Shown here in pieces: positions 1 through 64,000 of a stretch of DNA of 64,000 bases (the stretch's first letter is position 1; each line of letters starts with the position of its first letter). The stretch lies in IMG/VR virus record IMGVR_UViG_3300047557_002442, positions 37,220 to 101,219 of that record. The stretch is one strand, 5' to 3'. Source of the DNA: a virus. Both the position numbers and the translations under genes were made by a program. Under the pieces are notes generated by a model. It saw only the letters and a program-made list of their open reading frames with translations. It had not been told where the DNA came from and ran no database searches.

Positions 1-287
1 AGTGGTATTGTGTCAGGCATTCTACCCTTGAGAATATCGGGTTTATTAGCTACATAATCTTCACACATTAAGTGTACTTTAGTACCTCTTGATGCTGCTT
101 GATTTTTAACCTTATTGGCTTCTTCTGTACCAACTCTCTTAACCCATTCATCGATACCCTCTTTACTGAGTGAAGACAAAACGGATGTGACAGAGGGATA
201 TAGATCGTTGTCTACTTTGTAGAAACGTTTGCCATCTATCATCTGAGCATCCAACTCAGTGACTTCTAGCGGATGATGTATAAACAT
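1..287 (-). CDS. PD-(D/E)XK-family exonuclease of T4-like phages (N-terminal part; runs off the window start)
   Basis: Hand translation from ATG at 287: MFIHHPLEV...GKRFYKV..LYPSVTSVLS...EWVKRVG.EEA....AASRGTKVH, the typical N-terminus of this family. Confidence 0.75.
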   Translation of the reverse strand, partial: MFIHHPLEVTELDAQMIDGKRFYKVDNDLYPSVTSVLSSLSKEGIDEWVKRVGTEEANKVKNQAASRGTKVHLMCEDYVANKPDILKGRMPDTIP

Positions 288-290
288 AAT

Positions 291-530
291 TTAGTAATCT
301 TTGATGGTATTGTTACCGCCAACCTTTTTCTTCATGTGCTTAAGTAGATCTTTGAATCCGGATGATGGTGTTCTTACACCTGCTGTAATTGGATCTACGC
401 ATCCTGGTACAGTTAGCATAACACGTTCAAGGTGGGGATTGTCGAGTTTGAATTGATCAAGCTCAGCAATCTTCATTATGTGTTCCTCTATCTCGCCAGT
501 GCTTGTATTACGAAATTCATATGTAGGCAT
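291..530 (-). CDS. FmdB-like small regulatory protein
   Basis: MPTYEF start and FKDLLKHMKK C-terminus typical of phage FmdB-like proteins; the zinc-ligand Cys residues are largely missing. Confidence 0.55.
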   Translation of the reverse strand: MPTYEFRNTSTGEIEEHIMKIAELDQFKLDNPHLERVMLTVPGCVDPITAGVRTPSSGFKDLLKHMKKKVGGNNTIKDY

Positions 531-835
531 TATCTATTCTTCTTTATTTTGTCAACAACCTGTCGCTCATAATGCCTACGTCTGCTCCAAACAAAGTTAG
601 TCATATTGACCAAGCCTGTCTCAATTAAATCCATAATAATGTTATGCCAAAAGTAGTACATCAAATAAGGTCCTCGTAGGTTAGTAGTTTCGTTGGGTTT
701 TTAGATCTTAAAATGTTAATTAGCGGTTTTATTTTTTTGTTCTCATAAAGCATCTTGGTTTTTCTTGATACATGTGTTGAATATTCTACTTCTTGGTATT
801 TTGGATCAGAATGCTTTTTAAGTGATTTGCTCATT

Positions 836-1261
836 TCAAGTCTCTTGCTCCTCTGGGTAGTCATCGGGAAAGGCCTTTTTAGCAATTTTGGCCGATATCT
901 TCTTAAAGGGTAGCTTTTTATCTTTGATATGACATAAGAGTACAGCATCGTTCTTATCAATAGACTCAAGCAATTGTATAAACAACATCTCACGTTTTAC
1001 TTTGCTAAGGTTAGGATTACCACCTTCAACAAAAAGATACAACTTCCTCATTTCGGATAACAATCTTCCTTCAAGATCGAGGAATTCACATGGTTTGTAT
1101 GGAGGGGTACCACTAGGTAGCATGAATTTAATGCCTGGGTGGAAAGCATATTGTAATAGTTGTCGAACAACAGGATTGCTCTTACGTAGTCCGTCAATTA
1201 TTGCGTCTTCAGTTTCAAGTTCAGATATTTGTTTCAGTATTGTGTACAGCGTTATTTTCAT
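836..1261 (-). CDS. Conserved T4-like phage hypothetical protein
   Basis: LPSGTPPY, KREMLFIQLLE motifs; abuts rnh. Confidence 0.6.
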   Translation of the reverse strand: MKITLYTILKQISELETEDAIIDGLRKSNPVVRQLLQYAFHPGIKFMLPSGTPPYKPCEFLDLEGRLLSEMRKLYLFVEGGNPNLSKVKREMLFIQLLESIDKNDAVLLCHIKDKKLPFKKISAKIAKKAFPDDYPEEQET

Positions 1262-2112
1262 TAAAATTCACCAATATGTTCCATAAGCATTTTAAGTTTG
1301 TGTTTTACAAAGAAATTGAACAATTTGTCTCTTGTCTTACCTTGCTGGGATTCGTACTGTTCAAGTACTTTGTCTTGGATATCTTCAGGTATGAAGGTTA
1401 GATCAATCAACTGCTCATTTCTGTTCCAGTTCCGTAATAACTCACCTGTAAAGAATTCTTTTGGTTTTTGTATGTTAGCATACTTCTCAGGCTTAACCGG
1501 TCGTTGGCGTTCACCACTAACAAACACATCATCCTTTGATAGAATATTTGGAATTCCATCACCACGATCGCCCTTCAATATCAACTCTCTTGTAAATTTG
1601 ATAGGGTCTTCGTGTTTGATAAACTTCTTTCTAACAGGATCAAACTGCTGTACATTACCAAACACATGGAGCTGTACAAAGTCTTTATCACCTGATAGAA
1701 TAACTATCTTCTCACCAGTATTTAGCATTTGCCCATACTTTATTGTCAATGTACCAATCACGTCATCTGCTTCGGCACCCTCAACTTGAATTACTCTATA
1801 TGGAAAGTTATCTCTAAGATCATCGCGAATAGTATTCAAACAATTGAATATTTCAACCCAGTTTAATTCTGATTGTTCCCTGGATTTTTTACGGTTTGCT
1901 TTGTAGTATGGGAAAACTTGTTTGCGCCAGACATGTTTATCATCACAGCATATTACAAGTTCACCATAATCTTTGAATTTGGTTTTGAGGGATCGAATGG
2001 TATTGAGTACCATGTGACGAAGAATATCTTCGTTTATGTCGACATCAGTGTGGTTGCCAAGTTGTGCCATCAAGTTTGATATGCACACCTGGTTAAAGTC
2101 AAGGAGTATCAT
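1261..2112 (-). CDS. rnh: T4-type RNase H / 5'-3' exonuclease
   Basis: MILLDFNQ, YKANRK, EADDVIG, SGDKDFVQL, GDRGDGIPN motifs. Confidence 0.93.
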   Translation of the reverse strand: MILLDFNQVCISNLMAQLGNHTDVDINEDILRHMVLNTIRSLKTKFKDYGELVICCDDKHVWRKQVFPYYKANRKKSREQSELNWVEIFNCLNTIRDDLRDNFPYRVIQVEGAEADDVIGTLTIKYGQMLNTGEKIVILSGDKDFVQLHVFGNVQQFDPVRKKFIKHEDPIKFTRELILKGDRGDGIPNILSKDDVFVSGERQRPVKPEKYANIQKPKEFFTGELLRNWNRNEQLIDLTFIPEDIQDKVLEQYESQQGKTRDKLFNFFVKHKLKMLMEHIGEF

Positions 2113-2121
2113 TTTAAAGTA

Positions 2122-2724
2122 TTATAAAGTAATCTTATCTTTATTTAGTTGTGTTATTCGAACGTGTTGTGCAAGTATATGCATCAGAGCTTGATGACAA
2201 TCTTCAACAACCCCATAATTATTCACGTCTACATGTAATGTAACATCAGCAAGACTTGAAGCTTTACCGCCATCAAACCCAACAAATGCAATACTACGCA
2301 TACTACTAATCTTTGCATACTCTAATGCTTTGATAATGTTTGCTGAATTGCCACTTGATGATATAACAATTAATACGTCATTAGGATCAGCAAACATTTC
2401 TAATTGGTAAGAGAATATACTGTCGTAATTAATGTCATTAGCAATTGCTGTTATTGTTGCGGTACTTGATGGTAATGACACAATCTTAGGACGTTTGTCT
2501 GTATCACAGTATATACATTTGGAATGGTCACAAAGGAAGTGATCACTTATAGCAGCTGATCCTCCATTACCACAAACATATATGGTATCTCTATATTTCA
2601 AAGCATCTTGTATTAATTCAACTGCCTTCTCTAGTTGTAGTCTATCAACAGATTCTAAACCACGAGCAATTGCAGTACTATACCAATCAATGTACTCTCC
2701 AATATCTTTTTTATCTGTTGTCAT
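2122..2724 (-). CDS. gmhA: Phosphoheptose isomerase (SIS domain)
   Basis: CGNGGSAA, TAIAND, ISSSGNSAN, EDCH motifs. Confidence 0.88.
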   Translation of the reverse strand: MTTDKKDIGEYIDWYSTAIARGLESVDRLQLEKAVELIQDALKYRDTIYVCGNGGSAAISDHFLCDHSKCIYCDTDKRPKIVSLPSSTATITAIANDINYDSIFSYQLEMFADPNDVLIVISSSGNSANIIKALEYAKISSMRSIAFVGFDGGKASSLADVTLHVDVNNYGVVEDCHQALMHILAQHVRITQLNKDKITL

Positions 2725-3697
2725 ATACTACTTCACTTCCGCTATCGGTAAAATTAAATTTGAAGTGCTTGAGACCCATTTGCTCCATTCTCTGTATAAC
2801 CTTATACTGTTTAGACAAAGGTACATAAAGAAGTAGAAAGCCTCCACCACCTGCTCCAGCTATTTTACCACCCAACGCTCCATAAGTCAACGCCTCCCAA
2901 TACCATTCGTCAATGCTACTATTAGTAATATTTGATGAGAGCCCTTTCTTCAATGCCCATGCCTGACCAAGCAAATATCCAAAGTCGTCTACCTTTCCTG
3001 CATAAAGGGATTTTAGAGCTTGTCGACCATAGGAGATCATTCTTTGTACTTTATCCACCATATAGGAATCTGACTTCATATTATCGCTCTGCTCAGATAA
3101 AATATCAGATGCATTACGTTTTACACCAGTATAGAATAAAAGTAGGTTGTTATTCAGCTGATGTAATACATCACCCGAAATCGTAACTGGACTTACGTCA
3201 ACATGCTCGGGAGTGAATGTATAAGAGTTGAATCCTCCAAACGCTGCTGCATATTGATCTTGTTTACCAATTGGCTCATTACATTTGCTTATTTCAATAT
3301 CACATGCCGCCTCAGCCAAATCATATTTTGTTATTGGTACATCTTTTAATCTAGCCAATGCATTCAATAAACCGACAGTGTATGTTGAAGAGGATCCTAG
3401 ACCTGTTCCTTTTGTTGGAATCTGTGCATACGACGAAATCTCTATATTGGACTTTACACCCATCATCTTCAATGCTTCACGTACACGGTCATGCTTCAAG
3501 TCCCCAACCTTATCAACATGTTCAATTTCACTGTATACAAGTCTTATTCCAGGATATGATGTTTCACATACAGCTGTATGCATATATTGATCAATTGTTG
3601 TGGATAGGCAAAAACCTGGCTGCTGGTTATAGTATGCAGCCAGGTCACTACCACCTCCAAAGAAGCTTAATCTTAGTGGTGTCTTAACAAGAATCAT
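2711..3697 (-). CDS. hddA: GHMP-family heptose-7-phosphate kinase (HddA-like)
   Basis: PLRLSFFGGGSD, GTGLGSSS, GKQDQYAAAFGG, GAGGGGF. Confidence 0.85.
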   Translation of the reverse strand: MILVKTPLRLSFFGGGSDLAAYYNQQPGFCLSTTIDQYMHTAVCETSYPGIRLVYSEIEHVDKVGDLKHDRVREALKMMGVKSNIEISSYAQIPTKGTGLGSSSTYTVGLLNALARLKDVPITKYDLAEAACDIEISKCNEPIGKQDQYAAAFGGFNSYTFTPEHVDVSPVTISGDVLHQLNNNLLLFYTGVKRNASDILSEQSDNMKSDSYMVDKVQRMISYGRQALKSLYAGKVDDFGYLLGQAWALKKGLSSNITNSSIDEWYWEALTYGALGGKIAGAGGGGFLLLYVPLSKQYKVIQRMEQMGLKHFKFNFTDSGSEVVYDNR

Positions 3698-4692
3698 TAT
3701 ATTGTCTTATATGTGAATACTGGACCACTAACTATCTTGCGAGACTTTTCATCCGGATACTGAACTTTCAATGTACTTAACAAGTCAGTCCATTGTTGAG
3801 TAATCTTAGTCCAGTTATATCTTGAATCAGCATATGCTTTAACAAACTTCAAATAATCTTGAACCGGCTCTTGATGTACAACACTTATAGCATTATCAAG
3901 TGCTTGGTAGAATATATTAGCATGTTCTTGAGGATTATCAGATCCTTGATACTGGAATGTTAATCCACCGGATGTATCAGACAATCCTGCACGATTCGGG
4001 TGAACACATAACAATCCTGCTGACATAGCTTCAATCAGGCTACGACTATTACATTCTTGCCATATAGATGGGTATGCAAAGATGTGTGCATCTTGTAAAG
4101 CTTCTCGTACCTTATCATTTGTAGCAAAGCCATGATAGTTAATCTTAGGATGATTACGGCAACGTTCATATAATTCTTCAAACTGTGCATCAGCATCGTC
4201 CCAACCATAAATCTTATAGCTTGAGAATACATCTAAAACTATATTGTCATATTTCTCACACAATTTTTCAAACACAGGAATAAGCAATGCTAGTCCTCGT
4301 TGAGGTGTTGATGTGTATATGAGACGGATTTCATCTTTTGATTTCTCTTTGGCAGGGATTGGGTCAATAGCTGTTTCAATAACCGCTACATTTGGATCAT
4401 ATGGTACTCCTAAGAAGTTCTGGTATTGCTGATACTGCCATTGACCACAGAATACAATCTTCTGGAATCTACTACGACTATTAGGATCTTTTAGATGATT
4501 GGTTTCAGGATCGTGTGGTAAGTCATGGACCCAATAAACACGAATCTTCTCAGGATCTAAATCACGTACACGTGAGCAAATGATTTGAAATTCATCAGCC
4601 ACTCCTTCAGGCAGTCTTTCAGCAAGACCACGTTTCATCAACTCAGTACCACCTTGCGAGTTTTTAGATATTTCATTTTCTTCGAATGCCAT
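3697..4692 (-). CDS. GT-B (GT4-like) glycosyltransferase
   Basis: GGTE N-terminus, YTSTPQRGL, YPSIWQECNSRSLIEAMSAG (E-x7-E). Confidence 0.85.
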   Translation of the reverse strand: MAFEENEISKNSQGGTELMKRGLAERLPEGVADEFQIICSRVRDLDPEKIRVYWVHDLPHDPETNHLKDPNSRSRFQKIVFCGQWQYQQYQNFLGVPYDPNVAVIETAIDPIPAKEKSKDEIRLIYTSTPQRGLALLIPVFEKLCEKYDNIVLDVFSSYKIYGWDDADAQFEELYERCRNHPKINYHGFATNDKVREALQDAHIFAYPSIWQECNSRSLIEAMSAGLLCVHPNRAGLSDTSGGLTFQYQGSDNPQEHANIFYQALDNAISVVHQEPVQDYLKFVKAYADSRYNWTKITQQWTDLLSTLKVQYPDEKSRKIVSGPVFTYKTI

Positions 4693-5669
4693 TATTTTGT
4701 TTCCTCTTTTTTATAAACATACCAATCCCATGCAGCTTTAATCATATCCTCTAAGATTTCATCATACTCGAATCCTGTTTCTTCAATAAACTTAGATGGA
4801 TTACATAATAAAATAGCTGGATCGCCTGGTCTTGGATTACCAATATCATATGGGACGTCAATCCCAATCACGTCTTCAAAAGTCTTTATTAACTCTAATA
4901 CCGATGTACCTCTCATTGTTCCCATGTTGAATGTATGATGACCTTTATTTGTCTTCATATAATCAACTGCGTGGAAGTGAGCTTTACAAATATCATTTAC
5001 ACTAATATAGTCACGGACTGCTGTACCGTCTGGGGTATCCCATTCCATACCATACACGGTAAGTGGGTTGCCCGTATAAGCAGCTTCCATGATTCGTGGA
5101 ATAATATGTGGGTAGTTCAATGGTTGGCCAACATCACCATAAGATCCAGCTACACAGAAATATCTGAATACCGTTGATGTGATACCTTTCTCATACAGCT
5201 CACCAAGAACAATTTCTGCCAAGAATTTACTACGGCCATATGGATTTGGTGAAGCCTTTGGTGATGATTCAGTAAGATAGCTTGTCGATGGATCATATAC
5301 AGCTGCTGTGCTTGAGAATACAATATGACCATCACGTTCAGCCCAGCCATGCTTCAATAAGTTACGTAACATGGCAGATGTGTTACCAACATTATTTTGA
5401 TAAAACTCAAAGGGATCTTCTACGCTAAGGGGAACAGATGCTGACCCACCTAGATGAAACACAGTCCTAATATTATATCGTTCACATATAACAGCAAAAT
5501 GTGGATCCTCATATCCACATGCAAGCGGTAAATCAACATATTGCTGTTTATCACCTGGCTTATACGCTCTATCACAACCTAATACGTTATATCCACGATC
5601 CTTACAGTGCTTAGCTAACACCGATCCGATGTATCCTGCTGACCCTGTTATAGCTATCCAATCAGCCAT
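4692..5669 (-). CDS. galE: NAD-dependent epimerase, UDP-glucose 4-epimerase-like
   Basis: TGSAGYIGS, FSSTAAVY, YGRSK, DGTAVRDYI, RPGDPA. Confidence 0.88.
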   Translation of the reverse strand: MADWIAITGSAGYIGSVLAKHCKDRGYNVLGCDRAYKPGDKQQYVDLPLACGYEDPHFAVICERYNIRTVFHLGGSASVPLSVEDPFEFYQNNVGNTSAMLRNLLKHGWAERDGHIVFSSTAAVYDPSTSYLTESSPKASPNPYGRSKFLAEIVLGELYEKGITSTVFRYFCVAGSYGDVGQPLNYPHIIPRIMEAAYTGNPLTVYGMEWDTPDGTAVRDYISVNDICKAHFHAVDYMKTNKGHHTFNMGTMRGTSVLELIKTFEDVIGIDVPYDIGNPRPGDPAILLCNPSKFIEETGFEYDEILEDMIKAAWDWYVYKKEETK

Positions 5670-6108
5670 TATTTGCCTTCTCCAACTCTGCATCAAAAAT
5701 ACGTTTTCTCAACTCCGTTGAACTAAAGCTATGATCTCGTTTGTTATACCAAACTTTGATACCACGATCCTCACAAATGTTCTTACCGGTGAACGGTTGA
5801 TCCCGGTACTCCTCACCTATAACTCTAACATCAATGGGTAATAGCTTCAACAAATCTTCAAGATCAGCCTCTGTCTCATAAATATAAATCTCATCTATCA
5901 ATGAACATGCTTTGAGTTGAAGTTGTCTTTCAACAATGGTTTGAATTGGTTTATTTTTAAATGAACGATCCCTGGACGGATCAACTTGTAGACCTACAAT
6001 AAGATAGTCACACACTTGCTTCGCTTGTGTAAGCATGTCAATGTGACCTGCATGGAACAAATCAAATGTTGAGCAAGTGAACCCTACTCGTTTTTCATTA
6101 TCAATCAT
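5662..6108 (-). CDS. Cytidylyltransferase (TagD/RfaE2-like)
   Basis: FDLFHAGH (HxGH) and FSSTELR. Confidence 0.85.
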   Translation of the reverse strand: MIDNEKRVGFTCSTFDLFHAGHIDMLTQAKQVCDYLIVGLQVDPSRDRSFKNKPIQTIVERQLQLKACSLIDEIYIYETEADLEDLLKLLPIDVRVIGEEYRDQPFTGKNICEDRGIKVWYNKRDHSFSSTELRKRIFDAELEKANNG

Positions 6109-6395
6109 ACCAACAATCCCTCAATTCTTTTGATACTATCCCAACGGAACGATCTCCACTGTTGCTTCTCAAGATCGAAAACCGGAAGAATGTTTTCATT
6201 GACAGTACGTTGTTTATCAGTCTTTCTTTCGTACTGCTCAATCAAATCGCTCTTCAGTGAGCACTTCATCACTCGCTCTGTTCCATCTGTTTTAGTGAAG
6301 GTAATATTGAATGGTCCTGTTTGCAAAAGACCAATCAACCATGCACGCGATTCTTTATCATTAAATTCTACTGCCATAATATATATACTCCTCAA
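6105..6395 (-). CDS. Small SH3/WYL-like beta-barrel protein
   Basis: FTKTDGTER...VFDLEKQQWRSF motif. Confidence 0.65.
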   Translation of the reverse strand: MRSIYIMAVEFNDKESRAWLIGLLQTGPFNITFTKTDGTERVMKCSLKSDLIEQYERKTDKQRTVNENILPVFDLEKQQWRSFRWDSIKRIEGLLV

Positions 6396-6885
6396 TTATC
6401 GTTTAACGATTGTGTAAAATTCCTTAGCTAGTTTAAGTGTACGGTTGTTCACCTTGACGATATAGAATCGTTTACCTTCGATATCTTCCTCATTAACTAA
6501 ATCTCCAGTATAGGAGTTATCATTTACTTTGTTTTTAAAGTAAAGATTTCTTCTCACCTCATATGAGGGTCTTCTGCTATTTCTTGTTAGTACTTTCATG
6601 TGAACTCTTTTTCCGACTTAATAACTATTTTGTCATCTGGTATTTTCCATCTTTTACAGATATCAGTCAACAGGTTATCGAAATTATTTGACTGTCCTAA
6701 GAATACTTCATCTATATCCCAAGCATAGTATGTTTTCTTATCAGATGTGTATTCAATATGTATTGGGAATACCCAATCCTGATCCATTTTCTGCATTTTT
6801 CTTATGTTAATGTATGCTTCAGTAAAGTTAAATACAAATGTGACGACCCACCAAACCACAAAAGCAACTATAGCCCATACAAATA

Positions 6886-7446
6886 TCATGGTTGTTCCTT
6901 TTCGTATCCTAATGCACCATACTTACAGACATAATAACTATCTATAATGTCAGATGATGGGTTCCACTGCTTTTCACTCAAAGAAAACAAACTTTTTATA
7001 TCCAGGTTATTTTCTTGGATGAATGCAGTCTGCATTAACTCCTTGTTTGCATTACCCTTTCCAGTTGCAATCTTCTTAATTACAGTTGGTGGTATTGTTT
7101 CGTACTGATAGTGATACTTGAATAAAAGATATTTTAAGATACCAGTATTTTCCGCTATATGAAAAACCCGGCCCGTTGAACCATAACTATAATCCTCAAT
7201 GAATACCTTTTCGATACGATATTCCATTAAGCATTTTATAAGCCACATCGAGATATTTTCATAACGCTCAACTTGGCTATTATAAGTGGGGTACATAACT
7301 CCACGAAACTGATCATTGTTGATCAATCTCTTAGCATTATCTGCCATATAGTGAAAAGTACAATGTTGTATACTGTATTCTTCACTACCATTAAAAACGC
7401 ACAGTGCTGGAGACGTTAATGATAAGTCAATTCCAGCAATAGCCAT
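6886..7446 (-). CDS. RuvC-like (RNase H fold) resolvase
   Basis: AGIDLS, FIEDY, KKIATGKGNANKE, DIIDSY. Confidence 0.75.
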   Translation of the reverse strand: MAIAGIDLSLTSPALCVFNGSEEYSIQHCTFHYMADNAKRLINNDQFRGVMYPTYNSQVERYENISMWLIKCLMEYRIEKVFIEDYSYGSTGRVFHIAENTGILKYLLFKYHYQYETIPPTVIKKIATGKGNANKELMQTAFIQENNLDIKSLFSLSEKQWNPSSDIIDSYYVCKYGALGYEKEQP

Positions 7447-7448
7447 TC

Positions 7449-7646
7449 TTAATCTTCATCCTCATCATCTTCATCAATGATATCATCATAATCTTCCTCA
7501 GCGAATCCTTCATCTATATTGTAGCCACAAAACGGACAAAATACAATTTCTTGTTCAGGATAGTCCGTTGATGTTACTACAAATTCAGTATCACACCCTT
7601 CACAATATATTGGATCACCAGACAAATATTCTTCTAGTTGCACCAT
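7449..7646 (-). CDS. Small zinc-ribbon protein with acidic tail
   Basis: CEGC...CPFC and a D/E-rich C-terminus. Confidence 0.6.
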   Translation of the reverse strand: MVQLEEYLSGDPIYCEGCDTEFVVTSTDYPEQEIVFCPFCGYNIDEGFAEEDYDDIIDEDDEDED

Positions 7647-8053
7647 GACTGCTTTGCCTCCCCGTGATATGGACGTGCCAAGTTATTTTGAATAAGAAGT
7701 GCTGATAGTTTTTGACCATCAATAATTACGTCACCAAGTACTCTACCACCAAATTTGTCCCACTCCTTCAATTCGACTTGAACCCTTTTAGCATTGGCTA
7801 TTGCTTTCTTTGTAAAGTCTGTAGCCGCTTGACCTTTTTGAGCTTCCTTCTCACATTTAGCTCTTGGAGCTTTTTCTGGTGTATCTACACCTAACACTCT
7901 AATTTTCAGGGTCTTTCCAAGTTCTGGTGGTAAGAAACTAGCTTCGAATTCAACCGTGTCTCCATCAACTGCTCTTGTAATTTTCCAATCATGAGATTGT
8001 GCTTGTGTATTGATGCTCGTGACTAGCAAGAGCGTTGCTAAAAAATATTTCAT
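7634..8053 (-). CDS. Thermonuclease (SNase) with signal peptide
   Basis: VDGDT, GVDTPE, DKFGGRVLG; hydrophobic leader MKYFLATLLLVTSINTQA. Confidence 0.88.
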   Translation of the reverse strand: MKYFLATLLLVTSINTQAQSHDWKITRAVDGDTVEFEASFLPPELGKTLKIRVLGVDTPEKAPRAKCEKEAQKGQAATDFTKKAIANAKRVQVELKEWDKFGGRVLGDVIIDGQKLSALLIQNNLARPYHGEAKQSWCN

Positions 8054-8070
8054 GGTTACCTTTCTTATTG

Positions 8071-9063
8071 TTATGCCGCTTGACCCCAAACATCTGACCA
8101 ATCTCCAGATAGTGCACCTTTTGCATAATCAGTAGCACGGTTCTCAAAGAAGTTGGTATGTGTCGGAGCGTTAATCATCTCTTCGACCCAAGGCAATGGA
8201 TTCTTTTTGACTTTGAATATTCCCTTAAGACCTAGTGAGATCAATCTTCTATCTGCAATATATCGAATGTATTGTTTTACTTGTTCTGGTGTCAAATCTA
8301 TCATACTACTCATACCAAACGATAGATCAATAAACTTATCTTCAAGTTCAACCATTCTTTCTGCAATGGTATATATTTGTGATTTTAAATCGTCATTCCA
8401 TAGTTCGCGATTTTCTTCAATGTATGTTCTAAACAGCTTGATCATATTCTCAGCATGCATCGTTTCATCAACAATAGACCAAGTAACGATTTGACCCATA
8501 CCCTTCATCATTCCGTTACGTGGGAAGTTTAATAACATAATGAATGAGCTGAATAGTTGCATACCCTCAGTAAATGCAGAGAAGGCTGCAATGTTAGTGG
8601 CTACTGATTGTGGGGTACCATTCTTACTTGACAAATCCATGAAGTATTCATGCTTTGCCTTCATTGACTCATAATCTAGGAACTCACTATATGTTGTTTC
8701 AGGCATACCTAAGGTTTCAATAAGATGTGAGTATGCAGCAATGTGTAATGCTTCTCTCGCTGCAAATCCTAACAACATCATACGGACTTCAGGTTGTTGG
8801 AAGTATGGTAGATAGTTCGTAACATATCCACCGGCAACGTCAATATCGCCTTGTGTAAAGAACCTAAAGATATGTGTTAGAAATTGTTTCTGGGATGGTG
8901 TAATCTTATTTTTCCAATCTTTAACATCTTCCAGCATTGGTACTTCTGTATGCAACCAATGTGCTTGCTCATGTTGTAGCCAAGCTTCATATGCCCATGG
9001 ATAATTAAATGGCTTGAAAAAACTTCTATCTTCTGTTAACTTATACTTTACTTTCTTTATCAT
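8071..9063 (-). CDS. nrdB: Ribonucleotide reductase class Ia beta subunit
   Basis: REALH, EGMQLFSSF, DETMH, NFFE. Confidence 0.95.
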   Translation of the reverse strand: MIKKVKYKLTEDRSFFKPFNYPWAYEAWLQHEQAHWLHTEVPMLEDVKDWKNKITPSQKQFLTHIFRFFTQGDIDVAGGYVTNYLPYFQQPEVRMMLLGFAAREALHIAAYSHLIETLGMPETTYSEFLDYESMKAKHEYFMDLSSKNGTPQSVATNIAAFSAFTEGMQLFSSFIMLLNFPRNGMMKGMGQIVTWSIVDETMHAENMIKLFRTYIEENRELWNDDLKSQIYTIAERMVELEDKFIDLSFGMSSMIDLTPEQVKQYIRYIADRRLISLGLKGIFKVKKNPLPWVEEMINAPTHTNFFENRATDYAKGALSGDWSDVWGQAA

Positions 9064-9065
9064 TC

Positions 9066-9248
9066 TTAATATTTCCCGTCTGTTTTCATCCAACCTTTAC
9101 CTTTGTACTCAACACTTGGTGCAGCTAGAAATGTTCTTTCTAAACCATGTTTCTTACAAGTAGGACATTCAGTTGGATGAGGATCTTTGATAGATTTGTT
9201 TATTTCACAAAACTCACCACACATATTACATTTATAATCATATAGCAT
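9066..9248 (-). CDS. FmdB-like zinc-ribbon protein
   Basis: YDYKCNMC...CPTC...GKGWMKTD. Confidence 0.75.
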   Translation of the reverse strand: MLYDYKCNMCGEFCEINKSIKDPHPTECPTCKKHGLERTFLAAPSVEYKGKGWMKTDGKY

Positions 9249-9250
9249 TA

Positions 9251-11053
9251 CTAACCCTCACAGGCAATACAGGTATCCCCTTCAGCAATTTGCTTAAGAT
9301 CGATCTCTTCAATAACTTGACGCTCTATCTTCTTAGCAACTTTGTCGGCTTTACCAATTTTTTCTGAACGGCAATAGTACAACGTTTTCAGACCCATCTT
9401 CCACGCCATAAAGTGTATAGCATGTAGATACTTAATATTGACGTTTGGTCTGAAGAAAAGATTTAGCGATTGTGCTTGATCAATGAACGCTTGACGATCG
9501 GCAGCATGCTGAATGATCCATCGTTGGTCGATCTCCATGGAAGTCTTGAAAACATCTTTTGTCCAGTCATCCATCCAATCCAGGTGTTGAACCGATCCAT
9601 CGTTTGCAATAATGGAACTCCATGTCTCATCATACCAACCTTCTTTCTCGTTCTCTGCTTGTTTACGAACAATCCTATCTAACCACTTGTTTTTGTTGAG
9701 GTATGAGCCAGATAATGTATCTTGTCTATAGGCATTTGCTCTATATGGTTCTATTGAAGGTGATGTATTACCCATAATAATAGAGCTAGAGGCATTAGGG
9801 GCAATAGCCATAAGATGAGAAAAACGATTACCAGTACCAACGGCATCTGGTGCTTCACCTCGCTCTGCACCAAGTTGTTTGTTTGCTTCATCCAGCTTCT
9901 CTCTCATATGTTTAAATATTTTAATATTTGTACTAGCTGCTAATGATGTTTCCCATGGAATGTTGTGCTTTTGTAAGTATGCATGATATCCTAAAGCACC
10001 AACACCAATTGACCTCTCTCTATTAGCACTGTGTATTGCACGACTTATTTCATTCGGTGCATTACTAATAAAGTGTGAAAGTACATTATCTAACATCTCA
10101 GCAACATCACGTAAGAACAATGGATCATCTTTCCATTCATCAAAGTATTCTAAGTTCACTGAAGACAAACAACATACTGCCGTACGATCTTTATCTGTTG
10201 GTAGAATAATTTCAGAACATAAGTTTGATTGTCTGATCTTCAACCCAAAACGCTTTTGCCATTCTGGCATCAATCTATTAGATGTATCAATATAATGGAT
10301 ATATGGTTCACCAGTCTGCATTCTCATTTCCAGAATACGCTGCCACAACTCTCTTGCAGGTACTTTATCGCGAACTTCACCATTGTGTGGATCTTTTAGT
10401 TCCCATGTATCATCAGCATCCTTATCAATCATACAACGCTCAATCAACTCCATGAAGTCGTCTGTAATATTGATACCATGATGAAGATTCAAACATCGCA
10501 TGTTTTGATCCCCAGTCGGTTTTCTCATCTCTAAGAAAATAAGGATGTCTGGGTGACTAATGTCCAAATAAGCAGCATAACTGCCGCGACGAGTCCTACC
10601 TTGACGATAAGCCAAACTACTTGCATCATAAGTTCTAAGATGAGGCATAACACCCACAGACTTATCATCAGCACTACGAATCCCAACGCCAATTCCAACA
10701 CCGCCTCCTAACATCGACAACCAATTGACTTCCGACAAACAATCAACCAACCCTTGTGCACTATCATGTAAGTAAGGCAGAAAACAAGAGATAGGAAGAG
10801 ACCTAGCACTACGCCCTGTAGACAAAATAGGAGTACTGTAAGATAACCAATGCTTGCTAGAATACTCATAAAGACGCTGAGCATGTTCTGGGTTAGATCC
10901 AAACTTCTTTGATACATATGCAAATCTTTCTTGTGGTGACTGTTCATTATCAAGCATGTACGATTCGCGTAATCTTTTGAGACCTAGTTCATCAAACAAA
11001 CTATCTCTGGTGGGATCTATCTTCACATCCCATTGAACATTTTCAATATCCAT
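9251..11053 (-). CDS. nrdA: Ribonucleotide reductase class Ia alpha subunit (no ATP cone)
   Basis: PISCF, SNLCSEI, AIAPNASSS, KTLYY, C-terminal CIAC. Confidence 0.95.
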   Translation of the reverse strand: MDIENVQWDVKIDPTRDSLFDELGLKRLRESYMLDNEQSPQERFAYVSKKFGSNPEHAQRLYEYSSKHWLSYSTPILSTGRSARSLPISCFLPYLHDSAQGLVDCLSEVNWLSMLGGGVGIGVGIRSADDKSVGVMPHLRTYDASSLAYRQGRTRRGSYAAYLDISHPDILIFLEMRKPTGDQNMRCLNLHHGINITDDFMELIERCMIDKDADDTWELKDPHNGEVRDKVPARELWQRILEMRMQTGEPYIHYIDTSNRLMPEWQKRFGLKIRQSNLCSEIILPTDKDRTAVCCLSSVNLEYFDEWKDDPLFLRDVAEMLDNVLSHFISNAPNEISRAIHSANRERSIGVGALGYHAYLQKHNIPWETSLAASTNIKIFKHMREKLDEANKQLGAERGEAPDAVGTGNRFSHLMAIAPNASSSIIMGNTSPSIEPYRANAYRQDTLSGSYLNKNKWLDRIVRKQAENEKEGWYDETWSSIIANDGSVQHLDWMDDWTKDVFKTSMEIDQRWIIQHAADRQAFIDQAQSLNLFFRPNVNIKYLHAIHFMAWKMGLKTLYYCRSEKIGKADKVAKKIERQVIEEIDLKQIAEGDTCIACEG

Positions 11054-11063
11054 AAAACCTCAG

Positions 11064-11648
11064 TTAATCTTTTTCGTTGTTGTAAATTTTGTCAAATAAT
11101 TTCTTTTGTTCCGTATACCACTCTTGCCAAGCCTTTGTCTGTTCTACTACTTCGTGGTAGATTCCGTAGTTTTCTGTGACGGTTCTTCCGACATCAGAGA
11201 TTTTAACTTCGGAGGTTCCTTCATAAGATTCGCTGGGGCTGTCGGGAACGACGGCTTTGGCGGCACTGTCATGAAGCAAGACGAAAGCATTAGGGACACG
11301 GCAATCATTGTCATACTTTGTAACGTATTGATCAACATACTTGACGATCTCATTTGTTTTCTCCTTAATCTGTATTATCTTTTTGTCATGCTTATCAGCT
11401 AACATTTTATTAAGATCTGTTGACTCTTGTTGGTATTGTTGAGCCTTTGCCTCCAATATAGCTATTTGTTCTCTCATATCCTTTTGACCAAATATGAGGC
11501 CTTCCAAGAATACTGAAGCACAAAATATTAAAGCTGCTATTGGATATAATAGTATACTTCTCAATATCGATGCTACTATTATACCACCAATTCCTACAAA
11601 AAGCAATAGATGAACTACCCAATCTGGGATTAAATTTATCACCCACAT
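11064..11648 (-). CDS. Rz-like inner-membrane spanin
   Basis: N-terminal TM segments, coiled coil, C.VP.AFV.LHD.AA motif. Confidence 0.65.
   Translation of the reverse strand: MWVINLIPDWVVHLLLFVGIGGIIVASILRSILLYPIAALIFCASVFLEGLIFGQKDMREQIAILEAKAQQYQQESTDLNKMLADKHDKKIIQIKEKTNEIVKYVDQYVTKYDNDCRVPNAFVLLHDSAAKAVVPDSPSESYEGTSEVKISDVGRTVTENYGIYHEVVEQTKAWQEWYTEQKKLFDKIYNNEKD
11147..11314 (-). CDS. Embedded Rz1-like outer-membrane spanin lipoprotein
   Basis: +1 frame inside the Rz-like gene: MTMIAVSLMLSSC lipobox followed by Pro-rich VPPKPSFPTAP. Confidence 0.6.
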   Translation of the reverse strand: MTMIAVSLMLSSCFMTVPPKPSFPTAPANLMKEPPKLKSLMSEEPSQKTTESTTK

Positions 11649-11656
11649 ACTAACTC

Positions 11657-12325
11657 CTATTGATTTGTGAACTCGTCTATCATTGGAAACACTTCACTGA
11701 TTACCTTTGCACAAGCAATAGCTATATCAGCATGTTCCTTCTGTGTTCCGTTGGCAGAACGGAGTTCTATGTAATGTACCCATGAACGAAGTGTTCCGTT
11801 CATATATAAGCGAGAAACGGTGTTTCCTTCTGGTAATACTGCACGTGCTTGCTCTTTTGCAATCCCATTACTGATTGCCCATTGGTAGGCACGCTTTGCT
11901 TCCATAATAACAGAAAGCTGTCTATTTTCCCACTCTTCCTTCAAATATTCATCATCTGTTTCTACTGAGTTTTGACGATTCACTGGATCTTGAAGTCTTG
12001 CTTCTCTTACCTCAAAATCAAGGTCTGATGTCGGATCTGCATAGCGCTGACTAAATTCTTGGAATGAAAATGATCTATGACGAAGCATTTGTCTAGCTAT
12101 ATCACGGGTTGTAGTAATCTCGAGACATAGAGAGACCATCTCAAGAGGTGACCAATGTTTATGCTTTGTAAGATAGCGAATCAGTTTCTCACTTGTTTCT
12201 GTATTGTATTGATTTGCTGGATTTGATACTCGTGCACAGAATGCTACTAAATCTTGAGCATCTTCGAGTCCTTGCTGTTTTACTTCATCATGTGGTTGGG
12301 AGTAACTGATCAGTTTTATTTTCAT
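11657..12325 (-). CDS. thyX: Flavin-dependent thymidylate synthase
   Basis: RHRSFSFQEFSQRY signature. Confidence 0.95.
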   Translation of the reverse strand: MKIKLISYSQPHDEVKQQGLEDAQDLVAFCARVSNPANQYNTETSEKLIRYLTKHKHWSPLEMVSLCLEITTTRDIARQMLRHRSFSFQEFSQRYADPTSDLDFEVREARLQDPVNRQNSVETDDEYLKEEWENRQLSVIMEAKRAYQWAISNGIAKEQARAVLPEGNTVSRLYMNGTLRSWVHYIELRSANGTQKEHADIAIACAKVISEVFPMIDEFTNQ

Positions 12326-12326
12326 T

Positions 12327-13322
12327 TCATACCTTTTTCCATGTTGCCATTCTTGCTTTTGCTGCTAAGCCTTGAAAGACGTTTTCATCTATAATCTTTT
12401 TGTAAGTACTAAGACCACTCATAACCATTTCATTTATATCTTTGTAAGGTATATATTCGGGCCATATGGCAACTTTATAACCTTGATCGATATATTTTTC
12501 TATCCTTCTAACAATCTCTTTATTACGAGGCTCATTATCAAACACAATAACTGCGTTGTCCTTATTGAGATCGGTAGGTAGATCTGCCCCTGCCATTGCG
12601 ATTGCATTAGGCAGAAACATAGAGTCAATTGGACCTTCCGTTACGTAGAAAGTCTTGTTCATATCTACAGAATCAAGACCAAATAGCTTTGGTTTTGAAT
12701 CGTCAATAACTATAGTTATATATCTAATTCCATCTTTAGAAAAACTTCTTCCTTGCAGGGCGAATAAAGTCCCTTCTTTATCGATAAACGGAATAACCAT
12801 GCGGGGTTCATCGATGCTGGCATCAAATTTATCTGGAATGAAAGTATTGACCCATGCTTTAAATTTTGGTACATAAAATAATTTTGCATGGAATGGAGTT
12901 GGAATTAATCTTGAGTCAACATACTGTTTTGCAGGATGATCCGGTCTTAACTGTGATACCTTCTTTAACATCTTGAGAGGAGACTCTTTGATAAACTTTG
13001 GCTTCTCGAAAGATGTTATATCAATAGGCTTTTGCTCTTGTGGAGTATGCTTAGCTACAAATCTTTCTTGAGCATATTCTTTATAGAGAGTTGGATCTAA
13101 TGTCTTAATAAAGTTACCGAGTGACATTGATGCGCCACAGTTATGACAATAGAATACTGTTTTATCAGCTTTACTAAGGATATAACCACGGGTTTTTGAT
13201 TTTTTAGTATGAGAATCCCCACATAGAGGACATCTGAAGTTATAGACGTTGTTTGTCTGTTTTTTGAAGCGTTCTAGTCTAGGGGAGAGTAAGTTTGCGT
13301 ATTTGTAATCAATAAAGTCCAA
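12327..13322 (-). CDS. 61: T4 gp61-type DNA primase
   Basis: CPLCGDS...CHNC zinc finger, TEGPIDS, FDNEPRN, KDIN (TOPRIM); TTG start. Confidence 0.93.
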   Translation of the reverse strand: MDFIDYKYANLLSPRLERFKKQTNNVYNFRCPLCGDSHTKKSKTRGYILSKADKTVFYCHNCGASMSLGNFIKTLDPTLYKEYAQERFVAKHTPQEQKPIDITSFEKPKFIKESPLKMLKKVSQLRPDHPAKQYVDSRLIPTPFHAKLFYVPKFKAWVNTFIPDKFDASIDEPRMVIPFIDKEGTLFALQGRSFSKDGIRYITIVIDDSKPKLFGLDSVDMNKTFYVTEGPIDSMFLPNAIAMAGADLPTDLNKDNAVIVFDNEPRNKEIVRRIEKYIDQGYKVAIWPEYIPYKDINEMVMSGLSTYKKIIDENVFQGLAAKARMATWKKV

Positions 13323-13330
13323 TATATAAT

Positions 13331-13380
13331 CCTTTCGCTTAACAGCGTTATTATACTGCTAAACGAAAGGATAAGTCAAC
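13331..13380 (-). promoter_or_regulatory. Sigma70-type primase promoter embedded in an RBS-sequestering hairpin
   Basis: TTGACT-18bp-TATAAT; CCTTTCGTTTAGCAG / CTGTTAAGCGAAAGG form a 15 bp stem with 2 G-U pairs. Confidence 0.7.
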
Positions 13381-13381
13381 T

Positions 13382-13609
13382 TTATTTTATTAAATGTGAT
13401 ATGATGTATCCAATAACGATTCCACCACCGATAACCATCCATCTCCATTTTTCGAGATTGGTTAGTCTTTCCTCGATGTTAATGAAATGCCTCATCAAAG
13501 CATCATGCTGCTCTTTTTGTTCTGCTCTGAGCTCTTTGATGTCTGTTGCTATATTTTTTACTTCATTTTCCAAGACGGCAATCCTCGCTACTGAATCATA
13601 CATTTCCAT
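13382..13609 (-). CDS. XhlA/holin-associated coiled-coil membrane protein
   Basis: Coiled coil plus C-terminal TM (KWRWMVIGGGIVIG). Confidence 0.5.
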   Translation of the reverse strand: MEMYDSVARIAVLENEVKNIATDIKELRAEQKEQHDALMRHFINIEERLTNLEKWRWMVIGGGIVIGYIISHLIK

Positions 13610-13614
13610 GACAA

Positions 13615-13899
13615 CTATTCTCCAGCTTGATCAGATCCGGACTTGATAGCTTCAACTTTTTCTTGTCCACGTGTCCATGCACTGATACCTAAAATAGCAC
13701 CAAATGCAATATGTATCAATCCACCACCTTGCAATGTTAATGATTGCCACATAGCAATATGTTGACCTGGATTCCAGAATTGTAACAGGTTAAAAAGTAC
13801 TGGACCAAGAATAAAATCAAAAATATTGATAGCCATATATGTTACTGCCATCATAGGACGCCATTTCGTGGTCATCCAATCTTCTTTTTTAGCTGCCAT
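13615..13899 (-). CDS. Holin, 3TM (GTA-holin-like) family
   Basis: WRP motif, TM segments, GISAWTRGQEK. Confidence 0.6.
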   Translation of the reverse strand: MAAKKEDWMTTKWRPMMAVTYMAINIFDFILGPVLFNLLQFWNPGQHIAMWQSLTLQGGGLIHIAFGAILGISAWTRGQEKVEAIKSGSDQAGE

Positions 13900-14160
13900 G
13901 TTTTTTCCTTTGTTATTATTATACCACACTTGCTGCTGTTATTAGCCCATTTAAGACTTCATTGAGCAATTGTTTTTCCGCTGCAGCTGCAGCATTATCT
14001 GCAATTACTTCTTGGGATTTCAAGTCTTTCAATAGTTCTACATATTCGGGCTGGGACATTAAACCAGCCTCATATAATGTTTTATACTTATCTGCCTTGT
14101 CGGCCAGTCCTTTTACGTATTCACTACTTACATCTGAGAATTCTGATAGAAATTGTTTAC

Positions 14161-14544
14161 TCATTTTGGTTTCCTTACTACACTATATTGAATAGCTTTG
14201 GCGGAATCATGAATGGTTCTGAGCTTAATCTTGCAATACTCCTCACTCACGGGTTCACCACTAGCATATCTACTTTTGAGACCTTTTGTTATCTCAACCA
14301 AAGACTTTGCCATGTTGACAGTTTCATCATTATATGGTGTTACTGAGTCATAATTATAAAATTCAACAGATTGAATATACAATTCACTGGATATAACAAT
14401 CATTGAGTCTTTTTGTTCACAGTCAGCCAACTCAGCAGTTGTTCTAATTTTATTCACAAGCATGTGCTCAGTATCATTATATCTTGCCATGTTTAGTATT
14501 GAGCAGCCTGTTAATAACAATGCCATTAAGGTTATTCTAATCAC
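14161..14544 (-). CDS. Lipoprotein
   Basis: LLLTGC lipobox. Confidence 0.6.
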   Translation of the reverse strand: MIRITLMALLLTGCSILNMARYNDTEHMLVNKIRTTAELADCEQKDSMIVISSELYIQSVEFYNYDSVTPYNDETVNMAKSLVEITKGLKSRYASGEPVSEEYCKIKLRTIHDSAKAIQYSVVRKPK

Positions 14545-15068
14545 TTTGGTGGACTCCTTCTCTCAATAGTCTTCATTAAATTAAATTTGTTTTTACGTCG
14601 CTTGATAATACCAGGAGGTTCACCCTGAGCTCCAACACCAACCCCTGCTATCTTGCCACCACTTACGACGTTAGCAGGACCCGCAGCTTCACCTTCCTCA
14701 TTTAGTTGCCTTTGCACCAAATGAATATAGTTTGGTAACATGTTTTCAACAACCAAAAACATCTCATCATCATCAAGATCCCTTAGGTAGGACTCTTCAC
14801 GTAGCAACAAAAGAGCAGCAGCATAAGATGCTATTCTTGTCTTACCACCAGGTACTGTTCCTAGTAGTTTCTTTAGATTTGCAACAAGCCTGTCAAAGTA
14901 TCTCCACGAATTCTTTTCTTCCATGGTTTTTAATGTTGAAGACTTTCTTAAAACCTTACCATTCTTATCAATGATACCATATTTGTAGGCATCCCATTTT
15001 TCAAATGGAGTTGCAAGTCTCTTGATAAACTGATACGTAACAAACGTGTCAACTACTGGACCCGACAT
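14541..15068 (-). CDS. Conserved T4-like phage protein
   Basis: TPFEKWDAYKYGIIDKNG motif. Confidence 0.55.
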   Translation of the reverse strand: MSGPVVDTFVTYQFIKRLATPFEKWDAYKYGIIDKNGKVLRKSSTLKTMEEKNSWRYFDRLVANLKKLLGTVPGGKTRIASYAAALLLLREESYLRDLDDDEMFLVVENMLPNYIHLVQRQLNEEGEAAGPANVVSGGKIAGVGVGAQGEPPGIIKRRKNKFNLMKTIERRSPPK

Positions 15069-15463
15069 TATATTTTCCTTAGTGCCTGTACAATTCCTTC
15101 ATCCAACGGGATGTCTGATACACTTATGTTCTTACCATCTATTCCAATGTTATATACAAAATCTGGACAATAGTTTAGTAAAACAAGAAATGGAATTAAG
15201 TACGAGTAATATTTGTTTAATTTAAAAAATAACATCCGTGTTGTTGCTGGAACACCAAATGTATTATATAAAATTATTATATGGTTAAGGATGAGTCTCT
15301 CTTTGAGATCACCCTCTTCCTCATATCTACTAAACAACCTTTTTATATACTTGAACCTATTAAGGTCCTCATAAAATTCTAGCGTACTAAAACATGATGG
15401 GTTGTCATAATTCTTAGCCGCATATAATAAAAAGTTTGTTTCATCAAGTTTATCGCTGTGCAT
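15068..15463 (-). CDS. Conserved T4-like phage protein
   Basis: YDNP.C....EFYEDL.RFKYIKRL, RLILNHIIILYN. Confidence 0.6.
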   Translation of the reverse strand: MHSDKLDETNFLLYAAKNYDNPSCFSTLEFYEDLNRFKYIKRLFSRYEEEGDLKERLILNHIIILYNTFGVPATTRMLFFKLNKYYSYLIPFLVLLNYCPDFVYNIGIDGKNISVSDIPLDEGIVQALRKI

Positions 15464-15469
15464 TATATA

Positions 15470-15829
15470 CTACCAAGTTTCGAGCAGAGCCCTCTTCCAT
15501 GTATTTGTCGACACACAAACATACACATACGTGTTACCAAATCTAACTTCACCTGTTGTACCATTTGCACTGGCACTTGCTGGTATATTGTTTAGATTAG
15601 CAACAGATACTTTTGTTGATATGGTCAACGTGTCAATCGTAGCTGTATTGGATACTGTTACTGCATGTTTCAATCCAACTGGCGTTGATACATTAGCGAA
15701 AAAATTTGATACAGTTACTTTTTTGTTACTCGGGCTAGTGTTGGGGCTATCTACTACCATGAGTAGATCGTCCCCAGACACACTCGTGAGCCCTTGTAAA
15801 TCAGTAATTTTTTTAGCTTGCGTAGCCAT
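15470..15829 (-). CDS. Virion structural / fibre-associated protein
   Basis: KITDL...KKVT repeat and G.VR....YVYVC...NTWKR C-terminus seen in phage fibres. Confidence 0.55.
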   Translation of the reverse strand: MATQAKKITDLQGLTSVSGDDLLMVVDSPNTSPSNKKVTVSNFFANVSTPVGLKHAVTVSNTATIDTLTISTKVSVANLNNIPASASANGTTGEVRFGNTYVYVCVSTNTWKRALLETW

Positions 15830-15831
15830 TA

Positions 15832-16668
15832 TTATGCGTCAGGTAATACATCGTCATCGGAGCCATCTGTACTAATAGAACCCATAGCAACCAGAGTTTC
15901 GTATTGTACACGACCAGCACGGCCACCAGAACCAACAGTACGCAACACCCAACCAGCGTGTGCTACACCTTTGTTCTGAGCACCACCTACTACAGCAACA
16001 CCAGTAGCTGTTTCACCAGTTAATGTATGACCAGTTTCACTGACACTTGCTGTTAAATCTATTACGTCACCAGAAGGTGTAGCAGCTAGTTTGATAGTTG
16101 TTGAGTTGGCAGCAACTACATAATATTTAACACCTGATGTTAGACCTCCAACAACAGTATTACCAGCAGCAACAGTATATGTTAGTGCATCCCCTACCTG
16201 AAACTTAGTATTTGCAGTTGTCAGAGCAATAGTATCATTTGTATTTGAAACGGCACTCAAAGCATTAAATGTGATGCCTGTTGGTGCTGCAATTGCTACC
16301 GTTGGATTTGTTTCATAGCTAGATCCAGCAGCAGTAATATTCAGAAGTGTAATTTTACCTGTAGATAGATTAGCAAACGCATTAGCTGTTGCTGATGCAC
16401 CACCGCCACCACTGATTGTTACAGTAGCATTGCCTGTATATCCAGAGCCAGCTGATGTAATAATCAACTGCGCTACGTTACCAGAACCAACGGCATCTTC
16501 TGTTGGGTCTACAGCAAACATACCTGTTGTGACATTGGTAATAAATGCATCTGGTGTTGTGTTATCGTATAGGTTATCTCTATTTGTTGTATTTGGTGCC
16601 AACTTTACACTTGTTGGAGCCCAAAGCACGCTGTTAGAAGCAGCGTCTGATTTTCCCCATTGAGACAT
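15832..16668 (-). CDS. Virion structural protein (decoration or fibre)
   Basis: T/A/G-rich beta repeats (AGSGY), HAGWV...GRAGRVQYETLVAM C-terminus. Confidence 0.6.
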   Translation of the reverse strand: MSQWGKSDAASNSVLWAPTSVKLAPNTTNRDNLYDNTTPDAFITNVTTGMFAVDPTEDAVGSGNVAQLIITSAGSGYTGNATVTISGGGGASATANAFANLSTGKITLLNITAAGSSYETNPTVAIAAPTGITFNALSAVSNTNDTIALTTANTKFQVGDALTYTVAAGNTVVGGLTSGVKYYVVAANSTTIKLAATPSGDVIDLTASVSETGHTLTGETATGVAVVGGAQNKGVAHAGWVLRTVGSGGRAGRVQYETLVAMGSISTDGSDDDVLPDA

Positions 16669-16706
16669 TTGTCTTTCTCCTTAATTTGTACTTTTATATT
16701 TAGTTG

Positions 16707-17417
16707 TTATAAAACTTTGTGAACAGACATTAAATGCTCGTGAGACTGCGCAATATGATCATGAACCTTAGCACGATCAGCTGGTTTCAATTTGTCTGTT
16801 GCTGTCATTACTTTATGTGCAACATCATGTGGCACAAAGTGTGTTTTACCATTAGCAAACTTGACATCAGCACCACCTTTTTCATGTTTCATATCAGTTG
16901 CGACTTTTAACTGTACCGCAATGTGCTTGTCAGGTTCTGACTGAAGGTGCGGACTTTCTGGTCTATCTGGACCTTTGTCATCCTCTTCTTCGTCATCATC
17001 TTCAGACTTCTTAGCTGCTGGAGCTGGAGTCTTTCTTGGACGGCCACGAGCTTCATCAAGAATTCTTTTCAGTAACTCATTGCCTTCTTTAATGTGTTTA
17101 ATTTTGCTACCCATTTCAGCAGCGTCATCAAGTTCTGTATCTGTAAGGTGTTCACCAACCTTGATACCATGAGCAAGATTTTTGCCAACTTGATGTACCT
17201 TGTACATTGGCTTACCATCTTTTTTAACTTGGCTAACATGTAATGCATCTGGATGCAATGCTTCATTCATACTCTTCTCTTTTTTCAAACGATCCACGAC
17301 TGACTTGAGACCCTGCTTAGCTAGGTGTTTTGCAGAAGAATATCCCTGACCATACTTACCAGCCTTAGCAATTGGGTCTCTTGGTTTATCTGGTGTAAAA
17401 GGTGGTTTCTTATCCAT
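16707..17417 (-). CDS. His/Lys-rich putative head-internal protein
   Basis: K/H-rich composition, RGRPRK AT-hook-like motif, late-gene context. Confidence 0.45.
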   Translation of the reverse strand: MDKKPPFTPDKPRDPIAKAGKYGQGYSSAKHLAKQGLKSVVDRLKKEKSMNEALHPDALHVSQVKKDGKPMYKVHQVGKNLAHGIKVGEHLTDTELDDAAEMGSKIKHIKEGNELLKRILDEARGRPRKTPAPAAKKSEDDDEEEDDKGPDRPESPHLQSEPDKHIAVQLKVATDMKHEKGGADVKFANGKTHFVPHDVAHKVMTATDKLKPADRAKVHDHIAQSHEHLMSVHKVL

Positions 17418-17418
17418 A

Positions 17419-17937
17419 TTACATGCCTTTCTTTTTCTTATGATTCATGTGCATTTCAGATACTAAAACTTCAAGTTCTGTTATTGGAACACGCTTCTCA
17501 ATACCATGCTCAAACATAACATCATACCATTCAATCAAACCATCTGCATTTGGTGTAGCGTGTTGGCTATGTAAGGTTTTACCTTCACCAAGTCTTGAGT
17601 GTTTAACGTGAACAGCACAACAATGTTGCCCTGGGGTGTCACGTTCTTCGGCTTTTTTCATATGCATAGCTTCTTTAACATCTGACTCTTCTTTTGATAC
17701 TTTCTTGCCAGCTCGAAGTTTTGCAAAGTCCTCTGCATCAATTTTGTTTGGATCACCTGCCATAGCAGCGATTTTCTTTTGTTTTGCGGAAAGAACTTTT
17801 TCAGCAACCATACGGTCAACTTTTTTCTGTTCTTCTACATAGTCTTGAATGCTGTTACCTACTACACCCTTCACAGCGTCCATCAGACCTTTACTTACAT
17901 TAAATAATGCCATTTTACTTCTCCTAGTCGTTGTCAA
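17419..17937 (-). CDS. Hypothetical late protein
   Basis: ORF; WYDVMFEHGIE motif. Confidence 0.45.
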   Translation of the reverse strand: MTTTRRSKMALFNVSKGLMDAVKGVVGNSIQDYVEEQKKVDRMVAEKVLSAKQKKIAAMAGDPNKIDAEDFAKLRAGKKVSKEESDVKEAMHMKKAEERDTPGQHCCAVHVKHSRLGEGKTLHSQHATPNADGLIEWYDVMFEHGIEKRVPITELEVLVSEMHMNHKKKKGM

Positions 17938-18571
17938 TTATCTTTAATTTTCTTTGTGCTTTTAAATTTCTCGACAACGCGTAACGGCTGTTGTCTATAT
18001 CTTTATCATGCTCTGTTGTTTTTGTATATGATGGTACTAAGAATCTCTTCATTGCTTTCTGGAGGTCAAACTTCTGTGCATCAAAAATATTTCCTTCAGT
18101 ATCAAGATGCTTAGTAATTCTACCCAACACCCCATCCAAGAAATCAAACTTCTCTAACATCTTTGCATTAGCAGCATGTAGTTTGATTCGTTTGATATAA
18201 TTTTGTGCATCAGTAATGTCAAGAGGCTCAGCTCTTTCTTTTGAATCAACCTTCTCAACAAGAGCAAACAGTTGATCTAAAACAATAGCAGCTTTTTCCA
18301 TCTCATTAACATTTATGTCTTTTGGTAGATCAACAAATAACTTTTGTGCTTGTGGACTTACCTCAAAATGTTTCGTACGGTATGTACCAACAGATATTTG
18401 ATCATTCTCATCTGTCTCAACATCAATACGTTGTTCAATCATTGTCTTAATGATTGCTGTCTTTAGTGATTCGTACTGGCTTTGAGGTTTCACTCGACCA
18501 GTCATTAAGTCTTTAATTATATTTTCTACTGATCTCATTATTGACCTTTCAGAACAGATTTGAGCATCCAC
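17924..18571 (-). CDS. Hypothetical protein
   Basis: Long ORF in the operon; probable start at 18538. Confidence 0.45.
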   Translation of the reverse strand: MDAQICSERSIMRSVENIIKDLMTGRVKPQSQYESLKTAIIKTMIEQRIDVETDENDQISVGTYRTKHFEVSPQAQKLFVDLPKDINVNEMEKAAIVLDQLFALVEKVDSKERAEPLDITDAQNYIKRIKLHAANAKMLEKFDFLDGVLGRITKHLDTEGNIFDAQKFDLQKAMKRFLVPSYTKTTEHDKDIDNSRYALSRNLKAQRKLKIIDND

Positions 18572-18981
18572 TCATGTTTCTTGTGAGCTTCAATTCTGGC
18601 TTGCAAGAAATTTGACAGTCCAATTTGACTATATCTTTCGGCCATATTATAAAGCTCTAACAACTTTGTTTGATAGATGTTGTTGTTAGCTAACAAATCT
18701 CTATACATTGTAATAGGATCAGCTGGCATTGCTGGTGTTTCTGATAAATCAGACAACTCATCAAATCTCTTCAATGTAGATGAAGTGTAGGCACCGAGTT
18801 GACGCACATGTTCAGCTAATGGATCAACAGAACCATAAACATCTGCATAAAACTCCCCAAAGAATTCATGGTCCTGTGGAAAATTTCTACCTTCCACATT
18901 CCAGTGGTAAACATTCGCCTTAAAATATAATTCAAATGTGGTTGCAAGTAACTTTTGCGTTTGATTAATTAGTTCTTCCAT
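18538..18981 (-). CDS. dps: Dps/ferritin-like protein
   Basis: YHWNVEG.NF...HEFFGE, D.LAE..RQLG, HKKHEWML. Confidence 0.88.
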   Translation of the reverse strand: MEELINQTQKLLATTFELYFKANVYHWNVEGRNFPQDHEFFGEFYADVYGSVDPLAEHVRQLGAYTSSTLKRFDELSDLSETPAMPADPITMYRDLLANNNIYQTKLLELYNMAERYSQIGLSNFLQARIEAHKKHEWMLKSVLKGQ

Positions 18982-19400
18982 TATACATCCTTGTTATCTA
19001 ACGGCCCATTTGTAAGCCATGCATCACAGGTTCTTGAACCTGCACATTTAAAATGAAAGAGTGTGCAGTAACCTAAATTTGCTAGTTTGACCGTTTCTTC
19101 GGCACCACCATCTTCTTTCTCACCCTGCTTTATACCATCTGACATACATTTAATCATTTCATCAGAAACATTAAAGGCAGCACAGTTATGACATCTTGCT
19201 GTCTTTGCATACTCAACTGGTACATTCCACATCTTCGCTTTTGCCTTCCAAAACTCATTTGATGGTTCCATTGGATTGAGTGGTCCATATCCATATTCAT
19301 CTATTGCATGTTGTCTATTTTTAAGATTCACGTGTATATCATATGTTGCTATTGGGCAACTTGTTTTTTTCTCGAAAATGTATTGCTTGAATGTCTTCAT
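18981..19400 (-). CDS. Cys-rich protein with capsid-targeting-like N-terminus
   Basis: MKTFKQYIFE start; CHNC, C..FHFKC...RTC. Confidence 0.55.
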   Translation of the reverse strand: MKTFKQYIFEKKTSCPIATYDIHVNLKNRQHAIDEYGYGPLNPMEPSNEFWKAKAKMWNVPVEYAKTARCHNCAAFNVSDEMIKCMSDGIKQGEKEDGGAEETVKLANLGYCTLFHFKCAGSRTCDAWLTNGPLDNKDV

Positions 19401-21550
19401 TAGCAATTCCACTTTCTTAAGGCTTTATTGATTCTTGAATCTGGATCTTTGGCTGTCTTAGCTGACGTCAATCTTTTCTTCATTCCACTCATACGAGCAC
19501 AGAATGATTTACGGCGCTTAGCTGCTTTACTATCAGGATCTAATTTAGATGGCTTTGTTGTTACAGCCATTGATAGTTTTGAACCAGGATTCTCTTTACG
19601 GTATGAAGCAATTCCTTTACGGTTTAGACCACCTTCTGGATTCTTACCAGCTTTACGCTGCCATGCTGGTGTCTTACCCTCGTCAAGATCAGCTTCCTCT
19701 TTCAAAGCATTGTCGACATAGTCATTAACATGCTTTTGTGCAGCTTCATGACTAATGTTGTGTTGTTTTGCAAGCTTCTTAGCTACCTGTACTGTTTTAT
19801 TACCTAGATGTTCGCTACCACCTATCTTTTTATAAGAAGCTACGTGTTTACCTAGATGTTGTTCAATGTCGGCATGCAACTCTGCCATCTTACCTTCATC
19901 TAATAGAAGGTCCTGAATTTGTTCATGCAAGTCAGAATCCATTTCAAAAGCCTTGCCACCAGATACAAACGAATTGACTCTAGCAAAAGCCCATTGCTGA
20001 GCTGTTTGTGTTGTATAATCTATTTTGTTCCAGTCAGCAATGCCTCTTTGGTAGACCTCTGCTAGCACATCATAAGGAACACCTGTCTTAAATGACTTGA
20101 ACTTTAAGGAAGTTTCTGCCGACTCTGAAATAGTTGCATTTTCTACCATTTCAACTATTGCATTGAATTGTTCAAAAGAAAGGTTTTTATTTTCTTTCTT
20201 TTCATCCTTTTTCTTCTCAGGCTCAGGCTTCTTAACTTGTGGTTGGTCAAAGGATACATTCTTCCAGCGCTCAATATTACCTAACGCTGTTGCTAGGATC
20301 TTATGTGAGCGTGATTCCTCAACATCTACCTCTTCTGTCTTTGTACCCCAGTTTTTAGCACCTGCTTTTCTACATTTTACTAAAGCACCAGAGGCATATG
20401 CACTAGGCCAAATCTTGTAACGAGATTTAACTTTATGATAACATGCATCTTTTTCTTCTGTAGCTACGTTGATAGCAGAACCGCTTCTTTCTGGATTGGG
20501 ATCCTGTCTACGTTTACGTTGAGCTGCCGCTGCTCGATCTTCTTTATCCATTGCACGTGCTTTAGCTAAAGGTAAACATTTTGGTTTACCTTCACCTTCT
20601 TCTCTTGCACATTGACCCTTAATGTTACCTTTAGTATCCATTCTTACCCACTTGTCTTGAAACCATTGTCTTATGTTTTCGTTCAGATCATGGTCCAACT
20701 CTTCATGAGCTTTGTCATGTATACCTTTGTGAGTCTTATGAATACTCGTATTCATTTTCTTCAAGTAACTCAAGCGCTTAGAGCGCTCTGACTCTACCTT
20801 TTGTTTATCATATGTTAGCTGTTCTGCAAATACAGCAAACGGCTCATTAACATCTTCCTTGACGGACTTGATGTGGCCTATGATCTCATTGGCATGTGGG
20901 TGTAATGCTTTTGGTAAACCAGCTTTAAAATGTTCGTGCTCACCAGCTCTTGCATGAGCTCGCATCTTTGTACCAGACATTCCAGAAACACCTTCAGCAT
21001 CTGGATCTCTTTCACCTGAGGACACAACCTTGATAGATTTGAAGTTGTAATGGCCTTCTTTGCCGTTATATTGTTTGAGTTTATCTTCATAATCCTTAGC
21101 ACGATCACTACCAGCAACCATTACCAAATGTTTGTGTCCAGCATCATGAAGTTTCTTAGCTGCATGTAAGAAGTTGGGCTCCTCTTTGGAAGATCCGTGA
21201 ATATTGACCCCATGAGGTTCAGCTACTTTCTTTAAGTAGTTAAGTTTGTGTTTTTGTGGGAGTGGATTACTAGATGTACCTTCAGAGTGACTTGCAAAAA
21301 CATGAGCACTACCGTTGTGTTGTTTTGCTGTCTGATGTACTGTATGAATTAGTTTTTCGTGGCCAGTCGTTGGTGGATTGAATCTACCAAAAGCCATCAC
21401 AGCTGTGGATTCTTTTTCTTCTCTAACAAATGCTTTATCTTGGTCATCTTTAGGATTGATAATAATCTCATCCTTATTACCTGCAGATAGCTTTCTGTTA
21501 AGTTTCTTGCCCGCTTGAGGCATCTTTTGTGTCAATTGATCTAATGGCAT
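19400..21550 (-). CDS. HIGH-family nucleotidyltransferase fused to several small basic modules
   Basis: AFGRFNPPTTGH, MVAGSDR, MSGTKMR; downstream K/R-rich modules ending KALRKWNC. Confidence 0.75.
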   Translation of the reverse strand: MPLDQLTQKMPQAGKKLNRKLSAGNKDEIIINPKDDQDKAFVREEKESTAVMAFGRFNPPTTGHEKLIHTVHQTAKQHNGSAHVFASHSEGTSSNPLPQKHKLNYLKKVAEPHGVNIHGSSKEEPNFLHAAKKLHDAGHKHLVMVAGSDRAKDYEDKLKQYNGKEGHYNFKSIKVVSSGERDPDAEGVSGMSGTKMRAHARAGEHEHFKAGLPKALHPHANEIIGHIKSVKEDVNEPFAVFAEQLTYDKQKVESERSKRLSYLKKMNTSIHKTHKGIHDKAHEELDHDLNENIRQWFQDKWVRMDTKGNIKGQCAREEGEGKPKCLPLAKARAMDKEDRAAAAQRKRRQDPNPERSGSAINVATEEKDACYHKVKSRYKIWPSAYASGALVKCRKAGAKNWGTKTEEVDVEESRSHKILATALGNIERWKNVSFDQPQVKKPEPEKKKDEKKENKNLSFEQFNAIVEMVENATISESAETSLKFKSFKTGVPYDVLAEVYQRGIADWNKIDYTTQTAQQWAFARVNSFVSGGKAFEMDSDLHEQIQDLLLDEGKMAELHADIEQHLGKHVASYKKIGGSEHLGNKTVQVAKKLAKQHNISHEAAQKHVNDYVDNALKEEADLDEGKTPAWQRKAGKNPEGGLNRKGIASYRKENPGSKLSMAVTTKPSKLDPDSKAAKRRKSFCARMSGMKKRLTSAKTAKDPDSRINKALRKWNC

Positions 21551-21604
21551 AGATTTTCCTTTAATTATCAGGTTTGTCGTAACCTAACTGATATTATATA
21601 AGGT

Positions 21605-21612
21605 TATTTATA
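21605..21612 (-). promoter_or_regulatory. T4 late promoter
   Basis: Exact TATAAATA upstream of the 716-aa ORF. Confidence 0.6.
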
Positions 21613-21619
21613 ATATTTA

Positions 21620-22246
21620 TTATTCAGGTTTGTATTTTTTGGTAGATCCGTCAGGCTGCACATGATAGGCATGGAAGTTGACGTTTGGGTGTTGTTCTTT
21701 CATTTTCAAGAAGTGATGTAAGTTTGTTTTACTATCATCATACATATGAACGGAATGAACATTACCCTTTTTGACATAGTCTGATATGATTTTTGTTTTT
21801 TTGTGTGCAGGTTGTTCATTGCCTGGAATGTTGCCCGCTCTGTGAACATGAATGTTATCTACATCAACACCGTGTTTTTTGAATGTATCTAAGAATTTGT
21901 GTTTGTTGTCAAAGTCAGCACGTGCTGTATTCATGATTACTTTTGAACTCGATCCCACTTTTGATTTGATATTTTGATGAATAGCTTTCATCTTGTTCAA
22001 CATCTTTGGAATAGGTTTTGATTCTTTTGCAAATTTATCAGCTGATCTGAATTCGCTGTAGTCATAACTATGTCCAGATGGTAGCTTATGGTCATTATAC
22101 TCTTGATTGGAAAGTTTTTGAACAGTTTGTCCATGTTTATTTTTTACATGGATTTGTGCATTAGTATGAAATAAAGTATCATCCACATCAAATACATGTA
22201 GACTACCTTTACTTTCTTCTATTAAATAATCTTTGAATGATTTCAT
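21620..22246 (-). CDS. HAD-family phosphatase with capsid-targeting-like N-terminus
   Basis: FDVDDTL (motif I), NTAR (II), K (III), YDD (IV); starts MKSFKDYLIEE. Confidence 0.75.
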   Translation of the reverse strand: MKSFKDYLIEESKGSLHVFDVDDTLFHTNAQIHVKNKHGQTVQKLSNQEYNDHKLPSGHSYDYSEFRSADKFAKESKPIPKMLNKMKAIHQNIKSKVGSSSKVIMNTARADFDNKHKFLDTFKKHGVDVDNIHVHRAGNIPGNEQPAHKKTKIISDYVKKGNVHSVHMYDDSKTNLHHFLKMKEQHPNVNFHAYHVQPDGSTKKYKPE

Positions 22247-23553
22247 TAGGTTATCTCTTCCCAAACCATTGCTCCAACAGCATCATTACCGTTTGTTGCA
22301 CCTGTACCTGCAAGGGTAATAATAATGCCATTGTTATTTGCTGCAAATGGATCTCTTTCAAGTTGATATGCAAATAATTGCTCTCTTGATAGATTAACAG
22401 CAGCTCCCCCTGCACCAGCTGATACGTTCACATATCCAACTGTTGCGTCGCGACCTCCTGAAACGGCAGAAGCAGTTATATCATATTCAATCGGAGAATC
22501 GGTGTCTGCTGAAACCCATGATGCCCCTGTCAATGTTCCGCCTATAATAATTTTGTACCTATAGCTTGTATTATTAGTTACACCAAAGAATTCAACATCT
22601 TTTAATATAGCCAATGCATCTTTGAATGAGTCTTTTAATCTAATTGATACTACTGGCGTAAACGTTCCTGCTGTCGGCAAGTCTTTTGGCGATGTGATTG
22701 GTATGCTTATACTTCTTGCTTTACCTTCAAGTTGATATCCACCTTCGGAAACAACTGTGGAACAAATTTGTTTTATCTTAGAAGTAGATACTGTAGTACC
22801 TGTATTTTCTATTTCGTATCGGATAGGAAGGATAGCCGTGGTCATGTAGGTTGTTGTGTTTAAATTATCGTTGTGGAATATATGTGCTGGTATCATCAAA
22901 CCATCAACAACAAACCCACATCGTACATCTCCTACACCAAGCCACTCAACATCAATCCAAAAAATATTAGATTTGGTAATATCTAAATCACCACGATCAG
23001 GGTGTGCTGATTGTGAAGCACCGCCTGTACCATCAAACTTATCTACGTTCCAGTCAGCCTGGGCAACTCGTGTCTCTACTACCGTTCCTGACGTATATGT
23101 TCTAAGTACAAGATAATTTCCTGTACCATCGTTCTCAAAAAATATCCCATTTTGTGTATTAAAATATCCAACACGTTGTCTCAGGTTAGCTTTTTGAGCA
23201 GTCATTACAAATGTGTTCATAATGAGCAATGATTTACCAGGTTGATATGCAAAAACTCTTTTACTTTCACGATAACACCTATCGCCAGATGTTGAGCCTA
23301 CATTCATATCGATTGCAGATTCGTTCGTTTGGTATTGGGTGTTTGCTGTTCCACTCGTGCTTGTTATGAACTTACCATTATCTTGGTATCGATGGAAAGA
23401 ATCAAATAATGTCACTGGATTAGAAACTCTCAGACGACCAAATGCATCAGTGGCTGTGCCAGAAGCAGTAAATCTGCTACTAAGCATATTCACTTCGTAG
23501 ATGGTTTTACCATCTGCTAGATATCTTGACTGGTCTGTTCTAAATTGTGCCAT
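22246..23553 (-). CDS. Virion structural protein (beta-rich)
   Basis: DAFGRLRVS..TLFD, YQPGKS, WLGVG.VR.GF motifs of a widespread phage family. Confidence 0.55.
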   Translation of the reverse strand: MAQFRTDQSRYLADGKTIYEVNMLSSRFTASGTATDAFGRLRVSNPVTLFDSFHRYQDNGKFITSTSGTANTQYQTNESAIDMNVGSTSGDRCYRESKRVFAYQPGKSLLIMNTFVMTAQKANLRQRVGYFNTQNGIFFENDGTGNYLVLRTYTSGTVVETRVAQADWNVDKFDGTGGASQSAHPDRGDLDITKSNIFWIDVEWLGVGDVRCGFVVDGLMIPAHIFHNDNLNTTTYMTTAILPIRYEIENTGTTVSTSKIKQICSTVVSEGGYQLEGKARSISIPITSPKDLPTAGTFTPVVSIRLKDSFKDALAILKDVEFFGVTNNTSYRYKIIIGGTLTGASWVSADTDSPIEYDITASAVSGGRDATVGYVNVSAGAGGAAVNLSREQLFAYQLERDPFAANNNGIIITLAGTGATNGNDAVGAMVWEEIT

Positions 23554-24746
23554 TATTCACTTCTTGCTAAAAAGTTTGCTCTACTGAATTCTTTTCTATC
23601 AACTAGTTTAGTTGGTCTATTATTTCTTACAGCGACAAACCCTTCTGGTTTTGCCTTTTGTCCGTTGATATGGTGTTCAAACTTCTGACTGTGGGACATT
23701 GCTTTGACCAAAACATCTTTTGCATCCGTCAAATGCTTATGCATTTGCAGAACATTATGAAAATGTTCTTTATTTTTATCAACGTGTTGTGCATGCTGAT
23801 CATGCTCACTCTTAACCTTACTTATGCTCTTTTCAGTTTTGAGCTTGCCCATCTGTTTTGTGAAATGATCCTTTAGATGATCCTTATATCCTTCCACAGA
23901 AGGCTCCTTGCCCGTCTTAACCGTTGAATTAATATAGGTTTTTAGGTGTGTCGTATGTGGTTCAGCAGATTTGAATGTGTCCGGATGAGCTGTATTAAAG
24001 TGATGAACGGCCTTATTAAGGTGATGTTCAAACTTTTGTTGTGCTTCCTTCGGATAATGCGCCTTAGACATATCGTGTTCTGTCGAAATTACATGTACAT
24101 CCGGGTGACTATTGAAGTGAGACGTGTTGGCATTGTATTTTGCCTTCATGTTTGACAGGTCATCACCATGATATGATGTGTGAACAGCGACTCCAATCTT
24201 AGAATTTGTGATTTTTTGACCTTCATCGCTATGGGCATGTGTTGAGTAGCTGATGACATTTGGCTTAAAATGGTATTTTCCACCTTTATGCTCGACGTCT
24301 CCATGTGGATTTGCTTCACTCTTCACACCTGAGTGCATGATATCCCCTTGAAAAACACCAGTTTTTGGTGTTGACTTTGGTAAATGCTCGAGAGCCGTCT
24401 TCAATTTTTGTGCTAGACCAGGTGCATGACCGTGATTTTTGTCAATATCTTCATGTGTATAGTTGATTTTTGGTGTTTTATTGAATACTGACTTAGACCC
24501 AACAAAGAATTTTCCTGTTTTTGGATGATGACCAAAGACAATTGATGGGGATCCATCATATTTTGTGCTAACAGACGTGCTATTTTTCTTGCCTGTTAAC
24601 TGATGGTGGACATCAGCAAGGTTATGATAGGCATGGCTGAAGCCTTTATCACCAGCATTCAGTACGTGATCTTCTGCATGTTCGAGATGAGTCAGCTTTG
24701 ATTCGTCAGAAGTAGCCTCAGTTATAAATGTCGAAAAGGATTTCAT
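23553..24746 (-). CDS. His-rich protein with ATP-dependent ligase/nucleotidyltransferase motifs and a capsid-targeting-like N-terminus
   Basis: KYDGS (motif I), FQGD (III), EGFV (IV), KLV (V); starts MKSFSTFITEA. Confidence 0.6.
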   Translation of the reverse strand: MKSFSTFITEATSDESKLTHLEHAEDHVLNAGDKGFSHAYHNLADVHHQLTGKKNSTSVSTKYDGSPSIVFGHHPKTGKFFVGSKSVFNKTPKINYTHEDIDKNHGHAPGLAQKLKTALEHLPKSTPKTGVFQGDIMHSGVKSEANPHGDVEHKGGKYHFKPNVISYSTHAHSDEGQKITNSKIGVAVHTSYHGDDLSNMKAKYNANTSHFNSHPDVHVISTEHDMSKAHYPKEAQQKFEHHLNKAVHHFNTAHPDTFKSAEPHTTHLKTYINSTVKTGKEPSVEGYKDHLKDHFTKQMGKLKTEKSISKVKSEHDQHAQHVDKNKEHFHNVLQMHKHLTDAKDVLVKAMSHSQKFEHHINGQKAKPEGFVAVRNNRPTKLVDRKEFSRANFLARSE

Positions 24747-24778
24747 AGGGGTTCTCTTAATTATTCTGCTTATTTATG

Positions 24779-26200
24779 TTAATACAACTTACCAAACGGA
24801 CCAAACTTATCACCCTTCTTCATAGCCAAGAAAGTCATGTCGGTCATGAAGGACTCCATCTTCTCCTTAGGTAAAGATAATATAGAATTCAAGAACGTAA
24901 GTTGCATTAACTTTGCTGTTGCAACGTGACGATCTTTACCATTAAGTACGGCAATCATGTTCTTCACAAATTCATCCACTGTTGCAACGTTTGTCTTTGT
25001 CAAAGTGCTGACACTAATCTTACTAAACATCTGTTTATAGAGATTTTTCTTCTTCTCAAACTCTTCAGCTGTCTTTGGATAATTCTTATGATTGTTATCA
25101 AATGTGAACCCGTATTCTCTACAAAGTGTCAGTACCATGTCAACAGGAGCTTTACCAATACGAGCTGCAGACGCTTCTTTCATTGTTGGTTCGAATTTGA
25201 GGTTTGATGCAGCAACAGAATCGTTTCCCTTTATTTGGAAGTTGAATGTTCCTTGATCTCCACCAAACACAACAATCTTAGTTTCCTGGTTCTGGAATGA
25301 TGTTGGACTTCTCAATGATAGGTCAATCCTCATTTCTGTTACAGAGAAGTTATAGTTTTTCGTATCGACAAAGTCTCCATCATTGACATTGACTTCTTCA
25401 TACTGTGCTTGTTGTCCTGATACTTTCTTCAAGGACACACCAATCACTCGTCGTTGTTTAAACATAGTACGTAGTGTACTATTCAGTTCTGTAAGTGTTT
25501 GAGACTTGCCACCTGACGTTACTTTGTCAAGATCTCTCATTACGGATGCAACATCTTTGATCAACCAAATGTCTGCTGGATCCCATGTGTCCTTTTGAGA
25601 TATACCATACTTACTTTTAACAAGATCTGTTATATACTTCATAAACCCACCTTCACGATTGAAAACAGTGAATTGTGGATTTGAGTATTCTTGTAGCATT
25701 CTTTGTTGTTGAAGGAAGTAGATCTTCACCCACTCTTCAGTAATCTCAGGATATATCTCTTGAAGCTCAAAGTACTTTGGATCTGTGATAATATCTTGGT
25801 ACTGTGAGTACTTCATATTATCTTTCATGGCTCGTTTCATGATCCATGCAGATCCAAGTTCTTGTTTCCTTGTTGTAGTAGCATCAGCCCCAACCCCACC
25901 CGCTGTTTTCTTTCGGGATAGTTGGAACTTGATTTTGTAGCCATTCACGACAGCATAGAATGCTTCAGCTGTAGCCTGGCTGTTAGGAAGATCTTTGTTG
26001 ATCTTTTTGATATGTTCTAAGTTTGTTTCACTACACTTAATGACCCATTGCTTGCTTTTTGTTCTATCCCAAAAGGCATCTCCCAAGAATCCTTCATTAG
26101 GACTTGGGAGTTTTGTTAGCATTGTTGTCAAAGGACTTCTTAGGTCCGATGGTGCATGACTTAGTGTTGCATCTTTATAAAGTGAGAAGTTTGTTGCCAT
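24779..26200 (-). CDS. Large hypothetical protein, possible PD-(D/E)XK nuclease
   Basis: QE...DTWDPADIW...GVSLKK pattern. Confidence 0.45.
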   Translation of the reverse strand: MATNFSLYKDATLSHAPSDLRSPLTTMLTKLPSPNEGFLGDAFWDRTKSKQWVIKCSETNLEHIKKINKDLPNSQATAEAFYAVVNGYKIKFQLSRKKTAGGVGADATTTRKQELGSAWIMKRAMKDNMKYSQYQDIITDPKYFELQEIYPEITEEWVKIYFLQQQRMLQEYSNPQFTVFNREGGFMKYITDLVKSKYGISQKDTWDPADIWLIKDVASVMRDLDKVTSGGKSQTLTELNSTLRTMFKQRRVIGVSLKKVSGQQAQYEEVNVNDGDFVDTKNYNFSVTEMRIDLSLRSPTSFQNQETKIVVFGGDQGTFNFQIKGNDSVAASNLKFEPTMKEASAARIGKAPVDMVLTLCREYGFTFDNNHKNYPKTAEEFEKKKNLYKQMFSKISVSTLTKTNVATVDEFVKNMIAVLNGKDRHVATAKLMQLTFLNSILSLPKEKMESFMTDMTFLAMKKGDKFGPFGKLY

Positions 26201-26223
26201 GATAACCCCATACAGTAATGAGG

Positions 26224-26231
26224 TATTTATA
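26224..26231 (-). promoter_or_regulatory. T4 late promoter
   Basis: Exact TATAAATA about 24 bp upstream of the ATG at 26200. Confidence 0.65.
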
Positions 26232-27335
26232 GGCTACATCTCTTCTATGATACCTAATATCTCAGCTGCCACAATCAAGAGGCCTCCAAGTGGTAAGTAA
26301 CCATACATGATGCTTGCGCCAGCAATGATTCGAATGGCACTCTTCACCATACTAACATAAAAGTGGAAATCTCTTTTCATAATCTATTTTCTTTCTATTA
26401 AGCTACGTCGTGATCTTTATCGATCGTTATAGTTATATCACCAACATCAAAATTAATATCTGAGTCAGCATACCCACCACATTCATCTACCCAGAGATTA
26501 TCATAATCAATTCCCCCGATATGATCATCAGACGCAAAATGATCGCTAAGGTCTTCTCTCGTCAACTGGTACGAAGCGCCAAGAAGAGCGTCATGGAATC
26601 TATCCGCTATCTCTCTCCACGTCAATGCTTCACCTTCAATCGTCGTCTTCGACCCTTCTTCTTCAAACTCTATTTTAAACTTCATCTGGAAACACCCTTC
26701 CCGCTACATAAGCACACAGCCATCCCACAGTACCAAACCCCAAGGCCGCCATCACATTCCAGACAGGCTCAGGACCAACTTTGCCCTGCGCAATCAAGAC
26801 CCCAGTGAAAAATCCAGCAAGGAGCGATATAGTCAGAGCAAGGCGTCGTACAAACGGATTCTTAAAGAAAACATTCATTTAGTAACATCCTCATCATTTA
26901 CAATAAACACCCGACGACTTTTCTCTAAGATCTGTCGGATCCGCCAAGTCAAATACACAAACGTGCTAAGAAGCGTCAGAGCAACGGCAGTGCCGATCAC
27001 AGCAAGCAATAAAATAAAATTATACACCCAATCCGAAATCATCTTCATCCTTACTGCATTCCTGATTTTGCTTCTTAGCAAATCTAATTAAATAAACAAT
27101 CATAGCGATCCAAGACAAGACCAGAATGATTGAAGAAATTAAAATGAAAGTATACATCATTTCTTCCCTTTGGTCAACGTCCATGGACCATTACACTCTG
27201 TAGCTTCTTGTATATCATGACTCCAAAGCATTAAACGATTGTAGATTGGATATATCCAAGCAAGCCCAGTCCAATTCATAGGAATACTCAGAACATGTCC
27301 AATGTAATACAAAATGTATGAGAGTACAAATCCTA

Positions 27336-27581
27336 CTAATCTGAGAACCATGTTGTCAACTCATCGTGTGTAGGTAATCCATTCTTACGCTTGATCTCTT
27401 TCCCATCCTCTAACATGATCATTGTAGGGACAGACCTTACTCCGTATTGTATAGCTAGTTCCATCTCTTTGTCAATGTCGACCTCCTTTACCATATGACT
27501 GTACGGATGATCATATAGCATCGCTGCGAGAGCCTTGCAAGGTTGACACCAGCTTGCTGAAAATTTTAGTACTTCTTTCAT
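27336..27581 (-). CDS. Thioredoxin
   Basis: WCQPC active site, GVRSVPT. Confidence 0.9.
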   Translation of the reverse strand: MKEVLKFSASWCQPCKALAAMLYDHPYSHMVKEVDIDKEMELAIQYGVRSVPTMIMLEDGKEIKRKNGLPTHDELTTWFSD

Positions 27582-27621
27582 CTCTATTCCTTATAGTATT
27601 AATGAGTGGGAATCATACGTC

Positions 27622-28339
27622 AAAAAACGCCCCCCTGGGTAGATTTATACAGCAGAGAATCATAGCGCTAAAAATCGCCCCCCGGGGGTATTTCAGGACC
27701 GTTCAGTATAATGCGAAAACGTGGTGAATCCAAGTAGCTCGAGAACTAGGTCCGCATCATCATAATATTTACGCGGAGATTCGCCCCCCGGGGTGTTTTT
27801 CCGCAGGGGATCTGCATAGACGCTTCTCCTATACTGGCAGTACTCGTAAGCCTACGAACTTCCTACCATACTTCTTCTCGCACCAATCGATCAACTTCTT
27901 TTCGTCTTTTACTTTTGATTCTTTTACGATTAACTTGCTGAAGAAAAAGAAACATCTTTCTTTCAAAACTACTTCGTATCTAAACATTGCTGTCCCTTCT
28001 TGAGATAATAATCTAACTGCTGTATAATACTCTCTCTTGGTGACGCATACATTCTGACTGCAGTGCCTTCTATGCTACGTGATGCTTCTGCTAGAATGTC
28101 GGCCAGTGATTGTGTGTTATACTTGTCATAGTTAAACAGCATCTTGTTATTCCCACTTAAATATACGTGCCATGATATCAGTGATGATGAATATAGAAAG
28201 CATGCCTATTAGACCTGCCAGTAATATGATGGTGTTCTCAATCATGCATCTCTCCTATGCGTGTTATATACGGGGGGGTATATAAGCCCCTGTTTTTCCC
28301 GCGTGTATATACGGGGGGGTCTATAGACCCGGTGTTTTT
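27622..28339. repeat. G/C-tract repeat region: three CGCCCCCC(C/T)GGG units and two TATATACGGGGGGGT units
   Basis: Units near 27628, 27676 and 27782; imperfect direct repeat 28259-28298 / 28301-28339. Confidence 0.75.
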
Positions 28340-29490
28340 AAGCCGCTGCTCTTTCATCCTGCATCAGACGTGACATGATGTATTTCGCACGGTTCATGTA
28401 CTTGCGAGCACGCTCTGTGTCAGGTTCGCCGAATTCGCCAGAGATCACTTCCTGTGCATCGCTCAAAATGCTCATTGCAAGCATCAATGGATCTTCTGTG
28501 GATTCTATCGCACGGTCAATCGCAGCTTGTGTGCAGCCATAACATTGTTTTTCAAAGTCGTTCATGTCTCTCTCCTAATTAGTTAACCATTAGAGACATT
28601 ATCTAATTCCTCGGAAATTAAGTCAACCTCTTCATCATCCTTTTTGTCGAAATCTTCATCTTTCGGTTTGAACTTCCGACCGAACGCGAATCGCGCTTTT
28701 GACGTCTTGATTGCCTCGTATTGGAACCCGGGTGGGAGTGGTGGAGGAGTCCATTGATTAGGAGAGACAGACCCCTCCACTCCCAGCTTGACCATTTTGG
28801 CATCTCTTCCGTACGCTCTGCGAATGATGCCTGGAACGACATCGTATGATTGCAGGCCTCTAGAAGGGATGTCAATATAATGCTTGAATTCTTTTCCGTT
28901 TTGCTGTACGGTGGCTACTAGCTTATTCATCTTGCTCCAGTTTGATTTTGCCTACTAATATCATTCCTCTTTCTTCTGCCGTTTCGAATAAAAAATGTTC
29001 TCCATATCTTCTATACACATACAGATACTGTGGCTCTTTAGGCTGTGGCTTGATGCGGAAATAAAATCCTTCATTATTCCACAGAGGTGACTGAACATTT
29101 TTCCAAGAGCCACTATCTAAAAACTTAAATTCAATCTCTGCGCCGTCAGCCCATGCATGAATCTCTTTCGCCCATTTGTGCGGCTTATTCATCAGAACGG
29201 ATCCTTCTCTTGGAACAACTGCATTCTCTCTAGCTGGTCTGCAAGCTTCGCTGCTTCACCTGCTAAACGTGTGCTCTCACCTAAGTTGAATCCATACTTC
29301 GCTGTTGCTTCCTGGATGTCCTGTACATTGCTACTTAACGTATGCAGCACATGTACTAGCTTCTCTAACATGTACGGTGTTACTACTACTGACTTAGTGC
29401 TTGGTGCTATTGCTTGTGCCATTCTGCTCTCCTAATCTCATTCAGACATAGTCTATTATACACATGAACCTAATATAGGTCAACAGGCTT

Positions 29491-29733
29491 CTATCTCCGC
29501 TCTACACGCTCTTGACAGAAGACACATAGTCTCACACCAGGAATCAACTGCTGTCTCTTCAATGGGATCTCATCACCACATTCCTCGCAGTGAGTAAGGC
29601 TAGGCTGAGCCGCTTGTTCTGCGATTCTCCTGCGTACGTCTGCTACTGCATTCATATGTACGTGGATAGCATGGAGCTGAGCCATCTCTGACTCTTCCTC
29701 ATTATTGTAAACAAAATCATCCTGTGTAATCAC
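29491..29733 (-). CDS. TraR/DksA C4 zinc-finger protein
   Basis: CEECGDEIPLKRQQLIPGVRLCVFCQ. Confidence 0.85.
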   Translation of the reverse strand: MITQDDFVYNNEEESEMAQLHAIHVHMNAVADVRRRIAEQAAQPSLTHCEECGDEIPLKRQQLIPGVRLCVFCQERVERR

Positions 29734-32275
29734 AGAGTTATCCCCATGTTAAATTGATATTCCAAACTATACTTAATTCCCTGTGTAATCAGCATGTTCT
29801 AAGCCGCAATCTATGCGGTTGCTAAGCTGCTTGAAAACATGTTTAAAATCGCTAGTTTAGCTTCTGCTTGTTCTGCTTCTGGCATATCCTTTACTGCTTC
29901 ATCTAATGACTCTTGTAATACTATTACTAAGTCCTTAGCTGTTAGGAATTGGCCTTTAGCTTCTATAGCTTCTTCTACTTCAATCAACATGTCTTTCATC
30001 TTGCTCATACTGACTCCCTTGCGATTATTTCATCACATTTGTTTATCAGTTTTTGAATCAAATCCAACAGTTCTTTGTCTTGCATGTTACATCTCCTAAT
30101 CAATTGTAAGACCATTATCGTTGAATTAAATATTTAAGTCAACTATAGTGTTCTTCCTTCTAACACTTTATCGAACAATACACCTAAACGTTCAGCAATC
30201 ACTCTTGCTTCTGGTGTCATAGAAGCTTCTAACTCTGCAGCTTCTCTATCCCATTGTTCTTGTTGAGCTTCTATCTCATCTTGTGTCATCTCTCTCATCA
30301 CCAATGTCTTGTCCATGTCTCTCTCCTTAACCATTAGAGACATTATCGTTGAATTAAATATTTAAGTCAACTATGCTATCCATGTCCACTCATTTTCATT
30401 CGGTCATATGCATCACCTTCAGCACGGTCCTGATAGTTGGACTTAGCATCATCATAGCCTTCATCATACGATTCTTGCGCTAGAGACAATGTCCAGATTC
30501 TGAATTCACCCAAAGTCCACTCTCCTGACTTCACTAGATTGTATGCTTCTTTTGATGTTTTCATGCGTGTCCTACCTTACGTGTGAAACTACTAAATAGT
30601 GGATTCTCAGGCTCGATTCTAGCTAGAGCTGCATAGAACGTGTCGTTCTTCATCCAGCGAACTTTCTTCACTTTCTTCTCTGGATAAACATTGATGGTAA
30701 TACCGTTTTCAACATAACTACGTACAGGCTTCATATTACACTCCACATGCGGTCATGAAACGAGCACGGTCGAAACGCTTGTTCTGTGCCTTGCAGATAC
30801 TAGCTAATTGCTCTGCTAGTCTCTTCGCTTGTTCACGGTCTGTCAAAGCTGCTACTTCTGCTGCCATAATGATGAAATGTTTGCGTGTCATATCTCTCTC
30901 CTAATCAATATGAATACATTATCGTTGATTTAAATATTTAAGTCAACTACACTAGCAATTGATAGAACACTCTAGGAACCGTGTCGTTACGCCTAAAGTA
31001 GTATCAGTTAATAATATTACCTAGAGTGCTCTATCAATCACTAGAATCCGTTACTGCAATAAACCGCTTGATAGATTCATGCATGGTTGTTGCAAGATAA
31101 CGGTCTTCACCATCAAGAGTCTCTGCGTAATTCTGCAGTGCTATGCTAATCCTATTCATATGGCTCTGACTCAGCACTAATGTAAGTCCGTTGTAAGGAC
31201 CATCAATCTGCGTTAGAGTGTATTCCTTCTCGCCACGCATTATGCGGTCTCATCCATAGATACACTATCTACAGTGGTATGCAAGTATACTGGTGTAGCA
31301 CCGTAATCTACCTGACGTAACACAAAGTCGTCCAGGTCTTTACCTTTCAGACTGTCGATATCAAAATCATCAGGAATATCAATAGTTTGCTCGTATTCCA
31401 TGATAGTACTAAACTGAACTTTTAACTGTCTCATCACTCTCTCCTAAGCGAACATTGCACGGCCAGCAGTCATGAACGTACGATAAGCACGCACCTCTTC
31501 TGGCTCAAAATCATCTAAGTTGTCACGCATGTATTCTAGCGTTTCCAACACCCCTGTATCGTGATCAACCGCAATCTCATTGATGATACGAACTGCTTCT
31601 GCTGTAGTCATTGTAGTCATGTCTCTCTCCTTAATCAATATGAATACATTATCGTTGAATTAAATAATTAAGTCAACTATGCTTGAAGTTATTCCAGTAG
31701 TCTGCAATTATCTGGTCAGGAGACAGTGTTTCAGCTATCACTTTGGCATGAATCGCTTTGATTGGCGTATTATCATACTGTGGCATCGAAACAAACCGCT
31801 CCAACACTTCTTGTAAGAAAACTAGCTCATCTTGTGTGAGATTCATGCTTCCTCCAATGACTCTTCATAATAATCAAAGCAATCACGCACTCTACTTGAC
31901 TCAGACGTGTAGATCACATACTTACCAACTTCCATGCGGTATTCAGAGTCTATGTACTCGAAACCACCGTAGTATTGCAATGTACGGTCTTGACTCTTTA
32001 ACACAATCAATGCGTCATCATCAATCCACACAGTACTTGCAGCACGGTAGTCTAGTCCCAATTGCTCAGCATTTACACATGGTAAGTCTCTGATTACTTT
32101 ATGGATTTCATACTCTAAATCAAACACTAATTCTGCTACTTGGCTCATATCTCTCTCCTTAATTAACCATAGAATCATTATCATTGAATTAAATATTTAA
32201 GTCAACTATGATATGTTTAAATCACTACACAATTGTACATGACTGAACTGTACAGAATGTGTAGTAACTTATTGA

Positions 32276-32665
32276 TTATTCATCGAAAGGGTCTGAGTCT
32301 ACTGTCAATGCGCCGAATACGATTCGACCATCGTCATAGCCAGTAGAGAAGGGACGTGTGAACTCCTCGTATGTAGCGAGCTGTTCGATAGTCTCATCAT
32401 CATAGGAATTGTCCTTGATGTCAGACTTTAAGATACAACCTACACTACCAGAGTCAACACAGATACGAGCACCATTGCTAGCGGGATATTCACCATCACC
32501 CCATGCAGTGCTATAGATAGCGAACTTGCGTCCGTCTTTGAGAGTGAACTCACCATCTAATGCACGTTGACCATTGTCTGGATATAGAAGGTCTACAACC
32601 TCGTCCCAAACGTCGTGCATCACATAGCATAAGTCACCAATGTAATATGTTCCAGCATTCATCAT
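32276..32665 (-). CDS. Conserved acidic phage early protein
   Basis: YYIGDLCY, TAWGDG, VDSG motifs. Confidence 0.5.
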   Translation of the reverse strand: MMNAGTYYIGDLCYVMHDVWDEVVDLLYPDNGQRALDGEFTLKDGRKFAIYSTAWGDGEYPASNGARICVDSGSVGCILKSDIKDNSYDDETIEQLATYEEFTRPFSTGYDDGRIVFGALTVDSDPFDE

Positions 32666-34228
32666 AATCTTGTCTCCTAATCAAGATAGCCATAAGGCAA
32701 GTTCAGTAAGTAGCAGAGATAGTCATTATCACCATTCGTACCTTCTGCTTCATGTATCCAACGAATTGCAGTCTCACGCTCAACTGCACCCATCTGAATC
32801 CATGCAGTTACCTGAGCTTCGAAGCGACCCATTGCAAGTCTTTGTGCTTCCTGCTCTTCATCACAACGCTGATTCATCTCACGAATCAAGCCGTCCCACT
32901 GAACCTGCTTCTCTGCAGGAGTCAATGAAGACCAATAGTCATACCCAGTACTACCAGGACGTACACCACGTGCATCCTTGTGTAAATCACTATACAACTC
33001 ATCGCTATATGTAAACATGTCTCTCTCCTTAACCATAGGAACATTATCGTTGAATTAAATAATTAAGTCAACTACAATTACTTCCAATAGAAATCCTCTG
33101 GCTGGTATGCAATCTTTTGATCAGCAATCTCGTTCCAGATTTTACGGCATTCAACCATGTCTAGGGTGCTTGCTAACTCACGGATTTCCTTCAGTTGAGC
33201 CTCACCAGCTTTCCACTTACTATGGTCGTCTGAGTAGCTATAGGTCAAATCGTGATTTAGCACTAATTCGCGAAATTTATCGTAACTCATATGTCTCTCC
33301 TTAATCATTAGAGACATTATCGTTGAATTAAATAATTAAGTCAACTATGATATGACAAAGTGCTCAGTAACATCAACCCACACATTTTCATACTCTCTGT
33401 CGCATGTCTCCTGTGTGCTCTCCATTGCTTCTTCTGCGGATTTTTCGTTGTCATGTACACTCACAATGTCCCAACCATCGCCCCAGTCAGCAGTCACTAT
33501 CCATACGCTTTTAATCACGAGTATCCTCCAGCTTTATGAAGTATTGTACAAGGTCGTCAAGAGGCTTCTTTGCTTCCACAGCATCTGCGGCTTTACGTAA
33601 GCATGTAGCTAAGCCATCTTGGCGGTTATGTGTGAATGTGGTGATGAGCTTGCGATTGATGCAAACTTCATACTTGTTAGGACCCACAGAAGTCGGAACG
33701 TCTGTGATGTTAGATATAATGATACTCATGCACGTAGTCCTGGACCTTTGTAGTAAGCACTGAAGCGATTAGCAAACTGCTTCAAACAGTCTGCACGACG
33801 TGATTGTCTGCAACGTTTGTCTAGTGGATTGGTACGACTACCACGATACCTGATACGATACATGCCAGGAAAGGCTTGACGGAACGCATCCAGGTACTCA
33901 ATCGGTATGTTCTTATACACGGAAGCTTCGCGTTGAATACTACTGTTCCACACGTTGCGCTTAAACGGTCTGAAATTGATAGCCATAATTACTCCGAAAA
34001 TGCTGGTGTTGTGAATAGTTCTGGACGCTCTAACTCTACAAGTCTGATAGTATCACCGTCCTGTGCTACTTGTGCAAACTTAGCTAGTCTAGCACCAATG
34101 TCCTCAAACTCTACGTTCTCATCCGTACCAATCAAACTACCACTCATACCATAATATTCAATGTTAAACATAATCTCTTCTCCTAATCATTATGAATACA
34201 TTATCGTTGAATTAAATAATTAAGTCAA

Positions 34229-34549
34229 CTATGCTGCCAACTTCATGTCTACACGTAGAAACGAGTATGGGTTATAATAGCGAATTGGTGTGCGTTCTAG
34301 GTAAGACTCTTTGTACTCAGGCTTCTTACCAAACACTTCTTCATATGCCTTAAAGAATAGGCCAGCATCACAGTCTTCCTCAAGATATGCAGTGTCACCT
34401 TTGACATATGAGTAAGCACTGATTTTATCAGCAATCTTAAGGAACGCTAACTCCGTCAATCGTACAGCAAACCAACCATGACCTGGATCACTGTGGAAAA
34501 TGTACTTCTTCTTGCTCATGCGATACTTAAAGCCACTATCGAATTTCAT
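34229..34549 (-). CDS. Conserved phage early protein
   Basis: DPGHGW...YLEEDCD motif; lies between promoter repeats. Confidence 0.5.
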   Translation of the reverse strand: MKFDSGFKYRMSKKKYIFHSDPGHGWFAVRLTELAFLKIADKISAYSYVKGDTAYLEEDCDAGLFFKAYEEVFGKKPEYKESYLERTPIRYYNPYSFLRVDMKLAA

Positions 34550-36249
34550 AATCTCTCTCCTAATTAACTATGAATACATTATCGTTGAATTAAATAATTA
34601 AATCAACTACCATTGTAAGTACTAAACACGCGATCAACAGCATCCCGATTGAACCCGCCAATATGCCATTGATACTGACCATGTGGTGTACGACCGTGCT
34701 TATAGTCGTAGATAGTAGCTACTGTACCATCCTCGAATTCTAAGCACCATTCACATGTGACCTTTTCATCATCAAAGTCTGGACCCCAGTCTGGCTGACC
34801 AAACACCTCAACAAGCTCGTTGTATGTGGCACCAATATAGCCTTGCAAATGCGTACCACTTGGGTTTACATTCTTTTTGAAGTTCATACTAACTCCTTGA
34901 TTTGAGTGATACTAACTGAAGAAAAAGGAAAATCCTCACGGAATTCAGCAATAGCTGCTTCCTGTGAGGATGCGGTGTAATAGACATCATCAGTGATGTC
35001 GCAGTGTTCGAAAGTGATTTGATATTTCATAGTTCTCTCCTTAATCATTATGAGAACCATTATCGTTGAATTAAATAATTAAGTCAACTATACTTCATCA
35101 ATCTTAACTAAGAAACAGGTCTTTTCTTTGAATCTCTTGTATACATGCGAGACAAACCCCGTGGGTTCCTTCTCAACCACACGTAGCTTGAACATGAGCC
35201 TGTCATATTGTACTACAGCTAATGCACACAGTGCAAACGCTACCATAACTGCGATTACACCAAAGAAAGCCTGTGTAATGAATGTGATAGGAATACTATA
35301 GATAAACCATCTTGCAATCTCATATAGCACTGCTAGACCGTAGCCTATAGCAGAGACTATAAGAATCCACGTAAACAGTAGGCTGATCAAACCTCTGAAC
35401 ACATACTTACAGTATGTACAGAAGTCATATTGGTCTCGCCACAAACGGGTAGCTCCGTAGTTAGCAAGTTTATAGTGCCAATCAGTTGTTTTTACGTTCA
35501 TACTAATCCTCCAGATTTAGTGAAGCCTATCGTCGATTCGTTAGGATTACCTTCACCATGCTTCTCAACCCACGCTTCTACAGCTTTCCTAGCGTGCTCA
35601 CTTGTCATGTATGTACCAAGGTTCTTGCTCTCCACCCACTGCTCTTGTGGATAGTACACGAACGCTGTAGCTTTGCTACTAATGACAGAGTCTTTGATAC
35701 AACCTACTACAAGACCAGTCTCTTCATTGTAGTACTCTCGTTCTCTGTAGTAGGTGTCACCACTCCACTTATACGTAGGCGTAACCTTTTTCACTGATAA
35801 GCTCCTCTGCATACATCATGTCTTTGACATCAGCCTCAGACAAGTAACCTAAACACATCCGAATGACATAATCTTTATCAATCAGACCTTCATCAACCAT
35901 ATCCAACAACTTGCATGTATACTCACGTGCGCCCGCCACAACTCTCTCCTTAATCAATTGAAATAACATTATCGTTGAATTAAATAATTAAGTCAACTAT
36001 AGTCCTACTTCAAACCAATCGACAGGAGTTCTTTTAGGTACTTGCTTTTCAATGTACTTGTTTGCTTCAGCAATAGTCTTGAATTCAATCACATTGTAAC
36101 TATTATCACGAAGTGGTCGGTACTCCATATCAACCGTTATGCCAAACAACTTCTCGAACCAGTTGTATTCGTATACGTAATAGTATTCAAGTTCGTAGTG
36201 AGGACCTTCATCAATACAATCTACGTGAACAACTCTGTACTTGATAGTC

Positions 36250-36768
36250 TTACACGTCGCCATCTTCTTCCTCTTCTATATCTGCTAACATTTCATCAAT
36301 GTTCCAGTATTCACGCATATCGTCAGGAGCTTGAGCCAACTCATCATAAAACTCATCACCTTCTGCAGTTGTATAGAGGCCAACGAATCCCATACCAGGT
36401 TCGAAGTAGCTCAATTGTACTTCGAAACCAAGAGCTTCCAACTTATACATTAACTCAATCGGAGGTGACCATGCAGTATCAAAAGAAACGAACAAATCGT
36501 TTTCACTCAGTAATTGTACGTCGCCACCAAAGTCCCACTTCGTACCCCACTCACCTACACTGAATGCATACCAGTTTGAGTAACCATACTTCTCAACAAG
36601 CGCATCATCACCGTCTGTTAGAAATGAAGCTTCTGTACCTTGCAACTCCTCAGGAATTGGACAGAACTCGCTAGCGAACTTATCGTTCTCAAACGCTTCT
36701 GAAGCACGTTTGATCATTGCTGGGTCTTTGTGATGTAAAGATAGTGTATTATTGCACCAATTTGGCAT
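36250..36768 (-). CDS. DUF1281/YubB-like ferredoxin-fold protein
   Basis: MPNWCNN, WGTKW, FDTAWSPP. Confidence 0.7.
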   Translation of the reverse strand: MPNWCNNTLSLHHKDPAMIKRASEAFENDKFASEFCPIPEELQGTEASFLTDGDDALVEKYGYSNWYAFSVGEWGTKWDFGGDVQLLSENDLFVSFDTAWSPPIELMYKLEALGFEVQLSYFEPGMGFVGLYTTAEGDEFYDELAQAPDDMREYWNIDEMLADIEEEEDGDV

Positions 36769-37304
36769 GATGTTGACCTCCTAATCAATTTAAAGTATAT
36801 TCATTATCATGAAAATGTAAAATTAAGTCAACACCAGACTAACAAATCCTAAGATAACAATCATGACTATCAATACCACGAATCCACCAACATCATTTTC
36901 ATCTTTCCGACTATCCTCAAAGTAGTTGCGAGGTAGAAAGTATCCATTCATATCAACACCACGAGCGTCGCGTGCAAACTTGTAATTGTGATCGCTATAT
37001 GGATTATACGTGCTTTCCCACGTTGTATGAGCTTTACTATCAGGTTTAAACTTATACATCTTCACTCCTATCAATGATTGCGTTTCGCCACCAGTGTTCA
37101 CGCAATGGCTTAAATGTATCTAAAAAGAGTTGAAACTTATCTTTATCAGTAAAGTCACAATGTCTTAATAGACCTTCATGTGTTATGGTGAAACAGTTCT
37201 CGTACTTTTCTTTCCACCAACCTGTCATACGATAAAATTCGCCATTGGTCATGCCTTGAACCATTCCACCACCACCTGTAAGTATTCTGAATGTAACTCT
37301 CATA

Positions 37305-38186
37305 CTAACCGTTACACAACATATACTTCGCAAGAGATAACCAGTCGCGAGTTTGAGCCTTACGAATCTTAGTTACCATAATCAAAGTACGCAATGACAA
37401 CTCTTTAGCTTCATAACGATTGTCTTTGATTAGCTTCAATGCATCTTGCTTAACATGGGTATCCACATCAGGCATGAACGAGTCGCTGCTAGCGATAGTT
37501 TCCATGCGCTCAATCTTTTGGTCAGGAGTCATAGAGAGATCAACGCACATAGAACGTGTACGCAAAGCCTGATCGATCTTGCTCATGCTGATGTTGGATA
37601 TAAAGATTACACCACCTGTAAACGTAAACAAACGAGGTAAGTCATCTGTACGTGAAGTATTCCAAGTGATAGTACGTTTATCATACGAATCTAATGCACC
37701 CTTCAATAGGTTAAGTGCATCAGGGTCTTTCAAGATACTGTCGCAGTCATCAAACACCAAGATAGAGTTACGGTTCTCAAACAGAATACGGAACAAACCT
37801 TTTGCTGTCGAGAAGCCTTTGATAATACGATATGTGTTCTTAGGACTTACTTCATCTACTGGAGTTTCAGTAATGTCACGTAAGCCAGCAGCTTTCAATG
37901 CTGATGTAACAGAGTAGGACTTACCTAAACCACCCTCACCTGTAATCACAGCAGAAGGTGTCTGACCCTTAGCTACCATGGTAACTAACTGATTCACAAA
38001 GGCAAATCGATCATTGATATCGAACTCATTAGCTACTGTAGGAGCTTCCTCAGTAACTAACTCATCAACATACTGCTTACACTTACGTTGTACATACTGC
38101 TTAGAAATAGAACGAACGACTTCTACATCATTGACATAGCCAATGAAGCCATTCTTATCACCTGTAATAACAATTTTTGGACTCAT
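37305..38186 (-). CDS. AAA+ ATPase
   Basis: Walker A GEGGLGKS, Walker B LVFDDCD, sensor ISN, Arg finger. Confidence 0.85.
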   Translation of the reverse strand: MSPKIVITGDKNGFIGYVNDVEVVRSISKQYVQRKCKQYVDELVTEEAPTVANEFDINDRFAFVNQLVTMVAKGQTPSAVITGEGGLGKSYSVTSALKAAGLRDITETPVDEVSPKNTYRIIKGFSTAKGLFRILFENRNSILVFDDCDSILKDPDALNLLKGALDSYDKRTITWNTSRTDDLPRLFTFTGGVIFISNISMSKIDQALRTRSMCVDLSMTPDQKIERMETIASSDSFMPDVDTHVKQDALKLIKDNRYEAKELSLRTLIMVTKIRKAQTRDWLSLAKYMLCNG

Positions 38187-38231
38187 ATATTTTCTCCTGA
38201 CCTATGAGTACATTATCAACAAAAAGAATAA

Positions 38232-38603
38232 TTAAGTCAACAACGATTGAATATGCTTACAATTACCGCCTCTAAACTGGAATGCACTGCAAGTACACTT
38301 GTTATTGCCAGTAGGAGTGATAGTTACTTGATACACTGCACCCTTACTGCCATTCACAGTATACACTTTTGGTGCGGGTTGGCTCTTGAAAGAGTATGGC
38401 TTACCATCTACCTCTATGACCTTGGATAGTGGTATCACATGTACTTTCGTGTATGGATTAGTTCCTGCAAGTCTAATAGTGTTAGCATTGTCGTAACTCT
38501 CTGATTTTAGTACTTTACTTTCGTATACCACAGGATCCGCACTATAGAGCGTACGGTGAGTGTTCTGTACCTTCACACTAACTGTAGAACCTACTTTGAA
38601 CAT
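38232..38603 (-). CDS. SWIM zinc-finger protein
   Basis: CTC....FR...CKH. Confidence 0.75.
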   Translation of the reverse strand: MFKVGSTVSVKVQNTHRTLYSADPVVYESKVLKSESYDNANTIRLAGTNPYTKVHVIPLSKVIEVDGKPYSFKSQPAPKVYTVNGSKGAVYQVTITPTGNNKCTCSAFQFRGGNCKHIQSLLT

Positions 38604-40102
38604 ACTAGGCCTCTAACCCATTGATTTCTTTGGATAATGTGTTGAGTAACACATGGATTGCAGTCATTACTGCACATGGATTGTCGCTTGCGTTAGCGAC
38701 TGCTGATGCGTAGGTATATGCTTCACCCAATGAATCACGGTCTGCATACAAACCTACGTAGATTGCTTTTGATAATTCTTGCTTTGTCATAATGGTCTCC
38801 TAATTAACTATGAGTCCATTATCTGGGAATTAAATAATTAAGTCAACCGGGATCGAAATTGTTTGTAAATCTACACTAAAAGTTGCTATTTAAGAGGTTT
38901 TTTAAACTGCTCTTCTAACTCTGCATCACACTGCAGATCTTTTGTACATCTGTAGAGGTGCCCAGTCTGTGTGTTCATCACAATGACGTCACTAGTGTTA
39001 GGGTCAATGTTGAACGTGTAGAGACTGTTGTGTCTAAACTCAGGTGCTGCAGTTTGATAACCCATCAAGGCAGCTGTGATTGCTGCTAGTAGAATGTCAA
39101 TGATTGTTTTCCTTCAATGCTTGCTCATAGTAGTGAACTCTTTTTAATATTTCACTCTGTTTTTCGTGCATATCTATTACTGATTTTTCACATTGATAAA
39201 ATAAGTATCCAAGATATATGAACATAACGAGGTAAATTAAAAGTTCAACCATAATTTTTTTCCTTCAATGTTTTTTCATTAGCACGAGCAAAGTCAATTA
39301 CCCAATTATCAGAATCTGTTTTATCGTGATTTTCCCATATCTCTTCATCACTCAATGATTGCCATGTAGCAGGAATTGGAAATTTTTTGTTAGTTTCTAA
39401 ACATTGGTTATATCCCATTTCCCAATATTCATTTAACAATTCTTGATTAGGATGGGTGTAGAGTGGGATAGGTTCTGAACCTTTAGGTAATTGCTTTTTG
39501 GTTTCTGCAATGGCAGTAAAACTACCCATCTTTGACATCCACGCTACAGGCCCTTGCTTCTCTGCTTCTGCTAGTGCTTCTTTGCATTTAGCCAATGCAT
39601 CTTTTCCAGCATTCCATTTACCACCTTTAGTCCATTTCTCTATCTTCATACAGGCATTATCCAACGCTTCAATCGCCATCTTTAATGCTTCAATCTGTTT
39701 GTTCATGCTCGTATGCGCCTGTTAGTAATCCTATTGCATAAAGATAAATTGTTATTTCTGTAACGAGTGATGGAAACGTGAACCAATCCTGTATATTACA
39801 TTTTTCAATTAACCAATATGAACCTAGCCACACATTCGTGACAAATAGACTGAGTCCTACAAACTTTTGATTTTCAATATACCAGTTAGGCAACATTATC
39901 ACTCTCTGTATTCAAAGGTTGACCGGTCACTGGATCAAACTTCCATGTTTTTGATTCCCTCAACGATCTCTCAAAGAGACCTTTGATTTGACTTAGTAAT
40001 TTCTTTTCCACATCATGTAATCGCTCAATCTCTTGGGATTGCCATTGGATATAATCGCCTTGTGTTTTAACATCGCTTAAATTCATGTTGATTCCTTTCT
40101 GT

Positions 40103-40576
40103 TTATTCATAATCACCCATCTCTACAGACAGCCGTATCAACTTGTCTAATGCTTCTTCTCTTAAGTATGCTTCTTTGATTGCAATAGCATCCTCTAGTG
40201 CATTGTGAGGAATTGCTGACTCGTATGGTGGTAGTCTACGACAGACTTCCATTGTGAATCGTGTTGCAATGTTCATCATGTTACCTGGACTTGTATGTAA
40301 GACATCACAGAAGTACTTAATGTCATCAGGCCAGTCAGCAATCAAATGTATACTCTTATAATCTTTCAAGTATTCCCAAAGACGTTCATGAAACTCGTGT
40401 AATGGAATTGGTGCTTTGTGAAGGATAGGAAGTACATTCTTTACAACCCATGGGTCACACTCTAAAGGTTTAAACTCCAGCACTTCATAAAAGACTTTGT
40501 CATTCTCATCAATGATTGCCATTGAGATTAGATCACCTTTGAAATTCGTAAACTCTGTATCAATCCATAGTTTCAT
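40103..40576 (-). CDS. DEDDh 3'-5' exoribonuclease
   Basis: IDTEF, D, HNALEDA. Confidence 0.8.
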   Translation of the reverse strand: MKLWIDTEFTNFKGDLISMAIIDENDKVFYEVLEFKPLECDPWVVKNVLPILHKAPIPLHEFHERLWEYLKDYKSIHLIADWPDDIKYFCDVLHTSPGNMMNIATRFTMEVCRRLPPYESAIPHNALEDAIAIKEAYLREEALDKLIRLSVEMGDYE

Positions 40577-41209
40577 TTAAGTCCACAATCCTCTATAATA
40601 TTTTCCAAACAACATCAAACCATTCTCTATTGCTTTGTCATGTTTCTTGAGACCGTCCCAATCAACAACCGACTCTCTTTTCCATCTTACTGGAATCAAT
40701 CCGTTCTCATCAGCTTCACGATTGTCCCAATCTATCTCACCATACTCATGCCAGTAAGGTTCTTCATAGTTGTCATGAGTGAGTTGTTCAAATGCCCAAA
40801 TCATCTCATCCATAATCCAGTTCCAACGTTCGTGATTGTATGAACCTGTTTCGTTGTAGGTGTGGTTATCAGTCTCTGTTTGGAATCTAAAGTACCAAGG
40901 TCCGTCAGCATGATCAGTCCAAGGACAACCCATCTTCTGTTGTTTGACCTGTTTCAACATAGCAAGTATGATGGGACTCAAAGTACTATCCATAGACCAC
41001 GTATCATAGTAGTCGATCTTAACATAGTCAATCTTTGGATGTACTTTATCTAAGAACCACTGAATAGCTATCATGATAGGCTTTAGTACTGTATGTAGTC
41101 CTATCACCCAAGGTTCGGAGTAATCAATCTCACGCCAGAAACAAATCTTTTCAGCTATTGTGTATGGTGACAGCCAATGGTCACGATATCCGCTTTTGTA
41201 TATTTTCAT
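40577..41209 (-). CDS. Conserved T4-like phage protein
   Basis: DTWSMD.TL, W.WIMDEMIWAF, LFGKYY.GLW. Confidence 0.55.
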   Translation of the reverse strand: MKIYKSGYRDHWLSPYTIAEKICFWREIDYSEPWVIGLHTVLKPIMIAIQWFLDKVHPKIDYVKIDYYDTWSMDSTLSPIILAMLKQVKQQKMGCPWTDHADGPWYFRFQTETDNHTYNETGSYNHERWNWIMDEMIWAFEQLTHDNYEEPYWHEYGEIDWDNREADENGLIPVRWKRESVVDWDGLKKHDKAIENGLMLFGKYYRGLWT

Positions 41210-41920
41210 GTTACTTCCTCACACATGTCCAACGAGCTCTTCTACCAGTCAGCTCATACATCTTTGCACCAGCAACTTCACAACTCTCACGACCATCAAA
41301 CTCTTGCATTACGAGTGTCTGGTGTGTATCACCAGCATAAAGTTGTATGTATACCATTAAAACCCAAATAGTCATTACACATCCTCCAACACTTTTAATT
41401 GTTTACTAAACCACCACATGCCTATGTACGCTAACCAGTCAATTGCATCATCTTTTGTATCGAAGAATGGTGACATTGGGTCATCAGCAGAACCACCTTC
41501 TTTAATCCAGACCCATCCATCATCATACTCATCATAGATTAAATTCAACTTGTACTCCATTTGACCCCTAATGCTTTCATCATTATTCTACGTATGATGT
41601 TAGGTTTCTTTTGAACTTTCAGAATGATGTTCTCAGGTTCGATATTGATAGTCACGTTGGTCCAGCTCAGGTTTGAAGCCGTTGTGATACCAGTACCATC
41701 TGATACAAGTATTCTGCCATCTAAAAAGTCTTCGTTTGTAAGCACACGTTTATGACAACGTTCGTAGTCTAAGTCTAATGGAATTTGCTCTACTAGTGGC
41801 CAAAAGAAATCAATTCTTAGTTGTTCCATACAATCTCCTTCACATCAATCATTATCCATAAAAGTATTAAATAAGTCAACATAAGTAATAGTATAGAAAC
41901 ACTTTGGAATAACTTTTACT

Positions 41921-42523
41921 ATGAAATGTATCTTTTTAGTAACACACAAACTAAACAAGACTAAGACAGTCTCTGTTACGAATGGTGAAAAGGATATATT
42001 CGCTCTCTATTCACCTCGTGAAAATCTAATCGAGCTTCTTGAAAAGGTCGATGACAACTTACTTGACTATAGACTAGACTTCTGGAAAGAACAACACGTT
42101 CCTAAGTTTATTGTCAAGCCAACTCCTGAACCAAAACCACCTAAGAAAAAGAAACGTAAGAAGTATAGACTCTCTGCTAAAGGTCGTAAGGAACGTAGCA
42201 AACGAATGAAACTTAACAATCCTAACAAGGATGGTTGGAGACCTAGTCAACGTGAAAAAATGTCTGAACGAATGAAGGGCAATCAGTATGCCAAAGGTAA
42301 GACTCGTGACGAGGAAACAAGGAAGTGGTATTCGTACTTACGTAGCCTTCAAAAACCTAATCTAGGTAAGAAGTGGATTCACAATCCTTATACAAAAGAA
42401 GAACGATTCCTAGACCCAGGTCAGCCTATGCCACCAGACTTCCGCTATGGTAGAAACCCAGAGTTTATGGAAGAACTTATGATGCAGAAACTAGCGAAGC
42501 AGAATTACAAAGGTGGATGGTAA
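41921..42523 (+). CDS. Basic NUMOD3-like DNA-binding protein (homing-endonuclease related)
   Basis: REKMSERMKGN..AKGK.R.EET repeats, GKKWIHN; counter-oriented to its neighbours. Confidence 0.55.
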   Translation: MKCIFLVTHKLNKTKTVSVTNGEKDIFALYSPRENLIELLEKVDDNLLDYRLDFWKEQHVPKFIVKPTPEPKPPKKKKRKKYRLSAKGRKERSKRMKLNNPNKDGWRPSQREKMSERMKGNQYAKGKTRDEETRKWYSYLRSLQKPNLGKKWIHNPYTKEERFLDPGQPMPPDFRYGRNPEFMEELMMQKLAKQNYKGGW

Positions 42524-42546
42524 AAGCCCCACAGAACGTGGGGCTT
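42524..42546 (-). terminator. Intrinsic terminator between convergent genes
   Basis: AAGCCCCAC / GTGGGGCTT stem with T-run on the minus strand. Confidence 0.7.
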
Positions 42547-42581
42547 CGACCTACTAGGAGTTTTTATGAATCGCTACGATA

Positions 42582-42866
42582 TTAGATACCGTATGTCATA
42601 GCACGGTAGCCAGCAGCTACCAATGCACGTGATGGACTGCCTAAGCGATACTTAGTAGTCTCTACACCACGAGAGTTTACTTTACGGTTAGCATAGATTG
42701 CCAAACCTTCTTCGTGACGTAGTGAGTGAATAACAGCACGTGGAGCTTTGATCTTATATTGACCAGAGATTTGTGCTTCAGTTAATTCTTTACCTGCTTG
42801 GAACGCTTTACGCAATACATCTTTTTGACTCATTTTCATACTTACATCCTTTTCAAAAGTTAACAT
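42582..42866 (-). CDS. Winged-helix DNA-binding protein
   Basis: ELTEAQI...PRAVIHSLR.EG..IY, YRLG.PSR. Confidence 0.6.
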   Translation of the reverse strand: MLTFEKDVSMKMSQKDVLRKAFQAGKELTEAQISGQYKIKAPRAVIHSLRHEEGLAIYANRKVNSRGVETTKYRLGSPSRALVAAGYRAMTYGI

Positions 42867-43379
42867 TACAAAAGAAATACTACTATACTACACTTTATTA
42901 TAAAAGTCAACAGCATCATATTCTTGTTCTAATACTTCTACTTCTGTCCACGCTGCTAAATGGACTAACTCTTTGTTTTTATTGTAACAACGAGAATACA
43001 TCCCATCAATCTTTTCAAACTTCAGCACTTCATTTTGTTTAGCTGGAATTGCTCTGTATTGTGGTACTGTTACTTTCTCGTCAATGATTCTAATTAGTTT
43101 GTTTCTTGGAACTTCGTATAACTTCATACACCTAGACCCATTCCTGCCAGAATGAAGTCCTGCGCTTTCTTGAGCTTACTTGCTCTATTGCGAGTACTCA
43201 TAATTGCAAGTACGATTTGGTCTTTACGTGGTTGATGACCACCACCTGCCTGTACTACTTCACAGCAAAAGGTTTCAAACTCATCGTCACCCATAGTTTC
43301 AAATGCTGTGTATAGATTCTTGAGAGTGTCTTCTCCCAATGTATCATTCTTTAAACGTGGCTTACTTGATGTTTGTGTA

Positions 43380-43676
43380 TCAAACACTGTGTATCTCCTT
43401 GTGATATTTTAAAACTGACTCTGCTCTTGCCGAAACCCATTTGTCTTTAGGTAAATGCATTCCTGTAGTACCATCCCAGTCATAGAACTGTCTATCATAG
43501 AACTTTATGACACAACAATCCTGATGTTCTGTTTGCAGTTTAGTAAGATCATCTGCCCATTGTTGCCACTGATCATCTGAAATGATCGGATCGTCTAAGT
43601 GATAGTACAGATACGAATGTATCAACATCTGTGCTCTACGACGTTTGATTAGTTGTTTGGCTTGTTTCTTATCCAC
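43380..43676 (-). CDS. Stand-alone NAD-ligase subdomain-Ia-like protein
   Basis: HSYLYY..DDPIISD..W....DL..LQ. Confidence 0.6.
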   Translation of the reverse strand: MDKKQAKQLIKRRRAQMLIHSYLYYHLDDPIISDDQWQQWADDLTKLQTEHQDCCVIKFYDRQFYDWDGTTGMHLPKDKWVSARAESVLKYHKEIHSV

Positions 43677-44884
43677 TTATATACACCCAGCAAATAAAGA
43701 TAAAGTAAGCTAATCCCCATGCAGCACCCCAACCCATACCAATCATTATAGCTACGATTATGTTGAGAATGAATGCCATAAACTTAGACATTCATATATT
43801 CCTGAATTAAACCAGCAACGATACGTTCGTCCATATTCATTAGCTGAGATATCTCTTCTATAGAATACTGTGCTCTCAAATACTCTTCAATGGTTCCTAA
43901 CGTATTTTCTAACTGTCGTTTAGTATAACTCATTTGTTTTTCCTCATCAGAAATAATACTATCTCTTTTTCTGAAATTTAAGTCAACATAGTCATCTATA
44001 CGATCCAATGCGTCAGTTTGTTCGTAGGAATCTTGGAACGGATTCACCATAGCTACTCCTGCTTAGATTCAGCGTCATCAATAGCTCGGGTCAATATACT
44101 TAATAGAATGTCATTAGCAACTTTCTGGAACTCGTCCATCTCAGACTCAATAAATCTTGATGTACTGTATAGATTATACTCTAATAAACTCTCATCCTCT
44201 TCATTGACCTTGATGTCCTGGTATGTATATTCAATACCTTCGTACTTACCTTCTGTAATTTTGATGAATGGTATGTCATCATGCATAACAACGACATACT
44301 CAGGTATAGTTAACGTAACATCTTGAATTTCAATAGTTTTCATTCTTCATCCTTCATAATGTGGTGATCATGCACATAGATACTAGTGATAATACCACAT
44401 GCCCCACCTATTGCTGTAAAAAGTAACACAGTTAATCCACCAGTGGCGGCATACTTAACAAAAATAAAATTTGATACACTAATCAACATACTAGTAATTG
44501 CTGCTGCAGCATACTTACTATGCATGACGTTCTTACTCTGCATTCCAAGTAATCCAACTAAAAAGAATGCTGATACGAATACTATAACACAATCCCAAAA
44601 ACTCATAATAACCCCTTGATATATTTGTACATTTGTACATAGTATCTAAATTGCTTGGGTTCGTGCGTTGGACTCGATAGAGTGCCAAACAACTCGTACA
44701 TACTATCTAAATGCTGATTTAACTCTTCATCTGTCATAATTATCTATCTGTTTAGTATTTAAGTCAACACTTCTTATACTTACCACAGTTTTCCTCATCA
44801 TACTTCTGGTTATTCTTTATGATCTGGTGTAGAATGTAGGCATTTGAGCCTATGAACACAGCGTTCTGCTGTGCAGACATATTA

Positions 44885-45406
44885 CTACATCCACTTATCG
44901 TTATAGAAAGCAATAAGCTCATTAGCACCTTTGTCTTGCCGTTCATACGCTTCTTTCTCCCATGGTTGGTTCATATACGCATTATGTGTGGTTCCCATAT
45001 TCATACACTTCTTTTGTTCCCACATCCAACATGCTTTATTCATATTCCATTCCAAGCGCTTAGTCATATACTGTTCAGCATGCACAAGTTCATGTGCCAT
45101 AGTCTTAGCAAGACGTGACAATCGTTGGTTTATGTTGAAGTCAATCTCTACACAAATATACTTATTGTTTCCTACACATCTACCAGCTACACCATTGGCC
45201 TTGATATGTCGTAGTACAAACTTGATAGGTAGTTTCTTTTTGACTTTTGCGTTGATCTTAGGTACAAGTGTACGCTTCGCAGCCTTACAGACTCTGCGGA
45301 ACTCATTTATCATCTTTTCTGCATTGATAGTGGAATACTTCACCTGGTGTGAAACATACACGTTTGTATCTATTTCTACATCTGATGGTTTAATATATGT
45401 CGTCAT
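44885..45406 (-). CDS. HExxH zinc metalloprotease-like protein
   Basis: AHELVHAEQY...PWEKEA. Confidence 0.7.
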   Translation of the reverse strand: MTTYIKPSDVEIDTNVYVSHQVKYSTINAEKMINEFRRVCKAAKRTLVPKINAKVKKKLPIKFVLRHIKANGVAGRCVGNNKYICVEIDFNINQRLSRLAKTMAHELVHAEQYMTKRLEWNMNKACWMWEQKKCMNMGTTHNAYMNQPWEKEAYERQDKGANELIAFYNDKWM

Positions 45407-45469
45407 TCTGTCTCCTTAACTTTAGTCATTATCGAATGAATAGAATATTAAGTCAACACTGAGAGTTGA

Positions 45470-45548
45470 TGGTGGGTCCCGTGGGATTCGAACCCACTAT
45501 CTATCGGTTATGAGCCGATTGCTTATACCAGATTTAAGCTTGAGACCC
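45470..45548 (-). tRNA. tRNA-Ile2/Met (CAU)
   Basis: Cloverleaf, anticodon loop ctCATaa, encoded CCA. Confidence 0.85.
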
Positions 45549-45550
45549 TT

Positions 45551-45624
45551 TGGAGCGGGATAAGGGAATCGAACCCTCACCAAAAGATTGGAAATCTTTT
45601 GTTCTGCCATTAAACTAATCCCGC
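45551..45624 (-). tRNA. tRNA-Gly (UCC)
   Basis: ttTCCaa loop, CCA. Confidence 0.9.
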
Positions 45625-45625
45625 A

Positions 45626-45815
45626 GTCCAACTGTTAGCAACTTATGTCCTCACCGTTGGCGTTTGGACGGCCTAATACGTTTAGGAAGACGTTTGGGAG
45701 TTATCCTCCCTAATGACCGAATCCTCATACGTCTATAAGGCAATAACTGTAAATTCAGTTTAGCATTTGCACCCTGACACTACATCGCAGGACAAAGTGG
45801 CTCGGTTCATTTATA
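45626..45815 (-). ncRNA. Candidate structured RNA
   Basis: ORF-free and GC-elevated; hairpins GGGAG-gataa-CTCCC and GACGT/ACGTC. Confidence 0.35.
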
Positions 45816-46382
45816 CTATGCTGCAAATCTTGAATATCTTGGTAGCTTAGCCTTCAAGTAATCCATTTGGTCAGCAACAACGTTTCTGTTTTGTAAAATA
45901 AAATGTTCCCAACGACATGGTCTATATGGAACATACAGTAAGTGCATTTTAGCTTCTTCTGGTGTTCTGTTAGACTTTGTTTCGTTACAGTCCTTACATG
46001 CAGTTACAGAGTTTTCCCAAGCATTAGTACCACCACGACTTTTTGGAAGTACATGGTCTCTTGTTAGCTTTTCAGGATGAAACTCTCCACCGCAGTAGGC
46101 ACAGATATGATGGTCTCTACGGAACAGTAAATGGTTGCCATGTGTATTGATAGTTGGTCTATCAAACCGACGTTTGCATTCACCTTCAATAGCGATAATA
46201 GATTTGGCAACAATCACACTACGGTCGCCAGTTTTTCTTTGAGTACCACCATGGAACGTAGCTATGTCATCACCTAGCTCCCATACTACTTTGTCTGATG
46301 CATAGTAGTGAATGGCTTCTTCCATAGAAAGCCATTTGAATGGATTGCCAGCAATGTCCAAACCTAATATTCTAACGTCCAC
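45816..46382 (-). CDS. HNH endonuclease
   Basis: CAYCG, TRDHVLPKSRGG, WENSVTACKDCN. Confidence 0.9.
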   Translation of the reverse strand: MDVRILGLDIAGNPFKWLSMEEAIHYYASDKVVWELGDDIATFHGGTQRKTGDRSVIVAKSIIAIEGECKRRFDRPTINTHGNHLLFRRDHHICAYCGGEFHPEKLTRDHVLPKSRGGTNAWENSVTACKDCNETKSNRTPEEAKMHLLYVPYRPCRWEHFILQNRNVVADQMDYLKAKLPRYSRFAA

Positions 46383-46390
46383 GATATCTC

Positions 46391-46807
46391 CTATTCCACT
46401 TCTATCCAGGTGTAATCACCCAGCCATTTTACTTGACAGATATAATCATAATGTTTAGGTGCACCACAACTCCAGTCTGTTGGACCATGTCGCGTTAGTA
46501 GTGTACCACCACGCTTCATATCTCTGGCTAGCCAGTATGTTTCTCCATTATGAATCTGGAAGTCATACTTAGCAGCATGTACCCAATCCGTTACTTCTAA
46601 CCTTCGTTTGATACTCTCGGCCTGTTTCTGTAGTACCTTAACAAGGTCCATGATACGGTCATACTCTTGTTGAGCGTGCATACGAGCAACATTCAACATC
46701 ACATCCTTTTGCTGAGTAACTGGAACCAACTCGAACTTTGGTGCTCCTATATCCATTGGATATGTGAGACTGTGATGCCGCATTGGATCTTGATCAGTTA
46801 TTTTCAT
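46391..46807 (-). CDS. DUF2452-like protein
   Basis: YP...GAPKF, GETY.L, P.DW, LGD.TW. Confidence 0.55.
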   Translation of the reverse strand: MKITDQDPMRHHSLTYPMDIGAPKFELVPVTQQKDVMLNVARMHAQQEYDRIMDLVKVLQKQAESIKRRLEVTDWVHAAKYDFQIHNGETYWLARDMKRGGTLLTRHGPTDWSCGAPKHYDYICQVKWLGDYTWIEVE

Positions 46808-46845
46808 ATCATAATATTCATTGACAACTTGGATGTTTTATTTAT

Positions 46846-46920
46846 TGGTAGGAGCACAGAGACTCGAACTCTGAAAGTCTGGTTAAAAGCCAGATATGAT
46901 AGCCATTTCATCATACTCCC
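46846..46920 (-). tRNA. tRNA-Lys (UUU)
   Basis: ctTTTaa loop, CCA. Confidence 0.9.
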
Positions 46921-46922
46921 AT

Positions 46923-46999
46923 TGGTGCGGATGGTCAGATTCGAACCGACACTTTACGGATTTTAAGTCCGTTGACTCTACCTATTGGCCTACATCCGC
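46923..46999 (-). tRNA. tRNA-Leu (UAA), short variable arm
   Basis: ctTAAaa loop, CCA. Confidence 0.88.
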
Positions 47000-47061
47000 A
47001 GCTGGAACTTCATAGAGATACAGGCTCTCAGTTCCGATTGCTTTCCTGTATTGCATTATAT

Positions 47062-47138
47062 TGGTGCCCAAGGAGGGATTCGAACCCACACTGTACAGTG
47101 TTTGAAACTGTCGCCTCTACCTATTGCGCTACTTGGGC
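47062..47138 (-). tRNA. tRNA-Leu (CAA), short variable arm
   Basis: ttCAAac loop, CCA. Confidence 0.85.
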
Positions 47139-47189
47139 ATTGTCTTACCTGTAAGTCATATTACGAATTATGACTTAGATATAAGTGAC

Positions 47190-47264
47190 TGGTGGTAATG
47201 AGTGGACTTGAACCACTAACATTCTCCGTATGAAGGAGGTGGACTACCATTGTCCTACATTACC
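47190..47264 (-). tRNA. tRNA-Met (CAU)
   Basis: ttCATac loop, CCA. Confidence 0.85.
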
Positions 47265-47271
47265 TAAATTC

Positions 47272-47346
47272 TGGGGTCACCGAGGAGGTTCGAACTCCCA
47301 CTGTAAGAGCCACAATCTTACGTGCTGCCATTACACTACGGTCACC
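47272..47346 (-). tRNA. tRNA-His (GUG)
   Basis: ttGTGgc loop, G-1/C73, CCA. Confidence 0.9.
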
Positions 47347-47449
47347 ATTGTTGCTGTTCTCCCCCACTCTCGGATTGCAGCATATATGAGCTTAACGTAC
47401 TCATATTCCCTAGAACGTCTACAGGCATAGGCGCCTACCCTGTAAATTC

Positions 47450-47523
47450 TGGCTCCGGTGGAGGGAATCGAACCCCCACTAACGGTTTTGGAGACCGCTG
47501 CGCTACCATTACGCCACACCGAA
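47450..47523 (-). tRNA. tRNA-Trp (CCA)
   Basis: ctCCAaa loop, CCA. Confidence 0.9.
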
Positions 47524-47531
47524 GTAAAACT

Positions 47532-47609
47532 TGGAGCATAGAGTGGGATTTGAACCCACGGGGTTACAGTTTTGCAGACTGTTGCTTTGGACCACTCAGC
47601 CATCTATGC
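47532..47609 (-). tRNA. tRNA-Cys (GCA)
   Basis: ctGCAaa loop, U73, CCA. Confidence 0.9.
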
Positions 47610-48014
47610 TTCGATTGGGAACAACTCCGTAAACTTAGCTGTCATAATTTCAACTAACTTAGGGTCTCTATAAGCATAGTCATCTTCGATCTCTAAGTTG
47701 ATTACTTGTTTGTAACTAAAGTCTGTAATCACATTTGCCAATTCATTCTGCATAGCATTGATTTCGAGTTGCTGGAATGAATCCATACAAAGTATAACAT
47801 CAGCCCAAACAACCAATGCATGTGTTACAGGAACAATGGCATATTCCAAACTGGTCCCTGCACATCTGGTATTAAAATTCCAAGGTGGGCTGCTAAGTAT
47901 ATGAGCAGCGGTAGGAGAGCGCAAACAACCAGCGCTACACACAGTAAGTACTCGGCGATGTCTTCCTTGATACGCATTTTGCACAACTCCTAATTGATTT
48001 CTTTTAATCATCAT
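47604..48014 (-). CDS. Low-molecular-weight PTP-like phosphatase
   Basis: VCSAGCLRSPTA (Cx5R), WADVILCM, IEDDY. Confidence 0.8.
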   Translation of the reverse strand: MMIKRNQLGVVQNAYQGRHRRVLTVCSAGCLRSPTAAHILSSPPWNFNTRCAGTSLEYAIVPVTHALVVWADVILCMDSFQQLEINAMQNELANVITDFSYKQVINLEIEDDYAYRDPKLVEIMTAKFTELFPIEA

Positions 48015-48060
48015 TTACTCCAAGAAATACATTATCATGTATCGCATTTATTAAGTCAAC

Positions 48061-48136
48061 TGGTAGGACCCCACAGAATCGAACTGTGTCCTCATGCTCT
48101 TCAGGCACGCGCGCAGACCACGTACGCCAGAGTCCT
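48061..48136 (-). tRNA. tRNA-Phe (GAA)
   Basis: ctGAAga loop, CCA. Confidence 0.88.
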
Positions 48137-48143
48137 ATAAATC

Positions 48144-48220
48144 TGGTCCTCGGAGGTGGAATCGAACCACCACTCTATCGATTATCAGTCGATTGTTTTG
48201 AACCATTAAACTACCCGAGG
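48144..48220 (-). tRNA. tRNA-Ile (GAU)
   Basis: ctGATaa loop, CCA. Confidence 0.9.
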
Positions 48221-48222
48221 TT

Positions 48223-48297
48223 TGGCGCGGCTGGTAGGATTCGAACCTACATAAGAGGGCTTAGAAGACCCTTGCACATCCCTTGTACCACAACCGC
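48223..48297 (-). tRNA. tRNA-Arg (UCU)
   Basis: ctTCTaa loop, CCA. Confidence 0.9.
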
Positions 48298-48302
48298 AAA
48301 AC

Positions 48303-48378
48303 TGGCACCCTTGGAAGGAATCGAACCTCCATCATGACGTTCGTAGCGTCGTATTCTAATCCGTTGAACTACAAGGGT
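48303..48378 (-). tRNA. tRNA-Arg (ACG)
   Basis: ctACGaa loop, CCA. Confidence 0.9.
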
Positions 48379-48379
48379 A

Positions 48380-48889
48380 TTACTCTTCCACAATCTCGTC
48401 GTCAGCCATCAAGATTGGACATAATTTTTCTACACTGTCAAACATATGTCTGAGTCTATTTTTATCATATCCATACGAGTCTAATTTGTTTAATACTTTT
48501 TCATTAAAGTCTGGAGCAGCTTCTCTATGATGACGGTGATGTCTATAGAATGAATGCATTCTAAACAATCCATATGCATGCTTTGTTGATAAAGCCATAA
48601 TTGCACATGCACTATCACAATGATCTAAACTATACCAATAAACGTTTCCATGTTTATTAACTGCATCCATTGCTTCAAACAAATCAGCACTTGTGCCACC
48701 AGCACTTGAAACATAGAAACTTATAGTCTTGTTAGGATTACTCTTAACTATTTGAATAATCTCATCATACTCTTCTTTGTCTAGCTTACCGACTATTCTA
48801 TATTCACTGTCAGCTACCTTCTGTACTACAGGAATAGTAGCAGTACAAGCAGTTAATAATAAAAGTATGAATATAAGTTTCACATGCAT
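48380..48889 (-). CDS. Lipoprotein with ClpP/crotonase-like motifs
   Basis: LLLTAC lipobox, SAGG, CDSACA. Confidence 0.5.
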   Translation of the reverse strand: MHVKLIFILLLLTACTATIPVVQKVADSEYRIVGKLDKEEYDEIIQIVKSNPNKTISFYVSSAGGTSADLFEAMDAVNKHGNVYWYSLDHCDSACAIMALSTKHAYGLFRMHSFYRHHRHHREAAPDFNEKVLNKLDSYGYDKNRLRHMFDSVEKLCPILMADDEIVEE

Positions 48890-48895
48890 CCTAAT

Positions 48896-48971
48896 TGGCG
48901 ACCCGTAAGGGAATCGAACCCTTATGTCCCACTAGACAGGCGGGCATAATAATCCACTATATGAACGGGCC
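48896..48971 (-). tRNA. tRNA-Asp (GUC)
   Basis: ctGTCta loop, CCA. Confidence 0.9.
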
Positions 48972-48976
48972 AAAAC

Positions 48977-49050
48977 TGGTTGCGGGCGTCCGAATTGCAC
49001 GGCGTCTCGAGCTTATGAGGCTCGCGAGCTACTGTTGCTCCACCCCCGCA
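48977..49050 (-). tRNA. tRNA-fMet-like (CAU)
   Basis: TGCGGGG 5' end, ctCATaa loop, AACCA end; atypical T-loop. Confidence 0.75.
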
Positions 49051-49056
49051 GTAATC

Positions 49057-49132
49057 TGGTGCCCCCTGTCGGATTTGAACTGACAACCTATCGCTTACAA
49101 GGCGATTGCACTACCAATTGTGCTAAAGAGGC
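49057..49132 (-). tRNA. tRNA-Thr (UGU)
   Basis: ctTGTaa loop, CCA. Confidence 0.9.
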
Positions 49133-49133
49133 A

Positions 49134-49209
49134 TGGTACTCAGTGTAGGAATCGAACCTACATAATCTATCTTGTAAGGATAGTCTCTAACCACTCGAGT
49201 CAACTGAGT
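49134..49209 (-). tRNA. tRNA-Val (UAC)
   Basis: ctTACaa loop, CCA. Confidence 0.9.
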
Positions 49210-49211
49210 AT

Positions 49212-49424
49212 AGGTGTTAAGCTACTCGCACTACCGAGCCCTTAACTGAGGTGTTTACCCTGTCTCAACTGTGGCCCTTATGGATGGTACAGTCTCAACC
49301 CACGAATCTTTCAAGGCTCCCTACAACGGGACTTCGAGGTGGCCGCTAAGCCGTATCGTGTGCACCCTGCTCTTATGGTTTGGCAATTACCCACTTTCTT
49401 CAAGTAAAAGTGTAAACTAGTGTT
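49212..49424 (-). ncRNA. Candidate structured RNA of about 210 nt between tRNAs
   Basis: ORF-free and GC-elevated; hairpins GTTAAG..CTTAAC, CACTTT..AAAGTG, ACTGT..ACAGT. Confidence 0.45.
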
Positions 49425-49425
49425 C

Positions 49426-49499
49426 TGGAGCGGATAACGAGGTTCGAACTCGTGATTCAACCTTGGCAAGGTCGTGTATTACCACTATACTATATCCGC
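49426..49499 (-). tRNA. tRNA-Gly (GCC)
   Basis: ttGCCaa loop, CCA. Confidence 0.9.
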
Positions 49500-49500
49500 A

Positions 49501-49560
49501 TGGTGGGGTGTCTTAACAGTGTACTTCCGACACCCCGAACACGTAATGTACACACGTGCC
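49501..49560 (-). ncRNA. Two-hairpin RNA ending in ACCA
   Basis: GGCACGU/ACGUGUU and GGGGUGUC/GACACCCC stems with complementary loops. Confidence 0.45.
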
Positions 49561-49567
49561 TGCAGCT

Positions 49568-49639
49568 TGGTGGACCGTGAGGGAGTCGAACCCTCCAGGA
49601 GTTGCGTGCAAGGCATCTCTGTACCCCGGTACACAGCCC
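49568..49639 (-). tRNA. tRNA-Ala (UGC)
   Basis: ctTGCac loop, G3-U70, CCA. Confidence 0.85.
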
Positions 49640-49713
49640 ATAATACATCTAGGCACTGATGAGTCAGTTGTTTAAAACTAGCGCTCAATGGAATCCCGCT
49701 TCGTTCCTAAAAC

Positions 49714-49789
49714 TGGTCTCGCATGAAGGACTCGAACCTTCGAACTCTCCGCCCCAAACGGAGTGGTATAGCCGCTAACCGAATGCGAG
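49714..49789 (-). tRNA. tRNA-Pro (UGG)
   Basis: ttTGGgg loop, CCA. Confidence 0.9.
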
Positions 49790-49796
49790 ATAAAAC

Positions 49797-49873
49797 TGGC
49801 TGCCTAGGGAGGGCTCGAACCTCCGACATCCTGATTAACAGTCAGGCGCAACTACCAACTGTGCTACTAGACA
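49797..49873 (-). tRNA. tRNA-Asn (GUU)
   Basis: ctGTTaa loop, CCA. Confidence 0.9.
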
Positions 49874-49989
49874 ATAATTCTTGGGATCATGTTGGCCAAG
49901 GCCTTTTTCGTGCTTGGCGCCGCGATCCCTCCGGCCTCCTCCCCACAACTTCAATTGTTGCCGCTCAAAGTTGCCCGAGGATATTTGTT

Positions 49990-50067
49990 TGGTGGGCTCT
50001 CTCGGACTCGAACCGAGACGCAACTCGTTCTAAGCGAGCTAGGTATGCCAATTCCCGTCAAAAGCCC
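49990..50067 (-). tRNA. tRNA-Leu (UAG), short variable arm
   Basis: ctTAGaa loop, CCA. Confidence 0.85.
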
Positions 50068-50069
50068 TT

Positions 50070-50161
50070 TGGCGGAGAATATTGGATTTGAACCAATGAT
50101 ACGATTTTACTCATATTCCTTCTTAGCAGGAAGGTGTCTTAAACCACTCGACCAATTCTCC
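50070..50161 (-). tRNA. tRNA-Ser (GCU)
   Basis: ctGCTaa loop, long variable arm, GCCA. Confidence 0.9.
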
Positions 50162-50518
50162 GTATTCTGTTTCAGGGTCAATAATAAGAACTGTTCTAGG
50201 TACTATATTTTTATTAATATACACAACCTTATTATCATCTGCCAAGTAGAATGCCCACCCATCAATTAACGTACGATCAACAGGGACAACCTTACCATTT
50301 ACAACAGACTTTGATGCTAATTCGTATCTATTTGACACCCTATTTTTTATTCGCTCTCTATATTTTACTTGCAATCTATATGTCTGTCCACATTCATCAA
50401 CTGCAATTAAATCAATAGGGGAATGATCATCAAATGCAGGAAACACATAGAATCCCTTTTCTTGAAGATCATCAATAACTTTAATTAACCCTTTAACACC
50501 TTTTTGATTTACATTCAT
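50123..50518 (-). CDS. Free-standing PD-(D/E)XK endonuclease (homing-endonuclease-like)
   Basis: N.KG, PIDLIA...RLQVKYR. Confidence 0.7.
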   Translation of the reverse strand: MNVNQKGVKGLIKVIDDLQEKGFYVFPAFDDHSPIDLIAVDECGQTYRLQVKYRERIKNRVSNRYELASKSVVNGKVVPVDRTLIDGWAFYLADDNKVVYINKNIVPRTVLIIDPETEYGELVEWFKTPSC

Positions 50519-50650
50519 AATTATATCCTAAATAATTATTTATGTAAGCCCAGAGGTTGAGTCAACCTCTGTTACAAATAAAATTGGGCGGTTTTCTACG
50601 CTCTCCTAACCTCGAATACATTAAGTCGTAGCTTTCTCCCAAAATAAAAC

Positions 50651-50741
50651 TGGCGGAAGGATGGCGGAATCGAACCCCTGGCTATCCCTAGCTCGCTCTG
50701 CTTTCAAAACAGACGCAACATCCCCGGTTGCATAACCTTCC
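50651..50741 (-). tRNA. tRNA-Ser (UGA)
   Basis: ttTGAaa loop, long variable arm, GCCA. Confidence 0.88.
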
Positions 50742-50748
50742 GTAAAAC

Positions 50749-50823
50749 TGGCAGAGGTACTAGGACTCGAACCTAGACGAACAGCTTCAAAGACTGTTGT
50801 GCTAACCATTACACTATACCCCA
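50749..50823 (-). tRNA. tRNA-Gln (UUG)
   Basis: ctTTGaa loop, CCA. Confidence 0.9.
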
Positions 50824-50830
50824 ACAAAAC

Positions 50831-50913
50831 TGGTGGGTGTTGAGGGAATCGAACCCCCTTGCCGAAGCAACTGTTTTACAGACAGCCGTCAATTCCAGTA
50901 TGACCTAACACCC
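50831..50913 (-). tRNA. tRNA-Tyr (GUA)
   Basis: ctGTAaa loop, variable arm, CCA. Confidence 0.9.
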
Positions 50914-50917
50914 AATA

Positions 50918-51066
50918 ACCATATAGAAACACACTCTGACTCATCCATTTGGCGTCGACTCCTTTTGAATGCGTTGGATTAATAACCCTCCAACCAGGAC
51001 CCTTTCGGTCTTCATTACTCATAGCTCGCGATCTAATTTCATGAATTGAATGTGCTTTTATATGGT
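50918..51066 (-). ncRNA. Candidate structured RNA closed by a stem of about 19 bp
   Basis: ACCATATAAAAGCACATTC pairs with GAGTGTGTTTCTATATGGT; internal GACC-GAAA hairpin. Confidence 0.45.
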
Positions 51067-51138
51067 ACACGGTACGGGAATCGAACCCGTCCTACTGACG
51101 TGAAAGGCCAGTGTTCTAAACCGATAAACTAACCGTGT
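51063..51138 (-). tRNA. tRNA-Glu (UUC)
   Basis: ctTTCac loop, CCA. Confidence 0.9.
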
Positions 51139-51150
51139 GTAAAAACATCC

Positions 51151-51165
51151 AAATTGTTAAAGAAC
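51151..51165 (-). promoter_or_regulatory. rrn-type boxA antitermination signal
   Basis: GTTCTTTAACAATTT versus rrn leader GCTCTTTAACAATTT. Confidence 0.6.
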
Positions 51166-51192
51166 TATACAACTAATTAAATATTATGTCAA
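51164..51192 (-). promoter_or_regulatory. Sigma70-type promoter directly upstream of the first tRNA
   Basis: TTGACA-17bp-TATAGT. Confidence 0.65.
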
Positions 51193-51210
51193 CAACTTTT
51201 TCAATACCGC

Positions 51211-51247
51211 AAAAACAAAAACCCCGAGATTTTTTAGGTCTCGGGGT
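51211..51247 (-). terminator. Intrinsic terminator (attenuator) upstream of the tRNA array
   Basis: ACCCCGAGA/TCTCGGGGT stem followed by TTTTGTTTTT. Confidence 0.85.
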
Positions 51248-51276
51248 CTGTGTATACTTTTATTGTACTATTAGGT

Positions 51277-51399
51277 TCACATACCCGAGTCCTTGAAATG
51301 ATTATAATCCCATGAGGCTACAATCGTAGCAAAGCCGCGCTCTGTTCTCACGGAACTGAGTGCTATCTGCGTCGGTTGTTTTAACATGGGTTGTAACAT
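51277..51399 (-). CDS. Putative 40-aa leader peptide (not in the ORF track)
   Basis: MLQPMLKQPTQIALSSVRTERGFATIVASWDYNHFKDSGM*; GAGAG upstream; lies between promoter and terminator. Confidence 0.65.
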   Translation of the reverse strand: MLQPMLKQPTQIALSSVRTERGFATIVASWDYNHFKDSGM

Positions 51400-51431
51400 T
51401 TCTTTTCTCTCGTAAATTTCAATATGTGACT

Positions 51432-51460
51432 ATTGTATCTTTTATTTATAATAAAGTCAA
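51432..51460 (-). promoter_or_regulatory. Nested early (TTGACT-17-TACAAT) and late (TATAAATA, 51443-51450) promoters for the leader
   Basis: Direct match to both consensus sequences. Confidence 0.7.
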
Positions 51461-51509
51461 CAGAGGAACACAAATAATATGAAAATAATTTCAAATGAAG
51501 ACTTTATAT

Positions 51510-51517
51510 TATAAATA
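51510..51517 (+). promoter_or_regulatory. T4 late promoter heading the plus-strand operon
   Basis: Exact TATAAATA followed by AGGAGG and GTG at 51535. Confidence 0.65.
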
Positions 51518-51534
51518 TAACAGGAGGAATAGCT

Positions 51535-51810
51535 GTGGATTTTTTTAAACTTGTAGCAGAAGTAGGTTTTCCAATTGCCGCAGCTGTTGCTGCTGGTTAC
51601 TTTGTCTTCTTAACTTTAAAGTTCATTCTTGCAGGAGTTACATCTTCTGTCAAAGGAATGAGTGGTATCATCACAGCTCTTGATAAAAGAGTAGCAACCA
51701 TGAACCATGATGTTGTACGCATTGATACAAAAGTTAGTCATGCTTTAGGTATCCCACCTGATTTAGATAGAATCGCACGTGCCGAGCAATCTGACGCTCG
51801 TCGTGACTAA
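51535..51810 (+). CDS. Small membrane protein (GFPI motif, YvrJ/holin-like)
   Basis: EVGFPIAAA TM plus coiled coil. Confidence 0.55.
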   Translation: MDFFKLVAEVGFPIAAAVAAGYFVFLTLKFILAGVTSSVKGMSGIITALDKRVATMNHDVVRIDTKVSHALGIPPDLDRIARAEQSDARRD

Positions 51811-52045
51811 ATCAACTACCTATCACTTTGATTTCATTATATTTTTGATGTAATGAATGACTCTTAAATTATTACGTTTCTGATTTTATTATATTTTTAT
51901 TAACTTAATATTAAGGACATAATATGTTCAAAGAACGTAATCTCATGTTCCAAAAGGAACGTGATCGTATGATATGGACTGATCTGGATTTGGCGATTGG
52001 TTGTGTCGTAGCTTATTTCATTGGTATGATTATAGGATTTCTATT

Positions 52046-52318
52046 ATGGATATAGCAGCATTAATTAGCAAGTATGGGTTTCCTATAGTTGCGGCAGCAG
52101 GATTAGGGTATTTTGTTTTCTATGTATGGAAGTGGGTAACAACTGACATTAAGCCAGTTGTTGGTGAATCGAATCAAGTTCTTATTAACTTGATCGATCG
52201 CGTAAGAATGTTAGATAACGACCTAATCAGATTAAATCAAAGAGTAAACGTTTATCTTTCATTGAAAGAATCAAATGATAAAAAATCTACCAATAATATT
52301 GATAGCAGTAGTAACTAG
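52046..52318 (+). CDS. Small membrane protein, paralogue of 51535
   Basis: KYGFPIVAAAG.GYF TM; LIDRVRMLDNDLIR matches LDKRVATMNHDVVR. Confidence 0.55.
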   Translation: MDIAALISKYGFPIVAAAGLGYFVFYVWKWVTTDIKPVVGESNQVLINLIDRVRMLDNDLIRLNQRVNVYLSLKESNDKKSTNNIDSSSN

Positions 52319-52754
52319 CGTATATGGTGGTGAACTTGTACATCAATTTAATAGCCCTTCCTTCAATGGACAAGGGTTCAGTAGTCACGTATTAACAATC
52401 AAGCAATTAGAAGATCAAGCAAAAGAAAAAAATGAAGCTGCTGAAGATGCAATAAGAGCAAGAGCAGAAGCAGCTGCAAAAGATACCCCACAAGCAAGAT
52501 TCATTGCAAACTTAGAATCACGTATATACAGTCAACTTGCAAAACAATTAACAGATAGTATGTTCGGTGAAGGTGCTACATGTGTAACACCAGGTGTGAT
52601 ATGTGGTACAATTGATAACCTAGGTGGTAATTCTATCACTTGGATGCTTGGTGAAGGTAGTAATTCTGGTAACATTGTTATTACAATCCAGGACTTAAAC
52701 AACAGTAGTAACAGAACAGTAATGGCCGTACCTGTTGGTACGTTCTATTTCTAG
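52275..52754 (+). CDS. csgF: CsgF-like curli assembly protein
   Basis: Signal peptide, then GELVHQFNSPSFNG resembling the CsgF N-terminus (F.NP.F.G); LESRIYSQL; directly upstream of csgG. Confidence 0.75.
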   Translation: MIKNLPIILIAVVTSVYGGELVHQFNSPSFNGQGFSSHVLTIKQLEDQAKEKNEAAEDAIRARAEAAAKDTPQARFIANLESRIYSQLAKQLTDSMFGEGATCVTPGVICGTIDNLGGNSITWMLGEGSNSGNIVITIQDLNNSSNRTVMAVPVGTFYF

Positions 52755-52763
52755 GAGCCGTCA

Positions 52764-53576
52764 ATGAAAAGCCTCTTAGCTTTGTTAATGGTTACTTTAT
52801 TGACTGGATGTGCTTCCTCTATGGTTGCTGGTGCAAAGAAATTTGAAGCACCAGAAGTCCAACAAGGGACATATCTACAACAGAACAAAATTGATGTACC
52901 AGCAGATGGACCAATTCCAGTTGCTGTATATTCATTCCAAGATAAGACTGGTCAACGTAAAAATGTTCCAAACATTGCCAGCTTTAGCTCAGCTGTAACA
53001 CAAGGTGCTGATGCTTACTTAATCAAGGCTCTACAAGATGTTGGTGAAGGTCGTTGGTTCACTGTGGTAGAGCGTGTAGGTTTAGATAATCTAATCAAAG
53101 AGCGTCAAATGATTAGACAAATGCGTGAACAATATCAAGGACGTGATGCAAAGCAATTACCTCCAATGATATTTGCTGGAATACTGATGGAAGGTGCAGT
53201 AACCGGCTACGATTCAAATGTTATGACTGGTGGTTATGGTATGAGAGTGCTCGGTATTGGAGCACAAACTCAATACCAATCAGACAGTGTAACTGTTACA
53301 TTAAGAACAGTCAGTGTCAATACTGGTGAAGTACTAACAACCGTAACTATAACTAAAACAATTCTTAGTTATATGGACAAATTTGGTATGTTACGATTTG
53401 TCGAAGCGGGTGAGCAAGCAATCGAGTCAGAGAGTGGTGTAAGTGTAAACGAAAGTATTAATCGCGCTACAGACTTAGCAATCCAAGCTGCAGTGATTGC
53501 TACAATCAAAGAAGGTGTTCGTAAAGGACACTGGAGCTACAAAGGGCAACCTATTGTAACTCCATTAATAAACTAA
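52764..53576 (+). CDS. csgG: CsgG curli secretion channel lipoprotein
   Basis: LLTGC lipobox; VAVYSFQDKTGQRK, SSAVTQG, WF.VVER.GL.NL.KERQ.IR. Confidence 0.92.
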   Translation: MKSLLALLMVTLLTGCASSMVAGAKKFEAPEVQQGTYLQQNKIDVPADGPIPVAVYSFQDKTGQRKNVPNIASFSSAVTQGADAYLIKALQDVGEGRWFTVVERVGLDNLIKERQMIRQMREQYQGRDAKQLPPMIFAGILMEGAVTGYDSNVMTGGYGMRVLGIGAQTQYQSDSVTVTLRTVSVNTGEVLTTVTITKTILSYMDKFGMLRFVEAGEQAIESESGVSVNESINRATDLAIQAAVIATIKEGVRKGHWSYKGQPIVTPLIN

Positions 53577-53587
53577 AGGAGTAACAA

Positions 53588-54370
53588 ATGAAACTGTTTA
53601 GCAAACTATTTGGTATGGTGGCTTTAAGTTTCGCATTGTCATCTTTTGCTGTTGAAGCAACTGGACCAAATCGTGTATACATTGAACAAATTGGTAGTTC
53701 TAACTTGATTACAATTGAACAAGTTGGTGGTACTAATGATGTTGGTGGTACTGCTGGTTCAGCAACTGTTGACCAAACTGGTGTTACAACATTGACAGTT
53801 ACTGCACCTAGTGCAACAAACTATGGTACAGTAAATGGTAGTTCAAACCAATTGTCAATAAACCAACGTGGTAATGTTAACCAAGCACAATATAACGTTA
53901 AAGGTAATAACAATACCTATACAAGTAACGTGACTGGTAATGGTAATCAAACAAAACTAAATGTTGGTGATACAAACACAAGTGGTCTTCGTAATACTGT
54001 TAATGAGACTATAAATGGTAACAACAATATGCAAATTACTACTGTAGTTGGTAGTGATAATGCATTGTCTACAACTGTAACTGGTAGTAACAACCAACTT
54101 ACAAATACAGTAACAACAAGTAATGCAGATGTAACACATACTATTACAGGTAGTCGTAACATAGTAAACACACAACAAATTGATGCTGCTGGTGCAAATG
54201 GCCACAGCTTAACAAACTCCATCGTTGGTGATTACAATAGCGTTACAACACAGCAACAAGGTACAAACGATACTACTGTTAATATTGCAACAACTGGTGA
54301 TCATAATACTGTGACAGTACGTACAAGTAGCACAACAATACTCAACCCAGTTTCAGCAATCGCAAGATAA
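53588..54370 (+). CDS. Secreted curlin-repeat protein (CsgA/B-like)
   Basis: Signal peptide; repeats of about 11 residues of the N-x-x-x-I-x-Q-x-G-x-x-N type; N/T/G/Q-rich. Confidence 0.75.
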   Translation: MKLFSKLFGMVALSFALSSFAVEATGPNRVYIEQIGSSNLITIEQVGGTNDVGGTAGSATVDQTGVTTLTVTAPSATNYGTVNGSSNQLSINQRGNVNQAQYNVKGNNNTYTSNVTGNGNQTKLNVGDTNTSGLRNTVNETINGNNNMQITTVVGSDNALSTTVTGSNNQLTNTVTTSNADVTHTITGSRNIVNTQQIDAAGANGHSLTNSIVGDYNSVTTQQQGTNDTTVNIATTGDHNTVTVRTSSTTILNPVSAIAR

Positions 54371-54371
54371 A

Positions 54372-55466
54372 ATGAAATACTGGTTTGTTATTTGTTTGCT
54401 ACTAATTAGTACAATTAGTTGGGCAGCAATAGGATCCGTCGTCGATACAAAAGGAACCTCTTGCTCCATTGAACGTGGAAAGCAAAAACTACCTGGTGAT
54501 AAAGGTGTTGGTATTGAAAGTATGGATACCTATATCACTGGTAGTTGTGTTGCTAACATTACATTCAAAGATGATACTAAAGTCAAAGTCACAGAAAATT
54601 CCAGACTTCTCATAGATGATTTTATTTTTGATCCAAAGCAATCAGATGCTGGAAAGTTAGCATTAAAGGTTGGAATGGGTACTGTTCGTTATGCATCAGG
54701 CCAAATCGCTAAAAACAATCCACAAAAAGTAGATATAAAAACGCCAACAGCTACTATTGCTGTTCGTGGTACAGATTTCAATATGACTGTTGACGAAACT
54801 GGACAGTCATTAATTATTCTTGTTCCTTCATGTAAAGAAGGTGAGAAGATAAAACAATACGAGCTTGAAGAGAACCAATGTAAGGTTGGTAAGATAGATG
54901 TAATTACAGTTGGTGGTACTGTTAGTCTTGATAAGGCATTTGAGGCAACATATGTCACAAGTGCAAACTTACCCCCAACTCCACCTGTTATCATCAATAC
55001 GGTTGAGGGTAATATCAGTAACAGTTTGATTATTGCAAAACCACAAGAAGTAATGAGAGCAAGTAGAGATAATAATAAGGCCAAACGTGATCTTGAGTTT
55101 GAGGAAGAGCAAGCAGAATCAAATAGACAGATTGTTCAAAGAATGAAACAGATGGAAGAACCACCTCCAGCTAAGGTTATGCCATATACATTTGATAATG
55201 GTAGCAAGGGATGTAATCCTTCAATAAACGTTTGTGTGGTTTTTGAAAAGCAGGATGTTCCTGAAGTACAACTAAGGGGTAGAGGGGTTGCCTTTCGTAG
55301 TAATCCTGATCACTATGATGAAGTAAAGACTCAAGGTTACGACTCTAATACGACCGTTAACATCACACATGATGATGCACCAGCAACTGCTTTGATAGGG
55401 TCTGGTGATCCAGGTGGTAACATTGTGAACATAAGACAAAATACTGGAGTTATAAAGACACAATGA
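54372..55466 (+). CDS. FecR-domain periplasmic protein
   Basis: Signal peptide; D.YITG, F.DDT.V.V.ENS, TPTATIAVRGTDF. Confidence 0.85.
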   Translation: MKYWFVICLLLISTISWAAIGSVVDTKGTSCSIERGKQKLPGDKGVGIESMDTYITGSCVANITFKDDTKVKVTENSRLLIDDFIFDPKQSDAGKLALKVGMGTVRYASGQIAKNNPQKVDIKTPTATIAVRGTDFNMTVDETGQSLIILVPSCKEGEKIKQYELEENQCKVGKIDVITVGGTVSLDKAFEATYVTSANLPPTPPVIINTVEGNISNSLIIAKPQEVMRASRDNNKAKRDLEFEEEQAESNRQIVQRMKQMEEPPPAKVMPYTFDNGSKGCNPSINVCVVFEKQDVPEVQLRGRGVAFRSNPDHYDEVKTQGYDSNTTVNITHDDAPATALIGSGDPGGNIVNIRQNTGVIKTQ

Positions 55467-56581
55467 AAAAACTCCTTCTAATTTTACTACTCCTATGTAA
55501 TGTAGCTTTGGCTAACACAACAGGGCTATCATATACAGTATGTGCTGCAGGAGGTCCTACACCTACAAGAACCTGCTCAGGTAGAACTATACTTGCTACT
55601 GGTGTAAGTCAGAATATTAATTTTGACTGGGGTGGCGGTGGTGTTATGGGTACAGGTAGAGGTGATGGTGTTCTTGTAAACTGGCAAGGGTTTATATTAT
55701 GGCCTGGTACAAGTGGACAACAAACTGTATTTTTCTATTCCGCTTCAGATGATGGTTTCAGTGTAGCTATAAACGGTACATATGCAATCAACAGTTGGCG
55801 TGAACAAGGTGCAAGTTGGTACAATGGTAGTGGTAGTATGACTCTTACTGCTGGACAAGTATATGCTGTCGATATATGGTACTATGAAAATGGTGGTGGT
55901 GCAGCTGCTTTTTGGTATTGGAATACTGGCAGTGGTATTGTACTTGTACCATCAACAAATCTAGCAACAACAAATAACTATTGGGTACCAAGTCTTTGTT
56001 GTGGAGGTAGTAGTGCCCCTATTACAATTGATCTTACGCATTCAAATAGACTGAATACTTTCACAAACCGTACAACAAATGATAGTCGTGTATATGTTGA
56101 ACAGATTGGTAACTTTAATGAAGTCACTATACAACAAACTGGAACAAGAAACAACTACCTAGAATATACTGGTAATGGAATGTCCAATGACGTGAACGTA
56201 ACTCAATCTGGTAATGCTTCAACCACTGCAAATTATATCGATCTCAATGTAAGTGGAAGTAATAATACAGTCAACATGACTCAAACAAGTACTGGTGGAA
56301 CCAAGAGTATGTTTGTGGATGTTCAAAATAACAATAACAATGTTAATATACAGCAGAAGGATAATGGAAGTCATTACATTGATCTAACTATAACTGGTGG
56401 TAGTAAGAACATTGATATTCTTCAGCAAGGAAGTGCTGCTCATCGAGCAGATATAACCTTAACTGGAGCTAGCCCAAGAGATTTGTCCCTTACCCAAACT
56501 GGTACTACTCAACAATCATATAGTATCAACAGTAATTGTACTTCATCGTGTCAACCAATCACGGTGATACAGGGACAATAA
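55463..56581 (+). CDS. Secreted PA14-domain plus curlin-repeat protein
   Basis: INFDWGGG, SDDG, YYENGGGA (PA14), then EQIGNFNEVTIQQTG-type repeats. Confidence 0.75.
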   Translation: MKKLLLILLLLCNVALANTTGLSYTVCAAGGPTPTRTCSGRTILATGVSQNINFDWGGGGVMGTGRGDGVLVNWQGFILWPGTSGQQTVFFYSASDDGFSVAINGTYAINSWREQGASWYNGSGSMTLTAGQVYAVDIWYYENGGGAAAFWYWNTGSGIVLVPSTNLATTNNYWVPSLCCGGSSAPITIDLTHSNRLNTFTNRTTNDSRVYVEQIGNFNEVTIQQTGTRNNYLEYTGNGMSNDVNVTQSGNASTTANYIDLNVSGSNNTVNMTQTSTGGTKSMFVDVQNNNNNVNIQQKDNGSHYIDLTITGGSKNIDILQQGSAAHRADITLTGASPRDLSLTQTGTTQQSYSINSNCTSSCQPITVIQGQ

Positions 56582-56589
56582 ATACATAT

Positions 56590-57120
56590 ATGAAAAGAAG
56601 ACCATTGTGTTTTATAACACGCGATAAAGAATATGAGCTTATCCAACAACTATTAACGATAGTAGATAGCTCTACATTTGATCCTGATAATACAGCTATT
56701 ATTATGGCATCACCAGATTACTCTGCAACCGTTGCAATGCATTTATCACATGCATGGTCACAGAGAGGGGAACCACTTCCCATAATACCAGTTGATGTTG
56801 CATATCCTGACGAAACCCATTTGGATTATTACAATGCCAAGTTCCAGCATGAGTTTGAATGGTGGACAATGGCTAACAATCATCCAAAGAAACTTGTGTT
56901 GGTTGAAGCAGGAATCATCAGAGGTGGTAACTGGAAGTGGTTATTACAAACACTAATAAGTGAATATGGATATGCACGTGAGGATATAACTCTTATAGCC
57001 TTGTGTGAGAATATTCATTCAGAAGTCAAATCTGATTATGTTGGGCAATACTTTGACAATGAAAAAGAAGAGCTAATGTTTTACTACGAAAGGTATAATA
57101 AGCATTGGCCAATTTTTTAA
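56590..57120 (+). CDS. Phosphoribosyltransferase-fold-like protein
   Basis: LVLVEAGIIRGGN resembles a degenerate PRPP-binding loop. Confidence 0.4.
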   Translation: MKRRPLCFITRDKEYELIQQLLTIVDSSTFDPDNTAIIMASPDYSATVAMHLSHAWSQRGEPLPIIPVDVAYPDETHLDYYNAKFQHEFEWWTMANNHPKKLVLVEAGIIRGGNWKWLLQTLISEYGYAREDITLIALCENIHSEVKSDYVGQYFDNEKEELMFYYERYNKHWPIF

Positions 57121-57129
57121 GGAGTACCA

Positions 57130-59154
57130 ATGAAAAGATTGCTTTCGCCATGGCTTGCACTTTTAACTCTTTCACTTCTTGTTGTTCTAAGAATTTCAGA
57201 TCCGAGTTTCATTGAGAGTATTAGATTAAGATATTTCGACACTCTAATCACAAGCCAGCCTCAAACAATATCCCAACAAATACATGTAGTTAACATCGAT
57301 GATGCAGCCATAAATAAGTATGGTCAATATCCATTCCCGAGAGGTCAATATGCAGAAATTATACAACATCTTTACAGCAATGGTGCTGGGTTGGTTGTTG
57401 CTGGGCTGTATCTTCCTGACAGTGATCGTTTTGGACAGGACAGTCGACTGGCTGACATCCTGGATAAGCACCCTGTAGTCTTTCCACATACTGGAGTTGA
57501 TTATGAGGTTAATAAAGAAATTTATAGACCAGGTGTGTCCGAAATTGGTAGTCCTGCTTCTTCTTTTGCCGTTAGTTATCCTGGTATACTACCCAACGTT
57601 CCTGCTGTTAATGAACATGCTGCTGGTATTGGAGTAGTTAATGTTCTGCCTGAGATTGATGGTGTGGTTCGTCGTGTACCTATGGTCGTTGCCAGTGCTG
57701 GCAGACTCTACCCATCCATTACTCTTGAGACCCTTAGAGTCGCAGCAGGGGATCCAAGTTTCCAAGTCAAATCCTCAGACTATGGAATCGAAGCAGTTAG
57801 AATCCCTCACTTCAAAACAATCCAAACAGATGCTATCGGAAGAGTCTGGATTGACTGGTCTACAAAACCAACAGAACATTCACTTGCGAATCTACCGAAA
57901 TCTTTCGACGGATCAATTGTTATATTGGGAGTCACTGCTAGGGGACTCAACAACCCAGTTGCGACCGCCAGAGGAGAGATCTATCCTCATTATCTACAAT
58001 CTGCCATATTAGATACTCTTGTATCTGGAAAGAACATAAGCAGACCTGATTGGATGGATGGGGCTGAAATACTTGGTACAATTTTATTAGCTATTATAGC
58101 TATTCTTTTAACGAGGTGGACATATGGGTTTGTGGCTTTTGGTATTATTATCGGTGCTGTATATTATACTAGCAGTAGTGCATTTGGGACGTACTCCTAC
58201 TTGGTTGACTGTAGCTTCCCAATTGTTAGTCTATGCTTTGTTTATATACATTCTTATACAGTCAAGTTCCTGTCTGAGCTAAAACAGAAACTCCAAATAA
58301 AGAAACAATTCGGTACATACTTGTCTCCTGCAATGGTTGAAAAGTTGCAGAAGAATCCAGAGCTTTTAGCTTTGGGTGGTGAGTCAAGAGAGTTGTCTAT
58401 TATGTTTACGGATGTTCGTGGTTTCACTACTATCTCTGAACATTATGGTAAAGATGTACAAGGTCTAACCAAGATTATGAACCGTTACATGACTGCTATG
58501 ACTCGTAAGATTATAGACAATAACGGTACACTTGACAAATACATTGGTGATGCACAGATGGCATTCTGGAATGCTCCATTAGATGAACCTAACCATGCTA
58601 AGAAAGCTGTCAAGACTGCATTAGAGATGCTTGAAGATTTGGAAGCATTCAATACTGAAATTAAACGAGAAGGTATACCAGCTTTTGGTATGGGTCTTGG
58701 TATCAATACTGACACAGTTGTTGTTGGTAACATGGGTTCCGATCAACGTTTTGATTATACTTGTCTTGGTGATGGAGTCAATCTAGCTTCAAGACTTGAA
58801 GGTCAAAGCAAACCTTATGGTGTTAAGATTGTAATTGGTTCTAAGACGGCTGAACAAGTTAAAGATGAATACCCAGTTGTTGAATTGGATTGTATTGCTG
58901 TTAAAGGTAAAACAGAAGGTGTTAACATTTATAGTATATGTGCTTATCAAGAAGACCACTACAAACTTCATAAGAAGTACTTAAAAGCATACTATGATGG
59001 TAATTGGGAAGATGGCGGAGCTATTTTCCTTGCGACACAACTTTCTGCAGATGGTCCACCAGATATGAGACAATACTATCTTAATATGATAGAAAGAATG
59101 TCTGAAGGTAAGCCTGATAACTGGGATGGTACATACAGAGCTACGTCAAAGTAG
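57130..59154 (+). CDS. CHASE2-domain class III adenylate cyclase
   Basis: VNIDD....YGQ.P.PR and DGVVRR (CHASE2), 3 TM, FTDVRGFT, DKYIGDA, YT.LGD.VNLASRLE. Confidence 0.93.
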   Translation: MKRLLSPWLALLTLSLLVVLRISDPSFIESIRLRYFDTLITSQPQTISQQIHVVNIDDAAINKYGQYPFPRGQYAEIIQHLYSNGAGLVVAGLYLPDSDRFGQDSRLADILDKHPVVFPHTGVDYEVNKEIYRPGVSEIGSPASSFAVSYPGILPNVPAVNEHAAGIGVVNVLPEIDGVVRRVPMVVASAGRLYPSITLETLRVAAGDPSFQVKSSDYGIEAVRIPHFKTIQTDAIGRVWIDWSTKPTEHSLANLPKSFDGSIVILGVTARGLNNPVATARGEIYPHYLQSAILDTLVSGKNISRPDWMDGAEILGTILLAIIAILLTRWTYGFVAFGIIIGAVYYTSSSAFGTYSYLVDCSFPIVSLCFVYIHSYTVKFLSELKQKLQIKKQFGTYLSPAMVEKLQKNPELLALGGESRELSIMFTDVRGFTTISEHYGKDVQGLTKIMNRYMTAMTRKIIDNNGTLDKYIGDAQMAFWNAPLDEPNHAKKAVKTALEMLEDLEAFNTEIKREGIPAFGMGLGINTDTVVVGNMGSDQRFDYTCLGDGVNLASRLEGQSKPYGVKIVIGSKTAEQVKDEYPVVELDCIAVKGKTEGVNIYSICAYQEDHYKLHKKYLKAYYDGNWEDGGAIFLATQLSADGPPDMRQYYLNMIERMSEGKPDNWDGTYRATSK

Positions 59155-59299
59155 TGAGTACTATGGCCAGATAAGTATCAACATACCAGCTAATAATATT
59201 GTTCCGAGTTCGAATAAGAGTTCCATATTACTATCTAGTATTTCAAATATTAAAATTTGAAGAAGGTTTTATTAAGTTTTTATTATTAGGAGAACCGAT

Positions 59300-59656
59300 A
59301 TGAAAAAGGTTCTAGTTTTACTCTTATTATCGCTAAATGCTATGGCAGTTGATTATAGCGATCACAAAGAACTCTATATGGCAAATGAAGCAGGTGGTGA
59401 AATTGTACTTACATTAGAACCCTGTGCATTTGCCGAAGCGAAGAAGCTTGGTTTTGAAAATAGATCATATGCTACTATTGCTGATGGTAGCATTAAGGAA
59501 GAGGGCTGCTGGCTTGCTCCAGATATGAAGGATGCTCCGCAAGTTCAAGGAATAGCTATTATTCCAATAGTAAACTTGTGGTACGATAATATAATCCTAC
59601 CGTTCCCTCAAAATATGTTTGAGCCACGATTACGAGCTCGAAAGGATACAATATGA
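59300..59656 (+). CDS. Secreted protein
   Basis: Signal peptide; IVLT..PC...EGCW. Confidence 0.55.
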   Translation: MKKVLVLLLLSLNAMAVDYSDHKELYMANEAGGEIVLTLEPCAFAEAKKLGFENRSYATIADGSIKEEGCWLAPDMKDAPQVQGIAIIPIVNLWYDNIILPFPQNMFEPRLRARKDTI

Positions 59657-59952
59657 GGGCAATAGCTTTTACTTTATTATTATCATTCTCAACTACTATA
59701 CTTGCTGATACATATCTCGTGTATGTTATCAATCAATATACAAGAGTTGTTTTAAATAAGCGTGAGTGTTTAGTTCCAGGATTGAATGGGAATGCTGCAG
59801 TTGTACAAAATGCTAAAGGACAATATATACAAGGTTGTTGGCATGTTGATCGTAACAACAGCAACCATGTTCGCATTGATTGGAATAATCCAGCAGCACC
59901 TGGCGACTTTAGCGTTATCGAAGCAAATAAATTTAATTCTGTTACAGAATGA
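59653..59952 (+). CDS. Secreted protein, likely paralogue of 59300
   Basis: Signal peptide; VVLN..EC...QGCW. Confidence 0.55.
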   Translation: MRAIAFTLLLSFSTTILADTYLVYVINQYTRVVLNKRECLVPGLNGNAAVVQNAKGQYIQGCWHVDRNNSNHVRIDWNNPAAPGDFSVIEANKFNSVTE

Positions 59953-60344
59953 TCTCCAATTAGAGACTAAATAAAAAGGTTTAGTCTTTTTTTGGAGGAA
60001 GTATGACAGAGTCGCATAAAAGAACCATAGCACGAGCTATCTGCTGGCGTATCGTAGCAACACTAATTACTGCTGCTTATACTGGTTTAGGTGGAGCTAT
60101 TATTATTAATGTTTGGATGACGTTAGCACACTATATACACGAGCGTGCTTGGTTGCGTTGGTCTTGGGGTAAAGCCTAATCTGTAGCGTGCTTTTCAATC
60201 CACATATTGATAAAAGCGTTTGCTTCAAATTCATCTTTGAAGAAGTTTGCAATTGATTCACGTGAGACGATGTTATACATCACTGCCATAATACCAGCTT
60301 CACTACTACTTAATTTTATAACCCAGTTGTGTATTCTTACTGGC

Positions 60345-60797
60345 TTAAGTGATATTAATTTGAATGTCTTTTTGCGCGCCATAGTACAACTCTAGTAATT
60401 GTTTTTCTCTTTCATATGCTTCGATCTCCCATGGTGCGTTGTCGTCATCACCTTCATACTTCTCACCACGGAATTTCATTACACCACGTTTTGACTCAAC
60501 AAGTTCTTGTAATGCATATTGTTTAACATGAACCATTTCATGAGCAAGTGTCTTTAGAATCTCTTCTTCATCTATATCTCGAAGTACTTCAACAACAAAA
60601 TCGATATCATACGAATCATAATTGATTAACTCTGTGAACCCATCTGCCTCTGAATCAAGGTCATTGAGGATATACACTGTAAGGCATATCTTGTCACGGG
60701 TTCTCTTCGGTATCAGGTGCTCAGCGAAAAACGTAACTGCTTTCATAAGCATCTTCTTCTGAGTCTTAGATCTGACACCTTTTATAGTTATGATCAT
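60345..60797 (-). CDS. HExxH zinc metalloprotease-like protein
   Basis: AHEMVHVKQY...PWEIEA. Confidence 0.7.
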   Translation of the reverse strand: MIITIKGVRSKTQKKMLMKAVTFFAEHLIPKRTRDKICLTVYILNDLDSEADGFTELINYDSYDIDFVVEVLRDIDEEEILKTLAHEMVHVKQYALQELVESKRGVMKFRGEKYEGDDDNAPWEIEAYEREKQLLELYYGAQKDIQINIT

Positions 60798-62161
60798 ACG
60801 AAGCTTTCGAACTTACCCTTCATGTCTCGTTTACCAAAGTCACTCTTATCAAAAACAGGTGTATCGTCAACAATATCATCTTGAGCAACTTGCTCTACAT
60901 TATAAAGTCTCATCTTACTTCTGTCAACACCTACAACAAACTTTCTATGCATTGCTGGATCGTTGTAACGGTTCTTTAATTGCTTAACCATAATCTGACC
61001 AAGGTCTTGTAGTTCTTCTGTACTAATCAAAGCAAACATGAAGTCTGCTGTTGCTGGAAGACCAAAGGACTCACTTGTATCTTCTAAACCAAGATCTGTA
61101 CTTGTGAAGCCAGCTCTTGTTGTTTGTGTTGCACTAACAATTGGTACACCAGCCTCTACTGCTAAGCCTCTTAGCTCTTCCGCAATAGATTTGATATAGG
61201 TATAACTATTTACATTACTTCCATATTTAAGTCTTGATGATGTACAAATGTTTAGATAGTCAATGTAAATGATATCAGGTGTAAATGCTCTCTTAATCTT
61301 TAGTTCGTTCAGTAAGTGTCTAAAGTGAGCTGCTCCAGCAGAAGCTGTTGGATACTCTTTGATAATTAGTTTACCTTTTGTTTTACTTCTGACACGTTCA
61401 ATCTTTTTCTCATACACATCTTTAGGTAGGATGGAAATAGTGTCCAATGGCTCATTAAGTAAGTTAGCATCAATACGTTCGGCAATCTTTTCCTCAGCCA
61501 TCTCTAATGTAATATAAAGAACGTTCAGGTTCTGCATTAGGTTTGTTGCAGCACAGTGACACATGAACAAAGACTTACCAACACCTGTACCAGCAAGAGC
61601 AATGTTTAATGTCTTAACTGGAATACCACCTTTAGTGATTGTGTTAAAGTAATCTAGATCAAATGGGACACGTTTCTCTGTAACGTGATAGAATTCATAA
61701 CGCTTCTCAAAGTCGTCAATGAAGTCGTGACCTACAGCTGTGTCGAATGATACAGCAAGTGCATCAGATAGAATCTCAGGGATAGCACCTTTGCTTGTTT
61801 TACCTTTACCATCAAGGATCTGAATAGATTCCATGATAGCATTATACACTGCTTTGTCTTGACAGAACTTCTCAGTTTGATCAATCAACCAATCTAAGTC
61901 AACTGGTTGTTCTTCGATCTCTTGAATCTTGGATCTAAGTTGTTTGTTCTCTTCTTCCGAGAGTCCAACAAAGTTATCAAGTTCAACATCAATTGCTACC
62001 TTAGTTGGTGGATTACCATACTTGTCGACATAGCTTACAATCAGATCAAACAGAACTTTCTCAATACGAGACTGGAAGTATTCTGTCTTTATGAATGGTA
62101 AAACTTTTCTAAGGTATTGCTCGTTATAAACTAATCCACTAAAGATTGCATTTTCAATCAT
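60794..62161 (-). CDS. 41: T4 gp41 replicative helicase
   Basis: AGTGVGKS, IDYLN, SATQTTR, ESFGLPATAD, KNRY. Confidence 0.95.
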   Translation of the reverse strand: MIENAIFSGLVYNEQYLRKVLPFIKTEYFQSRIEKVLFDLIVSYVDKYGNPPTKVAIDVELDNFVGLSEEENKQLRSKIQEIEEQPVDLDWLIDQTEKFCQDKAVYNAIMESIQILDGKGKTSKGAIPEILSDALAVSFDTAVGHDFIDDFEKRYEFYHVTEKRVPFDLDYFNTITKGGIPVKTLNIALAGTGVGKSLFMCHCAATNLMQNLNVLYITLEMAEEKIAERIDANLLNEPLDTISILPKDVYEKKIERVRSKTKGKLIIKEYPTASAGAAHFRHLLNELKIKRAFTPDIIYIDYLNICTSSRLKYGSNVNSYTYIKSIAEELRGLAVEAGVPIVSATQTTRAGFTSTDLGLEDTSESFGLPATADFMFALISTEELQDLGQIMVKQLKNRYNDPAMHRKFVVGVDRSKMRLYNVEQVAQDDIVDDTPVFDKSDFGKRDMKGKFESFV

Positions 62162-63182
62162 CTGTCATTCCACTTCCGTAACTGAATTCTTGTTTTGCTA
62201 CTTCTTCAATTCTATTCAGCACTTCCTCCGTGAAATATTCTTCTGGGTTACGTGTAATCTCTTTACCAAACACCTTACGGCCATCTGGTAACTCATATCG
62301 AGTTGAGCTCTTAGTAAAGATACCATACTTTTCTGCTAAGTCAATCAATCCGTAGTAACGATCTAAGCCTTTGTCGTAAGTAAGTAACACTTCGACCTGT
62401 CCATTTTCTTTTGAGAGTCTTGACTTGAACATCTTGACTTTGATGATGTTTCCGATAACTTCATCTCCGTCTTTTTCTTTCTTTTTGCTGAGCATTGCAA
62501 TAGTGCTGGCAGCATACTTGAGTCCTGTACCACCTGATATCTCCTTCGTTGGAACATATGAACCTACAACCTCGTACACATGGTTGGTAACTAACATAGG
62601 TACTCTAACCTTTGCTAGCTTCAACGTTAGTACTCGGAATGTAGCCTTAATTACCTGTGACTTAGTCATGTCACGAGTATCCTTGCCTTCTAAACTATCT
62701 TCCATCTCTTTGGATGTAGATAGTAAGCCAAGACTGTCAAGAACAAACATCATTGGTGGACGTTTGTCTTCTGGTTCCTTCTCATAGGCATCGATCATCT
62801 TCAATGCATGAGTTTTAAATTTCTGAATAGTATCAGGTTCTGCTAGGATGACCCGAGTAGTATCAATACCACGTGACTCCATCATTTGTTTGGTTACAGC
62901 AGCCTCTGTATCGTAGTAAACTACTCCTCCTGTTGGGTTCTTCTCAAGGAAGGCTCTAACGACACCAAGGACGAAAAAAGTTTTACCAGTAGCGGACTCT
63001 CCTGCAAATGCAGTAATCTTATTATCAGGTATGCCGCCAAAGATGCTGCCTGAGAGAGCAGCGTTGAGAGCATAGCTGCCAGTATCAATAAAACCCCCAA
63101 ACTCAGCACTACCAGTGCCGTCAGAGGCAATGCAAGTATCCTCATCTTTTATAGTCTCCACTAAATTTCTAAAAAAGCTCAT
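62154..63182 (-). CDS. uvsX: UvsX RecA-like recombinase
   Basis: GESATGKT, YDTE, LDSLG, NHVY, GG.GLKYAAS. Confidence 0.95.
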   Translation of the reverse strand: MSFFRNLVETIKDEDTCIASDGTGSAEFGGFIDTGSYALNAALSGSIFGGIPDNKITAFAGESATGKTFFVLGVVRAFLEKNPTGGVVYYDTEAAVTKQMMESRGIDTTRVILAEPDTIQKFKTHALKMIDAYEKEPEDKRPPMMFVLDSLGLLSTSKEMEDSLEGKDTRDMTKSQVIKATFRVLTLKLAKVRVPMLVTNHVYEVVGSYVPTKEISGGTGLKYAASTIAMLSKKKEKDGDEVIGNIIKVKMFKSRLSKENGQVEVLLTYDKGLDRYYGLIDLAEKYGIFTKSSTRYELPDGRKVFGKEITRNPEEYFTEEVLNRIEEVAKQEFSYGSGMTDD

Positions 63183-63361
63183 TATATCTCCTTAAAAGGG
63201 TGCTGGCTCAAAGTTGTTCCAATCGATAGCAGATTCAACAGGAACCCGCTCAAGTGTCCAACCTTCACGCTTGCTTATGTAGTGACGTGCTTCCGCTCTA
63301 CTATAGAACGAACGCATACGATCTCCAAACTCATCAACTGCAAAGTATTTGTATTTTGGCA

Positions 63362-64000
63362 TTATTTGAATGTTACTAAAGAATCTTTATCAATCTCAAT
63401 TATACCAGATTTCTGATCATTAATCAACTCTAATTCTTTTTTTCTATCAAAGCCTGTGTATGCTGCTAGGAATAAAATCACTGCTAATGGATCAAAGACA
63501 GACACAATCAACATAATAACCCATCTCACAGCTTTTTCTAAATCAGAGGCTGTACTATCTTCTTTAAATAGCTGAGCAATGTATTTAATTGGTCCTACTT
63601 CTGCATCCTGCTTCAGTGACTCTTTACGGAGGGGAAGTGATTTTAAATTCAATTCTTTGATTTGTTTTGACGCGTCGGAGATTTCCGAGTTCGCTTTGCT
63701 ACGTTCTCTTGCTTGGGACTTTCTGATATTGACGGCTTTTTCGGGCTCTGTTTGGTCCACAAGCCTGTCCATAGATTCAATAGTTTTTTGAGCATTTGCT
63801 ATCCTTTTCTTTTCTGAGTCTATTTGTTGATCAATCAACTTTAACTCTATTGATGTGTCTCCAGCACCTACTGTTTGATCAATGTGTGCCTTTGATAAAA
63901 ATCCAAATGTTCCCATACTTGTAATAAACATTAAAATTACAATGGAAACAATGAGATATGACTTCATATAAAGTGGACATACTTTCCAATGTCTATGAAG
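63362..64000 (-). CDS. Membrane protein with coiled coil (start lies beyond the window end)
   Basis: ITSMG.FGFLSKAH, EVGPIKYIA, FDPLAV motifs. Confidence 0.6.
   Translation of the reverse strand, partial: LHRHWKVCPLYMKSYLIVSIVILMFITSMGTFGFLSKAHIDQTVGAGDTSIELKLIDQQIDSEKKRIANAQKTIESMDRLVDQTEPEKAVNIRKSQARERSKANSEISDASKQIKELNLKSLPLRKESLKQDAEVGPIKYIAQLFKEDSTASDLEKAVRWVIMLIVSVFDPLAVILFLAAYTGFDRKKELELINDQKSGIIEIDKDSLVTFK

Follow-up and report, generated by a model that had tools for sequence, protein, structure and literature searches.

The locus analysed here lies in a window of 64,000 nt (hereafter W) from a 101-kb IMG/VR record of a lake phage, and its features are given in the coordinates of this window, on the minus strand (Table 1). 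A short open reading frame (the leader ORF) is located between a promoter, P1, and an intrinsic terminator, which is followed by a second promoter, P2, by a motif resembling the boxA of rrn operons and by a large array of tRNA genes. A preliminary description of this DNA had listed P1, the ORF, the pairing of its end with the terminator, the terminator itself, a second promoter, boxA and 27 tRNAs, and our analysis agrees with it in all particulars. This includes the proposed nesting of early and late promoters, with the T4-late-like motif TATAAATA at 51450 in the spacer of the sigma70-type P1. The same motif occurs in three copies in total on the minus strand of the window and is missing at the P1 position from the main family of relatives described below. 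The count of tRNA genes is the sum of 26 ARAGORN predictions and one Rfam prediction (48981-49049, minus strand; 41 bits), which ARAGORN missed. The terminator (-17.1 kcal/mol) escaped a simple scanner because of its 9-nt loop.

Table 1. Elements of the tRNA leader locus in W (position 1 is the first nucleotide of the window).
Feature	Position	Strand	Support
P1, sigma70-type leader promoter TTGACT-17-TACAAT	51432..51460	-	10/12 consensus match
TATAAATA, T4-late-like, in the P1 spacer	51443..51450	-	motif match
5' UTR, about 25-32 nt; SD-like GAGAG at 51411-51407, 7 nt before the ATG	51400..51431	-	
Leader ORF, 40 codons and TGA	51277..51399	-	35 distinct codons, 19/20 amino acids
Antiterminator 5' strand (last five codons and stop)	51277..51292	-	fold; equivalent strand covaries in relatives
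Antiterminator 3' strand, overlapping the terminator 5' arm	51237..51253	-	fold
Intrinsic terminator: 11-bp GC-rich stem, 9-nt loop, U run	51211..51249	-	fold; homologous stem covaries in relatives
P2, strong sigma70-type promoter TTGACA-17-TATAGT	51164..51192	-	11/12 consensus match
rrn-boxA-like motif, overlapping the P2 -10	51151..51165	-	motif match; conserved in relatives
Array of 27 tRNA genes, all 20 amino acids, few interspersed ORFs	45470..51138	-	ARAGORN and Rfam

The phage is distantly related to the Methylophilales phage Melnitz and the Pelagibacter phage HTVC008M. A 674-aa protein (57130-59154, plus strand) exhibits 39% identity with the adenylate/guanylate cyclase of both, which places the W phage near this group of T4-like phages of streamlined aquatic bacteria; on kinship alone, Methylophilales or freshwater SAR11-like bacteria are candidate hosts. 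Comparison of the region with cultured phages (megablast and blastn) returned tRNA-like matches only, and so did a scan of positions 44000-52500 against Rfam, in which the leader was left unmatched. No homologue of the W leader peptide was found among 5.8 billion proteins, and a tblastn search of cultured phages with a family leader gave no credible match. Contigs from two RNA sequencing runs contained only tRNA-like parts and the neighbouring gene, and are silent on the expression of the leader. A variant strain of the W phage, represented by contigs from two other studies, differs at 14 positions within 50831-51800 and at none within 51145-51476, the segment that spans P1, the leader, the terminator and P2.

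Within the array, a 131-aa ORF assigned to phrog_5018 (50123-50518, minus strand) overlaps the beginning of the tRNA-Ser(gct) gene. The five relatives closest to it, in contigs L082-L086 of other phages (58-67% identity), are found directly before or overlapping a tRNA-Ser gene as well (gct, or act in L083). The gene may be mobile or of the homing type, and linked to this tRNA.

Relatives of the locus in uncultured phages

All members of the family found here come from uncultured phages. The first set was collected from an alignment of the leader peptides of five relatives and comprises 61 loci, corresponding to 48 distinct nucleotide versions. The second set was collected by a search with the boxA motif alone, blind to the peptide, which added 41 loci of the group; here the ORF was chosen only by its position, with the stop codon 35-85 nt before the U run, and a single ORF was found in 40 of the 41 cases. 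Two other approaches were unproductive. The divergent neighbouring gene (51535-51810) led to 80 relatives, none with tRNA genes within 4 kb and with intergenic DNA that fails to align with W, and this route was dropped; the long contigs among them carry arrays of 25-29 tRNA genes elsewhere. A motif common to W and contig G001 (a GCTAC-loop-GTAGCC hairpin followed by ATGG), tried as a family signature, retrieved only identical copies of G001 and chance matches, and the MAFFT alignment of W with G001 was uninformative.

About 100 contigs of related uncultured phages exhibit the layout of W before arrays of 24-29 tRNA genes, with leader ORFs of 31-46 codons, and the ORF is intact at all of these approximately 100 loci. 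Six array-bearing relatives, including G001, possess the entire succession of promoter, ORF (31-43 codons), pairing between the ORF end and the terminator arm, terminator, boxA-like motif and first tRNA gene. The expectation, voiced in the preliminary description, that a leader and a terminator would be found before related tRNA arrays, with the diversity of the leader conserved, was tested on these new data and came true. A search for leaders with at least 17 amino-acid types before a terminator and a tRNA gene found none in other tRNA-rich phages (G021, G023, G009 and the jumbo G024 and G025); the sole case was L102.

Codon diversity and amino-acid completeness of the leader

The leader ORF of W lacks Cys codons only, and its GC content is 45.5% (50% at third positions), compared to 38.9% in the window. 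Windows of 40 codons from the long ORFs of W contain on average 25.3 distinct codons (sd 2.5, 10,669 windows) and at most 33, and the 35 distinct codons of the leader are never reached; in sequences simulated with the leader's own base composition, at least 35 distinct codons occur with P = 0.006. The comparison of codon counts suggested in the preliminary description hence places the leader above all windows of the long ORFs. Among the 143 ATG-initiated ORFs of 31-45 aa in the window, the leader is the only one with at least 19 amino-acid types. One could argue that this diversity is a matter of chance, produced by a locally balanced base composition and picked post hoc, given the simulated probability and the fact that 35 distinct codons are reached by two of the 207 small ORFs of W, and that a small ORF other than the leader reaches 36. 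Taken alone, the W leader is indeed a post-hoc pick, and therefore the test had to come from relatives.

In the first set, all 42 distinct peptides (31-45 aa) contain 19 or 20 types of amino acids, and 27 of them contain all 20. The set found via boxA comprises 32 distinct leaders, 19 of them new; again all 32 have 19-20 types, and the complete set is present in 24. As a null model we used windows from 486 proteins of these phages: segments of 40 aa contain 15.3 +/- 1.9 types, with P = 0.023 for at least 19 and P = 0.002 for all 20, while the probability of all 20 types in 37 residues is 0.001 and that of at least 19 types in 31 residues is 0.002. Completeness is shared by at least four types of peptides: besides the main clade and W itself, these are L102b/L241, with 19 amino acids represented in 31 aa, and L199/L214, with all 20 in 35 aa. 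Compared to the profile HMM of the main clade, W and L102b obtain scores of about 0 bits; the separateness of L199/L214 and L241 was judged by eye only, and L241 resembles L102b. With completeness replicated in two sets of relatives unselected for composition, at P of about 0.002 per all-20 peptide and in four types, chance as the source of the diversity in W is barely credible.

The way in which the rare residues are distributed is informative. In 40 peptides of the main clade, Cys, His, Tyr, Trp, Asp and Gln are present in 1.00-1.10 copies per peptide. Tyr occurs exactly once in each of the 40, spread over six alignment columns; Gln uses seven columns and Cys four, the latter residue occupying one of two main sites and both of them in only one peptide. 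Peptides with Gln in place of the His in the KHLP block have a His a few residues upstream. On the other hand, the Trp column is fixed in 40/40 and the Asp column in 37/40 peptides. Shuffling of residues within columns reduced the mean number of types from 19.68 to 18.34 +/- 0.11 and the share of all-20 peptides from 67.5% to 12.3%, and none of 2000 shuffles matched the observed mean, a statistic that overstates significance since the related sequences are not independent. Both the direction of the effect and the mutual exclusion of positions are as expected under selection for "one of each". Relocation of a single Cys, His, Tyr or Gln is a rare and clean sign that composition, rather than sequence, is selected, and the amino-acid completeness of this "pangram" leader is, as read from the sequences, under selection.

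The leader ORF is probably translated, as indicated indirectly by the selection for completeness in the reading frame, with its compensating residue positions, and by synonymous changes, which among the family leaders make up 0.40 of the single-base codon differences, compared to the expected 0.23. This value is also what would be anticipated if the ORF encoded a small trans-acting protein with a terminator of its own, whose adjacency to the tRNA genes is inherited and whose 3' hairpin merely stabilises the mRNA. The main clade does keep a recognizable peptide, with the KHLPL.SGW block, in which Trp, Pro and Arg are invariant, and with a GFGK end; this partial conservation could reflect a function of the peptide itself. 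In this respect the preliminary description, which expected divergent peptides, holds between the four types and not within the main clade, where the conserved block also encodes a small hairpin. However, a functional fold does not need a set of 20 amino acids in 31-46 residues, in four types of peptides and with single copies that relocate, and the W peptide is devoid of homologues even among billions of proteins.

A 40-codon ORF with all 20 amino acids was also noticed in L107 (10053-10175, plus strand), within an apparent longer coding region and 460 nt before a tRNA-Met gene. It is probably a product of chance, since no terminator follows it.

Correspondence between leaders and tRNA arrays

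The arrays located behind the leaders comprise 24-29 tRNA genes for 18-20 amino acids. Under strict wobble rules, 21-26 of the 23-27 anticodon species in an array have a cognate codon in the respective leader (e.g. 25/25 in L177 and 26/27 in L169), while random 40-codon windows of phage genes cover approximately 17 species (P <= 0.009 in the relatives and 0.027 in W). The number of copies of an amino acid in the leader correlates with the number of the respective tRNA genes (rho 0.58). We also considered whether the amino acid that a leader lacks (Val in most cases) corresponds to a tRNA absent from the array, and found no match: Val is absent from 12 of the 40 main-family peptides, and tRNA-Val is encoded in the four of these whose arrays were read; the leader of W lacks Cys, although its array contains tRNA-Cys.

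A tRNA with the anticodon CUA (of the amber-suppressor type, labelled Pyl by ARAGORN) is present in the arrays of L100, L102, L107, L175 and L181, and some of the leaders that match such arrays end in TAG. The CUA tRNA could read this codon through into the region of the switch described below.

Mutually exclusive RNA structures

The alignment used for the analysis of covariation comprises 40 versions and covers the final 11 codons and the sequence up to the U run. In the antiterminator helix 90.4% of cells are paired, with 22 doubly changed cells in six pairs, and the score of 0.165 exceeds that of shuffled alignments (0.126 +/- 0.007; 0/500) and of slid controls (at most 0.076). In the terminator 96.9% of cells are paired, with 14 doubly changed cells in three pairs and a score of 0.119, compared to 0.037 in shuffles (0/500). 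The two helices have columns 73-75 and 80-86 in common and are therefore mutually exclusive. According to the parsed folds, the stop codon lies within the 5' strand of the antiterminator, and the 5' arm of the terminator begins 20-31 nt after the stop. The same construction of the switch is found in the L199 and L241 types. The residues at the C-terminus of the peptide vary freely while the pairing is retained, which, together with the mutual exclusion of the 3' hairpin and the terminator, speaks against a trans-acting protein with a stabilising hairpin.

In the six relatives that were folded (G001, L134, L108, L166, L148 and L102b), the RNA that precedes synthesis of the terminator 3' arm attains -23 to -27 kcal/mol, compared to -14 to -18 kcal/mol for the terminator. 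In these relatives the former fold is both stronger and transcribed first, so that read-through would be the default unless a ribosome is present on the end of the ORF. In W, the pairing of the ORF end with the 5' arm, proposed in the preliminary description, is seen when the RNA is folded as it stands prior to synthesis of the 3' arm. It is not clearly stronger than the terminator, and the minimum-energy fold of the full-length RNA has the terminator formed. The proposed alternative between terminator and antiterminator is thus conserved and covaries in the relatives, but its antiterminator is weaker in W than in them. Moreover, the 5' UTR of W can pair with the 3' end of the ORF, as a possible anti-antiterminator that may add a trp-like state of "no translation, terminate". 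For this reason the earlier claim that loss of translation gives read-through is uncertain for W.

A further hairpin of 5 bp lies inside the ORF, in the codons of Pro-Leu-x-Ser-Gly; 16 of 19 distinct versions retain it, one change being compensatory, and it may serve as a pause site for the polymerase. This hairpin bears on the interpretation of the leader as an arrest peptide similar to TnaC or SecM, in which the nascent chain would stall in response to a ligand or a factor and so set termination independently of the tRNA supply. The conserved block of the main clade with its invariant Trp, Pro and Arg would suit such a peptide, as would the leaderless mRNA described below, tightly coupled to transcription. 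However, the nucleotide conservation of the block is also explained by the hairpin, and the architecture and completeness are kept in W and L102b, which score about 0 bits against the main clade, as well as in L199 and L241, which are blockless by eye. Since arrest would moreover leave the amino-acid completeness unexplained, we find this interpretation decidedly unlikely.

Promoters and boxA-like motifs

In 33 of the 48 versions of the family, the terminator is separated from the gene for tRNA-Gln by only 44-49 nt, which contain boxA and no promoter. There the leader promoter is the nearest promoter of the array, and, judged by sequence, the tRNA genes would depend on read-through of the terminator. 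A strong promoter after the terminator is present in 13 listed versions, including W, G001 and L102b. In W this is P2, and the caveat of the preliminary description, which had noted a second promoter at this point, is well taken. P2 bypasses the switch, rendering the array independent of read-through, and the switch would act only on transcripts from P1; in W it would be an add-on rather than the sole gate. The presence of such promoters in W and 12 relatives is in keeping with a trans-acting protein encoded in a unit of its own, but this idea does not account for the 33 versions in which the tRNA genes have no nearby promoter of their own, and together with the features of the peptide and the RNA discussed above this makes it, in our judgement, unlikely.

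The stretch from P1 to the terminator could also specify a short, insulated transcript or a small RNA that has no connection with translation, with the tRNA genes driven by P2 or by internal promoters. The fold of the W leader RNA is unusually good (z = -5), the third codon positions of the leader differ in GC content from those of the W phage genes, and P2 is available. Nevertheless, it is the reading frame that is complete and that carries rare residues in exactly one copy, which constraints on RNA cannot produce, the ORF is invariably intact, and P2 is missing from most relatives; such a transcript is a very unlikely explanation.

The distance from the -10 hexamer to the ATG is only 6-7 nt in 46 of the 48 main-family versions, whose leader mRNA is therefore leaderless; the 5' UTRs of W, L102b and G001 are roughly 30-55 nt long. 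The boxA-like motif is found just before the first tRNA gene in nearly all relatives, in L134, for example, at a distance of about 90 nt from the leader ORF. It occurs in one copy in each of four complete genomes, while the reversed pattern, used as a control, gave 0. In W the motif overlaps the -10 element of P2, so transcripts from P2 may lack an intact copy of boxA. In versions without P2, a hairpin of 3-4 bp with a constant CAUCGU loop and a varying stem precedes boxA, which is the boxB-boxA order of rrn leaders.

A module composed of a hairpin and a sigma70-type promoter was noticed 70 nt upstream of leader ORFs (e.g. in L110 and L127), and resembles the promoter-early-stem-loop cassettes of T4-type phages. 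It also occurs between the terminator and boxA in L110, L112, L148, L165 and L192, with three modules in a row in L192; in some genomes these extra modules constitute the bypass promoter P2. In the unrelated, GC-rich phage contigs L195, L223 and L259, a boxA-like motif is located 26-114 nt before a tRNA gene, and in L195 a terminator and a short Thr/Val-rich ORF lie upstream of it.

A putative attenuator and its relationship to known systems

We regard it as probable that the locus is a ribosome-mediated transcription attenuator placed before a phage tRNA operon, with a leader selected to hold every amino acid. RNA polymerase would start at P1 and transcribe the leader ORF, whose last five codons and stop would provide the 5' strand of a hairpin with the 5' arm of the terminator as its 3' strand. 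If translation proceeds smoothly to the stop, the ribosome would cover the 5' strand, the terminator would fold and transcription would end. If some aminoacyl-tRNA is scarce, the ribosome would be delayed at any one of the earlier codons, the antiterminator would form first, and the polymerase would pass the boxA-like site into the tRNA genes; the phage tRNAs would then relieve the shortage, closing a loop of negative feedback. The dependence of read-through on stalling, and the resulting change in tRNA output, are predicted from the arrangement of the sequence elements. With less assurance, we lean towards a broader reading, in which the leader is a general gauge of the pool of charged tRNAs: the shortage or destruction of any single tRNA would open the complete replacement set, followed by shut-off through feedback. 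Host anticodon nucleases and host shut-off would be possible triggers of such a gauge.

Attenuators of amino-acid operons are well known, both with leaders for a single amino acid (trpL, hisL, leuL, pheL) and with multivalent ones (thrL and the ilvGMEDA leader). The W system shares with the trp/his type a short ORF between a promoter and an intrinsic terminator, an antiterminator that uses the 5' arm of the terminator, and, as proposed, the logic: the antiterminator is masked once a ribosome has reached the stop, while stalling permits read-through. For this reason it should not be called the inverse of classical attenuators, as had been suggested earlier; only the codon content differs. Runs of a single codon are replaced by roughly one codon per amino acid, for all 20, and the presumed target genes encode tRNAs rather than biosynthetic enzymes. 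In addition, the main clade lacks the upstream 1:2 pairing and has a leaderless mRNA. The enrichment of cognate codons that characterizes attenuators is present in a new form, with 19-20 amino acids in the leaders and arrays for 18-20.

In the pyrBI and pyrE operons of E. coli, a ribosome close to the polymerase prevents formation of the terminator, and the signal is the UTP-dependent pausing of the polymerase. They resemble the W system in the lack of amino-acid-specific regulatory codons and in the read-out, which is the closeness of ribosome and polymerase, but here the terminator would be favoured by a ribosome that has arrived at the stop, and the speed of decoding is presumed to be the signal. 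T-box riboswitches sense the charging state of tRNA through the choice between a terminator and an antiterminator, as is proposed for the W system. In contrast to it, they do so by direct binding of one specific uncharged tRNA, with no part played by translation, and control genes of synthetases and amino-acid metabolism. As for rrn operons, GTTCTTTAACAATTT matches the core of their boxA and is likewise found at the head of a long untranslated RNA operon, where binding of factors is putative. Unlike the rrn boxA, the motif is located downstream of the attenuator and hence cannot override it, and in W it overlaps the -10 of P2.

Leaderless short ORFs with polycysteine runs in mycobacteria are reported to attenuate the genes downstream in the operon in response to amino-acid supply (10.1101/834739). 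As described there, they sense one amino acid, through Cys runs, and regulate protein-coding genes, in contrast to the leaders discussed here. There is also a resemblance to the trn operon of Anabaena, with 26 tRNA genes induced by translational stress (PMC8421152). It, too, is a complete auxiliary set of tRNA genes, and impaired translation turns it on, as would be the case in W. That report contains no mention of a leader, an attenuator or a terminator, and control of the operon is attributed to a transcriptional repressor, TrcR, in a further report (PMC10272220). Searches of the full-text literature for control of tRNA genes by a leader peptide, or for a leader with all amino acids, retrieved no description of either.

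Implications for phage tRNA arrays

To our knowledge, the way in which phages control their own tRNA genes is largely unknown. The role of complete tRNA sets in phages has been debated, with codon usage, host shut-off and escape from tRNA-cleaving defences as the candidates. If our interpretation is correct, the complete set would be deployed on demand, upon decoding trouble of any kind. The element is small, with sigma70-type promoters and an intrinsic terminator, and is therefore directly testable in a cell-free system; it could also be put to use as a small, naturally occurring reporter for overall decoding capacity. The leader would be the first known case of a regulatory ORF under selection for amino-acid completeness, and attenuation, which in its classical form concerns one amino acid and one pathway, would be extended to the supply of translation as a whole.

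Follow-up and report, generated by a model that had tools for sequence, protein, structure and literature searches.

A freshwater phage copy of the viral curli module joins curli genes to a FecR–CHASE2 cyclase pair and suggests a periplasm-to-cAMP relay

The window analysed here, a 64,000-nucleotide stretch of T4-like phage DNA from freshwater and wastewater habitat, carries a curli-type block at positions 52275–59154 of the + strand, on which all features described below lie. We consider the block a freshwater member of the viral curli module, expressed as a late unit and chimeric in make-up, in which the state of a surface fibre or its pore may pass through a FecR-fold protein to a CHASE2 domain and emerge as cAMP; we put the probability of this reading, mechanism included, at roughly 50%. 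The presence of the genes and their family identities are established by sequence and fold. The module itself is not new. The same block, FecR and cyclase included, was published in 2022 as the viral type VIII secretion (curli) region of pelagiphages (Wittmers et al., 2022; PMC9599517), which goes further than the initial annotation, where csgF and csgG alone were credited to some marine T4-like phages. Few conserved auxiliary modules of aquatic T4-like phages are as large as this one; in the literature so far, the FecR and cyclase genes have been read as iron- or CsgD-related regulators. The present copy demonstrates that the module extends beyond marine SAR11 and OM43 phages. In phages of freshwater and wastewater, the module is abundant.

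The packed series proposed in the initial annotation, csgF, csgG, curlin, FecR, PA14/curlin, PRTase-like and CHASE2 cyclase, was recovered in full, with the seven genes co-directional and spaced between a 4-nt overlap and an 11-nt gap. The unit exceeds the bounds first drawn for it, extending from a late-promoter motif at 51510 to a strong hairpin near 59990. Two paralogous small membrane proteins upstream, up91 (51535–51810) and up105 (52046–52318), are members of the unit, and two small secreted proteins downstream (59300–59952) probably are as well. The T4-type late-promoter motif, TATAAATA (51510–51517), lies 17 nt ahead of the first gene and has only four copies within the window. Of 49 distinct related loci, 22 have it in the 80 nt preceding the up91 homologue, compared with 0.47% of background 80-nt windows; in the related loci scanned, it does not precede csgF, csgG, FecR or the gene for the curlin. 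The terminator-like hairpin (59962–59993) is followed by a T run and has a fold energy of −18.6 kcal/mol (z −5.8; an equally good fold in none of 200 shuffles). Because the motif is conserved ahead of the first gene only and the hairpin closes the unit, comparison among loci supports the prediction of a single late transcription unit between the two.

The two small membrane proteins are bitopic and module-specific. The 91-residue up91 has one TM helix, a helical tail, and the invariant motif MNHDV(I/V)RID; no Pfam family was found for it. It is present in every related locus with enough flanking DNA, always accompanied by up105. The latter, of 90 residues, has a GFPI...GYF TM helix and an LDNDLIRLNQ motif, and matches phrog_18771 (E 6.7e-33). 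Among cultured phages, up105 occurs only in the curli-bearing Melnitz and HTVC008M, and it travels with the module where the module is rearranged. One or two short 'HK' genes precede the viral curli region as described by Wittmers et al. (2022; PMC9599517), and the small proteins preceding our block are probably these genes. The two ahead of csgF gave no HK family match.

The curli genes comprise CsgF, CsgG, and two proteins with curlin repeats. The CsgF homologue (52275–52754) has a signal peptide and matches Pfam CsgF with an E-value of 1.5e-9 (38.5 bits; cutoff, 25.8). Its mature N-terminus, read from the translation, bears QF..P.F.G, which we take to resemble the CsgG-binding peptide of E. 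coli CsgF. CsgG (52764–53576) is an outer-membrane channel lipoprotein with the lipobox LTGC (Pfam E 1.1e-49); its residues 2–260 match E. coli CsgG structures (E 4e-49), and the constriction Phe is retained. The third gene (53588–54370) encodes a CsgA/B-like fibre subunit with a signal peptide and autocorrelation peaks at 11 and 22 residues. The curlin call made initially is weak for the single sequence (E 0.0029) but holds firmly for the family: Curlin_rpt matches in 27 of 27 relatives, and the family profile matches solved structures of curli subunits (8c50, E 4e-16) and of the CsgA fibril (8enq, E 3.6e-5). Identification as a true curlin is thus solid at family level, and fibre formation is predicted. 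The second curlin (55463–56581) has a signal peptide and a PA14 domain fused to curlin repeats. PA14 was matched at E 1.3e-6 (28.8 bits; cutoff, 24), and the RsgI3 PA14 structure 6qe7 at E 2e-18. The repeats have a period of 23 and a weak CsgA match (E 0.0012); PA14 was found in only five related loci. Neither CsgE nor CsgC was found in the 101-kb record, the E. coli control being positive, as the initial annotation had noted for its part of the sequence.

The fourth gene (54372–55466; Pfam FecR, E 5.3e-10) encodes a secreted FecR-fold protein. A signal-peptide-like segment runs straight into the FecR domain (residues ~20–218), followed by a helix (residues 225–260) and a variable, beta-rich C-terminus. 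Its AF2 model has a pLDDT of 76, with residues 20–205 above 90, and matches the PupR periplasmic domain 6ovk (Z 15.0) and 4m0n (Z 13.8). Hence, the protein has its periplasmic fold in common with the FecR/PupR anti-sigma factors, in which the PupR domain binds an outer-membrane transducer. Unlike these factors, it has a signal peptide only, with neither an N-terminal cytoplasmic anti-sigma domain nor a TM anchor. No ECF sigma factor or TonB-dependent transducer was found within the block. The N-terminus also resembles the MpIBP anchoring domain 5ix9, with a Z of only 6.7 and 26% identity, and did not match the LapA retention-module model NF033682 (NCBIfam) at E 0.01. A curlin identity of the C-terminus was not recognisable, as Curlin_rpt matched none of 36 family members.

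The last gene of the series (57130–59154) encodes a CHASE2 receptor adenylate cyclase (CHASE2, E 5.4e-35; Guanylate_cyc, E 1.6e-19). Pfam places CHASE2 at residues 16–322, and the hydrophobic segments read from the sequence are residues 7–23 and ~314–375, so the domain was placed between TM1 and a TM cluster. The nearest solved structures to the catalytic domain are CyaB 3r5g and CyaC 1wc0. The metal-binding Asp pair, the Lys/Thr pair and the Asn/Arg pair reported initially are all in place, and 36 of 36 phage relatives retain D428, D474, K470, T544, N551 and R555 unchanged; in the Melnitz cyclase, a Ser replaces the transition-state Asn. The enzyme, with all six catalytic residues intact, is of class IIIb and is predicted to make cAMP.

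We count the cyclase on at least 593 viral contigs. The initial annotation had named lack of co-conservation as grounds for abandoning its proposal; in our synteny survey, every one of the 61 related viral loci that extend far enough on their flanks combines curli genes, FecR and cyclase. The curlin family is kept in nearly all related loci. Of 57 co-directional loci, 23 have the FecR gene adjoining or overlapping that of the cyclase, and the two are neighbours in the module's minimal form. The PRTase-like gene does not belong to this core. Its start is most likely ATG 56590 rather than TTG 56536, giving a product (56590–57120) with no signal peptide that matches phrog_29004 and has no Pfam match. 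The AF2 model is of modest quality (pLDDT 64.6). Its best VIA match is XGPRT 7kl6 (Z 9.3, rmsd 3.0, 117 aligned), and most of the top 13 VIA matches are type I phosphoribosyltransferases. The conserved loop, VEAGIIRGGN, has a single acidic residue where a PRPP-binding loop is expected to have an acidic pair. As the gene occurs in just 6 of 80 related loci, and the cyanophages S-SSM7 and S-RSM4, which have no curli genes, carry homologues, it is cargo of a variable slot; of the initial PRTase-like call, the fold stands and membership of the core block does not.

We then inspected bacterial relatives of the two halves. Around the closest bacterial cyclases, neither csgG nor csgF was found in any of 80 loci. 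A FecR-like ORF lies within 10 kb in 28 of the 80 and within 1.5 kb in 18 of those; a LapG-like BTLCP protease is present in 16 and an ABC–HlyD pair in 22. Just upstream of bacterial cyclases, at 4–98 bp, lie giant cadherin/VCBS/RTX proteins that have FecR as their N-terminal domain, and one locus (L112) contains a T1SS ABC protein, a cNMP-binding HlyD, the cyclase, a cNMP-binding protein and a FecR–RTX protein. The FecR neighbours give sub-threshold retention-module matches (E 7e-7 to 4e-5). The resemblance to Lap-type RTX adhesin systems (LapA retention module, LapG BTLCP protease, T1SS) is that bacterial relatives of the phage cyclase have LapG-like proteases, T1SS genes and FecR-headed giant adhesins beside them; the phage itself has a curli pore in place of the T1SS and neither LapG nor LapD. 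Bacterial curli systems (E. coli csgBAC/csgDEFG and alphaproteobacterial loci) have homologous CsgG, CsgF and curlin-repeat subunits, and differ in that the phage block is devoid of CsgE, CsgC and CsgD. In seven alphaproteobacterial loci, csgG has csgF or a curlin-repeat ORF close by; their CsgG is 42–47% identical to the phage CsgG, and the csgF-then-csgG order is common to both. FecR and cyclase are absent from all seven, and the sampled bacterial curli loci also lack the two small membrane proteins. Because the closest bacterial cyclases never accompany csgG and often accompany FecR-domain proteins in T1SS/Lap-like loci, sequence comparison indicates that the phage block is a chimera of an alphaproteobacterial-type csgF-csgG-curlin set and a FecR/CHASE2-cyclase pair of type I secretion/Lap-like adhesin loci. 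Similar pairs, with an exported FecR-domain protein encoded beside a CHASE2 receptor, are the LysM-FecR and CHASE2 histidine kinase of Burkholderia/Pseudomonas (PMC5192318) and smc02177, which adjoins the CHASE2 cyclase CyaD1 in S. meliloti (PMC5498481). The output of the latter is cAMP, as predicted for the phage pair. In contrast to the phage block, both pairs are unlinked to curli, and there too the signal and the FecR–CHASE2 contact are putative.

In the mechanism we propose, the lipoprotein CsgG and CsgF would build an outer-membrane channel in the infected cell. Through this channel, the curlin and the PA14–curlin fusion would leave the cell and assemble into a surface fibre headed by a glycan-binding domain. 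Fibre or pore state would be relayed by the FecR-fold protein, itself remaining in the periplasm, to CHASE2, and the cyclase would then produce cAMP for a host receptor. Against this mechanism stand the lack of clumping that Buchholz et al. (2022; PMC9004378) observed for Melnitz-infected cells, the Ser in the Melnitz cyclase, the missing matches of the FecR protein to the retention-module model and of its C-terminus to Curlin_rpt, and the lack of a cNMP-binding domain, as receiver of cAMP, in the 101-kb record (62% complete). A periplasm-to-cAMP relay is plausible because the bacterial cyclase relatives often pair with FecR-domain proteins in adhesin-secretion loci, and the same comparison suggests that FecR and cyclase form a sensor pair whose usual place is with adhesin secretion. 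The contact-sensing circuit of the initial annotation is putative. Aggregation, superinfection control and lysis timing have been proposed as benefits to the phage. A more specific version, in which FecR acts for the fibre in the periplasm, as its reporter or its retention end, and is read by CHASE2, so that a bacterial T1SS RTX-adhesin sensor has been re-wired to a curli pore, is tentative by analogy with the bacterial loci and has clearly less than even chances. If true, an infected cell could, at a late stage, answer contact with or load on an amyloid fibre tipped with a lectin by making cAMP, and CHASE2 would gain a first class of input. Confirmation would bear on the signals that CHASE2 domains perceive and on how phages change the host surface late in infection.

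The two halves might instead serve independent functions at a common insertion site, with curli fibres or a pore beside a FecR–CHASE2 cyclase that responds to some unrelated signal in the periplasm (envelope stress, superinfection or nutrient) and reprogrammes the host via cAMP. The bacterial halves are indeed unlinked (csgG in 0/80 cyclase loci; FecR or cyclase in 0/7 csgG loci), cargo genes sit between FecR and cyclase in some loci, and some phage loci have the cyclase inverted relative to the curli genes. Yet both halves stay together in 61/61 loci despite rearrangement and occupy a single late unit with overlapping genes, and the FecR–cyclase pair of bacteria belongs with loci that secrete surface fibres; we consider independence rather improbable.

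That the pore has been repurposed to time lysis (Buchholz et al., 2022) appears less probable still. CsgG–CsgF would then be a gated channel or a pinholin-like device, perhaps acting with the two small membrane proteins, and the curlin-like proteins would not be fibre subunits. Late expression implied by the promoter motif, the failure to find a CsgE gate, and a faint N-terminal likeness of the module-specific bitopic proteins to a holin PHROG (E 0.0022, 18 residues) are consistent with this account, as is the lack of clumping observed for Melnitz-infected cells (Buchholz et al., 2022; PMC9004378). It is countered by a curlin family clearly homologous to solved curli subunits and kept in nearly all loci, by the outer-membrane location of CsgG, whereas holins act elsewhere, and by the PA14–curlin fusion, which is sensible only for a surface-exposed fibre. 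A cyclase that serves host takeover or anti-defence and is active independently of any periplasmic signal, with CHASE2 and FecR as evolutionary baggage, we regard as very unlikely: the catalytic site is intact, and the 101-kb record (62% complete) yielded no cNMP-binding domain and with it no phage receptor for cAMP, but the CHASE2 and FecR domains are each strongly conserved with many invariant columns, and FecR and cyclase abut in the minimal module.

Compared with the curli regions described for pelagiphages (PMC9599517, PMC7029224, PMC9004378), our relay candidate has the order csgF-csgG-curlin-FecR-(second curlin)-adenylate cyclase, with small proteins ahead, in common with HTVC008M, Melnitz and HTVC023P-type podophages. 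Gene order is identical in HTVC008M and Melnitz, and CsgE, CsgC and CsgD are missing from the pelagiphage regions as from the copy here. Identity to the cultured phages is only 46% for CsgG and ~39% for the cyclase. No curli operon was reported for freshwater pelagimyophages by Zaragoza-Solas et al. (2020; PMC7029224). The copy here differs from the pelagiphage regions in its freshwater/wastewater habitat and in its extras, namely the PA14 head on the second curlin, the PRTase-fold cargo, and the two small secreted proteins. The latter, of 118 and 99 residues with signal peptides read from their translations, are encoded by stop/start-overlapping genes and gave no family match; their homologues sit between the two small membrane-protein genes in the related loci L074 and L075.

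Seven closely packed genes lie on the + strand at 52275-59154, and Pfam matches in this block comprise CsgF, CsgG, FecR, PA14, CHASE2, and the class III cyclase domain. Pfam, family profiles, and structure matches establish the gene identities, and the CsgF-CsgG-curlin-FecR-PA14/curlin-PRTase-like-CHASE2 cyclase operon described in the initial annotation is real. CsgG aligns over its full length with E. coli CsgG (E 4e-49) and has a lipobox; for CsgF, phmmer against PDB chains gave no match. The window's curlin as a single sequence has only a sub-threshold Curlin_rpt match. All 27 of its 27 relatives match this model, and the family profile matches two solved curli subunit structures, 8c50 (E 4e-16) and the E. 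coli CsgA fibrils 8enq (E 3.6e-5). Judged by these profiles, the identity of the curlin family is unambiguous. Sequence periodicity is 11/22 residues in the curlin and 23 in the PA14/curlin protein. The product of the small gene at 56590-57120 has a PRTase-type fold according to a model of modest quality (Z 9.3), the highest ranks in a VIA-wide search being nearly all PRTases. Only that search gave a coherent answer, and Foldseek with the same model returned nothing under E 0.001.

The model of the FecR-fold protein, built with 36 relatives, has a pLDDT of 76, with values above 90 at residues 20-205. It superimposes on the periplasmic domain of the FecR-type anti-sigma factor PupR with a Z of 15.0, and the family profile has no sequence match in the PDB. 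With a signal peptide and no anti-sigma domain, the protein does not belong to the Fec-type anti-sigma factors. A curlin-like C-terminus would be speculation, as hhalign to the curlin family gave a P of 0.0014 with a probability of 17%, and Curlin_rpt was matched by 0 of 36 members. The LapA-type retention-module model did not match the phage FecR protein. The cyclase is similar to the class IIIb enzymes CyaB and CyaC. Its metal Asp, Lys/Thr, and Asn/Arg residues, read as intact at the outset, are present as D428, D474, K470, T544, N551, and R555, and are invariant across 36 of 36 phage relatives. The cyclase of phage Melnitz (L001:7669-9720) has a Ser at the transition-state Asn site and an Asp at the class IIIb Thr site, and that of HTVC008M (L002:11203-13038) is without the conserved C-terminal extension of ~70 residues that ends in ATSK. 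We searched the 101-kb IMG/VR virus record containing the window, which has an estimated completeness of 62%, for a cAMP receptor and found no cNMP-binding domain.

Genes for this cyclase occur on at least 593 IMG/VR contigs; the best 80 loci, with 58-77% identity to the window cyclase, were kept. A core of the small membrane proteins up91 and up105, CsgF, CsgG, curlin, FecR, and cyclase is found in 61 of the 61 loci with enough flank; the linkage of csgF, csgG, curlin, FecR, and cyclase seen in the initial annotation thus holds across these loci. Of the 57 co-directional loci, 23 have FecR directly adjoining or overlapping the cyclase. In the remaining loci, cargo separates the two genes: this slot is occupied by a second curlin (carrying PA14 in 5 loci), by small lipoproteins, or by genes resembling phosphoesterases, HAD proteins, or glycosyltransferases, these types being guessed from N-terminal motifs alone. 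The slot is a hot spot in L005, L007, L009, L013, L018, and L035, where cargo ORFs show motifs such as CISDTHLG (phosphoesterase-like) and FIDLDGTI (HAD-like). Homologues of the PRTase-fold gene occur in 6 of the best 80 loci and also in curli-less cyanophages. Hence, the gene placed in the operon initially is present and has the expected fold, but by sequence comparison it is cargo of the FecR-cyclase slot.

Upstream of csgF, up91 (51535-51810, +) and up105 (52046-52318, +) encode a pair of paralogues of ~90 aa in which a single TM helix is combined with a conserved helical tail. Wherever a related locus has enough flank, both are present, and they travel with the module upon rearrangement; among cultured phages their homologues are confined to the curli-bearing Melnitz and HTVC008M. 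The T4-type late-promoter motif TATAAATA lies 17 nt 5' of up91. It is found upstream of the up91 homologue in 22 of 49 distinct relatives, as compared with 0.47% of background windows, and precedes none of the internal genes of the block in the relatives compared. Two small secreted proteins are encoded downstream of the cyclase (59300-59952, +), and the unit ends 3' of them at a strong hairpin followed by a T run. With the motif before the first gene only and a closing hairpin, the block therefore looks like a single late transcription unit of ~8.5 kb; comparison among relatives supports both late expression and linkage of its genes. A sigma-70 promoter scan was uninformative (31 sites versus 35 expected), and the listed public runs that contain the operon include no RNA run. 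Homologues of the secreted pair are located between the two small membrane-protein genes in L074 (2694-3403) and L075 (11358-12076), so the two proteins may be accessory to the module. Pfam and NCBIfam have no family for the two membrane or the two secreted proteins, and the one Atlas lead for the unassigned small proteins, YvrJ, is weak (0.87). By eye, we also saw between up91 and up105 an ORF of 43 codons (51924-52055, +) that would encode a small hydrophobic peptide and whose stop overlaps the up105 start by 10 nt.

Among bacterial cyclases, the closest 80 come mostly from Alphaproteobacteria and show 30-38% identity over the full length. Neither csgG nor csgF lies within 10 kb of any of the 80, and 28 have a FecR-like ORF in that range, 18 of them within 1.5 kb. 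A LapG-like BTLCP protease is encoded at 16 of the 80 loci and a T1SS ABC and HlyD pair at 22. In the Bradyrhizobium/Methylobacterium types, the gene 4-98 bp upstream of the cyclase encodes a giant protein of 1200-2100 aa whose N-terminus carries a FecR domain. The rest of the chain has cadherin, VCBS, or LamG domains or RTX repeats, and some of these proteins give sub-threshold retention-module matches. At L084:3225-12232 and the similar L088, L090, L093, L095, L113, and L114, all of the Bradyrhizobium type, the LapG-like BTLCP protease gene is divergent from the giant FecR-adhesin gene, which is directly followed by the CHASE2 adenylate cyclase. This arrangement resembles a Lap-like system, with a cAMP enzyme in the place expected for LapD. 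Our literature search found no paper tying CHASE2 to LapG, retention modules, or RTX adhesins. FecR-CHASE2 pairs have been reported with a histidine kinase in Burkholderia and Pseudomonas (PMC5192318), and as smc02177 adjoining cyaD1 in S. meliloti (PMC5498481). At L112:6101-20994, the cyclase sits between an HlyD with an N-terminal cNMP-binding domain and a small cNMP-binding protein, with two sets of T1SS genes and a FecR-RTX protein alongside; L118 is similar. The L112 locus, from a marine alphaproteobacterial single-cell genome of ~1.4 Mb, is a candidate for a type I secretion circuit regulated by cAMP. CsgG proteins 42-47% identical to the phage's were found in 7 of 401 alphaproteobacterial genomes. 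At each of these seven loci, csgF or a curlin-repeat ORF is close by, and FecR, the cyclase, and the small membrane proteins are all absent from a 10-kb range.

The gene order of the block is that of HTVC008M and Melnitz. The curli cluster of pelagimyophages has been described (Zaragoza-Solas et al., 2020; PMC7029224), the Melnitz CsgGF has been modelled and a role in lysis timing proposed (Buchholz et al., 2022; PMC9004378), and CsgF-CsgG-CsgA/B-FecR-CsgA/B-adenylate cyclase has been reported to form a module that is conserved and expressed and that originated in Alphaproteobacteria (Wittmers et al., 2022; PMC9599517). The block is a freshwater member of this published kind. Public runs with the operon come from freshwater, wastewater, lagoon, and aquaculture metagenomes of 12 studies, and four studies have contigs with coverage of 29-30 out of 30 bins and 90-100% identity. 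As freshwater pelagimyophages were reported to be without a curli operon (Zaragoza-Solas et al., 2020; PMC7029224), this phage lineage widens the known range of the module. The circuit proposed in the initial annotation is plausible. In the reading that fits best, the phage would make a curli pore and a fibre with a lectin head late in infection, and the periplasmic FecR-fold protein and the CHASE2 cyclase would act as a paired sensor acquired from adhesin-secretion loci, with cAMP as its output. That fibres form, that FecR touches CHASE2, which signal is read, and what cAMP does are inferred for this phage.

The window also contains T4-like replication and structural genes, including RNR, UvsX, a gp41-type helicase, and virion proteins; its UvsX is nearest to those of cyanomyophages (~59% identity). 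A tRNA array on the minus strand (45470-51138) has 26 genes covering all 20 amino acids by ARAGORN and 25 by Rfam. It runs away from the curli block, and the late-promoter motif at 51443 on the minus strand faces it. Directly 3' of the terminator-like hairpin, ahead of the minus-strand replication genes, lies a hydrophobic ORF of 58 aa (60003-60179, +).
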